Shown: positions 1 to 64,000 of the stretch, piece by piece
Layout of the letters: each line of letters opens with the position of its first letter
Numbering within the stretch: position 1 is the first letter of the stretch
Source of the DNA: an uncultured Flavobacteriaceae bacterium
GTDB lineage: Bacteria; Bacteroidota; Bacteroidia; Flavobacteriales; Flavobacteriaceae
DNA length: 64,000 bases
Direction: 5' to 3'
Assembly: GCA_905479625.1 (NCBI GenBank)
Contig: CAJQNF010000061.1
Location: forward strand, 807 to 64,806
Program-made: the position numbers and the translations under genes
The notes under the pieces: model-generated
Told to the model about the DNA's origin: nothing
The model's input: the letters and a program-made list of their open reading frames with translations, nothing else
Databases searched by the model: none

Positions 1-733
1 CTGCCAATGACATGGGCGGTAAAATGGTAGGCAATCTTTTGGCAAGCATGGTTTTACCTGAGCCCGGAGGTCCGATAAGTATAATGTTATGTCCTCCGGC
101 CGCAGCGATCTCCATACATCGCTTAATGGTTTCCTGACCTTTCACATCAGCAAAATCCAAATCATCTTTATCAGAAAATTCATAAAATTCTTGCTGTAAA
201 TCAATTTGTAAAGGCTCTAGATTTGATTCGCCTTTTATAAAATCAACTACCTCTCTAATATTGTTTACATCGTATACTTCAAGTCCATCTACCACAGCTG
301 CCTCCTTTCCATTTTGCTTTGGCAGAATGAAGCCTTTAAAGCCATCTTTTTTTGCCTGAATGGCAATGGGTAGGGCGCCCTTTATGGCATTCAAACTTCC
401 GTCCAATGACAATTCTCCCATAATCAGATAATCCTTGAGTGGTTCAGAGTCAATTTGGCCAGATGCAGCCATGATGCCCAATGCAAGTGGAAGATCGTAA
501 GCCGAGCCTTCTTTTCGCAAATCTGCAGGAGCCATGTTAATGGTAATTTTTTTGCCGGGAAATTTGAAACCTGAATTTTTAAGCGCTCCGGAAATTCTAT
601 AACTGCTTTCCTTGATGGCACTGTCGGGTAAGCCAACCAGATGATATCCGATCCCCTTATCAATATTTACCTCTACTGTAATTGTGATGGCATCGACACC
701 AAAAACTGCACTTCCGTAAACCTTTACTAGCAT
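1..733 (-). CDS. comM: YifB/ComM family Mg-chelatase-like AAA+ ATPase (3' end runs off window)
   Basis: Not in ORF track. Manual translation from ATG at 733 gives [15 protein letters not shown]...VGLPD...[24 protein letters not shown]...MGELSLDG...[25 protein letters not shown] (Walker A). Confidence 0.92.
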
Positions 734-787
734 TGATACAACTGTTTACTATAAGTGTTCTAAATACTTAAAGTAAACATGATTGTA

Positions 788-826
788 AATAATCAGGGCC
801 TGACTTTGAGTCAGACCCTGATTATT
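788..826 (-). terminator. Hairpin downstream of hppD, probable terminator
   Basis: AATAATCAGGG-C-CTGACT ttg AGTCAG-A-CCCTGATTATT inverted repeat; weak U tract. Confidence 0.55.
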
Positions 827-851
827 CCACTGAACCCTTCAGATAAAAATA

Positions 852-2009
852 CTATAAAGTTCCTCGCTTGGCTTGTTCTCTTTCAATACTTTCAAAAAGT
901 GCTTTAAAATTACCCGCACCAAATCCACGAGCCCCCATTCTTTGTATGATTTCAAAGAACAAAGTTGGTCTATCTTCTACAGGTTTTGTAAATATTTGCA
1001 ATAAATAACCTTCTTCATCTGCATCAATCATGATACCTAAGCTTTTCAAAGTTTCAATATCCTCTCTTAACTCATGACTAAATTCCTCCAGTCTACCGGG
1101 AACCGCCCTGTAATATTCTTCAGGAGGCGTACTTAAAAACTCTATTCCGCGAGCTCTCAACTTAGATATTGTGTTAATGATATCATCTGTAGCAACTGCA
1201 ATATGCTGCACACCTGAACCTTCATAGAAATCAAGATATTCTTCAATTTGTGATTTCTTTTTCCCTTCTGCCGGCTCATTAATTGGAAATTTAATTCTCC
1301 CATTACCGTTACTCATCACCTTACTCATTAAGGCGGAATATTCTGTATGGATTTGCTTGTCATCAAACGACAAGAAGTTTTCAAATCCCATAACATCTTC
1401 GTACCATTTAACCCATGTATTCATTTGTCCCCAACCGACATTACCAACCATATGATCAATAAATTTTAAACCGCAAGATTCCGGGTTGAAATCAGATTTC
1501 CATTCAGTAAAACCTGGTAAAAATGTGCCTTTGTAGTTTTTTCTTTCTACAAACATGTGCACCGTTTCTCCATAGGTATAAATACCGGATCTCACGACTT
1601 CACCATGCTCATCTTTTTCGGTCATGGGTTCCAGATAAGATTTTGCGCCGCGGGAAGTAGTCTCTTCCCAGGCTTTTTTCGCATCTTCTACCCAAAGCGC
1701 CACAACCTTTACGCCATCACCATGTTTTACGATATGCTTATTGATCTCTGATTTTGAATTCAAAGGCGTGGTCAAGACTAATTTAATTTTATCTTGTTTT
1801 AACACATAAGAAACAGACTCTCTGCTTCCTGTTTCAAGCCCTTTGTAGGCAAAAGATTGAAAACCAAACGCCGATTTGTAAAAATGGGCTGCTTGCTTGG
1901 CATTTCCTACATAAAACTCAACATAATCTGTCCCTAATAATGGTAAAAAATCTTTTGCTCCTTTAAATATTTTTTCTAATCCGTATTCTACATTTTTTAT
2001 ATCACTCAT
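852..2009 (-). CDS. hppD: 4-hydroxyphenylpyruvate dioxygenase
   Basis: DHMVGNV, QHIAVAT, LLQIFTKP...FFEIIQR...GFGAGNFKALFESIEREQ motifs. Confidence 0.96.
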   Translation of the reverse strand: MSDIKNVEYGLEKIFKGAKDFLPLLGTDYVEFYVGNAKQAAHFYKSAFGFQSFAYKGLETGSRESVSYVLKQDKIKLVLTTPLNSKSEINKHIVKHGDGVKVVALWVEDAKKAWEETTSRGAKSYLEPMTEKDEHGEVVRSGIYTYGETVHMFVERKNYKGTFLPGFTEWKSDFNPESCGLKFIDHMVGNVGWGQMNTWVKWYEDVMGFENFLSFDDKQIHTEYSALMSKVMSNGNGRIKFPINEPAEGKKKSQIEEYLDFYEGSGVQHIAVATDDIINTISKLRARGIEFLSTPPEEYYRAVPGRLEEFSHELREDIETLKSLGIMIDADEEGYLLQIFTKPVEDRPTLFFEIIQRMGARGFGAGNFKALFESIEREQAKRGTL

Positions 2010-2019
2010 CACTTTAATT

Positions 2020-3180
2020 TTAATGATTTAACCAACTTTTATAATAATCATCATCGGCCAATTTCATGGCAGCTTCTGTAACCATCAATGGTTTAAATGT
2101 ATCAACCATTACTGCAAGTTCTTCCGTTGATTTCTTGCCAATACTCCTTTCCATTGCTCCCGGATGTGGCCCATGAGGAATTCCTGCAGGATGTAAAGTA
2201 ATCTGACCTTTTTCAATATTGTTTCGGCTCATAAAATCTCCATCCACATAATACAATACTTCATCAGAATCAATATTACTGTGATTGTAAGGTGCCGGAA
2301 CTGACTGAGGATGATAATCATACAATCTCGGAACAAATGAGCAGATCACAAAACCTGCAGCTTCAAATGTTTGATGAATTGGCGGCGGTAAATGTACCCT
2401 TCCTGTTATCGGCTCAAAATCGTGAATCGAGAATTTATATGGAAAGTTATATCCATCCCAGCCCACAACACTAAAAGGATGAGCAGCATAAATATATTCA
2501 TGTATGGTATCCTGTTTCTTTACCTTGATCAAGAAATCGCCCTCTTCATTAAATGTTTCCAACTCAGATGGCGGATGCATATCTCTTTCACAAAATGGCG
2601 CATGCTCAAGCATCTGACCAAACCAATTCCGATATCTTTTTGGGGTGTAAATAGGACTCTTTGACTCCACAATAAATAATCTGTTCTCTTCTGAATCAAA
2701 ATCAATTTGATAGATCATACCCCTGGGAATCACTAAATAATCTCCATAGGAAAATTCAATATTCCCCAGCATAGTCCTTAATTTTCCGGAACCCTTGTGC
2801 ACAAACAGGACCTCATCGGCGTCTGTATTCTTATAGAAATAATCTCTGAGAGACTGCTTTGGTGAGGCAAGACTTATCTGACAATCGTTATTTAGTAAAA
2901 CCGGAACCCGGCTCTTTAAATAATCGTTCTCCGGAGCAACCTGAAATCCTTTCAGACTGATGGACTTCATGTTTTTCTCAACAGCCACTTTTGGGCGCAC
3001 ATCATAAGAGGCTACAATTTTCTTCACCTGAGTTGGTCTTTGGGTATGATACAACAAAGTAGACATTCCATCAAAACCAACTGTTCCAAACAGTTCCTCG
3101 TATAAGAAATTTCCATCTTCATCCTTAAAAACGGTATGTCGTTTTGAAGGAATACTGCCTAGGCTATGGTATCTCGGCAT
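2020..3180 (-). CDS. hmgA: Homogentisate 1,2-dioxygenase
   Basis: HLPPPIHQTF, PYNHSNIDSDEVLYYVDG, TLHPAGIPHGP motifs; adjacent to hppD. Confidence 0.92.
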   Translation of the reverse strand: MPRYHSLGSIPSKRHTVFKDEDGNFLYEELFGTVGFDGMSTLLYHTQRPTQVKKIVASYDVRPKVAVEKNMKSISLKGFQVAPENDYLKSRVPVLLNNDCQISLASPKQSLRDYFYKNTDADEVLFVHKGSGKLRTMLGNIEFSYGDYLVIPRGMIYQIDFDSEENRLFIVESKSPIYTPKRYRNWFGQMLEHAPFCERDMHPPSELETFNEEGDFLIKVKKQDTIHEYIYAAHPFSVVGWDGYNFPYKFSIHDFEPITGRVHLPPPIHQTFEAAGFVICSFVPRLYDYHPQSVPAPYNHSNIDSDEVLYYVDGDFMSRNNIEKGQITLHPAGIPHGPHPGAMERSIGKKSTEELAVMVDTFKPLMVTEAAMKLADDDYYKSWLNH

Positions 3181-3236
3181 ATGTTTATTTTTTTTATTAG
3201 TATTAGAAAGAAGTAGGTATAAGAAGACAACCCCGA

Positions 3237-3302
3237 TTATTCAGGCTTTCTCTTTATCAGAAATTTTAGAAGTGATAATAATTCCGCAAAAAAGTAGGTC
3301 AT
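3237..3302 (-). CDS. Putative 21-aa leader peptide MTYFFAELLSLLKFLIKRKPE upstream of hmgA-hppD
   Basis: Manual translation; lies between a TATATTTG -7 element (3335-3328) and hmgA; Tyr-Phe-Phe at codons 3-5. Confidence 0.4.
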   Translation of the reverse strand: MTYFFAELLSLLKFLIKRKPE

Positions 3303-3327
3303 ATTACATTTGTTCTTTCGATGTTAA

Positions 3328-3335
3328 CAAATATA
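3328..3335 (-). promoter_or_regulatory. Bacteroidota sigma70 -7 element for hmgA-hppD
   Basis: TATATTTG matches TAnnTTTG. Confidence 0.6.
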
Positions 3336-3379
3336 ACGAATATTTTTTAAGAATATAGAAATCTTATTCTGTACAGGAC

Positions 3380-3616
3380 CTATTTTACTTCGACAACTTT
3401 TTCAATTTGAGGAGCATACTTTTTGATGGTAGCCTCCACTCCATTTGTCAAAGTCATTTGATTCACTTTACAGCCAATACAAGCTCCGTGAAATTTTATA
3501 TTTACAACATTTTCTTCTAAGGAAACAAAGGAAATATCACCACCGTCAGTAAGTAGATATGGTCGTATTTCATCTAGCGCCTTTTCTATATTATCCAGTA
3601 GTTCTTTTTGTCCCAT
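3380..3616 (-). CDS. NifU/NfuA C-terminal domain Fe-S carrier
   Basis: IRPYLLTDGGDI...GACIGC motif. Confidence 0.92.
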   Translation of the reverse strand: MGQKELLDNIEKALDEIRPYLLTDGGDISFVSLEENVVNIKFHGACIGCKVNQMTLTNGVEATIKKYAPQIEKVVEVK

Positions 3617-3661
3617 GATAAAAATATTTTTCCCGGGGCCATTTCAAGCCCCGGAATTATT

Positions 3662-4795
3662 TTATTTAGTACCGCAACCAGACATCGTAGTAATTCTTAC
3701 AATCTCTGTTGGTGGCAAATCTTCATTGCGTTTCACTAATTGAGACAACATGTTTTTTGTTATATCAATAAATGCCAATTCTAGTGCTGTATCCTCCTGT
3801 AAAGCCACAGGATGTCCAACATCTCCTGCTTCTCTGATGCTCTGTACCAATGGTACTTCTCCCAACAAAGTTGTATCAAGATCCTGTGCCAGGTTCTTCG
3901 CACCGTCTTTCCCAAAAATATAGTATTTATTGTCAGGTAATTCAGCAGGGCTGAAATAACTCATATTTTCAACGATACCCAATACAGGAACGTTGATGTT
4001 TTCCTGCTGGAACATTGCAACACCTCTTTTTGCATCTGCCAAAGCTATGGCTTGAGGGGTACTTACAATAACAGCACCAGTTATAGGCACTGCCTGAACC
4101 ATTGAAAGGTGAATATCACCTGTTCCCGGAGGAAGATCAACCAAAAGGAAATCCAGCTCCCCCCAATTCCCATCAAAGATCATTTGGTTTAAAGCTTTTG
4201 ATGCCATAGCACCTCTCCAGATCACGGCTTGGTTTGGATCAGTAAAAAAGCCCAACGATAAAAGTTTAACACCGTAATTTTCTATAGGTTGCATTTTAGA
4301 TTTACCATCAACTTCAACTGATAAAGGTCTTTCCTTAGCCACATCAAACATAATAGGCATCGAAGGACCATAAACATCCGAATCAAGTATCCCTACACTA
4401 AAACCCATTTTAGCTAAAGTAACAGCAAGGTTGGCTGTTACTGTAGACTTACCAACACCACCTTTTCCTGAAGCAACAGCGATAATATTTTTAACACCCG
4501 GAATCTGATTACCTTTAATTGGAGCAGGTTTTGCGGGTGTTGCCGGCGCATCAACTTTTACATTCACCTTGACATCAGTTTTTTCATCCACCTTGTCGTG
4601 TATCACCTTCATGATCTCAACTTCAATTTTCTTCTTAGCCTGCAATGAAGGGTTTGTTATGGTAACATCTACGAGGATTTCTTTCCCAAAAACAACCACG
4701 TTGGTAACCGACTTACTCTCGATTAGATTCATCCCTTCTCCGGGAGCCGAAATGCTTTCAAGTGCTTTATATATATCTTGCTTTTTAAAACTCAT
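3662..4795 (-). CDS. mrp: Mrp/NBP35 (ApbC) Fe-S cluster carrier ATPase
   Basis: VASGKGGVGKST, DVYGPS, DLPPGTGD, GIVENMS motifs. Confidence 0.95.
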   Translation of the reverse strand: MSFKKQDIYKALESISAPGEGMNLIESKSVTNVVVFGKEILVDVTITNPSLQAKKKIEVEIMKVIHDKVDEKTDVKVNVKVDAPATPAKPAPIKGNQIPGVKNIIAVASGKGGVGKSTVTANLAVTLAKMGFSVGILDSDVYGPSMPIMFDVAKERPLSVEVDGKSKMQPIENYGVKLLSLGFFTDPNQAVIWRGAMASKALNQMIFDGNWGELDFLLVDLPPGTGDIHLSMVQAVPITGAVIVSTPQAIALADAKRGVAMFQQENINVPVLGIVENMSYFSPAELPDNKYYIFGKDGAKNLAQDLDTTLLGEVPLVQSIREAGDVGHPVALQEDTALELAFIDITKNMLSQLVKRNEDLPPTEIVRITTMSGCGTK

Positions 4796-4917
4796 GGTTT
4801 CTTAATTAAAATGATTCTAAACAACAAAGATACTAACTTCTATGGAAGTAAAAAGAAATATAAATCACATAAGTGATTTAAAAAATAGTATTAAATTAAT
4901 TTGAAAATTTAGCTAGT

Positions 4918-6516
4918 TTAAGGGGTAAGCATAATGCTTTCCTCCACCTCCCAATTGGCTTTGGCATCAATAATCGTCTTCACATAATAAACACCTTCAG
5001 GCTGAATGTTTTGTAAAAAATTTCCTGTGTCCCACTTTTGATTCCCATTGTCATCATAAATAATACGAATCATAAATCTGGAAGGCTTCAAGTTTATAAA
5101 TTCATATTCTCTGGGTTCAACAGCAAATTTTTTCGCGACAATTTCACCCTTATCATTGATCAGTTCTATAATGGCTGGATAGCTTTTAACATTACTTATG
5201 GTGAGAAAAATCGAACAGTAATCAGATACTTTACCCGTTTTTAGAGACGCCTTAATCGTATCGTTCTGCACGCCTAATATATCCTCTATGGCTCCTGGCT
5301 CAATAAATAATTTATAGCTTTGATTTGTTTCTTTATCAAAATGAAAATCGATTCTATCTTTCCTTTCTGATAAAGCAAGCCTTAAAGGAACCTTCATCGA
5401 GTCTACGTCAATAAAATGGAATTTGGAAGTATCCACTTTCATCATCGGTACGGTTGATCCAAGTTTTAGCGTATCCCTCAAATGTAACATTCCGTAACTT
5501 GACAATTCCAAACGAAGTGAATCTATCTCGTCTTCTTTCATACCAATCTTCACAGTATCAATATATTGATCCTTTCTGACTTCCAGCATCATGCTGTCAA
5601 GTTCAAAATGATTAAAATAATAATTCAACGTATCAGTGTTCCTGTCTTTGCTGTAAAATGATTTGAAATCCTCCGAAACAGGAGAAAGCACCCTGATATC
5701 AACATCCTTAGAATCGCCTTCAAAGCCTATAATCACATGTCCTTTGGAGACATCCTTTGGTCTGGACACCAACTTAAAGGGTAGTATCTGTTTGAATAAG
5801 GTCATGTTAAAAATACTATCACCCGGAATGGTAATCAAATCAGGATAAAAACCGACCCTATCTTCCTTGGGATCATATATATAATTTTTCCGAGCATCAT
5901 TTAATGCGATAAGTCTATAGGTACCTGCCTTAATATTGGTAATCTCCCAGTTCAAGCTATCAAGGGTGCTTCCTACATAAGTAGGTTTTTCATTGAAGAT
6001 CATGGAATCCGTATAAGCTTCATTAACTGGATAAAGCATGATAGTAGGGTTCTCTATCATTTCTAGATCGAATGCATCCTTGATCTCTCCTTTTACCTTA
6101 AGAGAATCTATGTAATCACCGGTAGAAAAAATATATTTAAAATTATCAAGGATATTTCCTTCGGTATTATCGATAATGCTTTGGGCGAAATTAAAGGTAT
6201 ACGTGGTATTCTCTTGTAAAGTATCACTCAATTTGATCGTGATTTTCTTACTTGGGGATCCCAACGGTGTAATCACAGGAGCGTTCTTTAAAGGAGGTGA
6301 AATGATCAATTGAGAATTGACATTTTTCAATTTTATATATTCATCAAAATAAATTTTTATTTGATCTTCTTCAAATTGCAAACTTTTGAAATCAGGATCT
6401 GCTTTGACCATAATTGGCTTTTCAAAATCCTTAGGGCCTCCTTCTGGCCTTCCTCTTCGCGCGCAACTAAAGACTGCAAATATGGATAATATCAACAAAA
6501 AATAATGGAATTTCAT
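4918..6516 (-). CDS. Ig-like domain-containing lipoprotein
   Basis: Lipobox VFSC followed by ARRGRPEGGPKD; C-terminal DDNGNQKWDTGN...QPE. Confidence 0.75.
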   Translation of the reverse strand: MKFHYFLLILSIFAVFSCARRGRPEGGPKDFEKPIMVKADPDFKSLQFEEDQIKIYFDEYIKLKNVNSQLIISPPLKNAPVITPLGSPSKKITIKLSDTLQENTTYTFNFAQSIIDNTEGNILDNFKYIFSTGDYIDSLKVKGEIKDAFDLEMIENPTIMLYPVNEAYTDSMIFNEKPTYVGSTLDSLNWEITNIKAGTYRLIALNDARKNYIYDPKEDRVGFYPDLITIPGDSIFNMTLFKQILPFKLVSRPKDVSKGHVIIGFEGDSKDVDIRVLSPVSEDFKSFYSKDRNTDTLNYYFNHFELDSMMLEVRKDQYIDTVKIGMKEDEIDSLRLELSSYGMLHLRDTLKLGSTVPMMKVDTSKFHFIDVDSMKVPLRLALSERKDRIDFHFDKETNQSYKLFIEPGAIEDILGVQNDTIKASLKTGKVSDYCSIFLTISNVKSYPAIIELINDKGEIVAKKFAVEPREYEFINLKPSRFMIRIIYDDNGNQKWDTGNFLQNIQPEGVYYVKTIIDAKANWEVEESIMLTP

Positions 6517-6577
6517 ATGTCAAATAAAATACAAATTAACAATTAATTTTTCCCTATTCGATAATTTTTTAGCAAAA

Positions 6578-7288
6578 TTAAACAGTAAAAGCCATACTGG
6601 CAAGACTTAACTTGAGACCGGAAACATGGCATAAAGGATCTGCACAGGCTTTCATCGTAGCTCCGGTTGTAATGGTATCATCAACCAAAAGGACATGCTT
6701 ATTTTCAAGTAGCATTGCATCTTTTAACATGTATTCCTGCTCTTCCCTCATCATCCTTTGCTCCCTGTTTTTTAAAGTTTGAGTTTGGCCGCTTCTGCTC
6801 TTTTCAAGCAAGGTCAGCTTAAGGTCAGCTTTTAAAGCTATAGCCAGAGATTTTGCAAAAGAATGTACTTGGTTATAGCCTCTTTTCCTTTCCTTATCTC
6901 GATGCAAAGGCACAGGCACAACAATATCAATCAATTCAAATCTTTTACTCGCAACCATTTCTTCTCCCAACCATTGGCCAAGAAAGGAACCTATTTTGGG
7001 TTGATGATGGTATTTCAACTCGTGTATTAATTTTTGAACAATTCCTTTTTTTTGAAAATAGAATAAGGAAGTAGCGGCGTGGACAGGAATTCTTCCTCTA
7101 AAACTGGTTTCTAATTCATTTTCTGCCTGACAACTAAAATGGGTCAAAGGCAACTCCGACAAACAGGAAAAACATAGATATTTATCCTTTATTTGCAGTA
7201 ATTCACTACAATTTATGCACGCTGGAGGAAAGAACAGATCAAACAGATCCGTTAAGATATTGGGCACTAAATGATTATTTATCAACAC
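6578..7288 (-). CDS. ComF family phosphoribosyltransferase-like protein
   Basis: N-terminal CxxC..CxxC; VPVPLH..RGYNQ; LLVDDTITTGAT. Confidence 0.9.
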   Translation of the reverse strand: MLINNHLVPNILTDLFDLFFPPACINCSELLQIKDKYLCFSCLSELPLTHFSCQAENELETSFRGRIPVHAATSLFYFQKKGIVQKLIHELKYHHQPKIGSFLGQWLGEEMVASKRFELIDIVVPVPLHRDKERKRGYNQVHSFAKSLAIALKADLKLTLLEKSRSGQTQTLKNREQRMMREEQEYMLKDAMLLENKHVLLVDDTITTGATMKACADPLCHVSGLKLSLASMAFTV

Positions 7289-7415
7289 TTCTCTTGAATT
7301 CTTTAAATAAATTGTTGTAAATCTTTAAAAAAAATTAAATTTGCACACAATTTTTCTGATTTATTACGTTTAATAAGTTAAGATTAATCTAAAATGTAAA
7401 CCTAATTATATAATT

Positions 7416-8321
7416 ATGGAAGAAAATTCTAAATCTTCAAACAGTAAAATTTTAATAATAGCCCTTACAGTATTGCTGTTCGGACTGATCGGCTATACGT
7501 TTTACAACAATAACGATCACAAGGAGGCCGTTAAATTCTTACAATCTGAAAAAGATCAGATTATTGGAAACCTGACTGCCATGGAAGAGAAATATGATGT
7601 GGCCATTGCGCAAAACACAAGTCTTTCTGATTCTTTGACAATGGAAAAAGAAAAAATAGCGATTTTAAAAGATTCTGTTCAAGGTCTGAAGAAGATCAAT
7701 TCTAACGTCTTAAGAAGATACCGAGGTCAATTAGTTACCTTGGAGAAAACCAATACCAGGTTATTGGATGAGGTAGATTCTCTTAAAATGGCCAATAATA
7801 TACTGACTGAAGAAAAAGACAGTATCAATAGCCAGCTGACGATCCAAACTAATTACAATGACACTTTGGTAGCCCAAAATATGGAGCTGGCAAGAAAAGT
7901 TGAAATTGGGGGAGCCATCAACGTAGAGAATGTTCAGGTTACTGCTATGAAAATGCGTTCTAACGGAAAGTATACTGAAACAAATAAAGCTCAGAAAACT
8001 GATGCTATCAAGGTTGCTTTTAGATTAATAGAGAATGAAATTGCTAATCCAGGAGACAAAGAAGCTTATATTGTATTGAAAAACCCAACAGGTATGGTCA
8101 TCAATGCAAAAGGAACTTTTATGATGTCAGAAGGAAATGAAGCTAAATACACAGATCAGACAATTGTCAATTATGAGAATGCTGATCTTGACGTTGTGAT
8201 GCTTGTTGAAAGAAAAGGAGACAAATATGAATCAGGTGTATACCCGATCGAGGTTTTTGTTGAAGGTAAATTAGTAGGTTCTGCTAATCTGGAACTAAAC
8301 GACTCTTTCTTAGGCCTGTAA
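7416..8321 (+). CDS. Membrane-anchored coiled-coil hypothetical protein
   Basis: N-terminal TM helix, long heptad-rich region, C-terminal beta-rich domain; upstream TAAATTTG (7336-7343) and own terminator. Confidence 0.75.
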   Translation: MEENSKSSNSKILIIALTVLLFGLIGYTFYNNNDHKEAVKFLQSEKDQIIGNLTAMEEKYDVAIAQNTSLSDSLTMEKEKIAILKDSVQGLKKINSNVLRRYRGQLVTLEKTNTRLLDEVDSLKMANNILTEEKDSINSQLTIQTNYNDTLVAQNMELARKVEIGGAINVENVQVTAMKMRSNGKYTETNKAQKTDAIKVAFRLIENEIANPGDKEAYIVLKNPTGMVINAKGTFMMSEGNEAKYTDQTIVNYENADLDVVMLVERKGDKYESGVYPIEVFVEGKLVGSANLELNDSFLGL

Positions 8322-8341
8322 TCAGAACTCAACATAAGATA

Positions 8342-8376
8342 AAAAAAAGGAAACACAAATAGTGTTTCCTTTTTTT
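8342..8376 (+). terminator. Intrinsic terminator
   Basis: AAAAAAAGGAAACAC aaata GTGTTTCCTTTTTTT perfect inverted repeat. Confidence 0.85.
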
Positions 8377-8516
8377 ATGCGCTTCCTAGAAATTAATTAT
8401 TTTTGCCGGAAGAAACCGACATGGTTCGATGTAAAATTAGGCATCAATAATTGACAATGATCCTGGGGCATAATGGCCAAGATTCTAAATGTCCGATAAA
8501 AAATAAAAAATTACAC

Positions 8517-10061
8517 GTGAAAAATCAAGAAGACAAATTCAAGAAAGTTATATCTCATGCCAAGGAATATGGTTTTATCTTTCAATCCAGCGAAATATAT
8601 GATGGGCTTAGTGCCGTTTATGATTATGCCCAGAATGGCGTTGAATTAAAAAAGAATATCAGGGAGTATTGGTGGAAATCTATGGTGCAAATGAACGAAA
8701 ATATCGTTGGAATTGATACCGCGATTTTTATGCATCCTACCACTTGGAAGGCCTCAGGACATGTGGACGCCTTTAATGATCCGTTGATTGATAATAAAGA
8801 TTCTAAAAAGAGATATCGGGCAGACGTATTGATCGAAGATTATGCGGAGAAACTTAATATTAAGGCTGAAAAAGAAATCGCTAAAGCGGCTAAACGATTC
8901 GGAGAATCCTTTGACAGAGCTGAGTTTGTCAGCACCAACCCTAGAGTAGTCGGCTACCTTTCAAAAAAAGAAGCTGCACTAACCCGTATGGCTCGGTCTC
9001 TTGAAAAAGAGGACTTAACAGATGTCAAGGCCCTTATAGAAGAACTTGAAATCGCCTGCCCGGTATCGGGTTCTAAAAACTGGACAGATGTCAAACAGTT
9101 TAATTTAATGTTCGGGACAAAACTAGGTGCTTCTGCAGATTCTGCGATGGATCTCTATCTTAGACCGGAAACCGCTCAGGGTATTTTTGTCAATTTTTCC
9201 AATGTTCAAAAAACTGGTAGGATGAAAATTCCTTTTGGGATCGCCCAAACCGGAAAAGCCTTTAGAAATGAAATTGTCGCGAGACAATTCATCTTTAGAA
9301 TGAGAGAGTTCGAACAAATGGAGATGCAGTTCTTTGTAAGACCTGGTGAGGAAATGAAATGGTATGAATCCTGGAAAGAAACGAGGTTAAAATGGCATTT
9401 ATCACTAGGATTAGGGGAAGCTAATTATAGATTCCACGATCATGAAAAATTAGCCCACTATGCCAATGCCGCAGCGGATATCGAATTTAATTTTCCTTTT
9501 GGATTTAAAGAATTAGAAGGAATTCACTCAAGAACTGATTTTGACCTAAAAGCGCATGAAGAACATTCAGGAAAGAAACTACAGTTTTTTGACCATGAGA
9601 TGAATAAAAATTATGTGCCCTATGTGGTTGAGACCTCAATCGGGCTGGACAGAATGTTTCTGGCCGTTTTTTCAACTGCACTTCAAAACGAAACTTTAGA
9701 AGACGGATCAGAAAGAATCGTTTTGAAATTACCTCCTGTTTTAGCACCTACCAAGGCGGCTATTCTGCCATTGGTTAAGAAAGACGGTTTACCGGAAATA
9801 GCGAGAGAGATCATTGATGAATTGAAATTTGATTTTTCAGTCACTTACGACGAAAAAGATGCCATAGGAAGAAGGTATAGAAGACAAGATGCACTTGGAA
9901 CTCCATTTTGTATCACTGTGGATCATGAATCTAAAAACGATGGTACTGTTACTATCAGACGTCGTGATTCCATGGAACAAAAAAGAGTAAAAATAGAGGA
10001 GCTCAGCGGCTTGATCGCTGATGAAGTTTCAATGGCAAATTGGTTGAGAAAAAACCGGTAA
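8517..10061 (+). CDS. glyS: Glycine--tRNA ligase (alpha2 type); probable GTG start at 8517
   Basis: WKASGHVDAFNDP, YLRPETAQGIF, AFRNEI..FIFRMREFEQME, IGRRYRRQD motifs. Confidence 0.95.
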   Translation: MKNQEDKFKKVISHAKEYGFIFQSSEIYDGLSAVYDYAQNGVELKKNIREYWWKSMVQMNENIVGIDTAIFMHPTTWKASGHVDAFNDPLIDNKDSKKRYRADVLIEDYAEKLNIKAEKEIAKAAKRFGESFDRAEFVSTNPRVVGYLSKKEAALTRMARSLEKEDLTDVKALIEELEIACPVSGSKNWTDVKQFNLMFGTKLGASADSAMDLYLRPETAQGIFVNFSNVQKTGRMKIPFGIAQTGKAFRNEIVARQFIFRMREFEQMEMQFFVRPGEEMKWYESWKETRLKWHLSLGLGEANYRFHDHEKLAHYANAAADIEFNFPFGFKELEGIHSRTDFDLKAHEEHSGKKLQFFDHEMNKNYVPYVVETSIGLDRMFLAVFSTALQNETLEDGSERIVLKLPPVLAPTKAAILPLVKKDGLPEIAREIIDELKFDFSVTYDEKDAIGRRYRRQDALGTPFCITVDHESKNDGTVTIRRRDSMEQKRVKIEELSGLIADEVSMANWLRKNR

Positions 10062-10102
10062 TCAAGAACAAATTCCTGAGCAATTCGTTTAAAAACAACA
10101 TT

Positions 10103-13100
10103 TTAAAAAGTAGCTCTTAGCTGAATATTTCCAGTATGAATGGTTTTCGATTCCTCCGATTTCCTGCCTGAATAGTTTATATTCAGATCGAGAAAAGAGG
10201 TGAGCCTTTTTTGCAAGCCCAACAACCAGGTCAGATTTGTTCCTGGCTGTAAACCTTCCAGCATCTGATAGGCTACGGGGGAATTTGTTTCACCTTTAAA
10301 TTCATTAAAATAGAAACTTGCATTGGCATTAACAGAAAAACTCTGTTTACTGGCATATTGAAAATTCGATCCAAATACATGCATTTGAAGGGTTTCCATA
10401 TCAAGAATCTTATTGGCTTTGTCTTTATAATTATAAAATAACTCAAGACGGGTATTTTGATTGTATATATAAGATATTTTGGGGTTAAAGTTGAAATTAT
10501 TTAGCTCATAATTCCGGTTTTCATAGCTAATGGAACCACTTGAGTTGTAATTTATCGCTGCCCCAAGATCCATCAACCAAAATTTACCCAACTTATGCAC
10601 AAACTGAAATTGATGTGTTTTAAGAGTTACATCTTGATCTCCAAATGAAAAAATTGTTTTTTTCCTGAAATTCAAAAAGGAATAAACAAAACTAAATCTT
10701 TGTAAACCTCTGTTAAAAAATAAGCTATTCTTAAAGTTTTGATCCAATCCAAGGAGATCCTCTTCGTCTGAAACGAATGGATTGATATTAAAATCATCCT
10801 TATCACGCTTGGTTTTCACATCGATGAGAAAATAGGTTTGATTGGCAAAATGAGATAATATTCGCTTAAACCCTTCTTTGTTTCTCCATGCAGAAGCCTG
10901 GAGATTTAAAGACTGACTCCATTTATTCTGGTTCGTTTTAATAAATAAGATGGTAGGCAACAAGACCCTGACATAAATGGCTTTGTCCTGATATTTGGCC
11001 ACTACGAACTCATCCAATTCTTGTACGCCATTATTATTAAAATCAATCCATTCATAAAACCCCTTTCCTGGCTCGACTTCCACATAACTAAATTCCTGCT
11101 GGGGTAAAGTTCCTGAACGGGTCTCAAATAAGGTTTGAAGCCCTATAAAATCTCCAAAAATTCTTTGCCTGTAACTCACCCTTGCATTCAGGGAACTCTC
11201 GTTGGCAACATTGACATTTTTCACTTCTCTGTAATTCACAAAAAAAGCGAGATCTGTATTCACATTCTGAATCAGTTTAGACTTTAAAAAATAAGTACTT
11301 GCCTTACTGACCAAACCCAGCTCTGAACCCATAACACTATCCGTTTCTCGGTAATTATAGCCTATTTCAGTAAATACTTTTGTCGAATCACCCATCCCCG
11401 CAAATCCTTCAATTTCTGAAAACTTATGCGACAGCAGATCGAAATCCATACTATTTGAATTTTTGATCAAATTTTTCTCATAATTGTATTTGGCCCCAAT
11501 CCAGAATTTTGAAATTTGGCGGGTTATGCCACTATAAAGCCTGTCAAAAGAATTATCCTCCTGGCCATTTTCATTGTTCATGGTACTTGCATTGACAAAT
11601 ATCTGGGTATCTGTAAAATGAAGGTCAGCCAAGAGGTTGTGACGAACTCCCTTGTAGGCATCCCCTAGGGTGAGGTTTTCATAATTATACTGAATAGAAC
11701 CAAGGCTGTCGTTACTCAATTGCAACCCTCCCAAAATGTATTGCTGCTTTTGGCTGTCATTTGCTCCATCTGAAATAATGTTCCAGTCTCTTGAAAACTC
11801 GACATTTCTAATCCTTTCAACAGATCTGAAATTTTTACTAAAATATTCATAATCAATATCACTGCTCAACTTCCATTTTTTATCCAGGATCTTTTGTTTC
11901 CATCCCAGTTTAGTTGCGACACCTTTATTATTGTCATTATCAATACTCGAAAAAAGGTTTTGATCCTTGTCGCTTAAAGCCAGTTCCGATTGAATCAGTG
12001 TTTTTTCTCCAAGGGAATAATCAGCTTCCACATTGATCATTTGTAACTTTTCAGGAGCCACAAGTTGCACAACAGGAAGATAAGCCCCTTGTTTTTGGCT
12101 ATTTACATCATCAATATAGGCATACACCCTGCCTGCGGCCAGCGTCGTCTCCAATATATAGTCTCCATTATTCTCTCCCACATAGCTAAAATTGACTTGA
12201 TAAAGGGTTTCATCCGGATCATTGGAATATTCAAATACTTCCGTTCCATTACTGATCACCTTTCTATATAAGACCCTGTTTTCACTATAAACTGCTTCCA
12301 CCTCAGAAGGCGCGACCATCTTAGTTTTGTCATTACCCGCTTCAGAAAGAATTTGCTTCTGCTCATCTGAAAGATTCTGGTCTACAGGACTGTTTTTAAC
12401 ATCTGTTTCATTATAATACTTGACACCTACTTTTAAATTGTTCGATTGAAAACGAACCCCGTCAAAAGTAAGAAAGCGGGTATAATTGCGTTCAGAAAGT
12501 TGGTATTCGATCGTAAAACGGAGGTTCGAACTTACGGTATATAAAGTAGTAAAAGTGATTTCACCTGTATTATAATCAATGGTATAATCAAAATTCTCTC
12601 CTCTTTTTAGCAGGACTCCATTGGCATATACGCGTTCACTACCCGAAATCATGATAATAAATTGCTGATTATCAGAGCCTAATATTTTATACGGTCCTTG
12701 ATTTCCATCAACTCCATTAAATTTGAAGCTTTGAAATTTTCCCCTGACCAAAGCTCCGGAGGCAAAAAAATCAGTTTTCCCGGCAGGTTTATCCACATGC
12801 CCTTTAGCGAGAACACCTGAAATCTTCTTCTGAAACCGCATCAGGTAACTATCTGAATTACTGAGATCAATATCGCCTGCTGTCAGCGACCAATTCTCAG
12901 AAAACAGCTCAATAAATACGCGGTCAAACTCATCCAGTCGCTGGGTAAAGCCACCAGATTGTAATGGAATTTCATTATCTGTTATAGAAGCCCTGATCCC
13001 AACTTTCTCGGATAACTGACCTTCTATCTGTAAATTGAAATTAGAATTGACCACCGCATCCTGATTACTCCCTATCGTCACTCCTCTTGACAAAGATCCA

Positions 13101-13519
13101 CTTGTATACAAACCGTCAAAAGGTTTGTTCTTTTTCGAGCCAACGTTGGCCTGTGAGCTATATAATTGAGATTCATCAGTAGCCTCTGATACGATCAGTG
13201 ACGGGTCAAAAGCGGAATAATTTCGTGTCATAAAATCAGGGTACGGGAGATATACGATCCGAATCTTCTTTCCTAATACCGCTGACTTATTGACGAACCA
13301 AATTGACGCATTTGCATAATCCACCTGGTAAAACGATTGCTCAATTAAGGCGCCTCTTTGGTCATAGATTTCTAAAAATCCAGGGTTGATGCTCAGACTA
13401 TCGATTTGAATGGTATCATTTTGTACAATAACATCCTTGACCTTTGCACCTTTAGGTCGTGACTGGGCCATCGCCAAAACGCCGGTTAAAAGAAGTAACA
13501 AGACCAGAAACTTTTTCAT
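10103..13519 (-). CDS. Large uncharacterised outer-membrane beta-barrel-like protein
   Basis: 1138 aa, signal peptide, amphipathic beta-strand pattern, C-terminal beta-signal-like IQLRATF. Confidence 0.7.
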   Translation of the reverse strand: MKKFLVLLLLLTGVLAMAQSRPKGAKVKDVIVQNDTIQIDSLSINPGFLEIYDQRGALIEQSFYQVDYANASIWFVNKSAVLGKKIRIVYLPYPDFMTRNYSAFDPSLIVSEATDESQLYSSQANVGSKKNKPFDGLYTSGSLSRGVTIGSNQDAVVNSNFNLQIEGQLSEKVGIRASITDNEIPLQSGGFTQRLDEFDRVFIELFSENWSLTAGDIDLSNSDSYLMRFQKKISGVLAKGHVDKPAGKTDFFASGALVRGKFQSFKFNGVDGNQGPYKILGSDNQQFIIMISGSERVYANGVLLKRGENFDYTIDYNTGEITFTTLYTVSSNLRFTIEYQLSERNYTRFLTFDGVRFQSNNLKVGVKYYNETDVKNSPVDQNLSDEQKQILSEAGNDKTKMVAPSEVEAVYSENRVLYRKVISNGTEVFEYSNDPDETLYQVNFSYVGENNGDYILETTLAAGRVYAYIDDVNSQKQGAYLPVVQLVAPEKLQMINVEADYSLGEKTLIQSELALSDKDQNLFSSIDNDNNKGVATKLGWKQKILDKKWKLSSDIDYEYFSKNFRSVERIRNVEFSRDWNIISDGANDSQKQQYILGGLQLSNDSLGSIQYNYENLTLGDAYKGVRHNLLADLHFTDTQIFVNASTMNNENGQEDNSFDRLYSGITRQISKFWIGAKYNYEKNLIKNSNSMDFDLLSHKFSEIEGFAGMGDSTKVFTEIGYNYRETDSVMGSELGLVSKASTYFLKSKLIQNVNTDLAFFVNYREVKNVNVANESSLNARVSYRQRIFGDFIGLQTLFETRSGTLPQQEFSYVEVEPGKGFYEWIDFNNNGVQELDEFVVAKYQDKAIYVRVLLPTILFIKTNQNKWSQSLNLQASAWRNKEGFKRILSHFANQTYFLIDVKTKRDKDDFNINPFVSDEEDLLGLDQNFKNSLFFNRGLQRFSFVYSFLNFRKKTIFSFGDQDVTLKTHQFQFVHKLGKFWLMDLGAAINYNSSGSISYENRNYELNNFNFNPKISYIYNQNTRLELFYNYKDKANKILDMETLQMHVFGSNFQYASKQSFSVNANASFYFNEFKGETNSPVAYQMLEGLQPGTNLTWLLGLQKRLTSFLDLNINYSGRKSEESKTIHTGNIQLRATF

Positions 13520-13568
13520 GTAACAATACGATCATTAAACAATCACCGGAATTCTCTTATTTTTTCAG

Positions 13569-14051
13569 TTAAAACAAACTGGTTTGACCCGAAGGACTTT
13601 CATGTTCGAGTAACCATTTCTTTCTCCACAGGCCCCCGGCATATCCGGTAAGAGAACCATCAGAGCCTACTACCCTATGGCAGGGGATCATGATCCAGAT
13701 CGGATTCTTCCCATTCGCACTGGCAACAGCCCTAATGGCCTTTTCATTACCCAATTGCAATGTTTGTTTCATATAACTAGTCCTCTTTCCAAAGGGAATG
13801 TGTAATAATTCGGCCCAGACCCTCTTCTGAAAATCGGTCCCTGAAGGATTCAACTTGACTGAAAACACTTTTCTTTCACCATTGAAATACTCATCCAACT
13901 GTATCATACATGTTTTCAAAGGTTCTGACGGATTTTCGCTCGTAGCATATTCATCATCCAGTATAGATATTTCAACGATCCCCTTTTTATTACCTACAAT
14001 TTTCGCCGTTCCTAAGGGTGTTTTCAAAAAAGCAGTGTCATATTCATTCAT
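13569..14051 (-). CDS. ogt: Methylated-DNA--protein-cysteine methyltransferase
   Basis: IPCHRVV active site; GYAGGLWRKKWLL. Confidence 0.95.
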   Translation of the reverse strand: MNEYDTAFLKTPLGTAKIVGNKKGIVEISILDDEYATSENPSEPLKTCMIQLDEYFNGERKVFSVKLNPSGTDFQKRVWAELLHIPFGKRTSYMKQTLQLGNEKAIRAVASANGKNPIWIMIPCHRVVGSDGSLTGYAGGLWRKKWLLEHESPSGQTSLF

Positions 14052-14061
14052 GGATGATCAA

Positions 14062-14829
14062 TTAAACCCCAAATATTTCACGGGAATTCTGTGTAGTAAT
14101 CCGGGCTATTTCGTCAGGACTCAGATCATAAATATCAACTAGCTTATCGAGTATATTGATCAGATAGCTACTTTCATTTCTTTTTCCTCGATAAGGTGTT
14201 GGTGCAAGATAAGGGGAATCTGTTTCCAATACGATTTGCTCGAGAGGTATTTCAGCAAGAAATTTATCAATACCTCCATTCTTAAATGTAACCACACCTC
14301 CTATTCCAAGTTTAAAACCATAACTAATAATCTGCTCAGCCTGCTGTTGGTTACCTGTAAAACAATGAAATATTCCAAACAGACGATCGTCATTGACCTT
14401 GTCCAATACTTCAAATATTTCATTAAATGCATCTCGGCAATGTATTACAATTGGCAACGCTCTCTCTTTAGCCCATGAGATCTGCAAAAGAAAGGCCTCC
14501 TGTTGCTCTTTAATAAAGGTCTTATCCCAGTAAAGGTCCATTCCTATTTCACCAATAGCATAAAATTGGTGGCTATTCAATTGCTTCTTGACGATCTCAA
14601 GCTCTTTCTTGAAATCAGCTTTCACATGTGTGGGGTGCAAACCCGCCATGAGAAAAACGTTTTTTGGAAAAGCCACTTCAAGCGCATACATTTTTTCGTA
14701 ATAGCTACCATCAATCGCGGGTATAAAAAACCTTTTAATTCCCAAGTCCAAAGCCTTATGTATAACCTGATCACGGTCTTCGTCAAATTGTTCCGCATAT
14801 AAATGCGTATGGGTATCTGTTATTATCAT
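14062..14829 (-). CDS. TatD family hydrolase
   Basis: DTHTH, GEIGMD, IHCR, HCF, LETDSPYLAP motifs. Confidence 0.95.
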   Translation of the reverse strand: MIITDTHTHLYAEQFDEDRDQVIHKALDLGIKRFFIPAIDGSYYEKMYALEVAFPKNVFLMAGLHPTHVKADFKKELEIVKKQLNSHQFYAIGEIGMDLYWDKTFIKEQQEAFLLQISWAKERALPIVIHCRDAFNEIFEVLDKVNDDRLFGIFHCFTGNQQQAEQIISYGFKLGIGGVVTFKNGGIDKFLAEIPLEQIVLETDSPYLAPTPYRGKRNESSYLINILDKLVDIYDLSPDEIARITTQNSREIFGV

Positions 14830-14998
14830 TAGGCAAATATAGTTGAACCCTATAAATATCTTCCTGAGCTACTTCCAATTTTTTCTTAAGGGAATTATAT
14901 TTACTACTCTCAAGGATCAGAAATATATTCATTGCTTTTTTTCAAGTTTCGCAAAAATTAAATTATTTTTAACCTTTGACAAACCAAACCAACCAATC

Positions 14999-15337
14999 AT
15001 GAAAATCTATCATAATCCGCGTTGCGGTAAAAGTAGGCAAGGCCTTGCCATTTTGCAAGATGCACAGGTGGAACCTGAAATTATTAACTATATTAAAAAC
15101 CCAATTTCCTTTGACGAATTGAGTGACATACTCCATAAACTTAATATTCCTGCCATCGATCTGGTAAGAAAAAATGAAGCGGTCTGGAAAGAAAATTTCA
15201 AAAATAAAGAGTTAAGTGAAAAAGAAATTATTGAAGCAATGGTCACTTTTCCCAAACTCATTGAAAGACCTATTGTTATTAACGGTGACACAGCTGTAAT
15301 CGGCAGACCCCCTGAAAAAATAAAAGAATTCCTTTAA
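14999..15337 (+). CDS. arsC: ArsC/Spx-family arsenate reductase (glutaredoxin-type)
   Basis: MKIYHNPRCGKSR...LIERPIV...IGRPPE; start reassigned to ATG 14999. Confidence 0.85.
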   Translation: MKIYHNPRCGKSRQGLAILQDAQVEPEIINYIKNPISFDELSDILHKLNIPAIDLVRKNEAVWKENFKNKELSEKEIIEAMVTFPKLIERPIVINGDTAVIGRPPEKIKEFL

Positions 15338-15435
15338 TGCATTTTAGCAAAATGTAAATGACCAAAAATACCCCTAAACCACTATTTTTTAGTGTCACTC
15401 AATAGTTTACTTTTATCAGATTGCGCATTTTTGTA

Positions 15436-17868
15436 ATGAAATTATACTATACCCTGATCATGTTTCTCCTCTCCTTTAGCTTAATAGGTCAGGAAACTAT
15501 AGAAACAAATAGCATCATCGGCCAAGTTAACGATGCCGATACGCATTTACCCTTGCAGTTTGTAACGGTGAGCTTACAGGATATTTATACAAATGAACTT
15601 ATAGGAGATGTGACCGATAAAGAAGGTAAATTTGAATTATCTGTTCCCAATGGTAAATACTATTGTATTGTTGAGTCATTGTCATTTGAACCTTTTATAA
15701 TTCAAGTGCTAAACATTGAACAGGATATGGAAATGGGCACTATTGAATTGGAGCAGCATAGCGAAAATTTGAAAGAAATAGAGTTGATTGCCAGAAGTAA
15801 ACTGGTTGATCATAACCTGACTAAAAAAGTCTATTATGCTTCAAAAGATATCGCTAATATTGGAGGAAATGCAATTACCGTATTAGAAAATACGCCATCA
15901 GTGAAAATTGACGGACAGGGGAATATTAGCATTAGAGGTAATACAGCCCTTATATTGGTAGATGGTAAGCCCTATGGCGGACAAAGGAGTAGCGCTGACG
16001 TTTTAAGCTTGATTCCGGCCAATACTATAAATAAAGTGGAAATCATTTCTCAATCAGCAAAATACGATGCAGAAGGTGGTGGTGTCATTTTGAATATCAT
16101 TTTAAAAAAGAGATCCATTGAAGGTTATAATGGAACTGTTGAGGCCCATATAGGATTACCTGATAACGATGGGGTATCTGCTTTTGTCAATTATAAGACT
16201 GACAAAATTAATATGTATTCTACAGTTAGCTTTAACCATCAAGTTAGAATAAAAGACACCGAGATTAAGCAAATATTTCTTGATGATTTACAAGAACCTA
16301 CCGGAAATTTCGACCAAGAAAGAACTGACTATCGTCAACGAAATAGTTTTTTAATCAATCTCGGAAGTGATTTTTATCTGGACGAAAAAAATACACTTAC
16401 CTCCTCTATCCTATTTAGTAATTCGAATAAAAATTATGATTCAGAATTGTTTTTAAATGATTATAGACCTGTAGATCAGCTAATTAAATCATCTTCAAGG
16501 AAAGTAGATGATAATTCTGATGAAGGGTTTCTGGAGGCATTTTTTCAGTATACTACTAAATTCAACAAAGAAGGACATCAATTATCTGCCGATATTAAAT
16601 ACGACAACAGTCTTGCTGATAATGAAACAGATATTCTCAACACTGAGACTTTCCCCGGAAGTGAACTCACTGAGCAAAAATATGTAAAAGACGAAAGTGT
16701 AGATAATTTCTATATAAAAGCTGATTATACACTCCCACTCAAAGATAATAGTAGTTTGGATGCCGGAATTAAGACAAACTTCAGAAAATATAGTAATGAT
16801 TTTATGTCGAGCAACCTAAATCAAAATACCCAGCATTTAGACCCCATTGACGATTTTAGCAGCCAAATAGATTATAATGAGAACATCTATGCGTTTTATG
16901 TCAATTACAGTAAGCAGTTCGAAAGATTTAGTTATTCACTTGGGTTAAGAACCGAAATTACTGAAACTACAATTACCGAAAAAATCATAAATGATACGTA
17001 TGTGAATAATTACGAAGATATTTTTCCTAATGCCATACTTACTTATTCTCTGAAAGATAAAAATGTACTGACACTGGGCTATTCCAAATATATAGACAGG
17101 CCTAGCGTTTCTGAACTCAACCCCTTTAATTCTTTTACGGATGAAAGATTCATCTTGGTTGGAAACCCATATCTGCAACCTTACTACACAAACTATTTCT
17201 ATTTAGAATACTATCAGGAATTTGAAAAGTTATCCTTAAATACTGCGCTATTCTATTCCAATTCTACTGATCGCATACTTAATGTACTTGAAAAAACAGG
17301 CTATTTGACCAGTGATGGCTTTGATATTTACCAAAGGATCCCAATCAATAACGGAACTCTAAATTATACAGGGCTGGAAATAGAAGTGACATACAACCCT
17401 ATTAATAAAATTCGTTTATATGGATTACTAAGCCCCTATTTTTCTCAATTATCAGATACACGAGATGAGGCTTATGATTTTGACAACTGGGTGCTATACG
17501 GTAATTTCAGACTCCTATATAGGATCAACAATACGCTTAGATTTAATATTGATTATGTGTACCAGTCAACTCAAAAAACTGCGATAACAGAGTTAAAGGA
17601 ATTTCAATATGCTAATTTGAACGTCTCGAAGGATTTTTGGGAAGGCCAGGCTACAATAAGCTTTAAAATGAATGATGTTTTTCATACTAAAAAAGCGCAG
17701 TTTAGTTCTTTGGAAGCCAATACCATCACCCAAAGGGATTTCATTTTTGACACCCAATACCTGTTGTCATTTTCATATCGCTTTAACAAAAGTGGTCGAA
17801 GAAACAGCCATAACAGGTCTAAGGATATAGATAAAAATATTTTTGAAGTAGAAGATCAGGTAAAATAA
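15436..17868 (+). CDS. TonB-dependent receptor-like outer-membrane beta-barrel protein
   Basis: Signal peptide, carboxypeptidase-regulatory-like N-domain, plug motif SAKYDAEG, LNPF/GNPYL motifs, ends LSFSYRF plus tail. Confidence 0.85.
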   Translation: MKLYYTLIMFLLSFSLIGQETIETNSIIGQVNDADTHLPLQFVTVSLQDIYTNELIGDVTDKEGKFELSVPNGKYYCIVESLSFEPFIIQVLNIEQDMEMGTIELEQHSENLKEIELIARSKLVDHNLTKKVYYASKDIANIGGNAITVLENTPSVKIDGQGNISIRGNTALILVDGKPYGGQRSSADVLSLIPANTINKVEIISQSAKYDAEGGGVILNIILKKRSIEGYNGTVEAHIGLPDNDGVSAFVNYKTDKINMYSTVSFNHQVRIKDTEIKQIFLDDLQEPTGNFDQERTDYRQRNSFLINLGSDFYLDEKNTLTSSILFSNSNKNYDSELFLNDYRPVDQLIKSSSRKVDDNSDEGFLEAFFQYTTKFNKEGHQLSADIKYDNSLADNETDILNTETFPGSELTEQKYVKDESVDNFYIKADYTLPLKDNSSLDAGIKTNFRKYSNDFMSSNLNQNTQHLDPIDDFSSQIDYNENIYAFYVNYSKQFERFSYSLGLRTEITETTITEKIINDTYVNNYEDIFPNAILTYSLKDKNVLTLGYSKYIDRPSVSELNPFNSFTDERFILVGNPYLQPYYTNYFYLEYYQEFEKLSLNTALFYSNSTDRILNVLEKTGYLTSDGFDIYQRIPINNGTLNYTGLEIEVTYNPINKIRLYGLLSPYFSQLSDTRDEAYDFDNWVLYGNFRLLYRINNTLRFNIDYVYQSTQKTAITELKEFQYANLNVSKDFWEGQATISFKMNDVFHTKKAQFSSLEANTITQRDFIFDTQYLLSFSYRFNKSGRRNSHNRSKDIDKNIFEVEDQVK

Positions 17869-17869
17869 A

Positions 17870-17893
17870 AAAAGCTTGTTTTCACAAGCTTTT
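17870..17893. terminator. Bidirectional terminator between convergent genes
   Basis: AAAAGCTTGT tttc ACAAGCTTTT. Confidence 0.75.
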
Positions 17894-17915
17894 ATATCGT
17901 ATTATTTTTTTATTT

Positions 17916-18083
17916 CTATTTAGATTTTGCCTTTTTAGCTTCTTTTTTTAATTTCCAGCTTTCCATCAAATTTCCAAATAACCAATAAGGAACTACTGTA
18001 GTTAACAGAAAAATCAACATCCAAAATCCCATTGTAAAAACGGTTAAAAAGACTAAAAAACCTAAAAATTGACCAATTTCCAT
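17916..18083 (-). CDS. 55-aa small membrane protein (below ORF-track cutoff)
   Basis: MEIGQFLGFLVFLTVFTMGFWMLIFLLTTVVPYWLFGNLMESWKLKKEAKKAKSK; upstream TATTTTTG (18119-18112) and downstream terminator. Confidence 0.75.
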   Translation of the reverse strand: MEIGQFLGFLVFLTVFTMGFWMLIFLLTTVVPYWLFGNLMESWKLKKEAKKAKSK

Positions 18084-18163
18084 ACGCTTACTTATTGTTT
18101 ACTTTGTTCGTCAAAAATAATACATATTTTTAATATGACAATTAATTCTGAAAGTATTTTAAA

Positions 18164-18185
18164 TTAACAAATTATTAACAAATTA
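18164..18185 (+). promoter_or_regulatory. Perfect 11-bp tandem repeat, candidate transcription-factor box
   Basis: TTAACAAATTA x2, upstream of a TATCTTTC -7-like element (18203-18210). Confidence 0.55.
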
Positions 18186-18242
18186 CAGATTAAACTTAAT
18201 TCTATCTTTCGGGTCTTAAACTAGATACCCATAACTAATCAA

Positions 18243-20714
18243 ATGAAAATATTCTCAACGCTGCTCGTAATTCTATTCCTTCCTTTTATAGTGCAGTCTC
18301 AAGAGAAACAGAGGCCTCAAGGAGCTACTCAACCCCAAAGAGAAATGTTCGAATTGAAAGGTGTAATTCATGAAAAAGAAGCTAACATACCTCTAGAGTT
18401 TGCCACAGTCATTGCAAGACCCCTTAAAGGAGATCAGGTTTATGGCGGAATGACGACCGGAAAAGGTAAGTTTTCCTTTGAAGTTCCTAAGGGCAAGTAT
18501 ACTATCAGTTTCGAATTTCTATCTTTTAAAACCATTGCGATAGAAAATGTTGATGTCAATGCCAATTTGGATCTGGGAGAGGTCTTTATGGAAGAGGATG
18601 CTGAAGCGCTTGACGAAGTTACGGTGATCGCAGAAAGGAGTACTATGGAGGTGAAACTGGACAAAAAGATCTATAATGTAGGAAAAGACATGACGGTTAA
18701 AGGAGGAACGGCAAGTGATGTGTTGGACAACGTACCATCCGTAACGGTAGATGCTGAAGGAGTGGTAAGTCTAAGAGGAAATGAAAACGTCAGGATACTG
18801 ATCAACGGGAAACCCAGCGGACTTGTTGGCTTGAATGACACCGAGGCATTAAGGCAATTCCCTGCCGATGCCATTGCCAAAGTAGAAGTGATCACAAGTC
18901 CTTCTGCCCGTTATGATGCTGAAGGGACAGCCGGTATACTGAATATCATTTTAAGAAGAGATAAAATTACAGGATTCAACGGAGTTGGTACGGTCAACCT
19001 AGGTATCCCTAAATACTATGGATTTTCCACCAGCCTGAACTACAGGCTCGAAAATGTCAATTTTTTTACCAATATTGGCTATTCAGATCGGGAGTCTCCG
19101 GGAAATTCGAGTGCGGAAACTACTTATTTTTCTCCGGATGCAAATTATGCATCGACCAATCAACAAATTGACTATACCAGAAAAGGCGATAATTTAAATC
19201 TGAATTTTGGTATTGAGTATTATATCGCTAAAGAAACTTCGATTACGGCTAGTTTTTTATATAGGAATTCAGACAGGGACCGTATCTCTGAAAATATGAC
19301 AGATGCTTTTGATGAATTTGATGATTTGGTCAACTCCACCCTCAGAATCGAAAATGAAGTGTCTAAAGACAATGTACTTCAATACGATTTCAACTTTTTG
19401 CATAAATTCAAAAAAGAAGGGCATCAAATAGATCTTGACCTTCAATATCAGGACAATAGTGATGATGAAAACAGTTTGATCACAAATGAGGAGACCTTTC
19501 CAGGCATGATTGACCAACTCTCTGAAAAAGTCGACTCTGATGAATTGCAGAAAAGATTTTTGATTCAAAGTGATTATGTATTGCCGATAGGTGAAAACCA
19601 GCAAGTTGAATTAGGATTCAGAGTCAACAAGGATGACAGAGAAACTGATTACAAATTTTTCAATGAAAATGAGAATGGTGATTTTATAGTTAATGACAGC
19701 CTGACGAATCTTTTTGAATATGATGAAGTAATATCCGCGTTTTACGGACAATACGGGAATAAATTCGGAAAATTCTCTGCGCTTTTAGGCCTTAGGATAG
19801 AGGCCACTGATATAGACATTCAGTCAACAGGTAAGGAAATTGATTCGTTAAATCAAAAAAATTACGTCAATGCCTTCCCGACAGCAAATCTTGTCTATGA
19901 ATTTACAGAAAGTGAAAATTTAACATTGGGATATAATAGTCGAATCAGAAGACCCAGATCAAGGTTTATCAATCCTTTTCCTTCTCAGTCAAGCCGGACA
20001 AATATATTTCAGGGAAATCCTGATCTGGATCCTTCCATTTCTCATGGAGTAGACCTTGGCTATTACAAAAGATGGCAAAAAGTAACTTTTAACACTTCGG
20101 TTTACTATACTCATGCTACGGATGTTTTTCAGTTTATTAGTGAGGACACTGGAGAAACCACTGACGATGGAATTCCAATTATAAGAAGGACACCTATAAA
20201 TTTAAGCACCGATGACCGCTATGGGTTCGAATTCTCAGCAAATTATACCCCTAAAAAGAATTGGAGGTTCAATGCCAGTTTTAACTTCTATAATTCAACT
20301 TTAGATGGAGAATATGAGGGAGTTGATTTTGGATCAAGTTTTACCAGCTGGTTTGCAAGAGGGACTTCTAAATTAACCTTGCCTGCTAAAATTGACTGGC
20401 AAACTACCATGATGTTTAGGGGTCCGCGACAAAATGCCCAATCTAAAAGTGAGGGCATGTTTATGGCCAATATGGCTTTTAGTAAAGATATTTTAAAAGG
20501 AAATGGGACCTTGGTCTTCAATGTGGATGATCTTTTTAACACGAGAAAAAGAATATCTGAAACTACTACAGATACTTTTACAGAAAATAGTGAATTCCAA
20601 TGGAGGCAAAGACAGTTCAGGCTTTCTTTTACCTATAGATTCAATCAGAAAAAACAACGCCAGCGTCAACGCGGGGGTATGGGCGGAGATGATGGTGAAG
20701 AGTTTGGTGGTTAG
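18243..20714 (+). CDS. TonB-dependent receptor-like outer-membrane beta-barrel protein, paralog of 15436-17868
   Basis: VLDNVPSV, PSARYDAEGTAGILNIIL, GNPDLDP, LSFTYRF motifs. Confidence 0.88.
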   Translation: MKIFSTLLVILFLPFIVQSQEKQRPQGATQPQREMFELKGVIHEKEANIPLEFATVIARPLKGDQVYGGMTTGKGKFSFEVPKGKYTISFEFLSFKTIAIENVDVNANLDLGEVFMEEDAEALDEVTVIAERSTMEVKLDKKIYNVGKDMTVKGGTASDVLDNVPSVTVDAEGVVSLRGNENVRILINGKPSGLVGLNDTEALRQFPADAIAKVEVITSPSARYDAEGTAGILNIILRRDKITGFNGVGTVNLGIPKYYGFSTSLNYRLENVNFFTNIGYSDRESPGNSSAETTYFSPDANYASTNQQIDYTRKGDNLNLNFGIEYYIAKETSITASFLYRNSDRDRISENMTDAFDEFDDLVNSTLRIENEVSKDNVLQYDFNFLHKFKKEGHQIDLDLQYQDNSDDENSLITNEETFPGMIDQLSEKVDSDELQKRFLIQSDYVLPIGENQQVELGFRVNKDDRETDYKFFNENENGDFIVNDSLTNLFEYDEVISAFYGQYGNKFGKFSALLGLRIEATDIDIQSTGKEIDSLNQKNYVNAFPTANLVYEFTESENLTLGYNSRIRRPRSRFINPFPSQSSRTNIFQGNPDLDPSISHGVDLGYYKRWQKVTFNTSVYYTHATDVFQFISEDTGETTDDGIPIIRRTPINLSTDDRYGFEFSANYTPKKNWRFNASFNFYNSTLDGEYEGVDFGSSFTSWFARGTSKLTLPAKIDWQTTMMFRGPRQNAQSKSEGMFMANMAFSKDILKGNGTLVFNVDDLFNTRKRISETTTDTFTENSEFQWRQRQFRLSFTYRFNQKKQRQRQRGGMGGDDGEEFGG

Positions 20715-20841
20715 TATTTAAATCTAAAATAAATCATCATTTTTTCATATGATTGAAAGGGAAATTTCGGGGCTTTAGCAATTCTTTTCTGGCGTCTATT
20801 TTGTATCTTTGGTACTCATTAGTATTACAAAATATTTACCC

Positions 20842-22242
20842 ATGAAATACAGAATAGAACACGATACCATTGGTGAAGTGCAAGTGCCAGTAGACAAATA
20901 CTGGGGTGCTCAAACTGAAAGATCAAGAAATAATTTCAAGATAGGTGCTGAGGCTTCAATGCCAAAGGAAATCATAGAAGGATTTGCTTATTTGAAAAAG
21001 GCTGCCGCTTATACAAATCATGACCTTGGCGTTCTAGCCAAAGAAAAAAGAGATGCCATTGCTGCAGTATGTGACGAAATATTAGCCGGAGAATTGTTCG
21101 ATCAATTTCCTTTGGTTATTTGGCAAACAGGTTCAGGAACACAAAGCAATATGAATTGCAATGAAGTGATCGCCAATAAGGCCCATATCAACCACGGAGG
21201 AGACTTAAATGGTTTTGATCGCTATATCCATCCCAATGATGACGTCAACAAATCTCAATCCTCTAACGATACGTTCCCAACGGGAATGCATATTGCCATT
21301 TACAAGAAGATTGTTGAAGTGACCATACCCGGAGTAGAACATTTACGCAATACATTGCAACAAAAGTCAATAGAATTCGCGAATGTTGTAAAGATTGGAA
21401 GAACGCATTTAATGGATGCCACTCCTTTAACGCTGGGTCAGGAATTTTCCGGTTATGTATCTCAACTTGATCATGGGGTTAAGGCCTTAACCAATACCTT
21501 GGATCATCTTGCTGAACTTGCCTTAGGAGGGACAGCTGTAGGTACAGGAATTAACACACCAGAAGGTTATTCAGAATTGGTGGCTAAGTATATTGCAGAC
21601 TTCACGGAGCTTCCTTTTATTACAGCTGAAAATAAATTTGAAGCACTTGCTGCGCATGATGCGGTTGTAGAGACTCATGGCGCTTTAAAACAATTAGCGG
21701 TTTCTTTGATGAAAATAGCCAATGACATCAGAATGTTGGCTTCTGGCCCAAGAAGTGGTATTGGTGAGATCATCATTCCTGCTAATGAACCGGGGTCGTC
21801 TATCATGCCGGGTAAAGTTAATCCTACTCAGGCCGAAGCACTGACTATGGTTTGTGCCCAGGTCATTGGGAATGACGTGGCAGTCACCGTTGGTGGGATG
21901 TCCGGTCACTATGAATTAAATGTATTTAAACCTGTAATGGCAGCTAATACGTTGCAGTCTGCTCAATTGATTGGAGATGCCTGTGCATCGTTCACCGATA
22001 ATTGTGCCATTGGTATCGAGCCAAATTATCCTCAAATTAAGCAGCTTTTAAACAACTCTTTGATGCTGGTCACTGCACTGAATACCAAAATTGGATATGA
22101 AAATTCAGCCAAAATTGCTAAAACAGCGCATAAAAATGGAACTACATTAAGAGAAGAGGCTGTCAATCTTGGCTTTTTAACAGGTGAAGAATTTGATGAA
22201 TGGGTACGCCCCGAAGATATGGTGGGAAGCCTGAAGGTATAA
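20842..22242 (+). CDS. fumC: Class II fumarate hydratase
   Basis: [11 protein letters not shown] signature, [12 protein letters not shown]; start reassigned to ATG 20842. Confidence 0.97.
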
Positions 22243-22251
22243 ATTAAAGAT

Positions 22252-22292
22252 CAGGCAAAAAAGCATCCTGCATCTGTTTTTTTGCCTGCTTT
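22252..22292 (+). terminator. Hairpin after fumC, probable terminator
   Basis: CAGGCAAAAAAGCA...TGTTTTTTTGCCTG followed by CTTT. Confidence 0.55.
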
Positions 22293-22309
22293 CAAAATAT
22301 TATAGATCT

Positions 22310-22855
22310 ATGTGTAACAGTTTTAATAAGAAGTTCCTGGATGAAGCGGCTAAAGCCTTGGATCAGGATATGGACAATAGTCTTACTGATCATGCTAGAT
22401 TTATGGAACAAGCCGTCGAAAAAGCCATAAAAGGGGTTTTGAGTAATGAAGGAGGACCTTTCGGCTGCATCATTGTTAAGGACGGACAAATAATTGGCAA
22501 AGGAAATAACAGAGTGACTTCTACAAATGACCCTACTGCTCATGCAGAAGTAATGGCGATCAGAGAAGCATGTAAAGCATTGAATTCATTTCAACTGGAT
22601 GAATGTATTTTATATACCAGTTGTGAACCTTGCCCCATGTGTTTAGGAGCCATTTATTGGGCCAGACCTAAAAAAGTTTATTACGGCTGCACCAAAACCG
22701 ACGCCGCAAAAATTGGTTTTGATGATAGCTTTATCTATAAAGAGCTGGATCTGGAGCCAGGCAAAAGAACTATTCCATTTGAACAAATTAATAAAAAAGA
22801 AGCTATGAGGGCCTTTAGGGCCTGGGAAGAAAAGGATGATAAAATAGAGTATTAA
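22310..22855 (+). CDS. Nucleoside deaminase (guanine deaminase GuaD-like); start uncertain
   Basis: GGPFG, DPTAHAE, CEPCPMC Zn motif. Confidence 0.88.
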   Translation: MCNSFNKKFLDEAAKALDQDMDNSLTDHARFMEQAVEKAIKGVLSNEGGPFGCIIVKDGQIIGKGNNRVTSTNDPTAHAEVMAIREACKALNSFQLDECILYTSCEPCPMCLGAIYWARPKKVYYGCTKTDAAKIGFDDSFIYKELDLEPGKRTIPFEQINKKEAMRAFRAWEEKDDKIEY

Positions 22856-22870
22856 CTAAATTGTCTCATT

Positions 22871-23278
22871 ATGCGTAAAGTAGGAATTTGGATAGATCAA
22901 AAGGAAGCAAACTTGATCACCTTGACAAAAAATGCTATTCATTCAAAAACAATTTACTCTGACATTGAAACCCGTATACGGACAGAAGGTGAATCAAAAC
23001 AATTCGGAAGATTTGGAGATCAATACCTGGTAGATGAAAAGGGAAAAGATAACCGGGTGAAAGAATACACCCAAAAATACATGTTACGTATTGTTAAGGA
23101 ATTATCAAAAGCTGATGAGATTTTTTTATTTGGGCCCGCCCAAATGAAAATGAAATTGGAAAAACTTATGTCTGGTTTACCTGAGTTGGCCATAAAGCTG
23201 AAAGGTACCAAGACATCAGAAAATATGACGCATAACCAGAAACTGGCCTATGTGAAAGATTTCTATAAAAATAAATGA
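22871..23278 (+). CDS. Hypothetical protein, possibly host-attachment/baeRF release-factor-like
   Basis: VGIWID N-terminal strand, IFLFGPAQMK motif; family assignment from memory. Confidence 0.55.
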   Translation: MRKVGIWIDQKEANLITLTKNAIHSKTIYSDIETRIRTEGESKQFGRFGDQYLVDEKGKDNRVKEYTQKYMLRIVKELSKADEIFLFGPAQMKMKLEKLMSGLPELAIKLKGTKTSENMTHNQKLAYVKDFYKNK

Positions 23279-23428
23279 TCAGAGACCTCGGCTTAACTGT
23301 CTGATCTTGTTATAGTATTCTTCGTATTCCTTTTCTGCAAGTCGTTGCGCCTTACTGTTAAAGATTTCCTTTTGACTGCGCTTTTTATTATCAGACCCTT
23401 GAGAAAGTCCGATTCTATCATTTTCCAT
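23279..23428 (-). CDS. Putative 49-aa charged small protein
   Basis: MENDRIGLSQGSDNKKRSQKEIFNSKAQRLAEKEYEEYYNKIRQLSRGL; fills an intergenic gap. Confidence 0.45.
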   Translation of the reverse strand: MENDRIGLSQGSDNKKRSQKEIFNSKAQRLAEKEYEEYYNKIRQLSRGL

Positions 23429-23555
23429 TTCTTCGCAATTTTTATAATTAACGAAAAAAATAGCTGTTTTATTATAAATGAGCGTTAACAAAATATATTA
23501 TCACCCTTAAAAACAGCGTTTTAAATGACTTCCTGGTTAACATAAATTCTTGTTC

Positions 23556-24956
23556 CTACCACTGGGTGTGATAAAATTCTGATTCAGGTGAATCAACCCG
23601 TTGATAGGTATGGGCCCCGAAAAAATCTCTTTGAGCTTGAATTAAATTTGCCGGTAAACTTTTTGTAGTCATATCCACCCAATAATGGTATGAAGATGAA
23701 AAACAATGAGTTGAAACTCTTTGTCTTAAACCTAAAATAAGTGTTTCACGCAGATCTGATTCTCCATTGATCAATTGATCTGTCACCAGATCCATATCAA
23801 ACAGATCAGCTGAACATTGAAATTCCTTATGCAGCTCATTCATAAGGTGAGATTTTATGATACATCCATTTGACCAGATTCTTGCGATATCAGAAAAATT
23901 CAGACCCCATTTATAGGTGTCGGAAGCGAATTGCATCAGTTTAAACCCTTGTTGGTGATTGATCAACCTTGCGCACTCATAGGCTTTTTTAAGTGATACA
24001 AGGTTCTGGTCTCCATCGATGGATTGCCTGGAATCGATCAAACCGGACATTTTTATACGTACATCTTTAAAGGAAGAAATATACCTGGCGAACACCGCAG
24101 ATGACATCATGGTATTTGGAATTCCAAGATCAAATGCAGCTTTACTTGACCAGGAGCCGGTTCCTTTATTTCCTGCCTTGTCTAAAATCAGATCAAGTAA
24201 ATATTTATCCCCCTCTTTCTTCTTTAAAATTTGAACAGTGATCTCCAGTAAATAACTTGACAAAGCACCTTCATTCCAACTTTCAAATACTTCTGCAATC
24301 TCTTCATTTGACATCTTGTTTGACATCAAAGCATATAGTTCGGTGAGCAATTGCATTTCTACATATTCAATACCATTATGAACCATTTTAATAAAATGCC
24401 CTGAGCCTTCAGGGCCTATATAGGTGCAGCAAGTTTTTCCAAAATCATCTTTAGCTGCTATAGATTCCAGAACTGCCGCGACTAAATCATAACTCTCTTT
24501 CTTCCCTCCCGGCATAATTGAAGGACCTTTTCTGGCTCCTTCTTCGCCACCTGAAATTCCTGCCCCAATAAACTCTATCCCATGACTCTGGGCCTGTTCA
24601 AACCTTCTCTTGGTATTTAAGTAGTGTGAATTCCCTCCATCAATTATAATATCACCTTTGGAAAGCAGAGGAAACAAGTTGTTTAAAACCAGATCAACAG
24701 TTGGACCCGCCTTGATCATGATCAGCATCTTTCTCGGCTTTGCTATGGACGCTATAAAACGCTTTAGATCAGTAAATCCCTGAATATTCTTTCTATGTTC
24801 ATTTGCTGACATAAATCGGTCTACAACTTCCTCTTCTCCTCCTTCTGCCCTGTTATAAACTGATAGTTCATATCCCTTATCAGCAATATTTAAACTGATG
24901 CTACTGCCCATTACTCCTAGGCCAAAAACACCAAATTCGCTCTTTTTAGTACTCAT
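23556..24956 (-). CDS. gndA: NADP-dependent 6-phosphogluconate dehydrogenase
   Basis: GLGVMG, IDGGNS, GISGGEEGA, KMVHNGIEY, QAQRDFFGAHTY motifs. Confidence 0.96.
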   Translation of the reverse strand: MSTKKSEFGVFGLGVMGSSISLNIADKGYELSVYNRAEGGEEEVVDRFMSANEHRKNIQGFTDLKRFIASIAKPRKMLIMIKAGPTVDLVLNNLFPLLSKGDIIIDGGNSHYLNTKRRFEQAQSHGIEFIGAGISGGEEGARKGPSIMPGGKKESYDLVAAVLESIAAKDDFGKTCCTYIGPEGSGHFIKMVHNGIEYVEMQLLTELYALMSNKMSNEEIAEVFESWNEGALSSYLLEITVQILKKKEGDKYLLDLILDKAGNKGTGSWSSKAAFDLGIPNTMMSSAVFARYISSFKDVRIKMSGLIDSRQSIDGDQNLVSLKKAYECARLINHQQGFKLMQFASDTYKWGLNFSDIARIWSNGCIIKSHLMNELHKEFQCSADLFDMDLVTDQLINGESDLRETLILGLRQRVSTHCFSSSYHYWVDMTTKSLPANLIQAQRDFFGAHTYQRVDSPESEFYHTQW

Positions 24957-25429
24957 AGACTTGATTTTATTGTTGCTATTATCTCTTCAGGAGACTTTTG
25001 TATATCAATGTGGATACCGTATGCCGGAACTTCCAATGCTTCAAACTGAGACCTAAGCATTTCCCCGCTCATATAATGATCTTTTCTTTTATTCATTCTT
25101 CCCAGAATCAATTCATAGGAGCCATTTAGAAATACCCAATGGCATTGTTCAAGATTCTGCCCTAAGACTTGTCTGTATTTCTCTTTTAGGGCCGAACAGG
25201 CCAAAATAGCTCCTCCCTCCTTTTCCCATTGCTGTAAGTTGTTTGAAAGTGCTTGTAACCAAGGCGCTCTATCATTATCATTTAACGGCTCCCCGTTACT
25301 CATTTTATCAATATTTTCCTGAGGATGAAAATCATCGGCATCATAATAGGGAATACCTAATGCTCTTGATAATTTTTGTGCTATGGTCGTTTTACCGCAG
25401 CCACTTACTCCTATCACTTGAATAATCAT
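24953..25429 (-). CDS. gntK: Gluconokinase
   Basis: GVSGCGKT, DADDFHP..NIDKMS.G.PL.D.DR.PW, ACSALK..YR, SQFEALE; 4-bp overlap with gndA. Confidence 0.92.
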   Translation of the reverse strand: MIIQVIGVSGCGKTTIAQKLSRALGIPYYDADDFHPQENIDKMSNGEPLNDNDRAPWLQALSNNLQQWEKEGGAILACSALKEKYRQVLGQNLEQCHWVFLNGSYELILGRMNKRKDHYMSGEMLRSQFEALEVPAYGIHIDIQKSPEEIIATIKSSL

Positions 25430-25432
25430 ATC

Positions 25433-26395
25433 TTATTGATCAAAAAAGTTACCTGCTACACCTTTTACTCCCGGCTTTACTTCAAACAATGAACCCGCCA
25501 ATGGAAACTGCTTACTTTCTTCCTCGTTCATATCCAAACTTGAGGTAGTAATATACAAAGTATTGAAATTTTTTCCTCCGAAGGAACAAGAAGTCACATT
25601 ATGTGCAGGCACTTCAATTTTTTTAAGCAGGCTACCTGTTAAGGGATCAAAACGAGCTACAGCATTTCCATTCCATAAGGCTACCCATAATTTATCCTCT
25701 TCATCTATAGTCATTCCATCACCAAAACCCAGAGATTCGGGAATAACCACCGCTATTCTCTCATTAGAAATGGTACTTTTTTTATGATCAAAATCAAAAG
25801 CCCGAATATGGCCTGTTGGCGTATCGATATAATACATCGTTTTCTTATCTGCTGTCCATACGATCCCATTCGAAATCGTTACACTGTCAAGCATTTTAGT
25901 TGCTTGGCCACTCGATGTCACTTTATACAGATTGGCTTTTGGAGACGATTGCTCCCAATGCATGGAGCCCACCCAAAGGTTACCATTCGGATCACACTTT
26001 CCATCGTTAAATCTGTTGAAAGGCATATCAGCCTCAACATCCGATAATAAATTAATTTTGCCCGTATGTGTATCGAGCATATAAATTCCATCTTCAAGGG
26101 CAATGACGGCTTCATCCTTATTTTTAGGAACCACTGTGCCAATGCTTGAAGGCGTGTCAAATGCCTTATTCTTTTTGGTAATAGGATCGTAGACAAATAC
26201 TTTCTTATCGACAATATCAATCCAATATAGTTTTTGCTGGTGATGATCCCAAAAAGCACCTTCACCTAGTTTTGATTTTATTTCAAAAGCTACTTTCACC
26301 TGGTCTGCTTCCTGTTTCGATTTTTGGAACTTATAATAAGTTAAGCCCAATAGACTCAATAATCCCGCTATAAGCATGATAAGTTTAATTTGCAT
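25433..26395 (-). CDS. SMP-30/gluconolactonase family protein with N-terminal anchor or signal
   Basis: LGEGAFW, RFNDGKCDP.G.LWVG, ISNGI.W, DGMTID motifs. Confidence 0.9.
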   Translation of the reverse strand: MQIKLIMLIAGLLSLLGLTYYKFQKSKQEADQVKVAFEIKSKLGEGAFWDHHQQKLYWIDIVDKKVFVYDPITKKNKAFDTPSSIGTVVPKNKDEAVIALEDGIYMLDTHTGKINLLSDVEADMPFNRFNDGKCDPNGNLWVGSMHWEQSSPKANLYKVTSSGQATKMLDSVTISNGIVWTADKKTMYYIDTPTGHIRAFDFDHKKSTISNERIAVVIPESLGFGDGMTIDEEDKLWVALWNGNAVARFDPLTGSLLKKIEVPAHNVTSCSFGGKNFNTLYITTSSLDMNEEESKQFPLAGSLFEVKPGVKGVAGNFFDQ

Positions 26396-26419
26396 TTTAT
26401 ATATAGATTTTGACTCGTT

Positions 26420-27043
26420 TTAAATAGTCCAGGCATTTCCTATTTCTGACACTGGCACACAGGGAACATATCTACCCGGGATAGGGTCAAAATTAAGCAC
26501 TTCCTTCCCAACTTTTTCTGAGGTAAAATAGCCTAAAAGGGCGAGGCTTCTTATGTTGAATAAAAATTTATACATTTTATAATTGTCAAGTTCTTCCGAA
26601 GGTACCTCTTCAATTGATTTTGACTGCAGATAGCGAATTTTGCCCTGCTCCTCATCCTTAAGGTCAAAATAGACAGCAAATAATTGAGCTATTTCATCTC
26701 TGCTTGATGCGCTGATGTCGTTCCCAAATTTTTCCTTAAATCTGACAGAAAAAATCTCACTCCCCTCTTTAAACATATTTTTTTCCTCAGGTGGAAACAT
26801 ATCCTGACTCATCATGTCAATGAATTGCGGCAAATTCACATCCAAACCGCCAGGGGTTTCTGTCGAGGGCAATATGATGTCGACCAAATGAGTGACATAG
26901 TGCAGCTCATCCTTACTAAAGTATAGAGCCGGCCAGGTTTCACTTGTTGTTGTACACGACTCTAAAGCACTCAAAACAGTCGGTGCAGCTACAACATAAC
27001 CAAAGCTCAATGCTAATCCCTTTATCGTATCTCTCCTGTTCAT
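26420..27043 (-). CDS. Gluconate 2-dehydrogenase subunit 3 family protein (Tat-exported partner)
   Basis: MNRRD twin-arginine; IILPSTETPG; GYFTSEKVG..PIPGRY motifs. Confidence 0.88.
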   Translation of the reverse strand: MNRRDTIKGLALSFGYVVAAPTVLSALESCTTTSETWPALYFSKDELHYVTHLVDIILPSTETPGGLDVNLPQFIDMMSQDMFPPEEKNMFKEGSEIFSVRFKEKFGNDISASSRDEIAQLFAVYFDLKDEEQGKIRYLQSKSIEEVPSEELDNYKMYKFLFNIRSLALLGYFTSEKVGKEVLNFDPIPGRYVPCVPVSEIGNAWTI

Positions 27044-27046
27044 GAT

Positions 27047-28768
27047 TTAAGCTTTATGATTCTTTTTAAATTCCTTTGCGGCATGATTTGCGGCTCTTGC
27101 TGTTAAGGCCATATAGGTCAAGGATGGGTTTTGACATCCGGAAGAAGTCATACAGGCACCATCTGTAACATAGACATTAGGAACCGTATGTATTTGATTA
27201 TATTCATTCAAAATGGACGTCATTGGATCTCGACCCATAGGTGCACCTCCCATTTCATGAATGGCCAAACCCGGAGCAAATTGATTAGGATTGTCAAAAC
27301 CCATCACTTTTGTATGCCCAGCAGCCTTTAGCATGGCGATCGCTTCTTCTTGTATATCCTTGCGCATTGTCTTTTCATTCTCCTTAAACTCTACGTCAAA
27401 ATCAACTGTTGGAAGTCCCCATTGATCAAGTTTCTCATAATTCATGGAAATCTTATTATCATGATAAGGCAAACATTCTCCAAAACCAGAGATCCCAATG
27501 ACCCAAGGCCCGGGTTTTATTAAATCGTCCTTTAACGATTGTCCATAACTCATTTCTGCCACACCTCTTTGCCAGTTCCTTCTGCTCGCAGCTCCTTGAT
27601 ATCCAAAACCCCTAATATAATCCGTTCGTTTTGTTTTTTCGTCTAGGTTTCTGAATCTTGGAATATACATACCTCCAGGTCTTCTTCCAATATAATAATC
27701 GTCCTGATGTTCTTCCACCAAAGCATAGGCGCCAACTCCAAGATGGTGGTCCATAATATTATGGCCAAGTTCTCCACTGTCATTGCCCAAGCCGTTTGGA
27801 AATCTTTCTGATTTTGATTGCATCAAAATCGCGTTTGAAGCAATCGCAGAAGCACAGCAAAAAATAATCTCAGCCTCAAAAAATAGTTTTTCTTTCGTTT
27901 CCGTATCGATAACTCTTACTCCTGTAGCCTTTTTACTTTGGTCATCATAAACAATCTCATAGGCTATTGAGTTAGGTCGGAGCGTCATATTCCCGGTTCG
28001 TTCGGCCGCCGGTAACGTTGAAGCATTACTACTAAAATAACCTCCAAACGGGCAGCCCCGCATACAGCGATTTCGAAATTGACACTTACTTCTCCCTTCA
28101 TGCTCTGCATCACCCGTAATATGAGCAACTCGACCTTGTGTGATCACTCTGCCATCCATTTTCTCCGCCACTCTTTCAGCAAGATCAGCCTCTACACAAT
28201 TGAATTCTAGTGGCTCTGAAAATTTTCCATCCGGCAATTGTTCCAAGCCCAAATTGGTTCCGCTAACCCCAATGTACTCTTCCACTTTATCATACCAGGG
28301 AGAAATATCTTTATATCTTATGGGCCAGTCTACGCCATGGCCGTCCTTTTTATTGGCCTCAAAATCCATCTCACTCAAACGATAAGAATGCCTGCCCCAG
28401 GTAAGAGATCTTCCTCCTACATGATAACCTCGCATCCAGTCAAATCTCTTGGTTTCTGAATAAGGGTGATCTATATCGTCAACAAACCAATGTTTGGTCT
28501 CTTTTGCAGTTGTATAACCTGTTCTTGATTGTTTTTCCTGTCTTTTTGCCTCCTCTACGGACAACTTGTTACGATGCTTAAAATCCCAGTTTTCTTTGTG
28601 CATTGTCGGATAGTCAACAACATGCTTAACCATTCGTCCTCTTTCTAAGACAAGCGTCTTAAGTCCATTCTCACATAGTTCCTTGGCCGCCCATCCTCCG
28701 GATATTCCGGTACCTATTACAATGGCATCATAACCATTTAACAGGACCTCATCTTGTTCTTCATTCAT
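27047..28768 (-). CDS. GMC family FAD oxidoreductase (sugar dehydrogenase flavoprotein subunit)
   Basis: GTGISGGWAAKEL FAD motif, CQFRNRCMRGC Fe-S-like motif, HEMGG, NPSLTYMAL. Confidence 0.92.
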   Translation of the reverse strand: MNEEQDEVLLNGYDAIVIGTGISGGWAAKELCENGLKTLVLERGRMVKHVVDYPTMHKENWDFKHRNKLSVEEAKRQEKQSRTGYTTAKETKHWFVDDIDHPYSETKRFDWMRGYHVGGRSLTWGRHSYRLSEMDFEANKKDGHGVDWPIRYKDISPWYDKVEEYIGVSGTNLGLEQLPDGKFSEPLEFNCVEADLAERVAEKMDGRVITQGRVAHITGDAEHEGRSKCQFRNRCMRGCPFGGYFSSNASTLPAAERTGNMTLRPNSIAYEIVYDDQSKKATGVRVIDTETKEKLFFEAEIIFCCASAIASNAILMQSKSERFPNGLGNDSGELGHNIMDHHLGVGAYALVEEHQDDYYIGRRPGGMYIPRFRNLDEKTKRTDYIRGFGYQGAASRRNWQRGVAEMSYGQSLKDDLIKPGPWVIGISGFGECLPYHDNKISMNYEKLDQWGLPTVDFDVEFKENEKTMRKDIQEEAIAMLKAAGHTKVMGFDNPNQFAPGLAIHEMGGAPMGRDPMTSILNEYNQIHTVPNVYVTDGACMTSSGCQNPSLTYMALTARAANHAAKEFKKNHKA

Positions 28769-28924
28769 CTTTTCAACTCAAATTTTTAAAACCATCTATT
28801 TTTATCACTTCTGTCAAATGCAAAGTACTTATATCCCAATTTTCATTTGTTCACAATTCTTCACTGAAAATTTCCAAACAGGAACAAATCAAATGATGAA
28901 TTTTCTGAAACAAATGAAGCCAGA

Positions 28925-29437
28925 TTATACATATCGTTCCTGGATTATTTTTAAATGATGCAGTACATGACCACTGCATATAAAACCCAGAGCCCTTACA
29001 GAAATTGAATTGCCTTCTACTGTACCTTTTATATCCAAAATTTCCTCATCAAAATCCTGAAACATCAGGATGGTTGACCTTCTTAACAAACAAAACTCAT
29101 CCAACAGCGTATTAAAATCCCGCTTATTGATATCGTAATTTGAAACATAGGAATTTTCCTCATACCCCATCAATGGTGTGGCATCTTTTCTTGAAAACCT
29201 GAGAGATCTGTATACAAATACCCGTTCCGCATCGATCAGGTGCTGAACCACCTCCTTTAAGGTCCATTTCCCGTCTTGGTAACTGTATTCATATTTCTCT
29301 TCATCAACCTCGTAAAGAATTTGCTCAAAGAGTTCAAGGGAAGCTTCCAAATGTTGAAACAGACTTGATTCCCCATCCAGAATTTCTATATAAGGCTTGT
29401 AAAAAACAGGATATTCAATTTTTTGAAGCTTAGTCAT
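28925..29437 (-). CDS. DinB family protein
   Basis: GKWTLKEVVQHLIDAER...GHVLHH. Confidence 0.88.
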   Translation of the reverse strand: MTKLQKIEYPVFYKPYIEILDGESSLFQHLEASLELFEQILYEVDEEKYEYSYQDGKWTLKEVVQHLIDAERVFVYRSLRFSRKDATPLMGYEENSYVSNYDINKRDFNTLLDEFCLLRRSTILMFQDFDEEILDIKGTVEGNSISVRALGFICSGHVLHHLKIIQERYV

Positions 29438-29539
29438 AGGCACATTAATACATTTAATCCGCGCTAATTTAACTAATTCCTGCTAATCGTAAATATGGAT
29501 GTGAAAAATATAGTTTTAACGTTAAAATTTTTACCGTAT

Positions 29540-30727
29540 CTATTGACCTAAAAGCTGATAAGACTGTATCGCAATTTCAATTTCCTCATTGGTAGGAATG
29601 ATCATGACCTTAACAGTTGAATTGATCGCTTGAATCTCTCTTGTCTCCTTTCTGCGCAAACCGTTTTTCTCCAAATCCAGTTGTATTCCCATAAAGTCCA
29701 GGTCCGAACAAATCAATTTTCTGAGAACATCAGAATTTTCCCCTATCCCGGCAGTAAAGACTACTGCATCAAGACCGTTCAATACGGCCGCATAAGCGCC
29801 AATATACTTTTTTACTCTGTAAGCATTGATTTTAAGCGCTAGAATACATTTCTGATCTCCTTCTTCCGCCTTCATCTCAATCTCTCGCAGGTCACTGTAT
29901 CCGGTAAGACCGAACATACCGCTCTCCTGCTGTAGAATTCTCATTACCTCTTTAGAACTATAGCCTAGTTCATCCATCATATAAAAGATCACTGACTGGT
30001 CAATATCCCCACTACGGGTGCCCATCACCAAACCATTCATGGGTCCAAAACCCAGAGAGTGTTCAATACTTTTACCATTTTTCACCGCTGTTATACTACA
30101 GCCATTTCCAAGATGAACCGTGATGATCTTAGATTGGTCCTTTTTTAAATATTCAATAGCCTGCTGCGAAACATATTTGTGGCTGGTTCCGTGAAAACCA
30201 TAAGTCCTTATTTGATTTTCCAGATAGAATTTTTCGGGTATGGCATAGCGAAAAGCTTCCTCAGGTATACTTTGAAAAAAAGCGGTATCAAAGACCGCTA
30301 TTTGGGTCGCACGTTTAAATATTTTTTCAGAGACCTCAATTCCTTTAAAGTTATGAGGATTGTGCAAAGGTGCCAGACTAAACAATTCCTTGATTTTAAC
30401 TTTGACCTCTTCATTGATTACAACAGTTTGAGAAAATGAGCTACCCCCATGCACTACTCTGTGACCCACTGCATCTATTTCATCTGCATTTTTCAGGAGT
30501 CCTGCCGAAGGTTCAAGAAGTAATTTCGCAACCAATTCCAAGCCTTGCTCATGATTAGAAATCTCTCTGATTTGCTCAAAATTATTTCCATTAACATGTA
30601 GTTGCACCTTAGATTGGTCGAGTCCAATTCTTTCAACCATCCCTGAAGCCAAGACTTTTTTCTCAGGCATCTCTATCAATTGAAACTTAATAGAAGAGCT
30701 TCCCGAATTGATCACTAATATTTTCAT
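29540..30727 (-). CDS. ackA: Acetate kinase
   Basis: VINSGSSSIK, GHRVVHGG, YGFHGTSH, FTAGIGEN motifs. Confidence 0.96.
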   Translation of the reverse strand: MKILVINSGSSSIKFQLIEMPEKKVLASGMVERIGLDQSKVQLHVNGNNFEQIREISNHEQGLELVAKLLLEPSAGLLKNADEIDAVGHRVVHGGSSFSQTVVINEEVKVKIKELFSLAPLHNPHNFKGIEVSEKIFKRATQIAVFDTAFFQSIPEEAFRYAIPEKFYLENQIRTYGFHGTSHKYVSQQAIEYLKKDQSKIITVHLGNGCSITAVKNGKSIEHSLGFGPMNGLVMGTRSGDIDQSVIFYMMDELGYSSKEVMRILQQESGMFGLTGYSDLREIEMKAEEGDQKCILALKINAYRVKKYIGAYAAVLNGLDAVVFTAGIGENSDVLRKLICSDLDFMGIQLDLEKNGLRRKETREIQAINSTVKVMIIPTNEEIEIAIQSYQLLGQ

Positions 30728-30844
30728 AAGTATGGTTCTGTTTGACATTAATTTAGACTTAAAAGAATTCTTGAATATACACTACCTCCCCGAAAAATTC
30801 ATTTAAAGTTACTTTTTTGGATATGTTCTACCAAACCCTGCATC

Positions 30845-32932
30845 CTATTGTGCCTGAATCGCTGTAATGATAACAGTGTTGAATATATCGTCAACTGTGC
30901 AACCACGACTCAAGTCGTTTACAGGTTTATTCAAACCCTGTAGCATCGGTCCGATAGCAATAGCCCCCGTCTCTCTTTGAACGGCCTTATAGGTGTTATT
31001 TCCTGTATTAAGATCTGGAAAGATCAAGACACTGGCCTGACCTGCCACTTTTGAATTGGGTAGCTTTTTCTTACCAATGTTGCTATCTACTGCTGCATCG
31101 TATTGAATAGGACCTTCTATTTTAATATCAGGACGAAGTTGTTTTACAATTTCAGTAGCCTTCCTCACTTTGTCAACATCCGCTCCTTGGCCCGAAGATC
31201 CTGAAGAATAGGAAAGCATCGCTACTTTAGGTTCTATGCCGAATGCTGCACTGGAATCAGCAGAAGAAATAGCGATCTCTGCCAATTGCTCAGCAGTTGG
31301 ATTCGGGTTGATTGCGCAATCACCAAATACCGAAACCCTGTCATCGAGACACATAAAGAATACTGAGGAAACGACAGATACGCCCGGTTTGGTTTTGATA
31401 AACTGCAGGGCTGGTCGTATCGTATGCTGGGTAGTATTCACGGCACCTGAAACCATCCCGTCGGCATGACCTTTATACACCATCATCGTTCCAAAAAAGG
31501 ACACATCCTGCATCATATCATTGGCCATCGTCATATTGATATTTTTGTGCTTTCTCAATGCATAAAAAGTATTGACATAATCTTCAAATTGAGGAGATGA
31601 CACAGGATCGACAATATGTACCTTATCCAGATTCATGCTGATTCCCAATTCCTTGATTTTATCTTGAATACTTCTTTTGGAACCCAACAAAGTGATCTCT
31701 ACAATATCGAGTACGGTCAAACGAGCGGCAGCCAATAAAATTCGCTCATCGGTACCTTCAGGTAATACGATATGTTTTTTGACCTTCTGTGCTTGTTTAA
31801 GAAGATTATACTGAAACATTCTAGGTGTCAATCCTTTAGGCTTGAATGTCAGGTATTTTCTAATTAAATTAGCAATATCGACATGTTTATCAAAAGTATT
31901 GAGAGAGGTGTAAATACGCTGGTCATTGGTCGGATAAATATGCGACCTGATTGCTCCAATCTTATTAGCCACTTCAAAAGTTCCTTTCTCAATAGCGAGA
32001 ATTGGCACTACTTCCTTTAAGCCCTGAATCAATTTCATAATAGATTCCTCAGGAATCAAGCCACCTGTTAGCAAGATCCCGGCAATTTTTGGGTAATTAT
32101 CAGATATACTAGCCTGAAGCGTACTAAGAATGATATCAGCTCTGTCACCTGGTGTAATTACAAGGCAATTTGTTTTAAGATGGATCAGGAAATTTCTTAA
32201 TTGCATCGCTCCTACCGCCGATGTCTCTACCTGGTTATCAAGCTGAGCTTCCCCAATCAGTATATCAGCCTTTAGATTATCTACAATCTCTTTAATGGTA
32301 GGGTTGTTCAGGCTTTTGATCATAGGAATTACCCCGATAAATATCTTTTCTTCCACCGCATCTTCTAATGTCTTGGAAACGGTATCAATTTGACTTTCTT
32401 CTACTTTATTGGCAACGATACCCAGTACCTTTACTTCTTTGTCAAGAAAGGAATCATAGGCCAGATGAAGATTAGTAACAAGTTCATCCAGGCTTTTATC
32501 TTTCCCTGATCCCACCAAGATAACCGGTATCCCCAGATTTTTTGCAACCACCGCATTAACATCTAACTCTACAAAAGCTGCTTCACCGGAAAAATCTGTA
32601 CCCTCAACCAGGATAAAATCAAATTTATCTTCAAGCTCTTTATATTTTTTAATAATAATATCGAGTATTTCCCCTTCGTGCCCTGTAGTTTTTTTCTGAA
32701 TCACTTCAGCTCCTGTCAATGCATAACAGTCCTCATAGTCCATTTCTAATTTAAAATGTGACAATACAGTCTCTATATGGTTATCCCTTTTTGACTTATC
32801 CGTTACCTCTATGATCGGTCTGAAATAGCCTACCTTTTTCGTTCTCCCAAGAAGAATACCCATCAACCCTAAAGTCATTATTGATTTTCCACTTTCAGCT
32901 TCTACGGTAGCGATATATATGGCTCTGCTCAT
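30845..32932 (-). CDS. pta: Phosphate acetyltransferase (long form with DRTGG domain)
   Basis: TPGDR, PEGTDER, GNNTYKAVQR, PVNDLSRG motifs. Confidence 0.96.
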   Translation of the reverse strand: MSRAIYIATVEAESGKSIMTLGLMGILLGRTKKVGYFRPIIEVTDKSKRDNHIETVLSHFKLEMDYEDCYALTGAEVIQKKTTGHEGEILDIIIKKYKELEDKFDFILVEGTDFSGEAAFVELDVNAVVAKNLGIPVILVGSGKDKSLDELVTNLHLAYDSFLDKEVKVLGIVANKVEESQIDTVSKTLEDAVEEKIFIGVIPMIKSLNNPTIKEIVDNLKADILIGEAQLDNQVETSAVGAMQLRNFLIHLKTNCLVITPGDRADIILSTLQASISDNYPKIAGILLTGGLIPEESIMKLIQGLKEVVPILAIEKGTFEVANKIGAIRSHIYPTNDQRIYTSLNTFDKHVDIANLIRKYLTFKPKGLTPRMFQYNLLKQAQKVKKHIVLPEGTDERILLAAARLTVLDIVEITLLGSKRSIQDKIKELGISMNLDKVHIVDPVSSPQFEDYVNTFYALRKHKNINMTMANDMMQDVSFFGTMMVYKGHADGMVSGAVNTTQHTIRPALQFIKTKPGVSVVSSVFFMCLDDRVSVFGDCAINPNPTAEQLAEIAISSADSSAAFGIEPKVAMLSYSSGSSGQGADVDKVRKATEIVKQLRPDIKIEGPIQYDAAVDSNIGKKKLPNSKVAGQASVLIFPDLNTGNNTYKAVQRETGAIAIGPMLQGLNKPVNDLSRGCTVDDIFNTVIITAIQAQ

Positions 32933-33070
32933 TTCTTAAAAATTTTGACAAAGATACTTATCTAGATAATTATAAGAGCCTTTTTAGACTAACTTTTGTA
33001 ACTTAATTATTGATAAACACAAGATTAAATAACTAAATTAGCCAAGCTCTTAAATTTATCATTGTATTAT

Positions 33071-34306
33071 ATGAAAACCTTATTCTTCAACATCAAAGAA
33101 CTCATTCAAGTAAGAGATCAGTCAATTATCAAGGTAGCTGGAGCTTCAATGAAGGAACTTCCATGCATTAAAAATGCCTTTCTCAGAATTGATAACGAAC
33201 GAATAGATGATTTTGGACCAATGTCTGAGCTCAAGGATTTCAATGCAGATCAAGTTATCGATGCCAGAGGCCATAGTATTCTTCCGGCCTGGTGTGATTC
33301 ACATACCCATATTGTTTATGCCGGACATCGTGAAACAGAATTTGTCGATCGTATCAACGGACTCAGCTATGAAGAGATCGCTTCACGTGGAGGTGGCATA
33401 TTGAATTCAGCAAAAAAACTGCAAATCAGTTCTGATCAGGAATTATTCGAACAATCCTCTCAACGACTTGAAGAGGTTATGAAACTTGGTACGGGAGCTG
33501 TTGAGATTAAATCGGGCTATGGTCTTACGGTTGAATCTGAAATAAAAATGTTAAGGGTGATCAAATCACTGGCCTCTTCATTTCCGATAACGATCAAAGC
33601 GACCTTTTTGGGAGCGCATGCATTTCCTTCAGGTTTTAAGGACAATCCGGATGGCTACATCAAGCTGATCTGTGAAGAAATGATTCCTGAAGTTGCGGAA
33701 CAGCATCTGGCAGAATATATAGATGTTTTCTGCGAATCGGGCTATTTTAATGTGGAACAGACAGAAAAAATACTCAAAACCGGGAAAAAGTTTGGTCTTA
33801 TTCCTAAAATCCATGTCAATCAATTTAACAGTATAGGTGGCGTGCAAGTCGGCGTAGCGAACAAAGCCTTAAGTGTTGATCATTTGGAAATCATGAAGCA
33901 GGAAGATATTGATGTTTTAAAAGAGACTGACGTGATGCCTGTTGCCCTTCCCTCATGCTCCTATTTCCTGAGCATCCCCTATACTCCGGCGAGAAAAATG
34001 ATAGATGAAGGACTGGCCTTAGCCTTGGCGACTGATTTCAATCCGGGATCAACTCCGAGCGGTAACATGAATTTTGTGGTATCTACAGCCTGCATAAAAA
34101 TGAAAATGACGCCAGAAGAAGCGATCAATGCCGCGACTATTAATGGTGCTTATGCTATGGGTATCAGTTCATCACATGGTAGCATTACAAAAGGTAAATT
34201 TGCAAATCTTATTATGACGAAAGATATTCCTTCTTACCATTTTATACCCTATGCATTTGGGAGTAATTTAATAGAAAAGGTAATGATAAAAGGGACTTTT
34301 TTATAG
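33071..34306 (+). CDS. hutI: Imidazolonepropionase
   Basis: DSHTH, EIKSGYGL, DVFCE, SVDHLE, ATDFNPGS motifs. Confidence 0.95.
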   Translation: MKTLFFNIKELIQVRDQSIIKVAGASMKELPCIKNAFLRIDNERIDDFGPMSELKDFNADQVIDARGHSILPAWCDSHTHIVYAGHRETEFVDRINGLSYEEIASRGGGILNSAKKLQISSDQELFEQSSQRLEEVMKLGTGAVEIKSGYGLTVESEIKMLRVIKSLASSFPITIKATFLGAHAFPSGFKDNPDGYIKLICEEMIPEVAEQHLAEYIDVFCESGYFNVEQTEKILKTGKKFGLIPKIHVNQFNSIGGVQVGVANKALSVDHLEIMKQEDIDVLKETDVMPVALPSCSYFLSIPYTPARKMIDEGLALALATDFNPGSTPSGNMNFVVSTACIKMKMTPEEAINAATINGAYAMGISSSHGSITKGKFANLIMTKDIPSYHFIPYAFGSNLIEKVMIKGTFL

Positions 34307-34361
34307 AGGTTAAAGACCTATAAAACAAGCTTGAATATAATAAACTATTAAAAATTTGACA

Positions 34362-34856
34362 ATGAATAAGCTAGTTACAGCGATCATCGATCAAATGGAA
34401 CAAATTCATCAAGGTAACGGCTGGATCGGTGTTAATTTTAAAAAAAAAGTAAATGACCTTACTGACATTGAATTCTTTCATCAGGTAAAAGGTATGCACA
34501 GCATAGCAGAAATTGTCTCTCATCTCACAACCTGGCGGCTTGAAACCATCCTAAAAGTAAAGACCGGCAAAGGAAGTATTACAGATGACGACCCAAGTAA
34601 TTGGAAGCCTAATATGGTATTAAAACAACTAGGAAAGGAAGAAATTCTTTTGAAGCATCATGAAAGCCTGTTGAAACTTGTCAAGTTGCTCAAGCAAAAA
34701 AATGACGATTTTCTTAGTGAGATGTATTATGATACGGATTTTCAAAGCAAGTATCCCTATTCTTTTCTAGTTGAAGGAATGCTGCATCATGACATCTATC
34801 ACTTGGGGCAAATAGGGCTTTTGATCAAATGCCTTACATCAGATTCAGGAAAATAA
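34362..34856 (+). CDS. DinB family protein
   Basis: HSIAEIVSHL...HHDIYHLGQI. Confidence 0.85.
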   Translation: MNKLVTAIIDQMEQIHQGNGWIGVNFKKKVNDLTDIEFFHQVKGMHSIAEIVSHLTTWRLETILKVKTGKGSITDDDPSNWKPNMVLKQLGKEEILLKHHESLLKLVKLLKQKNDDFLSEMYYDTDFQSKYPYSFLVEGMLHHDIYHLGQIGLLIKCLTSDSGK

Positions 34857-34948
34857 AATGAGGGTATTAAAAGTCCCAAAGCTTCTACGTCCCTCCTATT
34901 GGTTTAATATATTTCTTCGTAAATTTGCAAACTTAAAACGATAAAAAC

Positions 34949-35818
34949 ATGTCGGAAAATTCTGTAATAGTACCAAGAACTAAAAAACCGGACTGGCTAC
35001 GTGTAAAACTTCCTGTCGGAAAAAAGTATACAGATCTAAGGAGTTTGGTGGATAAATATAAATTGAACACTATTTGCACCAGCGGAAGTTGCCCTAATAT
35101 GGGTGAATGTTGGGGTGAAGGTACTGCTACGTTTATGATACTTGGTAATATTTGTACACGTTCATGCGGATTTTGCGGGGTTAAAACCGGGAAACCTGAA
35201 ACTGTAGAATGGGATGAGCCGGAAAAAGTAGCGCGTTCGATATATTTAATGGAAATTAAACATGCGGTGATCACCTCAGTAGACAGGGATGATCTGAAAG
35301 ACGGTGGGTCAATAATTTGGGCAGAAACCGTTGAAGCCATTAGAAGAACTAATCCGAATACGACATTAGAGACATTGATACCGGATTTCAGAGGAATGAA
35401 AAACAATATTGATCGAATTATTGACGTAGCACCAGAAGTAATATCTCATAATCTTGAAACAGTAAGACGTTTGACAAGAGAAGTCAGGATACAGGCTCAA
35501 TATGACCGAAGCCTTGAAGTCCTTGCCTACCTAAAAGATTCAGGCCAGCAAAGAACAAAATCAGGAATTATGCTTGGTCTTGGAGAAAAAGAAGAAGAAG
35601 TTATTGAAACGCTTCATGACCTGCATAAGGCAAAGGTCGATATCGTTACCATAGGTCAATATTTACAGCCAAGTAAACAGCACCTTCCTGTACATGAGTT
35701 TATCAATCCTACTCAATTCGATAAGTACAAAGAAATTGGGCTCGAACTTGGATTTAAATACGTTGAAAGTGGGGCATTGGTTCGCTCCTCATACAGGGCT
35801 GAAAAGCATTTAATATAG
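34949..35818 (+). CDS. lipA: Lipoyl synthase
   Basis: CX4CX5C and radical-SAM CX3CX2C motifs; RSSY. Confidence 0.97.
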
Positions 35819-35831
35819 AAAATCGTTCAAA

Positions 35832-35878
35832 TTAACATATGATTAACAGGAATTCGATCAATTTGGTATAGATTTTGA
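35832..35878 (+). promoter_or_regulatory. Sigma54-type -24/-12 promoter with upstream TTAACA-N5-TTAACA box (unit 1)
   Basis: TGGTAT-AGATT-TTGA (GG 35865-66, N10, GA 35877-78); TTAACA at 35832 and 35843. Confidence 0.55.
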
Positions 35879-35889
35879 TGTTAAGGTTA

Positions 35890-35975
35890 TGAATCAAGAT
35901 TTCCCATTAATTTTGACTTCGAATGATTAATTTTGAGTTAGTAAGCTAAAAGCACCTCTTTAAAGGGGTGCTTTT
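35890..35975 (+). ncRNA. Putative small RNA, paralog 1 of 3
   Basis: 5' hairpin 35891-35920, invariant 27-nt core 35923-35949, terminator AAAAGCACCTCTT/AAGGGGTGCTTTT 35948-35975. Confidence 0.72.
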
Positions 35976-36096
35976 AAGTTATAATAGATTCAACAATTCC
36001 ATAATTTCTAATAATTCTTTTTTCCAGTTATGAATTATTAAAAAATGCTATTGTAAATATTAGTCTGAGTGCCATTTTTAATAAAAAACCCATTTC

Positions 36097-36142
36097 TTAA
36101 TAAAATTTTAACATTTTCAATCGATTTTGGCACAAGATTTGT
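36097..36142 (+). promoter_or_regulatory. Sigma54-type -24/-12 promoter with upstream TTAATA-N5-TTAACA box (unit 2)
   Basis: TGGCAC-AAGAT-TTGT (GG 36129-30, N10, GT 36141-42); half sites at 36097 and 36108. Confidence 0.65.
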
Positions 36143-36152
36143 TAATTATACA

Positions 36153-36242
36153 GTGAAGCAAAATTCCCCACTAATTTTGTTTTCATTATGATTAATTTTG
36201 AGTTAGTAAGCTAAAAGCACCTTTATACTGAGGTGCTTTTTT
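36153..36242 (+). ncRNA. Putative small RNA, paralog 2 of 3
   Basis: 5' hairpin 36154-36185, core 36188-36214, terminator AAAAGCACCT/AGGTGCTTTTTT 36213-36242. Confidence 0.75.
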
Positions 36243-36369
36243 CATTTCTATATCTTATTAAATTATTTAATCAAATTTACTTATTATCTATCAACGAATC
36301 TCATTAATGAAGATATCCGTAATAAAAATGACCGTAACTATATGTTTTATTAATTTAATTACTTAATTA

Positions 36370-36401
36370 TTTGTGAATACAACAATAATTTCTTAATTTC
36401 G
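36370..36401 (+). promoter_or_regulatory. Bacteroidota sigma70-type promoter (unit 3)
   Basis: TTTG (36370-73), N20, TAATTTCG (36394-36401), close to TTTG-N19-21-TAnnTTTG. Confidence 0.5.
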
Positions 36402-36404
36402 GTG

Positions 36405-36492
36405 TAACAAAAATTCTCACAAGATTTTGTTAACATTAATGATTAATTTTGAGTTAGTAAGCTAAAGCACTTCTGTATCCAGAGGTGCTTTA
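36405..36492 (+). ncRNA. Putative small RNA, paralog 3 of 3
   Basis: 5' hairpin TAACAAAA/TTTTGTTA 36405-36432, core 36439-36465, terminator TAAAGCACTTCTG/CAGAGGTGCTTTA 36463-36492. Confidence 0.7.
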
Positions 36493-36504
36493 TTCTTTTA
36501 AGAC

Positions 36505-37317
36505 TTATAATCTCCCAATAAACTCTTCAACAAGCTTACTGATCATATTTTCAGAAGACTTGGCCGCAATTTGAACAGCTTCATGAGAAACTTCTTCAAT
36601 TTTTCCTTCAATACCAAGATCAGTGATCACTGACAATCCAAAACACTCCATACCCATATGTTTGGCTACGATTACCTCAGGAACTGTGCTCATTCCAACT
36701 GCGTCTGCTCCCATTAGTTTAACCATACGGTATTCAGCCGGGGTCTCAAAAGTAGGTCCTTGTAAAGCGAGATACACGCCTTCTTTTATATCCAATTTAT
36801 TCTCAATAGCAATAGACCTCATCAATCTGACCATTTTTAGGCTATAGGGTTCGTGCATATCTACAAATCGAGGTCCAAATCTTTCTTCATTTTCACCCCT
36901 TAGAGGATGTTCAGGCATCATGTTGATATGGTCTGTAATGATCATCACGTCACCTACCTTGAATTCTGGGTTAACTCCTCCACAGGCATTAGATACCATT
37001 AATTTTTCTATACCCAGCAACTTCATAACACGAATCGGAAAGGTAACTTCCGACATTTCCCATCCCTCATAATAATGAAACCTGCCTTGCATGACAACCA
37101 CTTTTTTACCCGCCAGCTCTCCATATATTAAAGTACCTGAATGTCCAGAAACAGTACTTACCGGAAAATTAGGAATATCATGATATGGGATTTTCTTCTC
37201 TATTTTAATCATTTTCACTATTCCCCCAAGACCGGTTCCCAACACGATTCCAATTTCAGGTTTTTCTAATCCTATATCCATTAAAAACCTGGCAGTTTCC
37301 TTAATTTTTTCGTACAT
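36505..37317 (-). CDS. Purine-nucleoside phosphorylase (trimeric type)
   Basis: LGTGLG, GRFHYYEG, GPTFETPAE, AVGMSTVPE motifs. Confidence 0.95.
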   Translation of the reverse strand: MYEKIKETARFLMDIGLEKPEIGIVLGTGLGGIVKMIKIEKKIPYHDIPNFPVSTVSGHSGTLIYGELAGKKVVVMQGRFHYYEGWEMSEVTFPIRVMKLLGIEKLMVSNACGGVNPEFKVGDVMIITDHINMMPEHPLRGENEERFGPRFVDMHEPYSLKMVRLMRSIAIENKLDIKEGVYLALQGPTFETPAEYRMVKLMGADAVGMSTVPEVIVAKHMGMECFGLSVITDLGIEGKIEEVSHEAVQIAAKSSENMISKLVEEFIGRL

Positions 37318-38332
37318 AATTTTGAATTATTTCATTAAACTTTTTACCCTCTTCCATTATTACTGTATTGATCGGAAGATAATACACGGGAAGAGTGACT
37401 TTAAGAAAACTTCTGACAAAGTCCTTTTCTGTTGTAAGAATTAGTTTTCTTTCATTATTCATGTCTTTAAATCTAGAGGCGATTCGCTTTTGCTCCTGCT
37501 TACCAATAAATTGATGATCAGCATATTTTATATGCTCAATATCTAATTTACTTTTCTGAAGGAATTCAACCAAAGGTTTTGAATTTGCAATTCCGGTAAC
37601 CAGTAATATCTTGTGTTCTCTCAATTCATGTAAAGAAATCTTATCATCATCGGAATATATATGTTCATCATATGCTATAGCGCTGAAGAATACTTCCTGA
37701 TACTTTTTGGGCGCAATCCTTTTGATGATATCCAAACGCTTTTTTTCACTTAAATTTGGAGGGCATTTACTCACAATGATCAAATCTGCTCTATCTGCTC
37801 CTTTTCGTCCCTCTCTTAAAGTACCCGTAGGTAAAAGAAAATCATCCACATACAATTTCTCAAAGGCTGTCAAAAGTATATACATTCCGGCTTTAACGTA
37901 CCGATGCTGAAAGGCATCATCAAGTAAGATCAGATTAAGGTCCGGTTTAAGCTGTTGAAGTGTTTCTATTCCTCTTACCCTTTTTTCATCAACAGCAACC
38001 TCCAATCTCTTAAATTTACGATAGAATTGAAAAGGTTCATCTCCTAGTTCCAGGGCTGTACAACCGGGCGTCGCTAATACGAATCCTTTTGTTTTTCTTC
38101 CGTATCCCCTACTTAAAACCGCAGGCTGATAAGATTCATTAAAAAGTCGAATTAAGTATTCGATCATTGGAGATTTTCCTGTTCCTCCAACATTTAGGTT
38201 TCCTACAGCAATTACAGGAATATCAAAAGACTTGGAATTTAACCAGCCAATATCAAAGGCCTTATTCCGAATACTAATGATGAGTCCATAAAAAAAGGAA
38301 ATGGGATATAATATTTTTCGAATCAAATTCAC
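37301..38332 (-). CDS. lpxK: Tetraacyldisaccharide 4'-kinase
   Basis: VGNLNVGGTGKSP, LSRGYGR, GDEP, LDDAFQHR, TTEKD motifs. Confidence 0.95.
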   Translation of the reverse strand: MNLIRKILYPISFFYGLIISIRNKAFDIGWLNSKSFDIPVIAVGNLNVGGTGKSPMIEYLIRLFNESYQPAVLSRGYGRKTKGFVLATPGCTALELGDEPFQFYRKFKRLEVAVDEKRVRGIETLQQLKPDLNLILLDDAFQHRYVKAGMYILLTAFEKLYVDDFLLPTGTLREGRKGADRADLIIVSKCPPNLSEKKRLDIIKRIAPKKYQEVFFSAIAYDEHIYSDDDKISLHELREHKILLVTGIANSKPLVEFLQKSKLDIEHIKYADHQFIGKQEQKRIASRFKDMNNERKLILTTEKDFVRSFLKVTLPVYYLPINTVIMEEGKKFNEIIQNYVRKN

Positions 38333-38365
38333 TTAGACCAAAATACAAAAATCCTCACGGATTAT

Positions 38366-39511
38366 CTAAAAAGAAACGTAATCAACTACTTCCAGTCCGT
38401 AACCAATCATTCCAACTCGTTTTCCAGAATACTTACTGTTAGATATTAATTTAATTTTATTGATATTCAAATCATGAAGAATTTGAGCCCCTATTCCAAA
38501 ATCTTTTTCATCCATTTTCAATAAAAGCTCAGGACTATCCTTACCAAGTTCTATATTTTTAAGATGTTTTAATCTGTTGATTAGGTCATATGAAGGATAT
38601 TCCTGATTGATAAATACAATGGCTCCTTTACCCTCCTTATTGATAATATCAAACATTTTAGCGAGTTTATCATCAGGGTTGTTCATTAGGGTTCCTACAA
38701 TATCATTATTGATCAATGTCGAATTTACCCTAACAAGCACTTCTTCACCTAAATCCCAACTTCCCTTGGTAAGCGCCAGATGTATCTGACCGTTAGTTGT
38801 TTGCTTATAGGCTCTTAAACAATACTTTCCAAACCTTGTTTGAACTCCAAAATCTTCAATTTTATCGATTAAAGAATCATGATTCATTCTGTATGCGACA
38901 AGATCTTCAATAGATACTATCTTAAGGTCATATTTTTTAGCTACTGTCATCAATTGAGGCAAGCGCGCCATAGTTCCGTCCTCATTAAGAATTTCCACTA
39001 ATAGTCCGGCAGGCTGCAAACCCGCCAATCTGGCTAAATCAATAGCCGCTTCAGTATGTCCTGTTCTTCTTAAAACACCTCCTTCTTTGGCTCTTAATGG
39101 AAAAATATGACCAGGTCTTCCAAGATCCTCGGCCTTGGTTTCTTTCATTGTCAGTGCCTTCACTGTTTTCGACCGATCATGGGTGGAAATTCCTGTTGTA
39201 CAACCGTGACCTATCAAATCAACAGAAACCGTAAATTGGGTATTGTGAAGCACCGTGTTTTTCCCCACCATCAATTCAAGATCAAGTTCCTCACATCTGG
39301 TTTCTGTCAAGGGGGCACAAATCAATCCTCGACCATTGGTTGCCATAAAATTGATCATTTCGGGTGTGACCATTTCAGCAGCAGCTACAAAATCACCTTC
39401 ATTCTCTCTACTCTCATCATCTACAACAATGATCATTTTACCTGCTTTAATATCTTCAATAGCTTCTTCTATAGCATTGAGTTTGATAACAGGTTTAGTT
39501 TTATTCTCCAT
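38366..39511 (-). CDS. ribB: 3,4-dihydroxy-2-butanone-4-phosphate synthase fused to a degenerate GTP cyclohydrolase II-like domain
   Basis: DDESRENEGD, RPGHIFPL, RTGHTEA; C-terminal domain lacks the Zn-binding Cys residues. Confidence 0.9.
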   Translation of the reverse strand: MENKTKPVIKLNAIEEAIEDIKAGKMIIVVDDESRENEGDFVAAAEMVTPEMINFMATNGRGLICAPLTETRCEELDLELMVGKNTVLHNTQFTVSVDLIGHGCTTGISTHDRSKTVKALTMKETKAEDLGRPGHIFPLRAKEGGVLRRTGHTEAAIDLARLAGLQPAGLLVEILNEDGTMARLPQLMTVAKKYDLKIVSIEDLVAYRMNHDSLIDKIEDFGVQTRFGKYCLRAYKQTTNGQIHLALTKGSWDLGEEVLVRVNSTLINNDIVGTLMNNPDDKLAKMFDIINKEGKGAIVFINQEYPSYDLINRLKHLKNIELGKDSPELLLKMDEKDFGIGAQILHDLNINKIKLISNSKYSGKRVGMIGYGLEVVDYVSF

Positions 39512-39521
39512 AAATCCCGAA

Positions 39522-40958
39522 TTATTTTTTATCTAATTTAAATATTTTATTAATGACATTGACCATAGGCTGCAAAAACGCATCCAGGTTGAAAATACCT
39601 TTATCATTTGTTGCTCTGATCATTAACAATACCCCAAAAGGAAGTAAAACAAATGTCGCTAGCCATCCTCCAATAAACGGGGATACCCTGCCTGACTCGG
39701 CCATATTCTTACCAAATGTTGAAATAAAGAAATAGATCACAAAAATAGTAACTGCTATGATCATGGGAAGTCCAAATCCACCTTTCCTAATGATTGACCC
39801 CAAGGGTGTCCCAACAAAGAACAGCACCAAACAGGCAATCGAAAAAGCAATTCTTTTGTGAAATTCAACATTGTATCCGTTAAGGATTTTACGTTTATCT
39901 TTTAATGTTTCTTTGAAGCTTTTTAGATTTTCCAGATTTCCTTGTGCAGCGATATAAGCGTTTTTAGCCACAAGTTTTTTATCCTTATCAGTAAAATTCT
40001 CAATGATCTCAGCTTGCAGAGGTTCACCACCAACAGTATCAGTCATCAATAAATTACCCTTTAAGGTCTTATAAACGCGATCTGCCCTATTATTGACAAA
40101 AACATGATAGGGGCTTTGCAGGGAGTCTATAAAAAAGTCCAATTGATTGAGGCTCAGCATTTCCTTCCCGGTTTTATATTTCACATCATCCGGATCAAAA
40201 TCTCCTATGCTCGAGACATCAATATTAACCTCATATTTGTCAAAATGTGCCTTGGTAAAAGGAGCCTTTGCTCTTGATTCAACTGTGGTCTTATTCGCAA
40301 TCATATCTTCAGCGTAATAGCCGTCTTCCAGGATAAGTGTTAGGTAACGACTCCCTTCTTCTGAGACAATCTCCCCTTTTTTAGCAGTGATCACCTTATT
40401 ATTTACTGTATTTGACCTCAGGTCATAAATCAATACGTTTTTCAGAAAATTGTCATCTTCTCCATACTTTTCTTCGAACTTGATACTGTAATTTGGAATT
40501 TCTGTATTAAAGGTGCCAGGAACCAGCGCTAAACCGGGCTCTTTCATTTTCATGTTATAAATCAAGTTCTTTGATTTCAAGGAAGCATATGGAAATACAT
40601 AATTCAGAAATAAAAAATTGGAAAAACTTAGCACCAACATCAATATAATTAAAGGCCGAATAAACTTCTGAAGTGATATTCCCGCTGATTTTACCGCGGC
40701 AAACTCGTAGTTCTCTGCCATATTCCCCAGGGCCATGATCGACGATAATAATATAGCAATTGGCAAAGCTGTTGGGACCATCATGAGTGCCATATAGCCC
40801 AAAAATTTCAGAATGATCAGCACACTAATACCCTTTCCCGCAATTTTATCAAACTGTAACCATAAGGCCTGCATGATCAATACAAACAAGATGATAAAAA
40901 AAGTTGCCACAAAAGGCGCAAGAAAACTTTTAAGTATATATCTGTTTAGAATTTTCAT
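39522..40958 (-). CDS. LptF/LptG family LPS export permease
   Basis: N-terminal TMs, EFAAVKSAGIS, periplasmic domain, PLGSIIRKGG. Confidence 0.9.
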   Translation of the reverse strand: MKILNRYILKSFLAPFVATFFIILFVLIMQALWLQFDKIAGKGISVLIILKFLGYMALMMVPTALPIAILLSSIMALGNMAENYEFAAVKSAGISLQKFIRPLIILMLVLSFSNFLFLNYVFPYASLKSKNLIYNMKMKEPGLALVPGTFNTEIPNYSIKFEEKYGEDDNFLKNVLIYDLRSNTVNNKVITAKKGEIVSEEGSRYLTLILEDGYYAEDMIANKTTVESRAKAPFTKAHFDKYEVNIDVSSIGDFDPDDVKYKTGKEMLSLNQLDFFIDSLQSPYHVFVNNRADRVYKTLKGNLLMTDTVGGEPLQAEIIENFTDKDKKLVAKNAYIAAQGNLENLKSFKETLKDKRKILNGYNVEFHKRIAFSIACLVLFFVGTPLGSIIRKGGFGLPMIIAVTIFVIYFFISTFGKNMAESGRVSPFIGGWLATFVLLPFGVLLMIRATNDKGIFNLDAFLQPMVNVINKIFKLDKK

Positions 40959-40987
40959 ACAGCACAATTCATTATATGATGATCAAT

Positions 40988-41653
40988 TTAATTGTTGATC
41001 ATATAATTCAATTCTTCATATTTTTTTTGGTCGAATGCAAAAATGGCCGCATTCATTTCTTGATTCGTTTTGATATTTTTTGCAGTCAAAATAGTGCGCG
41101 TTTGGTTGACACCGATCTCGATGACCTGATAGATATGATTTGTTTTTGTATCAATTCCTACAAGTATATTCGTAACCTCGGAATCAGTATCAATGGGTGT
41201 CAACTTCACAAACTGTATTTTTTTACCAGCTATTTGCTTTAGCTCATCCATTTTATAGGTATAGCCAGACTCATAGAAAGAGTAAAATTTTGATGGCGTA
41301 AAAGTATTTTCTTCATCAAGGTCTTCGTCAGAAATGTTGACCTCTTCATTCTCAGGGATAATGGTATAAGTCTTTGAACCGTCAAATATCTGAGTAGACC
41401 CAAACAAGTTCACTATGTATTTTTCTCCTTTAATAATGACGTCACCTGACATTTCCTGTTTAACATCTTCTGCCTTATTATCGAGTACATAGTCAAAATC
41501 CATCGATAAATTACTATAGGCACTCATTGTGCCAGATGCCTTATCCAAAATGGATTTTGCTGTTTGATCGCTTTGAGCCAGGGCCAAATCAGACCAAAAT
41601 ATGGTCAATACAAGTCCTATCCAAATACCTAATTTTAGTCTAATTTTGTTCAT
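40988..41653 (-). CDS. lolA: LolA-like lipoprotein carrier
   Basis: Signal peptide, IFDGSKTY motif, position directly after ftsK. Confidence 0.8.
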   Translation of the reverse strand: MNKIRLKLGIWIGLVLTIFWSDLALAQSDQTAKSILDKASGTMSAYSNLSMDFDYVLDNKAEDVKQEMSGDVIIKGEKYIVNLFGSTQIFDGSKTYTIIPENEEVNISDEDLDEENTFTPSKFYSFYESGYTYKMDELKQIAGKKIQFVKLTPIDTDSEVTNILVGIDTKTNHIYQVIEIGVNQTRTILTAKNIKTNQEMNAAIFAFDQKKYEELNYMINN

Positions 41654-44066
41654 CTTCTAATAATTGTTGTAGAGAAGCCAGATCGGTTATAAGAACCTGC
41701 CTTGCCTTACTTCCTTCAAAAGGGCCAACTATATTGGCCGCTTCAAGTTGATCAATGATCCTTCCCGCTCTGTTATAACCCAATTTTAATTTTCTTTGCA
41801 ATAGTGATGCGGATCCTTGTTGTGCGATCACTATCAATTTGGCAGCTTCTTCAAATAATTTATCTCTGCTTTCAATATCTATGTCAATACCTGTGCCATT
41901 TTCTTCACCAACATATTCCGGCAAATTATGGGCAGTGACATAAGCCCTTTGAGACCCTATAAAATCCGTTAAATTCTCTACTTCAGGTGTGTCAATAAAT
42001 GCACATTGTAAACGTGTCAGTTCATTTCCTGTTGAAATCAGCATATCTCCTTTACCAATGAGTTGGTCAGCGCCTTGAGAATCAAGAATTGTTCTCGAAT
42101 CTATTTTTGATGTTACACGAAAAGCTACACGCACAGGGAAGTTTGCTTTAATGATACCTGTGATCACATTCACGGATGGTCTTTGTGTCGCCACGATCAA
42201 GTGTATACCAATGGCCCTTGCCAATTGAGCCAATCTTGCTATTGGTGCTTCGATCTCTTTTCCTGCAGTCATAATCAGATCTGCAAATTCATCTATAACC
42301 AATACAATATATGGCAAAAATTTATGACCATTTTCCGGGTTGAGCTTGCGTGCTATAAACTTGGTATTATACTCCTTTATATTTCTTACATAGGCATTCT
42401 TGAGCAGATCATAACGGTTATCCATCTCTATACACAGCGAATTTAAGGTGTTGATCACCATCTTTGTATCTGTGATAATGGCTTCTTCAGTATCTGGTAA
42501 TTTTGCGAGATAATGTCTTTCTATCTTATTGAATAACGTTAGCTCTACCTTTTTGGGATCTACCAAGACGAATTTTACTTCAGCTGGGTGTTTTTTATAT
42601 AACAAGGAGGCTAACACAGCATTGAGCCCCACAGATTTTCCCTGACCAGTTGCTCCCGCCATCAGTAAATGTGGCATTTTCGCCAGATCAATAACAAAGG
42701 TTTCATTAGATATGGTCTTACCAAGCGCAATGGGAAGGTCCATTTTAGTGTTCTGAAACTTCTCTGATGACAACACGGATTTCATAGAAACAATTGAAGG
42801 CTTCTTATTTGGCACCTCAATCCCAATTGTACCTTTACCCGGTATTGGAGCTATGATCCTTATACCCAAAGCTGATAACGATAATGCAATATCATCTTCC
42901 AGATTCTTTATTTTAGAGATCCTGACTCCTGCATCCGGTACGATCTCATAGAGCGTTACCGTAGGTCCGATGGTTGCTTTAATGCTGGCGATACTAATTT
43001 TATAATTGTTTAGTGTCTCAACGATCCTATTCTTATTATTTTCTAGTTCCTGTTTATTGATATGTATGTTTTCATTGGAATAATCCTTCAACAAATTCAA
43101 TTCCGGAAATTTATAACGAGCGAGCTCTAGTTTCGGATCAAATTCACCAAAGTCTTTTACCAAGCTGTTGGCCAGGTTTTTTTCTGTATGCTCCTCATGA
43201 ATAGGGTTTTCCACAACGATCTCAATATCTTCTTCTACAGTTGATTCAACTTCTAAAGGTTCCTCTATAGCAATTGGATCATTTTCAGTTTTAGTTACCT
43301 CAGGCTCAAGAATAACAGCTTCGTCTTCCGTTGGTTTATTATCAATAGTTTCAAATGAATCGAGTTCTAACTCGAGTTCATTCTCAAGACTATCATAAGT
43401 CGTTGCTTTGAGAAAACCATCTTCAGTTACGTCCTCCTCAAAAATCAGGTCCTTTTTAACTTTAGGCTTAGGCTTTGGCATCCAGGATTTTACCTTAGCC
43501 GGAGTTACTTTAAAGCTGGCAATAAGGAAAACAAATAAGGAAATCAACAGCAGTAATAAAACCCCTATTCCTCCTATATAGATCTCCAGGAATTCATTAA
43601 TTTCAAAGCCAACCTTACCTCCCAGTAATGGGTATTCAGGTCTTATAAAAGCCAAGCCCAGAGAAAGCCAAATCATTGTTAACATCCCATTAAACCAGGA
43701 TTTAAACAATTGTTTAACAGGGATATTTAGTATGATATAAAGTCCGGTAAAAAATAATAGGATGGGAAAAATAAAGGTTGCTGCCCCGAAACCGTCAAAG
43801 ACAAAGAAATTACTCAAATTTGCCCCCAATTTTCCTAATAAATTATTAGCGCTGAGCGTTTTATCTGAAAAACTCTCCAGTATACTTTGATCCTCCTTCC
43901 AGTGTAGTAAAAATGAATAAAAGGAGATGAGTAGAAAAATAGCCGACGAAAACACAAATACCCCAAAGACTAGATGCGTTTGCTGGTTTTTAAACAAGCT
44001 GACAATCCTTGATGGTTTTTTTACCTTTTTCTTAGTTCTGGAAGTTGTTTTTTTTCCTTTAGACAT
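41640..44066 (-). CDS. ftsK: DNA translocase FtsK
   Basis: N-terminal TMs, MPHLLMAGATGQGKS, IDEFADL, gamma domain LQRKLKLGYNRAGR. Confidence 0.96.
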   Translation of the reverse strand: MSKGKKTTSRTKKKVKKPSRIVSLFKNQQTHLVFGVFVFSSAIFLLISFYSFLLHWKEDQSILESFSDKTLSANNLLGKLGANLSNFFVFDGFGAATFIFPILLFFTGLYIILNIPVKQLFKSWFNGMLTMIWLSLGLAFIRPEYPLLGGKVGFEINEFLEIYIGGIGVLLLLLISLFVFLIASFKVTPAKVKSWMPKPKPKVKKDLIFEEDVTEDGFLKATTYDSLENELELELDSFETIDNKPTEDEAVILEPEVTKTENDPIAIEEPLEVESTVEEDIEIVVENPIHEEHTEKNLANSLVKDFGEFDPKLELARYKFPELNLLKDYSNENIHINKQELENNKNRIVETLNNYKISIASIKATIGPTVTLYEIVPDAGVRISKIKNLEDDIALSLSALGIRIIAPIPGKGTIGIEVPNKKPSIVSMKSVLSSEKFQNTKMDLPIALGKTISNETFVIDLAKMPHLLMAGATGQGKSVGLNAVLASLLYKKHPAEVKFVLVDPKKVELTLFNKIERHYLAKLPDTEEAIITDTKMVINTLNSLCIEMDNRYDLLKNAYVRNIKEYNTKFIARKLNPENGHKFLPYIVLVIDEFADLIMTAGKEIEAPIARLAQLARAIGIHLIVATQRPSVNVITGIIKANFPVRVAFRVTSKIDSRTILDSQGADQLIGKGDMLISTGNELTRLQCAFIDTPEVENLTDFIGSQRAYVTAHNLPEYVGEENGTGIDIDIESRDKLFEEAAKLIVIAQQGSASLLQRKLKLGYNRAGRIIDQLEAANIVGPFEGSKARQVLITDLASLQQLLEDEQN

Positions 44067-44133
44067 AAGTCACAAAAATACACAAATAATTTAGCATACA
44101 AACCTACGTATTCAAATCGAAACTAAATGAAAT

Positions 44134-44505
44134 CTAAAGAAATTTTGGCAAGTAAATAAACAGGCCAATAATAATGGCAGTAACTGCTGCAAAGCTAACA
44201 GCACCAGCTGCAATGTCCTTGATGAAACCTATCTTCTTATCGTGTTCAGGTTGAACAAAATCACAAAGTTTCTCAATACAGGTATTCAAAGATTCCGCTA
44301 CCAGAACTAGTCCAATAGCGAGAATCTGAAATAACCATTCGGTTTTTGTAATATCCATCCACCAGCCAATAAAGGATATCAAAATGCCAATCGCCATTTG
44401 AACCATAATACTGTGTTCGGTAGTGATCAACAGCCAGACACCTTTTACAGCGAATTTCAAACTTTTGACCCTTCCCTTTACAAAACCATCTTGCTGATTA
44501 TCCAT
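44134..44505 (-). CDS. Diacylglycerol kinase family (DgkA-like)
   Basis: ESLNTCIEKLCD...KDIAAGAV. Confidence 0.9.
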   Translation of the reverse strand: MDNQQDGFVKGRVKSLKFAVKGVWLLITTEHSIMVQMAIGILISFIGWWMDITKTEWLFQILAIGLVLVAESLNTCIEKLCDFVQPEHDKKIGFIKDIAAGAVSFAAVTAIIIGLFIYLPKFL

Positions 44506-44547
44506 GGATATGCTTTAGGTACATTTACTGTGAAGCTGACCCGTCAA

Positions 44548-45048
44548 TTATTTTAAAGCAGCCAAAGCAGCTTCGTAATCAGGCTCTTGAGTAATTTCAG
44601 GTACCTGTTCAGTATAGGTTACCAAGCCTTTCTCATCAACTATAACTACAGCTCTGGACAAGAGTCCTTTCATTGGTCCGTTTTTTATGGTAGCCCCATA
44701 TCTTCTTCCAAACTTTCCCTTTGCGAAATCTGATAACGTGATCACATTCTCTATTCCTTCTGCAGCACAAAAACGAGAATGAGCAAACGGAAGGTCCTTT
44801 GTAACGTGCAATACCACAGTATTATCCAACCCGGCTGCTTCCTCATTAAACTTTCTCAATGAATTTGCACAAATCCCAGTATCAATGCTAGGAGTGATAT
44901 TGATCAATACTTTTTTACCTTTAAATTCTTTTAGGCTTGCAGTTGACAGATCTGTTTTTACTAATTTGAATTTTGGTGCTTTTTTTCCAATTTTCGGCAA
45001 CTTTCCAATTGTTTTAATTGAATTTCCTTTGAGTGTTATTTTGGTCAT
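44548..45048 (-). CDS. tpx: Thiol peroxidase
   Basis: PSIDTGIC, DLPFAHSRFC, EPDY motifs. Confidence 0.95.
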   Translation of the reverse strand: MTKITLKGNSIKTIGKLPKIGKKAPKFKLVKTDLSTASLKEFKGKKVLINITPSIDTGICANSLRKFNEEAAGLDNTVVLHVTKDLPFAHSRFCAAEGIENVITLSDFAKGKFGRRYGATIKNGPMKGLLSRAVVIVDEKGLVTYTEQVPEITQEPDYEAALAALK

Positions 45049-45091
45049 AATTTTATATTATTGATTTACTCTATCAAAGTTACATAAAATA

Positions 45092-45121
45092 AAAAACTCC
45101 CTAAACAATTAGGGAGTTTTT
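45092..45121 (-). terminator. Intrinsic terminator of the ahpC-trx-hypothetical operon
   Basis: AAAAACTCCCTAA / TTAGGGAGTTTTT inverted repeat. Confidence 0.85.
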
Positions 45122-45150
45122 GTATGCATTAAAACTTGTAAAGTTTAACC

Positions 45151-45408
45151 TTACTGATCAATAGAACCCAAAACTCTTTTCATAAAGCCGTTCAATGCTT
45201 CCTTTTTAGATGCTCCTTTTTTCACTTCTGCATGTACTTCAAGTGCGCCATACATATTTGAAATTAATTCTCCAATAACATCCAATTCCTCATCTTTTAG
45301 TGAACTGATTTCTGTAAGATCCTCTAACACTTCAATGGCTTCTACCAAATAATCTTCATCATTATTCTCAATAAAAGTACTCAAATGCTTAATTACAGGT
45401 AATTTCAT
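45151..45408 (-). CDS. Conserved small acidic helical protein (DUF6952-like)
   Basis: MKLPVIKHL...ELDVIGELISNMYGA...FMKRVLGSID; family name from memory. Confidence 0.75.
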   Translation of the reverse strand: MKLPVIKHLSTFIENNDEDYLVEAIEVLEDLTEISSLKDEELDVIGELISNMYGALEVHAEVKKGASKKEALNGFMKRVLGSIDQ

Positions 45409-45432
45409 AGTAGTTTATTTTAGGCTAATACA

Positions 45433-45741
45433 TTAAACGATTTCATCCACCAAGTCCTTCAACACTTCAAACTTATTGGTTTGAGTCTGATTGATCTTTT
45501 TCCCATTTACAAAAGTTGCAAAGGTTGGCAAGTTATCAACAAGCGCCAGTTTTCTTGACTCAGGGAATTTCTCCGCATCTACCAAAACAAATTCCATATC
45601 TTGGTTTTCACCAGCCAATTTCCTGAATTTTGGTTTCATAATCCTGCAATTACCACACCAGGTAGCCATGTATTGAACTACCACCTTTTGATTATTGCCA
45701 ATTACTTCAGCCAAGCTATCGCTATTCAATTCTGTCATCAT
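45433..45741 (-). CDS. Thioredoxin family protein
   Basis: WCGNC motif, NLPTF cis-Pro loop. Confidence 0.92.
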   Translation of the reverse strand: MMTELNSDSLAEVIGNNQKVVVQYMATWCGNCRIMKPKFRKLAGENQDMEFVLVDAEKFPESRKLALVDNLPTFATFVNGKKINQTQTNKFEVLKDLVDEIV

Positions 45742-45779
45742 AAGTTATTGTTTAATGGTTCTTGTATTAAAAAAATAAA

Positions 45780-46418
45780 TTAATGAGCACTTAAATATGA
45801 AGCTACGCCATCTCTGTTGGCCTGCATTGCATCTTTACCTTCTTCCCAATTTGCAGGACAAACTTCTCCTTTTTCCTGAACATGAGTATAGGCGTCGATC
45901 AAACGCAGATATTCACCAACATTTCTTCCTAAAGGCATATCATTTACACTCTCATGAAAGATCTTACCTTCTTCATCTATTAAATAAGTCGCTCTGTAAG
46001 TAACATAAGAACCTTCGATCATCACATTACCTGTTTCTTCATTAAAACTTTCAGAAACAATATCTAAAATTCCCAAATGAGAAGAAAGATTGCGGTTTGT
46101 ATCTGCTAACAAAGGAAAAGTAACGCCTTCTATTCCTCCATTATCCTTAGAAGTATTCAACCATGCAAAATGAACCTCCGCAGTATCTACAGATGCTCCA
46201 ATTACTATTGTATTTCTCTTTTCAAACTCTCCCAGTGCATCCTGAAATGCTCTAATCTCAGTTGGACAAACAAAAGTAAAATCTTTTGGATACCAAAAAA
46301 GGAGCACTTTTTTTCCGTTCTTCACCGCTTCGTCATATACATTGATCTTAAATGTATCACCCATTTCATTCATTGCGTCTACATCAAAATCTGGAAATTT
46401 TTTTCCTACTAAAGCCAT
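45780..46418 (-). CDS. ahpC: 2-Cys peroxiredoxin
   Basis: PKDFTFVCPTE and EVCPANW. Confidence 0.93.
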   Translation of the reverse strand: MALVGKKFPDFDVDAMNEMGDTFKINVYDEAVKNGKKVLLFWYPKDFTFVCPTEIRAFQDALGEFEKRNTIVIGASVDTAEVHFAWLNTSKDNGGIEGVTFPLLADTNRNLSSHLGILDIVSESFNEETGNVMIEGSYVTYRATYLIDEEGKIFHESVNDMPLGRNVGEYLRLIDAYTHVQEKGEVCPANWEEGKDAMQANRDGVASYLSAH

Positions 46419-46466
46419 AATTTATTGTTATTTAATAATTAATTAATTTTCTTTTTTTTACTGATG

Positions 46467-46541
46467 CAAAAATACGTTAAAATTGATGTTTTAAACTTAG
46501 CTTTCATCTCTAATTTTTATAACAAAATAGATTTTTTTTAT
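46467..46541 (-). promoter_or_regulatory. ahpC promoter with OxyR-like site
   Basis: Minus strand ATAA-N7-CTAT-N6-ATAA-N7-AGAT (46541-46506) upstream of TATTTTTG (46474-46467). Confidence 0.55.
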
Positions 46542-46647
46542 GGCAGGAAAATAGATGTGAAATATACACTACCACAGTACTTGAATATCAGCATAAAACA
46601 ATCTGAAACAGTTATTTTCTATGGCATTAATTTAATTAAAAGCAAAA

Positions 46648-46675
46648 AAAAAGGAGGCTTAAAAGCCTCCTTTTT
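46648..46675 (-). terminator. Intrinsic terminator of lpdA
   Basis: AAAAAGGAGGCTT aa AAGCCTCCTTTTT, long A run on + strand. Confidence 0.88.
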
Positions 46676-46690
46676 ACTATTACTATCATT

Positions 46691-48079
46691 CTATAAATGT
46701 ATCACTTCATCATAAGCATCAGCCACTGCCTCCATTACTGCCTCACTCATAGTCGGATGAGGATGAATGGTTTTCAGCACTTCATGCCCTGTGGTTTCCA
46801 GTTTTCTTCCCAGAACTGCCTCTGCAATCATATCCGTTACTCCGGCTCCGATCATATGACAACCTAACCATTCGCCATATTTGGCGTCAAAGATCACCTT
46901 GACAAAACCTTCCTTGGCTCCAGATGCTGACGCTTTTCCTGAAGCTGAAAAAGGAAATTTCCCCACTTTGATATCAAACCCTTTTTCTCTGGCCTGTTTT
47001 TCAGTCATTCCTACACTGGCAATTTCAGGGCTTGCATAAGTACATCCCGGAATATTTCCATAATCTATAGGCTCCGTATGCAATCCTGCAATCTTTTCAA
47101 CACAGGTAATCCCTTCTGCCGAAGCGACATGGGCAAGCGCCGGACCAGGCACTACATCACCAATGGCGTAATACCCTGGTAGATTAGTTTGATAAAAATC
47201 ATTCACTAGTATCTTATCTTTATCTGTTACGATACCAACCTCTTCCAAACCTATATTTTCAATATTTGATTTGATACCTACTGCCGACAGTACAATATCT
47301 GCTTCCAGACTTATCTCTCCTTTTTTGGTTGACACAGTTGCCACAACACCTTTTCCTGAAGTATCAACTTTGGTAACACTTGAGTTTACCATCACCTTAA
47401 TTCCGGACTTTTTCAAAGACCTTTCAAATTGCTTTGATACTTCTTCATCTTCCAAAGGCACCACGTTAGGTAGAAATTCAACTATAGTCACTTCAGTTCC
47501 CATTGAATTATAGAAATACGCAAATTCAACCCCAATAGCTCCTGAGCCAATGATGATCATCTTTTTTGGCTGCTTAGGCAAAACCATGGCTTGCCTGTAT
47601 CCAATTACTTTTTTTCCGTCAATCGGAAGAAATGGTAATTCACGAGATCTTGCACCCGTAGCAATGATCACATGATCCGCGCTATATTCACTAACGGCAC
47701 CCTTGTCATCGGTAACATCAACTTTTTTACCGATTTTTATTTTCCCAAAACCTGAAATTATATCTATCTTATTTTTTTTCATCAAGAATTGAACACCCTT
47801 GCTCATTCCCTCTGCTACTCCACGACTTCTTTTTACTACTGCCGAAAAATCCTTATCAATCTCCTTGGCCTTCAGACCATAGCTATCCACATGCTTCAAA
47901 TACTCATAAACCTGAGCACTTTTTAAAAGGGCCTTTGTTGGAATACATCCCCAATTCAGGCAAACACCTCCTAATTCGGCCTTTTCAACAACAGCTACTT
48001 TAAATCCTAATTGAGAAGCTCTGATGGCAGTTACATAGCCTCCAGGTCCGCTTCCAACAACAATAATATCGTATTTCAT
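46691..48079 (-). CDS. lpdA: Dihydrolipoyl dehydrogenase
   Basis: GSGPGGY, GGVCLNWGCIPTK, HPHPTMSE; start reassigned to ATG 48079. Confidence 0.96.
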   Translation of the reverse strand: MKYDIIVVGSGPGGYVTAIRASQLGFKVAVVEKAELGGVCLNWGCIPTKALLKSAQVYEYLKHVDSYGLKAKEIDKDFSAVVKRSRGVAEGMSKGVQFLMKKNKIDIISGFGKIKIGKKVDVTDDKGAVSEYSADHVIIATGARSRELPFLPIDGKKVIGYRQAMVLPKQPKKMIIIGSGAIGVEFAYFYNSMGTEVTIVEFLPNVVPLEDEEVSKQFERSLKKSGIKVMVNSSVTKVDTSGKGVVATVSTKKGEISLEADIVLSAVGIKSNIENIGLEEVGIVTDKDKILVNDFYQTNLPGYYAIGDVVPGPALAHVASAEGITCVEKIAGLHTEPIDYGNIPGCTYASPEIASVGMTEKQAREKGFDIKVGKFPFSASGKASASGAKEGFVKVIFDAKYGEWLGCHMIGAGVTDMIAEAVLGRKLETTGHEVLKTIHPHPTMSEAVMEAVADAYDEVIHL

Positions 48080-48151
48080 ATGTTCAAAAAATTTTGTTTT
48101 TATCTCCAGATCGACCTGATACCCGCTCATGCCGATTTTCGGAATGCAAAT

Positions 48152-49387
48152 TTAATCAAATTTTATGGCTTTTACCGGACTAATTTTACTAACTATAAAA
48201 GAAGGAACGATTAGCATCAATAAACAGAGCAACAAGGTGCCTATATTAATCCATATCAAAGCGGAAAAGCTCAGATGAACAGGGGCCTGATTCACATAAT
48301 ATGTTTCAGGATTAAGCGTAATCACACCCAGGTATTTTTGAATGAGTAACAAACCAATCCCTATCAAATTACCCCAAAGTAAACCCTTGCCGATCAGAAA
48401 GGCAGCGTTATATAAAAAGATCTTTCGAATACTCCAGTTATGATTTCCCAGTGCTTTTAAAATCCCAATCATTTGAGTTCTTTCAAGGATCAAAACCAGT
48501 AAAGCCGTGATCATATTGATCCCTGCTATCAGGATCATAATTGCTATAATCACAATGATATTTGTATCAAAAAGCGACAACCATTCAAAAATGGCAGGAA
48601 ATTTCTCTGCAATAGTATAGGCATTCAACGATGGATCTATCTGCTCATACACCTCGGAGCCTGTCTGATTGAGTTGATCAAAATCATGCACAAACAGTTC
48701 AAAGCCACCTACCTGATTTTCATCCCATTTATTGATCCTTTGTATATGTTTAATATCTCCAATCATAAAAGCCTCATCAAACTCTTCAAAACCAGAATTA
48801 AAAACGCCGCAAACATTAAACTTTCTCGAATTTGGCGCCTTATTAGGATCATTCTTAACAAAGAAGATATGAAACTCATCCCCTACATTGAGACTTAATC
48901 GAGCTGCTGTTTTTGCTGAGATAAGCACTTCATTGGAAACTTTAGCACCAATTTCAGGTAGTTTTCCTGCTTTGAGGTACTCCTCAAAAAAAGACCAGTG
49001 ATAATCTTGATCGACTCCTTTTAAAATAATGCCTTCAAATTCGTTCGGGGTTCTGATAATTCCGGCTTTGGTTGCATATACCTGAACTTTTTTTACATTG
49101 GCTACACTTGCAAAATCAGGATAAAAATCCTGATGCTTAAAAACGGGCGTGACAGTTATTCTAGAATTATTACTGTCATAATTAATGATTTGAATATCTC
49201 CATTGAAACCAGAAATTTTTTCCTTGATCTTTTTTTGAAGGCCCACTCCTGTGGCAACAGAAAAAAGCATCACAATAATTCCTATCGCAATAGCAAGAAT
49301 GGAGATTTTTATTATAGGCGACGAAACACTATTTTTGTGTTGTTTTGAAGCGATAATACGTTTGGCTATAAATAACTCGTAATTCAA
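48152..49387 (-). CDS. LolC/LolE-like ABC transporter permease (probable TTG start at 49387)
   Basis: (M)NYELFIAKRI start, MacB/FtsX topology, ERTQMIGILKALG, ISPVKAIKF. Confidence 0.88.
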   Translation of the reverse strand: MNYELFIAKRIIASKQHKNSVSSPIIKISILAIAIGIIVMLFSVATGVGLQKKIKEKISGFNGDIQIINYDSNNSRITVTPVFKHQDFYPDFASVANVKKVQVYATKAGIIRTPNEFEGIILKGVDQDYHWSFFEEYLKAGKLPEIGAKVSNEVLISAKTAARLSLNVGDEFHIFFVKNDPNKAPNSRKFNVCGVFNSGFEEFDEAFMIGDIKHIQRINKWDENQVGGFELFVHDFDQLNQTGSEVYEQIDPSLNAYTIAEKFPAIFEWLSLFDTNIIVIIAIMILIAGINMITALLVLILERTQMIGILKALGNHNWSIRKIFLYNAAFLIGKGLLWGNLIGIGLLLIQKYLGVITLNPETYYVNQAPVHLSFSALIWINIGTLLLCLLMLIVPSFIVSKISPVKAIKFD

Positions 49388-49392
49388 CTGAA

Positions 49393-50661
49393 ATGATAAG
49401 ATTGATTTTATCCAAAAATACATATTTAATTTTAGTAACTGGATTAATCGTTTTCCTTTTTATACTGTATTCCTTTAACAAATTAGCAAGTACAAATCGA
49501 GCCCCGAATGAATTTTCATCCCTGGCCGTTGCCCCAACTAAAGATCGCATGATTATCTTACCTGCTGCAGATCTTATGAACACTTATTTGCCCTATTTAG
49601 AAGGGAAAAAGATCGCTGTTGTGGCCAATCAGACCAGTATTGTGAGTAACGGTTCGCATGCAGGCCAAAAAATGTTCACCCATTTGATCGATACTTTATT
49701 GACTTATGATATTCAAATTCAAAAAGTTTTTGCACCTGAGCATGGTTTTAGAGGAAGCATTGATGCCGGAGAAAAAGTGGCAGATGATAAAGATGTTAAG
49801 ACAGGCTTACCCATCATTTCTCTTTATGGTAAAAATAAAAAGCCTGGTGAAGATCAGCTAAAAGACATTGACCTTGTTTTATTCGACATCCAGGATGTTG
49901 GCGTCAGGTTCTATACTTATATTTCGACCCTGAGTTTGGTGATGGAAGCCTGTGCAGAGTCAGACATTCCTATTATCGTTTTGGATCGCCCTAATCCGAA
50001 CGGACATTATATTGATGGCCCTGTTCTTGAATCAGCACACAGTTCCTTTGTGGGGATGCATGAAGTACCCTTAGTTTATGGCCTGACCATAGGTGAATAC
50101 GCTCAAATGGTTAATGGAGAGGGCTGGTTAAAAGATAGTTTACAATGTGATCTTAAGGTGATCAAAAACCTTAATTACACGCATAAAAGCAATTATAGTT
50201 TACCGGTTAGACCCTCCCCAAACCTTCCTAATGACAAGTCAATAAACCTTTATCCTAGTCTCGGTTTCTTTGAAGGAACTTTGATCAATGCAGGTAGGGG
50301 AACTGAATTTCAATTTCAGCGTTATGGAGCTCCATTTTTCCCGGACAATGGATTCGCCTATACGCCTGAAGCAAATTTTGGTGCAAAATACCCTAAGTTC
50401 AAAGGTGAAAAATGCAATGGGGTTGATCTAAGCAAGGTTAAGCAACAAAACAAGGTCAATTTGACCTGGCTCATTGATGCTTTCCATAAAACCCCAAAAG
50501 ACAAAAGTTTTTTTGGTGAGACTTTTACGATTCATGCGGGTACCGAAAAATTAAGAGAACAAATAGAATCAGGATTGACCGCTGAGCAGATCAGAGATAG
50601 TTGGAAGACAGATCTTGAAAAGTTTAAACAAATCCGAGAAAAGTATTTGATGTATCAGTAA
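49393..50661 (+). CDS. Exo-beta-N-acetylmuramidase NamZ (DUF1343) family
   Basis: FAPEHGFRG, DIQDVGVRFYTY, LDRPNP, PSPNLP motifs. Confidence 0.9.
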   Translation: MIRLILSKNTYLILVTGLIVFLFILYSFNKLASTNRAPNEFSSLAVAPTKDRMIILPAADLMNTYLPYLEGKKIAVVANQTSIVSNGSHAGQKMFTHLIDTLLTYDIQIQKVFAPEHGFRGSIDAGEKVADDKDVKTGLPIISLYGKNKKPGEDQLKDIDLVLFDIQDVGVRFYTYISTLSLVMEACAESDIPIIVLDRPNPNGHYIDGPVLESAHSSFVGMHEVPLVYGLTIGEYAQMVNGEGWLKDSLQCDLKVIKNLNYTHKSNYSLPVRPSPNLPNDKSINLYPSLGFFEGTLINAGRGTEFQFQRYGAPFFPDNGFAYTPEANFGAKYPKFKGEKCNGVDLSKVKQQNKVNLTWLIDAFHKTPKDKSFFGETFTIHAGTEKLREQIESGLTAEQIRDSWKTDLEKFKQIREKYLMYQ

Positions 50662-50676
50662 TTAAAGAAAGGTACT

Positions 50677-51183
50677 TTACTTAAAATTTTCTAATGGCAG
50701 TTTCGCCTTCAAGGTTTCCACCATATTAAATACAGCCGGGCAGACCTCCGTATTTTTTAGAGTAAGTTCAGTTAGTTGAATAAATTTCTTCCTGTTGGTA
50801 TGGGGATATTCGCTGCAGGCTTTGGGCCTGACATCATAGATAAAACAGCTATTGTCATGATCCAAAAAAGTACAAGGCGCAGTTTTTAGAACCATAAAAT
50901 CTTCATCATCTCTTTGTAAATACTGTTCGATAAACCGACCTTCCTTCATCTTTAAATGTTTGGAAATTCGGCTGATATCCCTTTCAGTAAAAATTGGACT
51001 GGTTGTTTTACAGCAATTGGCACAGGTCAAACAATCTGTATGTTTAAACTCGTCGTCATGAATCTCCTTCATCAATAGATCCAATCTTTTGCGTGGTTTA
51101 CGCTTTAGTTTGGCGAAATATTTTTTATTCTCTACCCATTTTTCCTTCGCCTTTGCAGGTAATTCTTCAATAATTTTATCCAT
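50677..51183 (-). CDS. YkgJ family cysteine-cluster protein
   Basis: CLTCANCC, CTFL..C.IY..RP..C..YP. Confidence 0.9.
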   Translation of the reverse strand: MDKIIEELPAKAKEKWVENKKYFAKLKRKPRKRLDLLMKEIHDDEFKHTDCLTCANCCKTTSPIFTERDISRISKHLKMKEGRFIEQYLQRDDEDFMVLKTAPCTFLDHDNSCFIYDVRPKACSEYPHTNRKKFIQLTELTLKNTEVCPAVFNMVETLKAKLPLENFK

Positions 51184-51272
51184 TTCAAATACTGCTGAAA
51201 TCAAATGTACTATAACTTATCCATTATCAAGTGAAAATAATTATTTTTGCGGCTCTAAACAATGTAAACACC

Positions 51273-53042
51273 GTGGTTCAAAATATACTAGATTCTATAG
51301 TTAAAGAAGGAATAAAATCCATTTATAAAATTGATCTTGAAAAAGTTGAGTTTCAAGAGACAAGAAAAGACTTTGAAGGAGACATCACTATTGTGGTATT
51401 CCCGCTTTTGAAACAGATCAAAGGAAATCCCGTTGAAATAGCAAATCAAATTGGTAGTTATGTCAAAGAACATGCTGATATAGTTACTGGGTTTAATGTT
51501 GTAAAAGGCTTTCTTAATTTAGTCATTACAGACAGCTATTATGTTGATTACTTCAATGAGGTATCAGATTTTATCGATTTTGGTAAAGTCAAAGAGAAAT
51601 CTGGCGCCATGATGGTAGAATATTCTTCTCCTAATACAAACAAGCCGCTGCACCTGGGTCACATTAGAAATAACCTTCTGGGTTATTCTGTAGCTGAGAT
51701 CCTTTCTGCCTCAGGCAAAAAAGTATACAAAACCCAGATCATTAATGACCGTGGGATCCATATTTGTAAAAGTATGATCGCCTGGTTAAAATATGGAGAG
51801 GGGAAAACGCCTGAAAGTACGGGTCTTAAAGGTGATAAACTGGTAGGGAATTACTACGTGAAATTTGATCAGGAATACAAAAAAGAAATCGGAAACCTGG
51901 TTGCTGAAGGGAAATCAGAAGAAGAAGCTAAAAAACAGGCTCCAATTCTACTTGAAGCTCAGGAAATGCTCCTTAAATGGGAAGCTGGTGATCAGGAAAC
52001 TGTCAGCTTATGGAAAAAAATGAACGAATGGGTGTATAAAGGGTTTGACCAAAGTTATAAAGAACTGGGTGTCGATTTCGATACGAATTACTTCGAAAGC
52101 AACACCTATTTATTAGGTAAGGAGGTTGTGGCAGAAGGCCTGAAAAAAGGTGTTTTTTATAAAAAAGAAGACGGCTCTGTTTGGATCGACCTGACGGATG
52201 AAGGGCTGGATGAAAAGATCGTACTGAGAGCGGACGGTACAGCAGTATATATGACTCAGGATATTGGCACCGCCATTCAAAGACTAAAGGATTTCCCGGA
52301 CATTGAGGGCCTTGTTTATACAGTAGGTAATGAACAGGATTATCACTTTAAGGTATTGTTTCTTATTTTAAAGAAAATGGGATTTGAATGGGCTCAAAAC
52401 CTACACCATTTATCTTATGGCATGGTGGATCTTCCTGAAGGTAAAATGAAATCCAGAGAGGGAACTGTTGTGGATGCTGATGATCTAATGAGTGAAATGA
52501 CAAGAACTGCTGGTGAAATTTCTGAGGAACTGGGAAAACTGGAAGGCTATACAGCACTTGAAAAACAAGGTCTGTACAAAATCATTGGATTAGGTGCCCT
52601 GAAATATTTTATTTTAAAAGTAGATCCTAAAAAGAGAATCCTTTTTGATCCTAAAGAATCTATCGATTTTAACGGAAACACTGGACCATTTATTCAATAC
52701 ACCTACGCCAGAATTCAATCTATTCTTAGAAAAGCCAATTTTGTGAACAAGGAACGTATAGGAGTTGACACATTACATCCAAAAGAAAAAGAATTGCTGA
52801 AATTACTTCAGACCTATCCGGTAATTATTCAAAATGCAGCTGAAAATTTAAGCCCGGCACTTGTTGCTAACTTCACCTATGAACTTGTAAAGAGTTATAA
52901 TTCATTTTATCAAAGTGTTCCTATTTTTGGCGCAGCTAAGGAAGCTGACAAAGTACTTCGGGTACAATTATCTTATGCCGTAAGTTGTGTTATAAAGTCA
53001 TCCTTCAAACTTTTGGGCATTGAAGTCCCAGAAAGAATGTAA
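51273..53042 (+). CDS. argS: Arginine--tRNA ligase (probable GTG start at 51273)
   Basis: EYSSPNTNKPLHLGHIRN, KMKSREG, GPFIQYTYAR, PERM C-terminus. Confidence 0.96.
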   Translation: MVQNILDSIVKEGIKSIYKIDLEKVEFQETRKDFEGDITIVVFPLLKQIKGNPVEIANQIGSYVKEHADIVTGFNVVKGFLNLVITDSYYVDYFNEVSDFIDFGKVKEKSGAMMVEYSSPNTNKPLHLGHIRNNLLGYSVAEILSASGKKVYKTQIINDRGIHICKSMIAWLKYGEGKTPESTGLKGDKLVGNYYVKFDQEYKKEIGNLVAEGKSEEEAKKQAPILLEAQEMLLKWEAGDQETVSLWKKMNEWVYKGFDQSYKELGVDFDTNYFESNTYLLGKEVVAEGLKKGVFYKKEDGSVWIDLTDEGLDEKIVLRADGTAVYMTQDIGTAIQRLKDFPDIEGLVYTVGNEQDYHFKVLFLILKKMGFEWAQNLHHLSYGMVDLPEGKMKSREGTVVDADDLMSEMTRTAGEISEELGKLEGYTALEKQGLYKIIGLGALKYFILKVDPKKRILFDPKESIDFNGNTGPFIQYTYARIQSILRKANFVNKERIGVDTLHPKEKELLKLLQTYPVIIQNAAENLSPALVANFTYELVKSYNSFYQSVPIFGAAKEADKVLRVQLSYAVSCVIKSSFKLLGIEVPERM

Positions 53043-53165
53043 GTCAGAATAGCAAGCGAAAAGTATGCTTCTTTTTTGATTAATAAAATAAAAATTGGTA
53101 ACTTCGTAAGCCTAAAACGAATAAAAATACACTATTTTATGGTGTATTTTTTTATTAAAATTATT

Positions 53166-53696
53166 ATGAATAAAAGAAAAATAATTATCCCTCTAATTTT
53201 ATTTTTGTCTTTTTATATTAGTCAGGCTCAGCTGATTATGATTGATGCTGAAACGGGAGAATACAGATACGAAGAAGTAGCAAGGGCGGAAGGAGTTAGT
53301 AGTGCTGAGATCAAAGAAAGAGCAAAATCCTGGTTGACAAATTACTACACGGAGATTGAACCAATGGTATTGGACTCTTCTAGTGTAAAGCAATTGAATA
53401 CCTTTCCTTTTACATGGAAATTGATCACCAAGACCATAGAAGTGGATCTCTTCTTTGATGTCTCGATCAAAACGAAGGATAATCGCTATAAATACGATTT
53501 CAGCAATTTTAGGGTAGGAAAAATGGCAAAGGGCGACCTTCAGGCCATTGACCTAAAGACTTATATTGAAAGGTTCCCTAGTGACTACCAGATTCTTGTG
53601 GAAGAACCCATCGATACAGAGATGACCAAAGCGATTAACAGTTTGAATTTTTTTATTACGAATAATAAGATGGAGCCTGATGAGGATGATTGGTAA
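53166..53696 (+). CDS. Secreted hypothetical protein (DUF4468-like)
   Basis: Signal peptide, YEEV..EG, KDNRYKY, terminal DDW. Confidence 0.65.
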   Translation: MNKRKIIIPLILFLSFYISQAQLIMIDAETGEYRYEEVARAEGVSSAEIKERAKSWLTNYYTEIEPMVLDSSSVKQLNTFPFTWKLITKTIEVDLFFDVSIKTKDNRYKYDFSNFRVGKMAKGDLQAIDLKTYIERFPSDYQILVEEPIDTEMTKAINSLNFFITNNKMEPDEDDW

Positions 53697-53699
53697 TCT

Positions 53700-54977
53700 T
53701 TACAGATAGTCCAATACCCTTTCAAGAGCCATTCCCCTGGATGCTTTAATTAAAAAAGTTGTGTCCTTAAACGTGTGCTGTTTGAATAATGCTGTAAATT
53801 CATCAAAGGACTTACACAAAAACAATTCTTTTCCGGAAATTTGCGTATCAGCAAAAGCTTCTCCTATCAGGTAAACTCGATCAAGCCCTGAGCTCATGGC
53901 CTGATCAGCAATCTTTTTGTGTTCAATACTGGTATCTTTTCCTATTTCAAACATATCGCCCAATATGGCTACTTTTTTACTTGCTGATAAATTTGCAAGA
54001 TTTTGAATGGCGACCTCCATGCTGTTTGGATTGGCATTATACGCATCCAGAATAACCCTGTTTGAAAGACGATTTATGATCTGTGACCTGTTATTCTCAG
54101 GCACAAACCCTTCTATTGCCGTTTTGATCTTTTCAGTTTGAATACCAAAGTATTTTCCTATACTTACCGCGGCAGCGATATTGGCAAAATTGTAACTCCC
54201 GATCATTTGACTTTCTATATGAATTCCTTCAAACGCTATACTAACGAAAGGGTCTGCAGCAAGAAAAGTCACCTCATAATCAGCCCCTGATGTCCCAAAT
54301 AAAATTCTGTCCATCCCAGTTGATCTTTCCATTTGAATGGAATCCTCCATGTTCACAAAAACCTTTTTACTGTACTTTTTTAGATGCCTGTACATTTCTG
54401 TTTTACCTTCCACTACGCCTTCAAAACTGCCGAACCCTTCCAGATGGACTCTCCCAAAATTTGTGATATAGCCAAAATCAGGCAGGGCTATTTCGCATAA
54501 GTTGGCTATTTCCAGCTGATGATTGGCCCCCATTTCAACCACTCCAAAATCATGTTCAGGAGTCATGGATAATAAAGTGAGAGGCACACCTATATGATTG
54601 TTCAAATTACCTTTAGTGGCATAACAGGAGTACTTTTCATTCAATACGGCGTTGATCAGCTCTTTGGTTGTGGTTTTTCCGTTACTTCCTGTCAAGGCAA
54701 ATATTGGAATTTTTAACTCTTGTCTATGGTAGGTTGCAAGATTCTGTAAACTGGTCAACGCATCCTCAACCAGGATCATCCGTTGATCAACGTTAAATAC
54801 CTCATCATCAATTACGGCATAACTCGCTCCATTTTTCAAGGCATCAAGGGCATACTTGTTACCATCAAAACTTTCTCCTTTTAAAGAAAAATAAATGGCA
54901 TTACTGACATCATCTCTCGTATCCTTAACGACCTTATAACTCTTTTTGTACAGGTTGTATAATTCTTTTATTCCCAT
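53700..54977 (-). CDS. murF: UDP-MurNAc-tripeptide--D-Ala-D-Ala ligase
   Basis: TGSNGKTTTKE, NNHIGVP, EMGANH, DAYNANP, KASRG motifs. Confidence 0.96.
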   Translation of the reverse strand: MGIKELYNLYKKSYKVVKDTRDDVSNAIYFSLKGESFDGNKYALDALKNGASYAVIDDEVFNVDQRMILVEDALTSLQNLATYHRQELKIPIFALTGSNGKTTTKELINAVLNEKYSCYATKGNLNNHIGVPLTLLSMTPEHDFGVVEMGANHQLEIANLCEIALPDFGYITNFGRVHLEGFGSFEGVVEGKTEMYRHLKKYSKKVFVNMEDSIQMERSTGMDRILFGTSGADYEVTFLAADPFVSIAFEGIHIESQMIGSYNFANIAAAVSIGKYFGIQTEKIKTAIEGFVPENNRSQIINRLSNRVILDAYNANPNSMEVAIQNLANLSASKKVAILGDMFEIGKDTSIEHKKIADQAMSSGLDRVYLIGEAFADTQISGKELFLCKSFDEFTALFKQHTFKDTTFLIKASRGMALERVLDYL

Positions 54978-54992
54978 AAAGTAAATGTAAAA

Positions 54993-55026
54993 AAAAACTC
55001 AATATCACGAATGATATTGAGTTTTT
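54993..55026 (-). terminator. Intrinsic terminator of gldJ
   Basis: AAAAACTCAATATCA cgaa TGATATTGAGTTTTT. Confidence 0.85.
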
Positions 55027-55048
55027 AAATCTTATGAATACGAAATCT

Positions 55049-56719
55049 TTATTTCGAAGCTTTTCTTCTTCTTGAGTAAGACATCTGACCCAATTTATCA
55101 GTAGCACATCTGAAACCGATAAAGTTTGTCGCCATATACTCAGGTAAATATCTTCTTTGTGCAGGATCTAACCAAAACGCTCTGTCTTTCCATGACCCAC
55201 CTTTGAAAACTCTTGTTTGATCACTGATCAAAGTGTTTCTAGTTTTGGTATCATATTGCTGTATAATTAATCCGCTTTCACCAATTTGTCTTGGTATTTT
55301 TGGAGAATTGTACATTCTTGGCTTTTCTTCAGAATCATCTTCATCTTTGAAGAATTGCTTGGTAGAAGCCAAGTCACCATCACCATTATCAATATTATAG
55401 GCCTTTTCATAATTATTTCTCATAAAGGCATCTCTCTTGGTTACAGGCACATATTTAACACTACCTGGAAGATCTCTAGGAACGATCTTGCCATTATCAA
55501 GCGTATCAAATTCAACGTTATTGTAATCTACCACAACTACATTTCCTTCTTTATCTATTTGTTTCTTGTTAAAAACATTTCCTCTAAAGTAACTGAAATC
55601 ATTCGCATCATTATCAATAATAGGTCTATAGACATCAGCAACCCATTCGGCTACGTTCCCACTCATGTCATACAATCCAAAAGCATTGGGCTTATATGAT
55701 TTGATCTTCATGGTAATATCAGCTCCATCATTACTCCAGCCGGCTAAACCACTATAATCACCTTTTCCTTGTTTAAAGTTTGCCATTTGGTCACCTTTAT
55801 ACCTTCTTGACTCTTCACGAGTAGAATGACCGTTCCAAGAATATTTCTTTCTACCTCTAATTGAGTTGTATTCTCTGTTCTCGATCTCTGCTTTGGCAGC
55901 ATATTCCCATTCTGCTTCTGTTGGCAGTCTGAAACGCTGTGCAAGAATACCATCAGATGTTTTCACATGACGTCCGGTAAATGATCCTTCCGATTTTTTC
56001 TCTTTCTTAGAGAAATCTCTGATTCCTTTATAATAAATACTTGAATCACCATCAAATAACAAATTTGGATTCGTTAAATATGTTTCAGTATCAAATCGAT
56101 TCGCTCCTTCAACATCCAGAGAATCCATATCGAATAAAGTATGCAATACACCTTTATCAATCAGGATTTTTTCATTCACCCTGTCTGTTCTCCATTTACA
56201 AAATTCCGAAGCTTGTCTCCAGGATACACCAACAACAGGATATTCTGCATAAGCTGGGTGTCTGAGGTAATTTTCTGTCAATAATTCATTGAAACCTAAG
56301 GTGTTTCTCCAAACTAAGGTATCTGGCAATGCAGCCTGATAAATTTTTCTGTACGTGTCATCAGATGGAGGGAATACCTTTTCTAAATACTGAAGATACA
56401 ATAGGTACTCAATATTTGTTACTTCGGCTTCATCCATATAAAACGAACGCACTTGTTGTTTCTGTGGTGTTGTATTCCAGTCAAACATCACGTCATCTTG
56501 TACACTACCCATGGTAAATGTACCTCCCTCTATCAACACCATTCCTGGTGGAGGTCCCTGTTCGCGGTAATTGGAATTCGCTTGAAAACCACCATACTTC
56601 GGATTGTTATACTCCCAACCCGTTAAAGTGGAAACACTCTTATTACTTTTAGAACAACTCGCCAGAAGCACGGTTGATAATAATATGAGTAGAACTTTGT
56701 TACTGTTAAACTTTTTCAT
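55049..56719 (-). CDS. gldJ: Gliding motility lipoprotein GldJ
   Basis: Lipobox LASC, FGE-sulfatase-like motifs RLPTEAEWEYAA and GLYDMSGNVAEW; divergent from porU, upstream of murF. Confidence 0.9.
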   Translation of the reverse strand: MKKFNSNKVLLILLSTVLLASCSKSNKSVSTLTGWEYNNPKYGGFQANSNYREQGPPPGMVLIEGGTFTMGSVQDDVMFDWNTTPQKQQVRSFYMDEAEVTNIEYLLYLQYLEKVFPPSDDTYRKIYQAALPDTLVWRNTLGFNELLTENYLRHPAYAEYPVVGVSWRQASEFCKWRTDRVNEKILIDKGVLHTLFDMDSLDVEGANRFDTETYLTNPNLLFDGDSSIYYKGIRDFSKKEKKSEGSFTGRHVKTSDGILAQRFRLPTEAEWEYAAKAEIENREYNSIRGRKKYSWNGHSTREESRRYKGDQMANFKQGKGDYSGLAGWSNDGADITMKIKSYKPNAFGLYDMSGNVAEWVADVYRPIIDNDANDFSYFRGNVFNKKQIDKEGNVVVVDYNNVEFDTLDNGKIVPRDLPGSVKYVPVTKRDAFMRNNYEKAYNIDNGDGDLASTKQFFKDEDDSEEKPRMYNSPKIPRQIGESGLIIQQYDTKTRNTLISDQTRVFKGGSWKDRAFWLDPAQRRYLPEYMATNFIGFRCATDKLGQMSYSRRRKASK

Positions 56720-56885
56720 AATTATTGATTACTATTTTTTAGATAAATACAAAAACTATTGATTTGGATACTATAAGGTATTCACCCCATACTTTTCCGG
56801 TTTCAATGCTTGTATAACGATTGTTTTAATTCTTTATTATGTGTAATGTTGTAAAATGTTTAATTTTGAATGATTTAAACCTCTT

Positions 56886-59800
56886 ATGTACGTAAAAAAG
56901 CATTTTCTTTTTTTTCTAGTTTTACTTCAATGCTTGTTTTCATTCGCTCAAATTTCTGAATCCAAGACATTTACATTGTCATGGAATGATGAAAATTCCA
57001 TTCGAATTAACGAGGAAACTTCCCTTCTTTTACCTTTGGTAGAAGGTAACTTTTTCGACGAAAATAATATTCCGCGTTCCACACATATATTTAACGTACA
57101 AAACAACGCAATAGTGCAGGAATACAAAATAAAAAATGTTAAATTTTCAACACTGCCAACTACCAGTTTAATAAATATTCAGGTAAACAAAATCCCTAAT
57201 GAAATCCAAAGTGATTTTCTGATTACAAAAGTAAAGAATAAATCTGTAGCAATTCTGGACCTGACGCCACTTGTTCAGCAAAATGGACGTGTTCAAAAGA
57301 TTGTTTCATTTACACTTGAATATACACTAAATACCAATGTAACTGGTTCTGCTGCGAAGAAAATATTTGCTTCTTATACAGACCGATCGGTATTGTCAAA
57401 TGGTAATTGGTATAAATTTAAAGTCGATACAAGCGGGGTCTTTAAAATTGACAAAGATCTCTTACAGCAAATCGGAATTAATACAGCTGGTCTTGATCCC
57501 AAAAATATACGAATCTACGGTAACGGTGGAAAGATGCTTTCTCAATTAAACAGTGATTTTAGGTATGATGACCTGCAAGAAAACGCCATTTTTATCGAAG
57601 GAGAACAAGATGGTGTTTTTGACAATGAAGATTATATCCTCTTTTATGCTCAAGGGCCCCATCATTGGGAAATTAATAACAACCAGTACAAACTTTCAAA
57701 ACATACTACGAATATTTATAGTGATTATGCCTATTATTTTATCACGACAGACAAAGGTGTCGGCAAAAGAATCAGTACCTCAAGCCCTATTGACCAACCT
57801 GCTAATAATCTGATTAATACATATCATAGATTTGATTTTCATGAGATCGAAAATGTGAATCTCTTTGCAAATGGTCAGCAATGGCTGGGTGAAGATTTTA
57901 GTTTTCAGGAAACCCAGAATTTCAGTTTTGACTTTAATGACCTGGATCCTAGTGAAGCAGTCAGTTTTAGGATTCGTGGTGTGGCCTTCTCAAGTTCTGA
58001 TACGCAAATGACGATTCGGGTTAATGGACAGGAATTGATGGACCTGACCTACCCTCGAATACCAAGGAATTCTCTTAAAAAGGCTTCCTCCGATGAAAAT
58101 ACACAAGCAACACTTCTTAATAATGAGCAAATAGATGTTCAAATTACCTACAACAATGCAGGGAATCCATCTTCCCGAGCCTACCTCGATTTTATAGAAG
58201 TGATTGGTAATTGTCAACTTGTAGCTCATGGCTCCCAATTTTCTTTTTACAATTCAAATGCAAGTGATCCCGGCGGTATATATGAATATACAGTTGCTAA
58301 TGTGTCAAACATCAATGAAATATGGGACGTCAGTGATCCTATCAATCCAAAAAAAATAGTCAATAGTGGCAACACCAATGATTTTATTTTCAAGGGATAT
58401 GGCGGCGTAAAAACATATGCTATACTAGGCACCGAGCCATTTTTTATTCCGGAAACCATAGAGGATAATCAGATTGTCAATCAAAATCTACATGGCTTAA
58501 ACGATCTTGACTATGTTATTATTAGTCGGGGATATTTACTGTCGGAAGCGGAAAGGCTTGCCGAGTATCACCGTAAAAACTCAGGCCTTAAGGTGGCTCT
58601 TGTAGATCTTGATGAAATATATAATGAATTTGGTTCAGGCTCGCCTGATTTGACGGCGATACGCGATTTTATACGATTTCTTTACCTCAACGCTTCAAGT
58701 GAGCAAAGCAGGATCAGGTATGTATGCCTTTTCGGTGATGCCTCGTTTGATTTTAAAGATAGGATTACTGACAACAATAATATAGTACCCGCCTTTCAGT
58801 CATATGAAAGTTTTAATCTTGCCACAGGCTATGTAACAGATGACTATTTTGGAATGATGGATAGTAATGAAGGTAATCTTGGAAGCGCCGATATGCAGGA
58901 TGTGGCTATGGGCCGATATCCGGTAACATCCTTAAAGGAAGCCAGAGAAAGCATCGATAAAACACTAAACTATTACGCTAATGCATCTTTAGGTAACTGG
59001 AGAAATACCATGACCTTTGTTGCTGATGATCCTGATGATGATGGTGAATTTATTTTACAGCAAGGACTTGATTTGATTACACAAGAAATTGATGAGAAAA
59101 AACCTGCCTTTAACATAAAAAAAATCTATGCTGATGCCTATCAACAGGAATCCTCAGCTGGAGGAGAACTGTATCCCGCAGTAAATGAAGCTATTAATAA
59201 CGCCGTTGAAACGGGAACACTGATGCTAGACTATTTCGGACATGGAGGAGTAAATGGCTGGGCCGCGGAAAGGATCCTGGAAATTCCTCAAATTCAAAAT
59301 TGGAATAACTTTAACAGCCTCCCTCTTTTCGTTACGGTTACCTGTGAATTTACAAGATTTGATAATCCAAGCAGACTTTCAGCTGGAGAATATACTTTAT
59401 GGAATGCTCAAGGTGGGACATCTCACTTGATCTCTACAACCAGAGAAATTTTTATCAGTGCAGGAGATGTCTTTAATCGAAACCTGATCAGAAACCTGTT
59501 GAATTTTGAAGGACAGGATCACAGTATTTCGGAAGCACTGATGTATAGCAAACATCAATTCTTCACTTCACAACGATTTTTTATCTACAGTTTTGGTGAT
59601 CCAGCCATGAAATTGGCCCAAGCCAAACCCAGTATCAAGCTCACAAAAATGAATGAGGTAGAACTCAATAAAAGTCGTGATACTTTAAAAGCCTTATCAA
59701 GAATTAAGTTTGAAGGCATCATCACAGATCAGAACGGGCAGCCCCTTACTAATTTCAATGGTACCCTATCAGCGACTATTTATGACAAACCCCTTGATAA

Positions 59801-60710
59801 AACAACGCTTGACAATGACAATCTTGGCAAAAAAATGGAGTTTACAGCCATTGAGAGTAAAATTTTTAGTGGAAGAGCCAGTGTAAACAATGGTCAATTT
59901 TCCTTTGATTTTATTGTTCCCAAAGATATTCGAATCGCCTATGGAAAGGCGAAAATCAGTCTTTATGCCGATAACCTCATTTCTGATAGAAACGGCTCGG
60001 ATCTGACTATCACAATTGGTGGTATAGATACTGATGCCCCTGCAGATTCGGAAGGTCCACAGATCATGCTTTTTATGAATGACGAATCTTTTGTTGACGG
60101 GGGGAATACAAGCTCCTCTCCGGTTCTTTATGCCATTCTGGAAGACAATTCAGGAATCAACACCTCTATTACGGCAGTTGACCATGATATTATAGCCATT
60201 TTGGATGATGACAATAACAATCCTTATGTCTTAAATGACTACTTTGAAACAGAGTTAAATGACTTCCAAAAAGGAAAAGTTAAGTTCCCTTTTCGCGATC
60301 TGGAGCCCGGTTTACATACAATTAAATTTAAATGTTGGGATACATACAATAATCCATCAGAATCAACGTTAAGTTTTATTGTAGTCAATGACAATGACTT
60401 AATATTAAGTAATGTATTAAATTATCCGAATCCGTTTATAAATTATACTGAATTTTGGTTCAATCACAATAAACCAAACGAAACACTTGATGTTCAGGTA
60501 CAAATTTTTACGGTTTCAGGTAAACTTATAAAAACCCTTAACCGATCTGTGCAATCAGACGGACTTTTATCCAGGGACATTTCCTGGAATGGTCTGGATG
60601 ATTTTGGCAATAAAATTGGTAAGGGCGTTTATGTATACAAACTTCATGTTAAATCTCAAATATCAAATGCGCAGGCAGAAAAATTTGAAAAACTTGTCAT
60701 ATTACAATAA
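56886..60710 (+). CDS. porU: T9SS sortase PorU (C25 peptidase fold plus CTD)
   Basis: YFGHGG (His), TVTCEF (Cys), CTD NYPNPF...KGVYVYKL...KLVIL. Confidence 0.93.
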   Translation: MYVKKHFLFFLVLLQCLFSFAQISESKTFTLSWNDENSIRINEETSLLLPLVEGNFFDENNIPRSTHIFNVQNNAIVQEYKIKNVKFSTLPTTSLINIQVNKIPNEIQSDFLITKVKNKSVAILDLTPLVQQNGRVQKIVSFTLEYTLNTNVTGSAAKKIFASYTDRSVLSNGNWYKFKVDTSGVFKIDKDLLQQIGINTAGLDPKNIRIYGNGGKMLSQLNSDFRYDDLQENAIFIEGEQDGVFDNEDYILFYAQGPHHWEINNNQYKLSKHTTNIYSDYAYYFITTDKGVGKRISTSSPIDQPANNLINTYHRFDFHEIENVNLFANGQQWLGEDFSFQETQNFSFDFNDLDPSEAVSFRIRGVAFSSSDTQMTIRVNGQELMDLTYPRIPRNSLKKASSDENTQATLLNNEQIDVQITYNNAGNPSSRAYLDFIEVIGNCQLVAHGSQFSFYNSNASDPGGIYEYTVANVSNINEIWDVSDPINPKKIVNSGNTNDFIFKGYGGVKTYAILGTEPFFIPETIEDNQIVNQNLHGLNDLDYVIISRGYLLSEAERLAEYHRKNSGLKVALVDLDEIYNEFGSGSPDLTAIRDFIRFLYLNASSEQSRIRYVCLFGDASFDFKDRITDNNNIVPAFQSYESFNLATGYVTDDYFGMMDSNEGNLGSADMQDVAMGRYPVTSLKEARESIDKTLNYYANASLGNWRNTMTFVADDPDDDGEFILQQGLDLITQEIDEKKPAFNIKKIYADAYQQESSAGGELYPAVNEAINNAVETGTLMLDYFGHGGVNGWAAERILEIPQIQNWNNFNSLPLFVTVTCEFTRFDNPSRLSAGEYTLWNAQGGTSHLISTTREIFISAGDVFNRNLIRNLLNFEGQDHSISEALMYSKHQFFTSQRFFIYSFGDPAMKLAQAKPSIKLTKMNEVELNKSRDTLKALSRIKFEGIITDQNGQPLTNFNGTLSATIYDKPLDKTTLDNDNLGKKMEFTAIESKIFSGRASVNNGQFSFDFIVPKDIRIAYGKAKISLYADNLISDRNGSDLTITIGGIDTDAPADSEGPQIMLFMNDESFVDGGNTSSSPVLYAILEDNSGINTSITAVDHDIIAILDDDNNNPYVLNDYFETELNDFQKGKVKFPFRDLEPGLHTIKFKCWDTYNNPSESTLSFIVVNDNDLILSNVLNYPNPFINYTEFWFNHNKPNETLDVQVQIFTVSGKLIKTLNRSVQSDGLLSRDISWNGLDDFGNKIGKGVYVYKLHVKSQISNAQAEKFEKLVILQ

Positions 60711-60747
60711 CAATTTAGATCTGAATCCCTAAAATCCTAATTATTAG

Positions 60748-61893
60748 ATGAAAAAAATAAGTCTAATTGCCATCGCTACTCTTCTTGGAATTTTTAGTTC
60801 GTATGCACAAGATGAAGTTAATCCTATTACAACTGCTGCACCATTTTTATTAATTGCACCTGATGCCAGAGCGGGAGGTCTCGCTGATATGGGGGCTGCC
60901 ACATCTTCTGATGCCAGTTCAATGCATTATAATGCTGCCAAATACGCTTTTTCAGAGTCGCAGTGGCAAATAGGTCTCAACTATACACCTTGGTTAAGAA
61001 ACTTGACCAACGATGTGAGTCTAACCAGTTTATTTGTTTCTAATAAAATTAACGAAAGAAGTGCCTGGGCAACCAGTCTTACTTATTTTTCTCTGGGCTC
61101 CATTGAACTAACAGACGGATCGGGTATAAGCCTCGGTTCTGAAAATCCAAATGAATTTGCTATTGATGGTGCATATGCTCTAAAACTAAGTGAAGTGATC
61201 TCCATGGCCGTAGGATTGAGATTTATACATTCAGATCTGGCAGTCAGGGTAGACAATTCAGAAATTCAAACTGTAAATACTTTCGCTGTTGATGTTTCAA
61301 TGTTTTATCAGAGTCAGGAGTTACCTTACGGAAATTTTAATGGTAGATGGCGAGCCGGAGCGAATTTATCGAATATGGGACCAAAAGTTGAACTTGTTCT
61401 GGGCGGAGAAGAAAGCTTTATTCCGACAAACTTAAAATTAGGAGGTGGATTTGATTTTATCCTCGACAATGCCAATACAATTACAACGAATCTTGAGATT
61501 AATAAATTATTGGTTCCTACCCCTCCAATCAGAGACAATGCCACCGGAGAAATCATTGCAGGTAAAGATGATAATGTAGGCTTTTTGCAAGGTATGTTTC
61601 AGTCTTGGTATGACGCTCCCAGAGGTTTTGAGGAGGAAATGGAAGAATTCATCTGGCAGGCAAGTGCTGAATATTTATATAACGAAGTGTTTTCTGTGAG
61701 AGCGGGTTATTTTCATGAATCTGCCAACAAGGGAAACAGGCAGTTCTTTACCTTGGGTACAGGATTTAAATTCAGAAGCACAACCCTAGATGTTTCTTAT
61801 TTGATCAATGCTTCAGACGTCAACAATCCGTTGGAAAGTACCTTAAGATTCTCATTGACGATCAATCTGGGTGATTCATATGCATACTTCTAA
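60748..61893 (+). CDS. porV: T9SS outer-membrane shuttle PorV
   Basis: ITTAAPFLLIAPDARAGG, YTPWL, KGNRQFFTLG, NPLESTLRFSL; follows porU. Confidence 0.93.
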   Translation: MKKISLIAIATLLGIFSSYAQDEVNPITTAAPFLLIAPDARAGGLADMGAATSSDASSMHYNAAKYAFSESQWQIGLNYTPWLRNLTNDVSLTSLFVSNKINERSAWATSLTYFSLGSIELTDGSGISLGSENPNEFAIDGAYALKLSEVISMAVGLRFIHSDLAVRVDNSEIQTVNTFAVDVSMFYQSQELPYGNFNGRWRAGANLSNMGPKVELVLGGEESFIPTNLKLGGGFDFILDNANTITTNLEINKLLVPTPPIRDNATGEIIAGKDDNVGFLQGMFQSWYDAPRGFEEEMEEFIWQASAEYLYNEVFSVRAGYFHESANKGNRQFFTLGTGFKFRSTTLDVSYLINASDVNNPLESTLRFSLTINLGDSYAYF

Positions 61894-62015
61894 AAAGGTA
61901 GCATGAACATGGTCATAAGGACCGTTTAATACAAAAGTGTTTAAATTAGGATGCTTTGAATTTTAGGATTGAAAGTCCTATATTTAAGGAAAATAATTTT
62001 TAATCCGGCCTCTTT

Positions 62016-62501
62016 ATGCATGATCATGAGATTTCAACAAAATTTACAGTATTTGATAGTTCAAAAGAACTATCAATTGCTGAGCAGAAATTACTTGAAA
62101 CAGCGATAGCGATTAGAGACAGTGCTTATGCTCCATACTCAGGTTTTCTGGTAGGTGCTTCGGTTCTTATGCAAAATGGTGATGTTTTTTCGGGTAATAA
62201 TCAGGAAAATGCGGCTTATCCTTCTGGGATCTGTGCTGAAAGAGTTGCTATTTGGAGTGCTATGGCTGCTTTACCCAAAGGAAGAATCAAAAAGATCTTT
62301 ATTTCAGCTCGTTCTGAAAAGACATTGGTTGACAGACCTGTTGCTCCTTGCGGGGCATGCAGACAAGCCATAGCCGAATATGAAACAAAACAAGACGAAA
62401 ATATCGAAATCTTTTTTACTGGTGAAACAGGCAAGATCGTTAAGGCGAATTCAATAAAAGATCTGCTTCCCTGGATGTTTGATAATTCTATGTTATCATG
62501 A
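62016..62501 (+). CDS. cdd: Cytidine deaminase
   Basis: AYAPYS, NQENAAYPSGICAER, PCGACRQ. Confidence 0.93.
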   Translation: MHDHEISTKFTVFDSSKELSIAEQKLLETAIAIRDSAYAPYSGFLVGASVLMQNGDVFSGNNQENAAYPSGICAERVAIWSAMAALPKGRIKKIFISARSEKTLVDRPVAPCGACRQAIAEYETKQDENIEIFFTGETGKIVKANSIKDLLPWMFDNSMLS

Positions 62502-62875
62502 ACCGCGACATCAATTCTCGAGAGGACCTTTTGACCATTGTTCGTGATTTTTATGAATCACTTTTTCAAAACGAAGAATTAAAACATTTTTTTGAAGATT
62601 TTAAGGAAGAAAAAGCTTTAGAACATCATTTAGCGACTTTAGTCGATTTTTGGGATAACACCTTATTTTATTCAGGGAGTTATAAAAAAAACGCTATGAA
62701 ACCTCATATAATGCTCCATGACCAAAATCCTTTAAAAAATATTCACTTTAAGCATTGGTTGGCACTATTAACCAAAGCCATTGACAAGAACTTTAAAGGG
62801 GAAAATGCTGAAACAATGAAAAACAGGGCACTTTCAATTGCTACAGTGATGAAAATAAAATTTGGGATTGAGTAA
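62498..62875 (+). CDS. Group III truncated hemoglobin
   Basis: DI..R.D....V..FY, HL..L.DFW, H, HF..WL pattern. Confidence 0.85.
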   Translation: MNRDINSREDLLTIVRDFYESLFQNEELKHFFEDFKEEKALEHHLATLVDFWDNTLFYSGSYKKNAMKPHIMLHDQNPLKNIHFKHWLALLTKAIDKNFKGENAETMKNRALSIATVMKIKFGIE

Positions 62876-62961
62876 ATTCGAAATTTCTATCCCTTTTATT
62901 ATGCGTGCATAGCATCTTTTATTATCTTTGTCGCTGACAAAATTGTCATAAACCTCATCCA

Positions 62962-64000
62962 ATGAGTACAATCATCACCGGTACCGGTAGTTATATTCCT
63001 GAAGATATTAAACCAAATGATATTTTCCTTAAAAATAAATTTTATGACGCCGGGCACCTCCCGCTAGAAGACAATAATGAGCTAATTATTGAAAAATTTA
63101 AAAACATCACAGGAATAGAAGAACGCAGGTACCTGTCATCTGACCTTTCAAACAGTGATATTGCAGCTATTGCCGCTAATAGAGCCATTAAGAATGCTAA
63201 AATTGATCCGGAAACCATTGATCAACTTATCGTTGCACACAATTTTGGAAATGTCATTAATGACAACCGGCAGTCAGATATGCTTCCGAGCATCGCTTCT
63301 AAAGTAAAAAACCTGCTGGGCATTGAGAATCCAAACTGTGTTGCATATGACATTATTTTTGGTTGCCCCGGTTGGATCCAGGGAATCATTCAAGCTGATC
63401 AATTTATTAAAACAGGCATGGCATCCAGGTGCCTTGTCATTGGATCTGAAACTCTTTCCAGGATCATTGATCCACACGACAGAGATTCCATGATATATTC
63501 TGATGGAGCCGGTGCTTGTATTTTAGAAAAGGGTAGTGACCCGGAAAAAGGGATCATGAGCTATGCCAGCCAAACCTTTACAGCAGTAGAGGCAAATTAT
63601 ATTTATTTTGGGGAATCAAATAAAAACGGGTCTGAAGAAGATACATATTTCCTTAAGATGCAAGGAAGGAAAATATATGAATTCGCTTTGAATAATGTCC
63701 CGGTCGCCATGAAATTAGCCTTGGATAAATCGGGTATTCAGATCAATAAGGTCAAAAAAATTCTAATTCATCAGGCCAATGAAAAAATGGATGAAGCCAT
63801 CATTAAAAGGTTTTTTCGTTTATTTAAATCAGCAGTGCCTGAGGGAATTATGCCAATGAGCATCAATAAATTAGGAAATAGCTCTGTAGCAACCGTTCCC
63901 ACCCTACTCGATCTGATTCTTAGTGGAAATCTTGATGGCCACCATATTGCTAAAGGTGATGCCATCATCCTGGCCTCTGTAGGTGCCGGTATGAATATCA
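62962..64000 (+). CDS. 3-oxoacyl-ACP synthase III (FabH-like), runs off window
   Basis: Not in ORF track. Manual translation MSTIITGTGSYIP...ITGIEERRY...FGCPGW (Cys)...HQAN (His)...GNSSVATVP (Asn)...ASVGAGMN. Confidence 0.92.
   Translation, partial: MSTIITGTGSYIPEDIKPNDIFLKNKFYDAGHLPLEDNNELIIEKFKNITGIEERRYLSSDLSNSDIAAIAANRAIKNAKIDPETIDQLIVAHNFGNVINDNRQSDMLPSIASKVKNLLGIENPNCVAYDIIFGCPGWIQGIIQADQFIKTGMASRCLVIGSETLSRIIDPHDRDSMIYSDGAGACILEKGSDPEKGIMSYASQTFTAVEANYIYFGESNKNGSEEDTYFLKMQGRKIYEFALNNVPVAMKLALDKSGIQINKVKKILIHQANEKMDEAIIKRFFRLFKSAVPEGIMPMSINKLGNSSVATVPTLLDLILSGNLDGHHIAKGDAIILASVGAGMNI

Follow-up and report, generated by a model that had tools for sequence, protein, structure and literature searches.

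Predicted small RNAs complementary to susC start regions in Lutimonas, a variant of the Bacteroidota anti-start-codon RNAs

Described start-codon-pairing RNAs and the Lutimonas units

In Bacteroides thetaiotaomicron, the small RNA (sRNA) FopS represses SusC translation by pairing with the start codon (PMC11697453), and GibS uses a 30-50 nt AU-rich seed lying across the start codon that binds with high affinity in vitro in a protein-free setting (PMC7366714). Within the Flavobacteriaceae, F. psychrophilum encodes Rfp18, an RNA of ~97 nt whose deletion lowers two target mRNAs, both of metalloproteases (PMC9723704). We analyzed a 64,000-nucleotide stretch of DNA (hereafter, the window) from an uncultured member of the same bacterial family, in which three ~90-nt units lie between lipA and a purine-nucleoside phosphorylase gene, each in the order 5' hairpin, invariant core and intrinsic terminator. 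On our best reading of the comparisons that follow, which extend to related units from the genus Lutimonas, the units would act like FopS and GibS and share the layout of Rfp18, yet would belong to neither family.

The likeness to FopS lies in the pairing at susC mRNA start codons, predicted here in silico. By eye, the FopS-10 and GibS 5' oligos may have the anti-AUG motif in common with the units; the core downstream of that motif differs. In FopS, a single-stranded 5' stretch directly precedes the terminator, whereas 108 of 110 aligned units have a 5' hairpin with the anti-AUG stretch within its 3' arm. The invariant core of Lutimonas lies 3' of this stretch and, unlike in FopS, the hairpin itself is antisense to target codons. 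FopS is reported with sigmaA-type (sigmaABfr) promoters and 12-15 dispersed copies in Bacteroidaceae; in contrast, 85 of the 110 units have a sigma54-type promoter, the copy-3 class alone being sigmaA-like, and occur in 1-6 copies. Furthermore, FopS is bound and antagonised by the RRM protein RbpB, whereas no RbpB-like protein was found in Lutimonas: PF00076 (RRM) matched 0 of 39 genomes, 18 of them at least 90% complete, with a positive B. thetaiotaomicron control. GibS resembles the units in the long AU-rich, start-codon-spanning pairing predicted for them, and differs in its length of 145 nt, unstructured 5' end, PM2 promoter and metabolic-enzyme targets.

The likeness to Rfp18 is one of part order, compared by eye: a 5' hairpin, UUUUCAU, nine bases, a U-run with a G/U-rich core and a terminator follow one another in both, and the register predicted for Rfp18, about -24 to +7 if position 201 of the published table is the start codon, matches that of the units. 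Rfp18 differs in hairpin and core sequence, is described as one copy with a transcription start site assigned to sigmaA, and has secreted metalloproteases and an adhesin as predicted targets, compared with SusC genes as the top targets of the units. Rfp36, a sigma54-driven RNA of F. psychrophilum, bears no clear resemblance by eye, and two further RNAs of that species, Rfp11 and Rfp40, have the G/U-rich seed before the terminator (PMC9723704), indicating that it transcribes several seed-sharing RNAs. A sequence-only model of the unit family (R1) gave no match at E<=1 to an Rfp18-like locus (L242) recognised by eye.

Outside the Bacteroidota, MicA, RybB and MicL of enterobacteria depend on sigmaE, an ECF sigma factor, and use short Hfq-dependent seeds. 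The analogy with the units is functional, a stress sigma factor driving sRNAs that would cut outer-membrane protein synthesis, and no sequence relation is expected. Vibrio Qrr1-5 and Pseudomonas CrcZ/CrcY are paralogous and sigma54-driven; the Qrr RNAs need Hfq and target regulators, and CrcZ is a protein sponge. An earlier note on this DNA had drawn the analogy with Qrr, which extends to the sigma54 promoters only; neither Qrr nor CrcZ/CrcY matched the units in Rfam searches.

Architecture, promoters and distribution of the units

The three copies of an identical 27-mer in an ORF-free gap reported by the earlier note were recovered as described: exact matches lie at 35923, 36188 and 36439 (spacing 265 and 251), and no ORF of at least 60 aa is present between the flanking genes. 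The 27-mer has no match at up to 3 mismatches elsewhere in the window (0 of 100 shuffles matched), and the whole assembly (2.67 Mb, 84% complete) contains only these three full unit copies. The upstream flank, lipA, is a lipoyl synthase ORF (34949..35818, + strand; TIGR00510 above cut-off) that stands outside the RNA system and is common to most tandem arrays in relatives. The convergent downstream ORF (36505..37317, - strand) is the pnp of the earlier note and encodes purine-nucleoside phosphorylase (PRK08202/TIGR01700 above cut-off), not PNPase.

All three predicted sRNAs lie on the + strand. Copy 1 (~89 nt, 35890..35978) comprises a hairpin (35890-35921), the core (35923-35949) and a terminator (35952-35976). 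Copy 2 (~90 nt, 36154..36243), the canonical and commonest form of the unit, has a hairpin with a C-rich loop (36166-36172) and an anti-AUG stretch (36175-36186), the core (36188-36214) and a terminator (36213-36240). In copy 3 (~91 nt, 36405..36495), a hairpin precedes the core (36439-36465) and a terminator (36463-36492) that may also stop pnp transcription from the opposite strand. The hairpin and terminator previously drawn for each unit are recovered on folding, at z = -3.6 to -3.9 relative to 200 shuffles. A search for sequencing runs gave 15, all of them assembled contigs. Among the 8 RNA runs analyzed, one set shows a depth of 1-4, with contigs spanning units and flanks like DNA, and in two runs unit 2 is covered by contigs that are short and deep (bin depth of 203 and 109 vs ~4-17 in flanking genes), one beginning at 36155 and one at 35890, with sequences from related strains; assembled contigs cannot separate transcription from DNA or repeat collapse, and the collapse of paralogs mimics deep contigs, which are therefore given no weight here. 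We predict with high confidence that the three units are sRNA genes.

Conservation was assessed on an alignment derived from 145 distinct core matches, of which 110 units passed filters on flank length, hairpin signature and terminator; the 35 left out comprise chance matches, truncated or masked copies and hairpin-less forms. These units are related to each other, and counts over them are therefore not independent. A terminator hairpin folds in 110/110, with varied stems, when sequences are folded one by one (RNAalifold on the MAFFT alignment missed it as a result of misalignment), and the 5' hairpin folds in 108/110. The inner 7-bp helix of hairpin 1 is paired in 98.2% of cells over the 110 units, and slid controls for this hairpin pair at 39-62% compared with 88%. 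The claim that the stem differs while pairing is kept stands as regards pairing; the variation mostly affects one side of the stem (A-U to G-U), and double changes are seen at only 2 pairs. Changes in the 5' arm are nearly all A to G, and the 3' arm, the predicted target-pairing strand, is nearly invariant. The hairpin-1 loop is variable, with at least 25 loop types among the 110 units. The core had been taken as single-stranded; it is involved in a weak 7-bp helix in the minimum free energy structure, with a mean unpaired probability per position of 0.28-0.83 over the 110 units.

The DNA between units, earlier described as not similar, does contain shared elements, since units 1 and 2 have in common a sigma54-type -24/-12 box and a TTAAY-A..TTAAC element. 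The sigma54-type promoters map to 35863..35878 for copy 1 (+ strand, predicted +1 at 35890) and 36127..36142 for copy 2 (+ strand, predicted +1 at 36154). The conserved upstream elements (35832..35847 and 36097..36112, both + strand) belong to a class that sits 12-32 nt upstream of the sigma54 box and is possibly an activator or DNA-bending site. Copies 1 and 2 have the layout of sigma54-dependent genes, -24 GG and -12 TG(C) at fixed spacing, and are predicted from this to depend on RpoN, which the genome encodes together with one clear enhancer-binding protein. Copy 3 is preceded by a housekeeping (sigmaA)-type promoter (36370..36401, + strand), with TTTG at 36370 and a -7-like box at 36394-36401 that has one mismatch to what we take to be the Bacteroidota housekeeping -7 consensus. 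Across the family, the sigma54-type box is found in 85 of the 110 units, 82 of these at 60-66 nt from the core, and its GG, A and TTG columns are 100% conserved in 84 promoters, which were selected on the same motif. A -7-like box with at most one mismatch to the same presumed consensus occurs in 19 of the 25 non-sigma54 units, a count made without a shuffle control.

Sigma54-like boxes are also present upstream of grpE, htpG and clpB in the host genome, in agreement with the F. psychrophilum sigma54 regulon, where such promoters drive chaperone, envelope-stress and gliding genes (PMC9723704). Genome-wide, sigma54-like boxes exceeded the antisense control by a modest margin (20 vs 7 at score >10; 8 vs 6 at >12) using a profile trained on these same unit promoters, and a sigma70 scan stayed at chance level (6 vs 6.0).

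The core is present in 22 of 24 same-genus genomes and in none of 16 from the order's other families, and a GTDB scan returned 98 stretches containing it. Among named species, Lutimonas halocynthiae, L. saemankumensis and L. vermicola carry the array in three copies, from which we infer that the host, too, belongs to Lutimonas. Model R1 matches 37 of 39 genomes of the genus at E<=0.02, with 1-6 strong copies per genome (7 in one bin with 9% contamination), and strong hits among 151 family genomes are confined to this genus and one other (G094). G094, G002 and G004 carry a single copy between lipA and pnp, and other lineages carry two or three tandem copies there, or extra copies at shared dispersed sites, a distribution that fits gene duplication and not a mobile repeat. 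In dispersed-copy lineages (L226-L229, L234), the units are grouped within ~8 kb, where they occupy shared intergenic sites beside genes that by eye are folA/sppA-like, gldC-like and clpX/dnaG-like. The earlier note had expected a regulatory RNA to have homologs of conserved structure in relatives and a MITE/REP element to be present in many dispersed copies. Structure-conserved units are found across Lutimonas, and their 1-6 copies at orthologous sites argue against such an element, for which high copy number, variable insertion and terminal inverted repeats are expected.

The Rfam check of novelty that the earlier note had proposed found no Rfam 15 family at gathering threshold in the window. 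The best sub-threshold hit, BTnc231 (22.9 bits vs a cut-off of 80.4), was driven by terminator and promoter DNA, and was rejected, along with GcvB and others, as far under cut-off. The family is described nowhere in the openly accessible literature searched, which contained no paper on an sRNA in Lutimonas. Taken together, the sRNA family of Lutimonas and one neighbouring genus is real and undescribed, and is a variant of the Bacteroidota anti-start-codon sRNAs.

Predicted susC targets and division of labour among copies

The reverse complement of a unit resembles a Bacteroidota start region, with an A-rich leader, an ATG and K-T-K-L codons, and the 55-60-nt RNA body as a whole, not just the core, is complementary to the region where ribosomes would load on two tandem SusC/RagA genes on G000:C101. 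For copy 2, the best non-self blastn hits lie on these two susC starts, in the antisense direction and with 81% identity along ~50 nt (E 1.5e-4); blastn also gave a third, identical start, located at a contig end. Both genes belong to TIGR04056 (SusC/RagA) and have SusD-like genes next downstream, and the nearest solved structures of their products are BT2264/Omp121. The duplexes of copy 2 on the C101 starts reach -44.2 and -42.3 kcal/mol, compared with a mean of -15.9 (sd 4.0) for 2188 predicted starts, which places them ~7 sd away from the remaining starts. After cofolding, copy 3 ranks the C101 genes 1st and 2nd, and copy 1 only 8th and 9th. For no copy were the C101 energies attained in any of the 400 shuffles made for each copy and target; four shuffled copy-2 queries peaked at -28.8 to -30.8 across all starts, so that the -30 of copy 1 on C101 is not exceptional by itself.

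The predicted duplex spans -32 to +27/+35 around the start, that is, the whole ribosome footprint including the AUG, with the core on the leader, the hairpin-1 3' arm on the AUG and codons 2-5, the loop on codons 6-7 and the 5' arm on codons 7-10. Pairing with translation starts, as proposed in the earlier note, is predicted, not by the core alone but by core and hairpin 1 across the AUG. Exact core complements in the genome yielded 0/6, 0/19 and 0/25 matches within 30 nt of a first-ATG start; pairing needs G-U wobble. The susC leader and start self-fold weakly (-7.7 and -8.7 kcal). A loop-loop kissing interaction is no more than a possibility, the target hairpin being weak (-1 to -6 kcal) and lost in several orthologs. 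The target site is nearly invariant in Lutimonas susC orthologs, each of the 110 units attains -30 or better on one or both of the C101 starts, and 7 of 28 examined family-wide model hits lie antisense on SusC starts of this type in other genera. Some of the secondary predicted targets are also barrels (alginate-export, OMP_b-brl_2, BBP2 and another TonB receptor), and signal-peptide-like proteins make up 65% of the top 20 targets vs 30% overall with a crude predictor. These results make it quite probable that the SusC starts are direct targets.

As a separate observation, the 60 nt upstream of the MKTK-type susC start (G000:C101:5363-5422, orthologs L160-L181) are nearly invariant across Lutimonas. 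This conservation exceeds the needs of sRNA pairing, and the upstream half is possibly an unrecognised promoter or regulator site.

The units had been regarded as redundant, a description at odds with copy positions that have fixed, different promoter types, anti-start words and predicted targets. Three main anti-start words are found among the units (65 TK, 18 SK and 15 NK). In 20 distinct three-copy arrays, the second unit is TK-class with sigma54 without exception, and the first combines the SK class with sigma54 in 18; the third lacks a sigma54 box in all 20 and belongs to the NK class in 16. The host's own copy 1 has an anti-start word of the 'MKSK' class, altered with respect to copy 2, and the only exact SK-type start among called genes is that of a 1004-aa SusC (G000:C51:20082) followed by SusD, GH16, GH30 and a sugar transporter, which together point to a beta-glucan locus. 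Copy 1 ranks this SusC 3rd of 2188 (-25.0), copy 2 ranks it 248th, and the copy 1 of a relative ranks the C51-type SusC 2nd (-30.0). On all 12 orthologous C51-type starts, SK-class units score better than TK-class units, although for 3 of the starts the margin is <1 kcal; on both MKTK starts the TK class is ahead. With this query, the C51-type SusC was found in 14 of 39 genomes. For the anti-start word of copy 3, the search found no outer-membrane target with an exact match and no target class.

Proposed role, rival explanations and related elements

The explanation that we favor, and consider likely, is that the units are stand-alone sRNAs complementary to SusC/RagA start regions that would repress translation. 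The analysis establishes the sequence and conservation of the units along with their promoter motifs, terminators and complementarity; that they are transcribed, pair in vivo, repress and answer to a trigger is expected from these features, as follows. The core would pair with the conserved A-rich susC leader, at about -31 to -12, and the duplex would then run over the AUG and codons 1-10, presumably opening the sRNA 5' hairpin. Copy 2, as the canonical form, would act on the two tandem MKTK-type susC genes, and copy 1, with its altered anti-start word, would also act on the MKSK-type SusC of the GH16/GH30 glycan locus. Copies 1 and 2 would be induced through sigma54, and the housekeeping-type promoter of copy 3 would provide basal control. 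Stress would thus raise the sRNAs and cut the synthesis of outer-membrane barrels; since sigma54 drives chaperone and envelope-stress genes in flavobacteria, less barrel synthesis under stress would be their likely role. Repression of SusC by these predicted RNAs is, in our estimation, probable, and an envelope-stress trigger has slightly less than an even chance, the main alternative being nutrient control. Only tentatively do we put forward the joint proposal that the RNAs supply the non-coding side of an envelope-stress response governed by sigma54 in Flavobacteriaceae, derive from the target 5' end copied in inverted orientation, pair in a ~55-nt chaperone-free duplex, divided their work by SusC class and sigma factor once duplicated in tandem, and represent one branch of the family-wide anti-start RNAs, among them Rfp18 and susD 3'-UTR seed-plus-terminator RNAs, that would read a leader code of exported-protein mRNAs in bacteria without Shine-Dalgarno pairing.

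Two other readings also have the units act on mRNAs as sRNAs. They might act broadly through the core on many exported-protein mRNAs, SusC being one of many, or respond to nutrients. Consistent with this, 20 of 30 family loci with the anti-AUG-plus-core complement are protein gene starts, mostly signal-peptide-like by eye, hairpin-less core-plus-terminator forms exist, and one target lies in a glycan locus; against it, copy 2 sets the C101 susC starts ~7 sd apart, and hairpin 1 is specific to their codons 1-10. This reading overlaps the favored one, from which it differs chiefly in breadth and trigger, and we regard it as unlikely. A little less likely still is that pairing with susC leaders stabilises or activates the mRNAs, or only tunes operon ratios, in place of repressing them. 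The sign of regulation is not guaranteed, given the reduced metalloprotease mRNAs of the Rfp18 deletion (PMC9723704), and the target leader and start fold only weakly on themselves (-7.7, -8.7 kcal); however, the duplex would cover the entire ribosome footprint with the AUG, and start-codon pairing by GibS and FopS represses.

The remaining explanations do not involve pairing with mRNAs. Sponging of an RNA-binding protein, in the manner of CrcZ or CsrB, through the C-rich loop or the U-rich core was an option in the earlier note and is in keeping with the multicopy arrangement, the invariant core and sigma54 promoters like those of CrcZ. Yet each RNA has a single motif without repeated sites, the 110 units display at least 25 loop types and 0 of 39 genomes encode an RRM protein, and sponging leaves the 81% antisense identity to susC starts and the class-specific anti-start words unexplained; we judge it very unlikely, and less likely than base-pairing. 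Hardly credible is a coding function, be it an 8-codon ATG..TAA peptide of the 27-mer, a minus-strand MKTK.. frame or a type I toxin-antitoxin. The 27-mer does read ATG to TAA in 3/3 window copies, and the minus strand is start-like, with an ATG in 94 of 110 units; but the plus-strand ATG is gone in 30 of 110 units, 22 of these to non-start codons, the core shows almost no synonymous change, the minus-strand frames come in 25 lengths between 5 and 55 codons and are missing altogether from 16 units, among them the host's own copy 1, and promoters and U-tracts indicate the plus strand. We give equally little credence to an origin as mobile or repetitive elements (MITE/REP) or as inverted, inert relics of a susC 5' end beside terminators: dispersed copies in some genomes and the antisense similarity to susC would suit it, whereas 1-6 strong copies per genome (7 in the 9%-contaminated bin) at orthologous positions across species, promoter, core and terminator conserved while spacers diverge, and preserved pairing in both hairpins argue against it.

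Elements related to the units extend beyond Lutimonas. A 15-base seed is present in 110 of 301 family genomes vs ~45 for a reversed control (counted by eye), and in 30 seed loci read it lies mostly before a terminator, including behind susD-like genes. The anti-AUG-plus-core pattern is found in 48 of 301 genomes vs 7 for the control; of 30 such loci, 20 are antisense to protein starts, 8 precede a strong terminator-like hairpin (3 of them the units described here) and 2 are unclear. By eye, three loci of other Flavobacteriaceae (L131, L132, L139) have the seed and a terminator 9-30 nt past the stop of genes encoding a SusD-like C-terminus, and might thus yield sRNAs from the 3' UTR that feed back on susC. 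In nine genera (L134, L135, L137, L138, L143, L150, L155, L156, L158), the same orthologous gene of ~240 aa has, 70-270 nt downstream, a conserved element that contains the seed once or twice together with a common terminator. Two other genera (L197 and L136) have a sigma54-type promoter ahead of a shorter RNA that consists of seed and terminator and lacks the 5' hairpin, and in five loci (L045, L065, L096, L109, L121) a hairpin-less core and terminator sit right behind a housekeeping-type -7 box, predicting ~50-nt RNAs. Finally, an intergenic, related U-rich seed near 19141 (+ strand) of G000:C13 is followed by a -21 kcal terminator-like hairpin, and is possibly another sRNA.

SusC/D importers decide the diet of marine Flavobacteriaceae, and, except in gut Bacteroides, the control of their translation has hardly been studied; the two most abundant components of the F. 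johnsoniae outer membrane include one SusCD complex (PMC12611786). The family described here offers an unusually sharp, testable sRNA-target pair and may connect sigma54 with outer-membrane load. Copy 1 with the MKSK SusC and copy 2 with the MKTK SusC constitute a natural compensatory experiment, and cultured Lutimonas species carry the same array. More broadly, these data suggest a single anti-start strategy common to FopS/GibS, Rfp18 and many seed-plus-terminator elements that are as yet unannotated.
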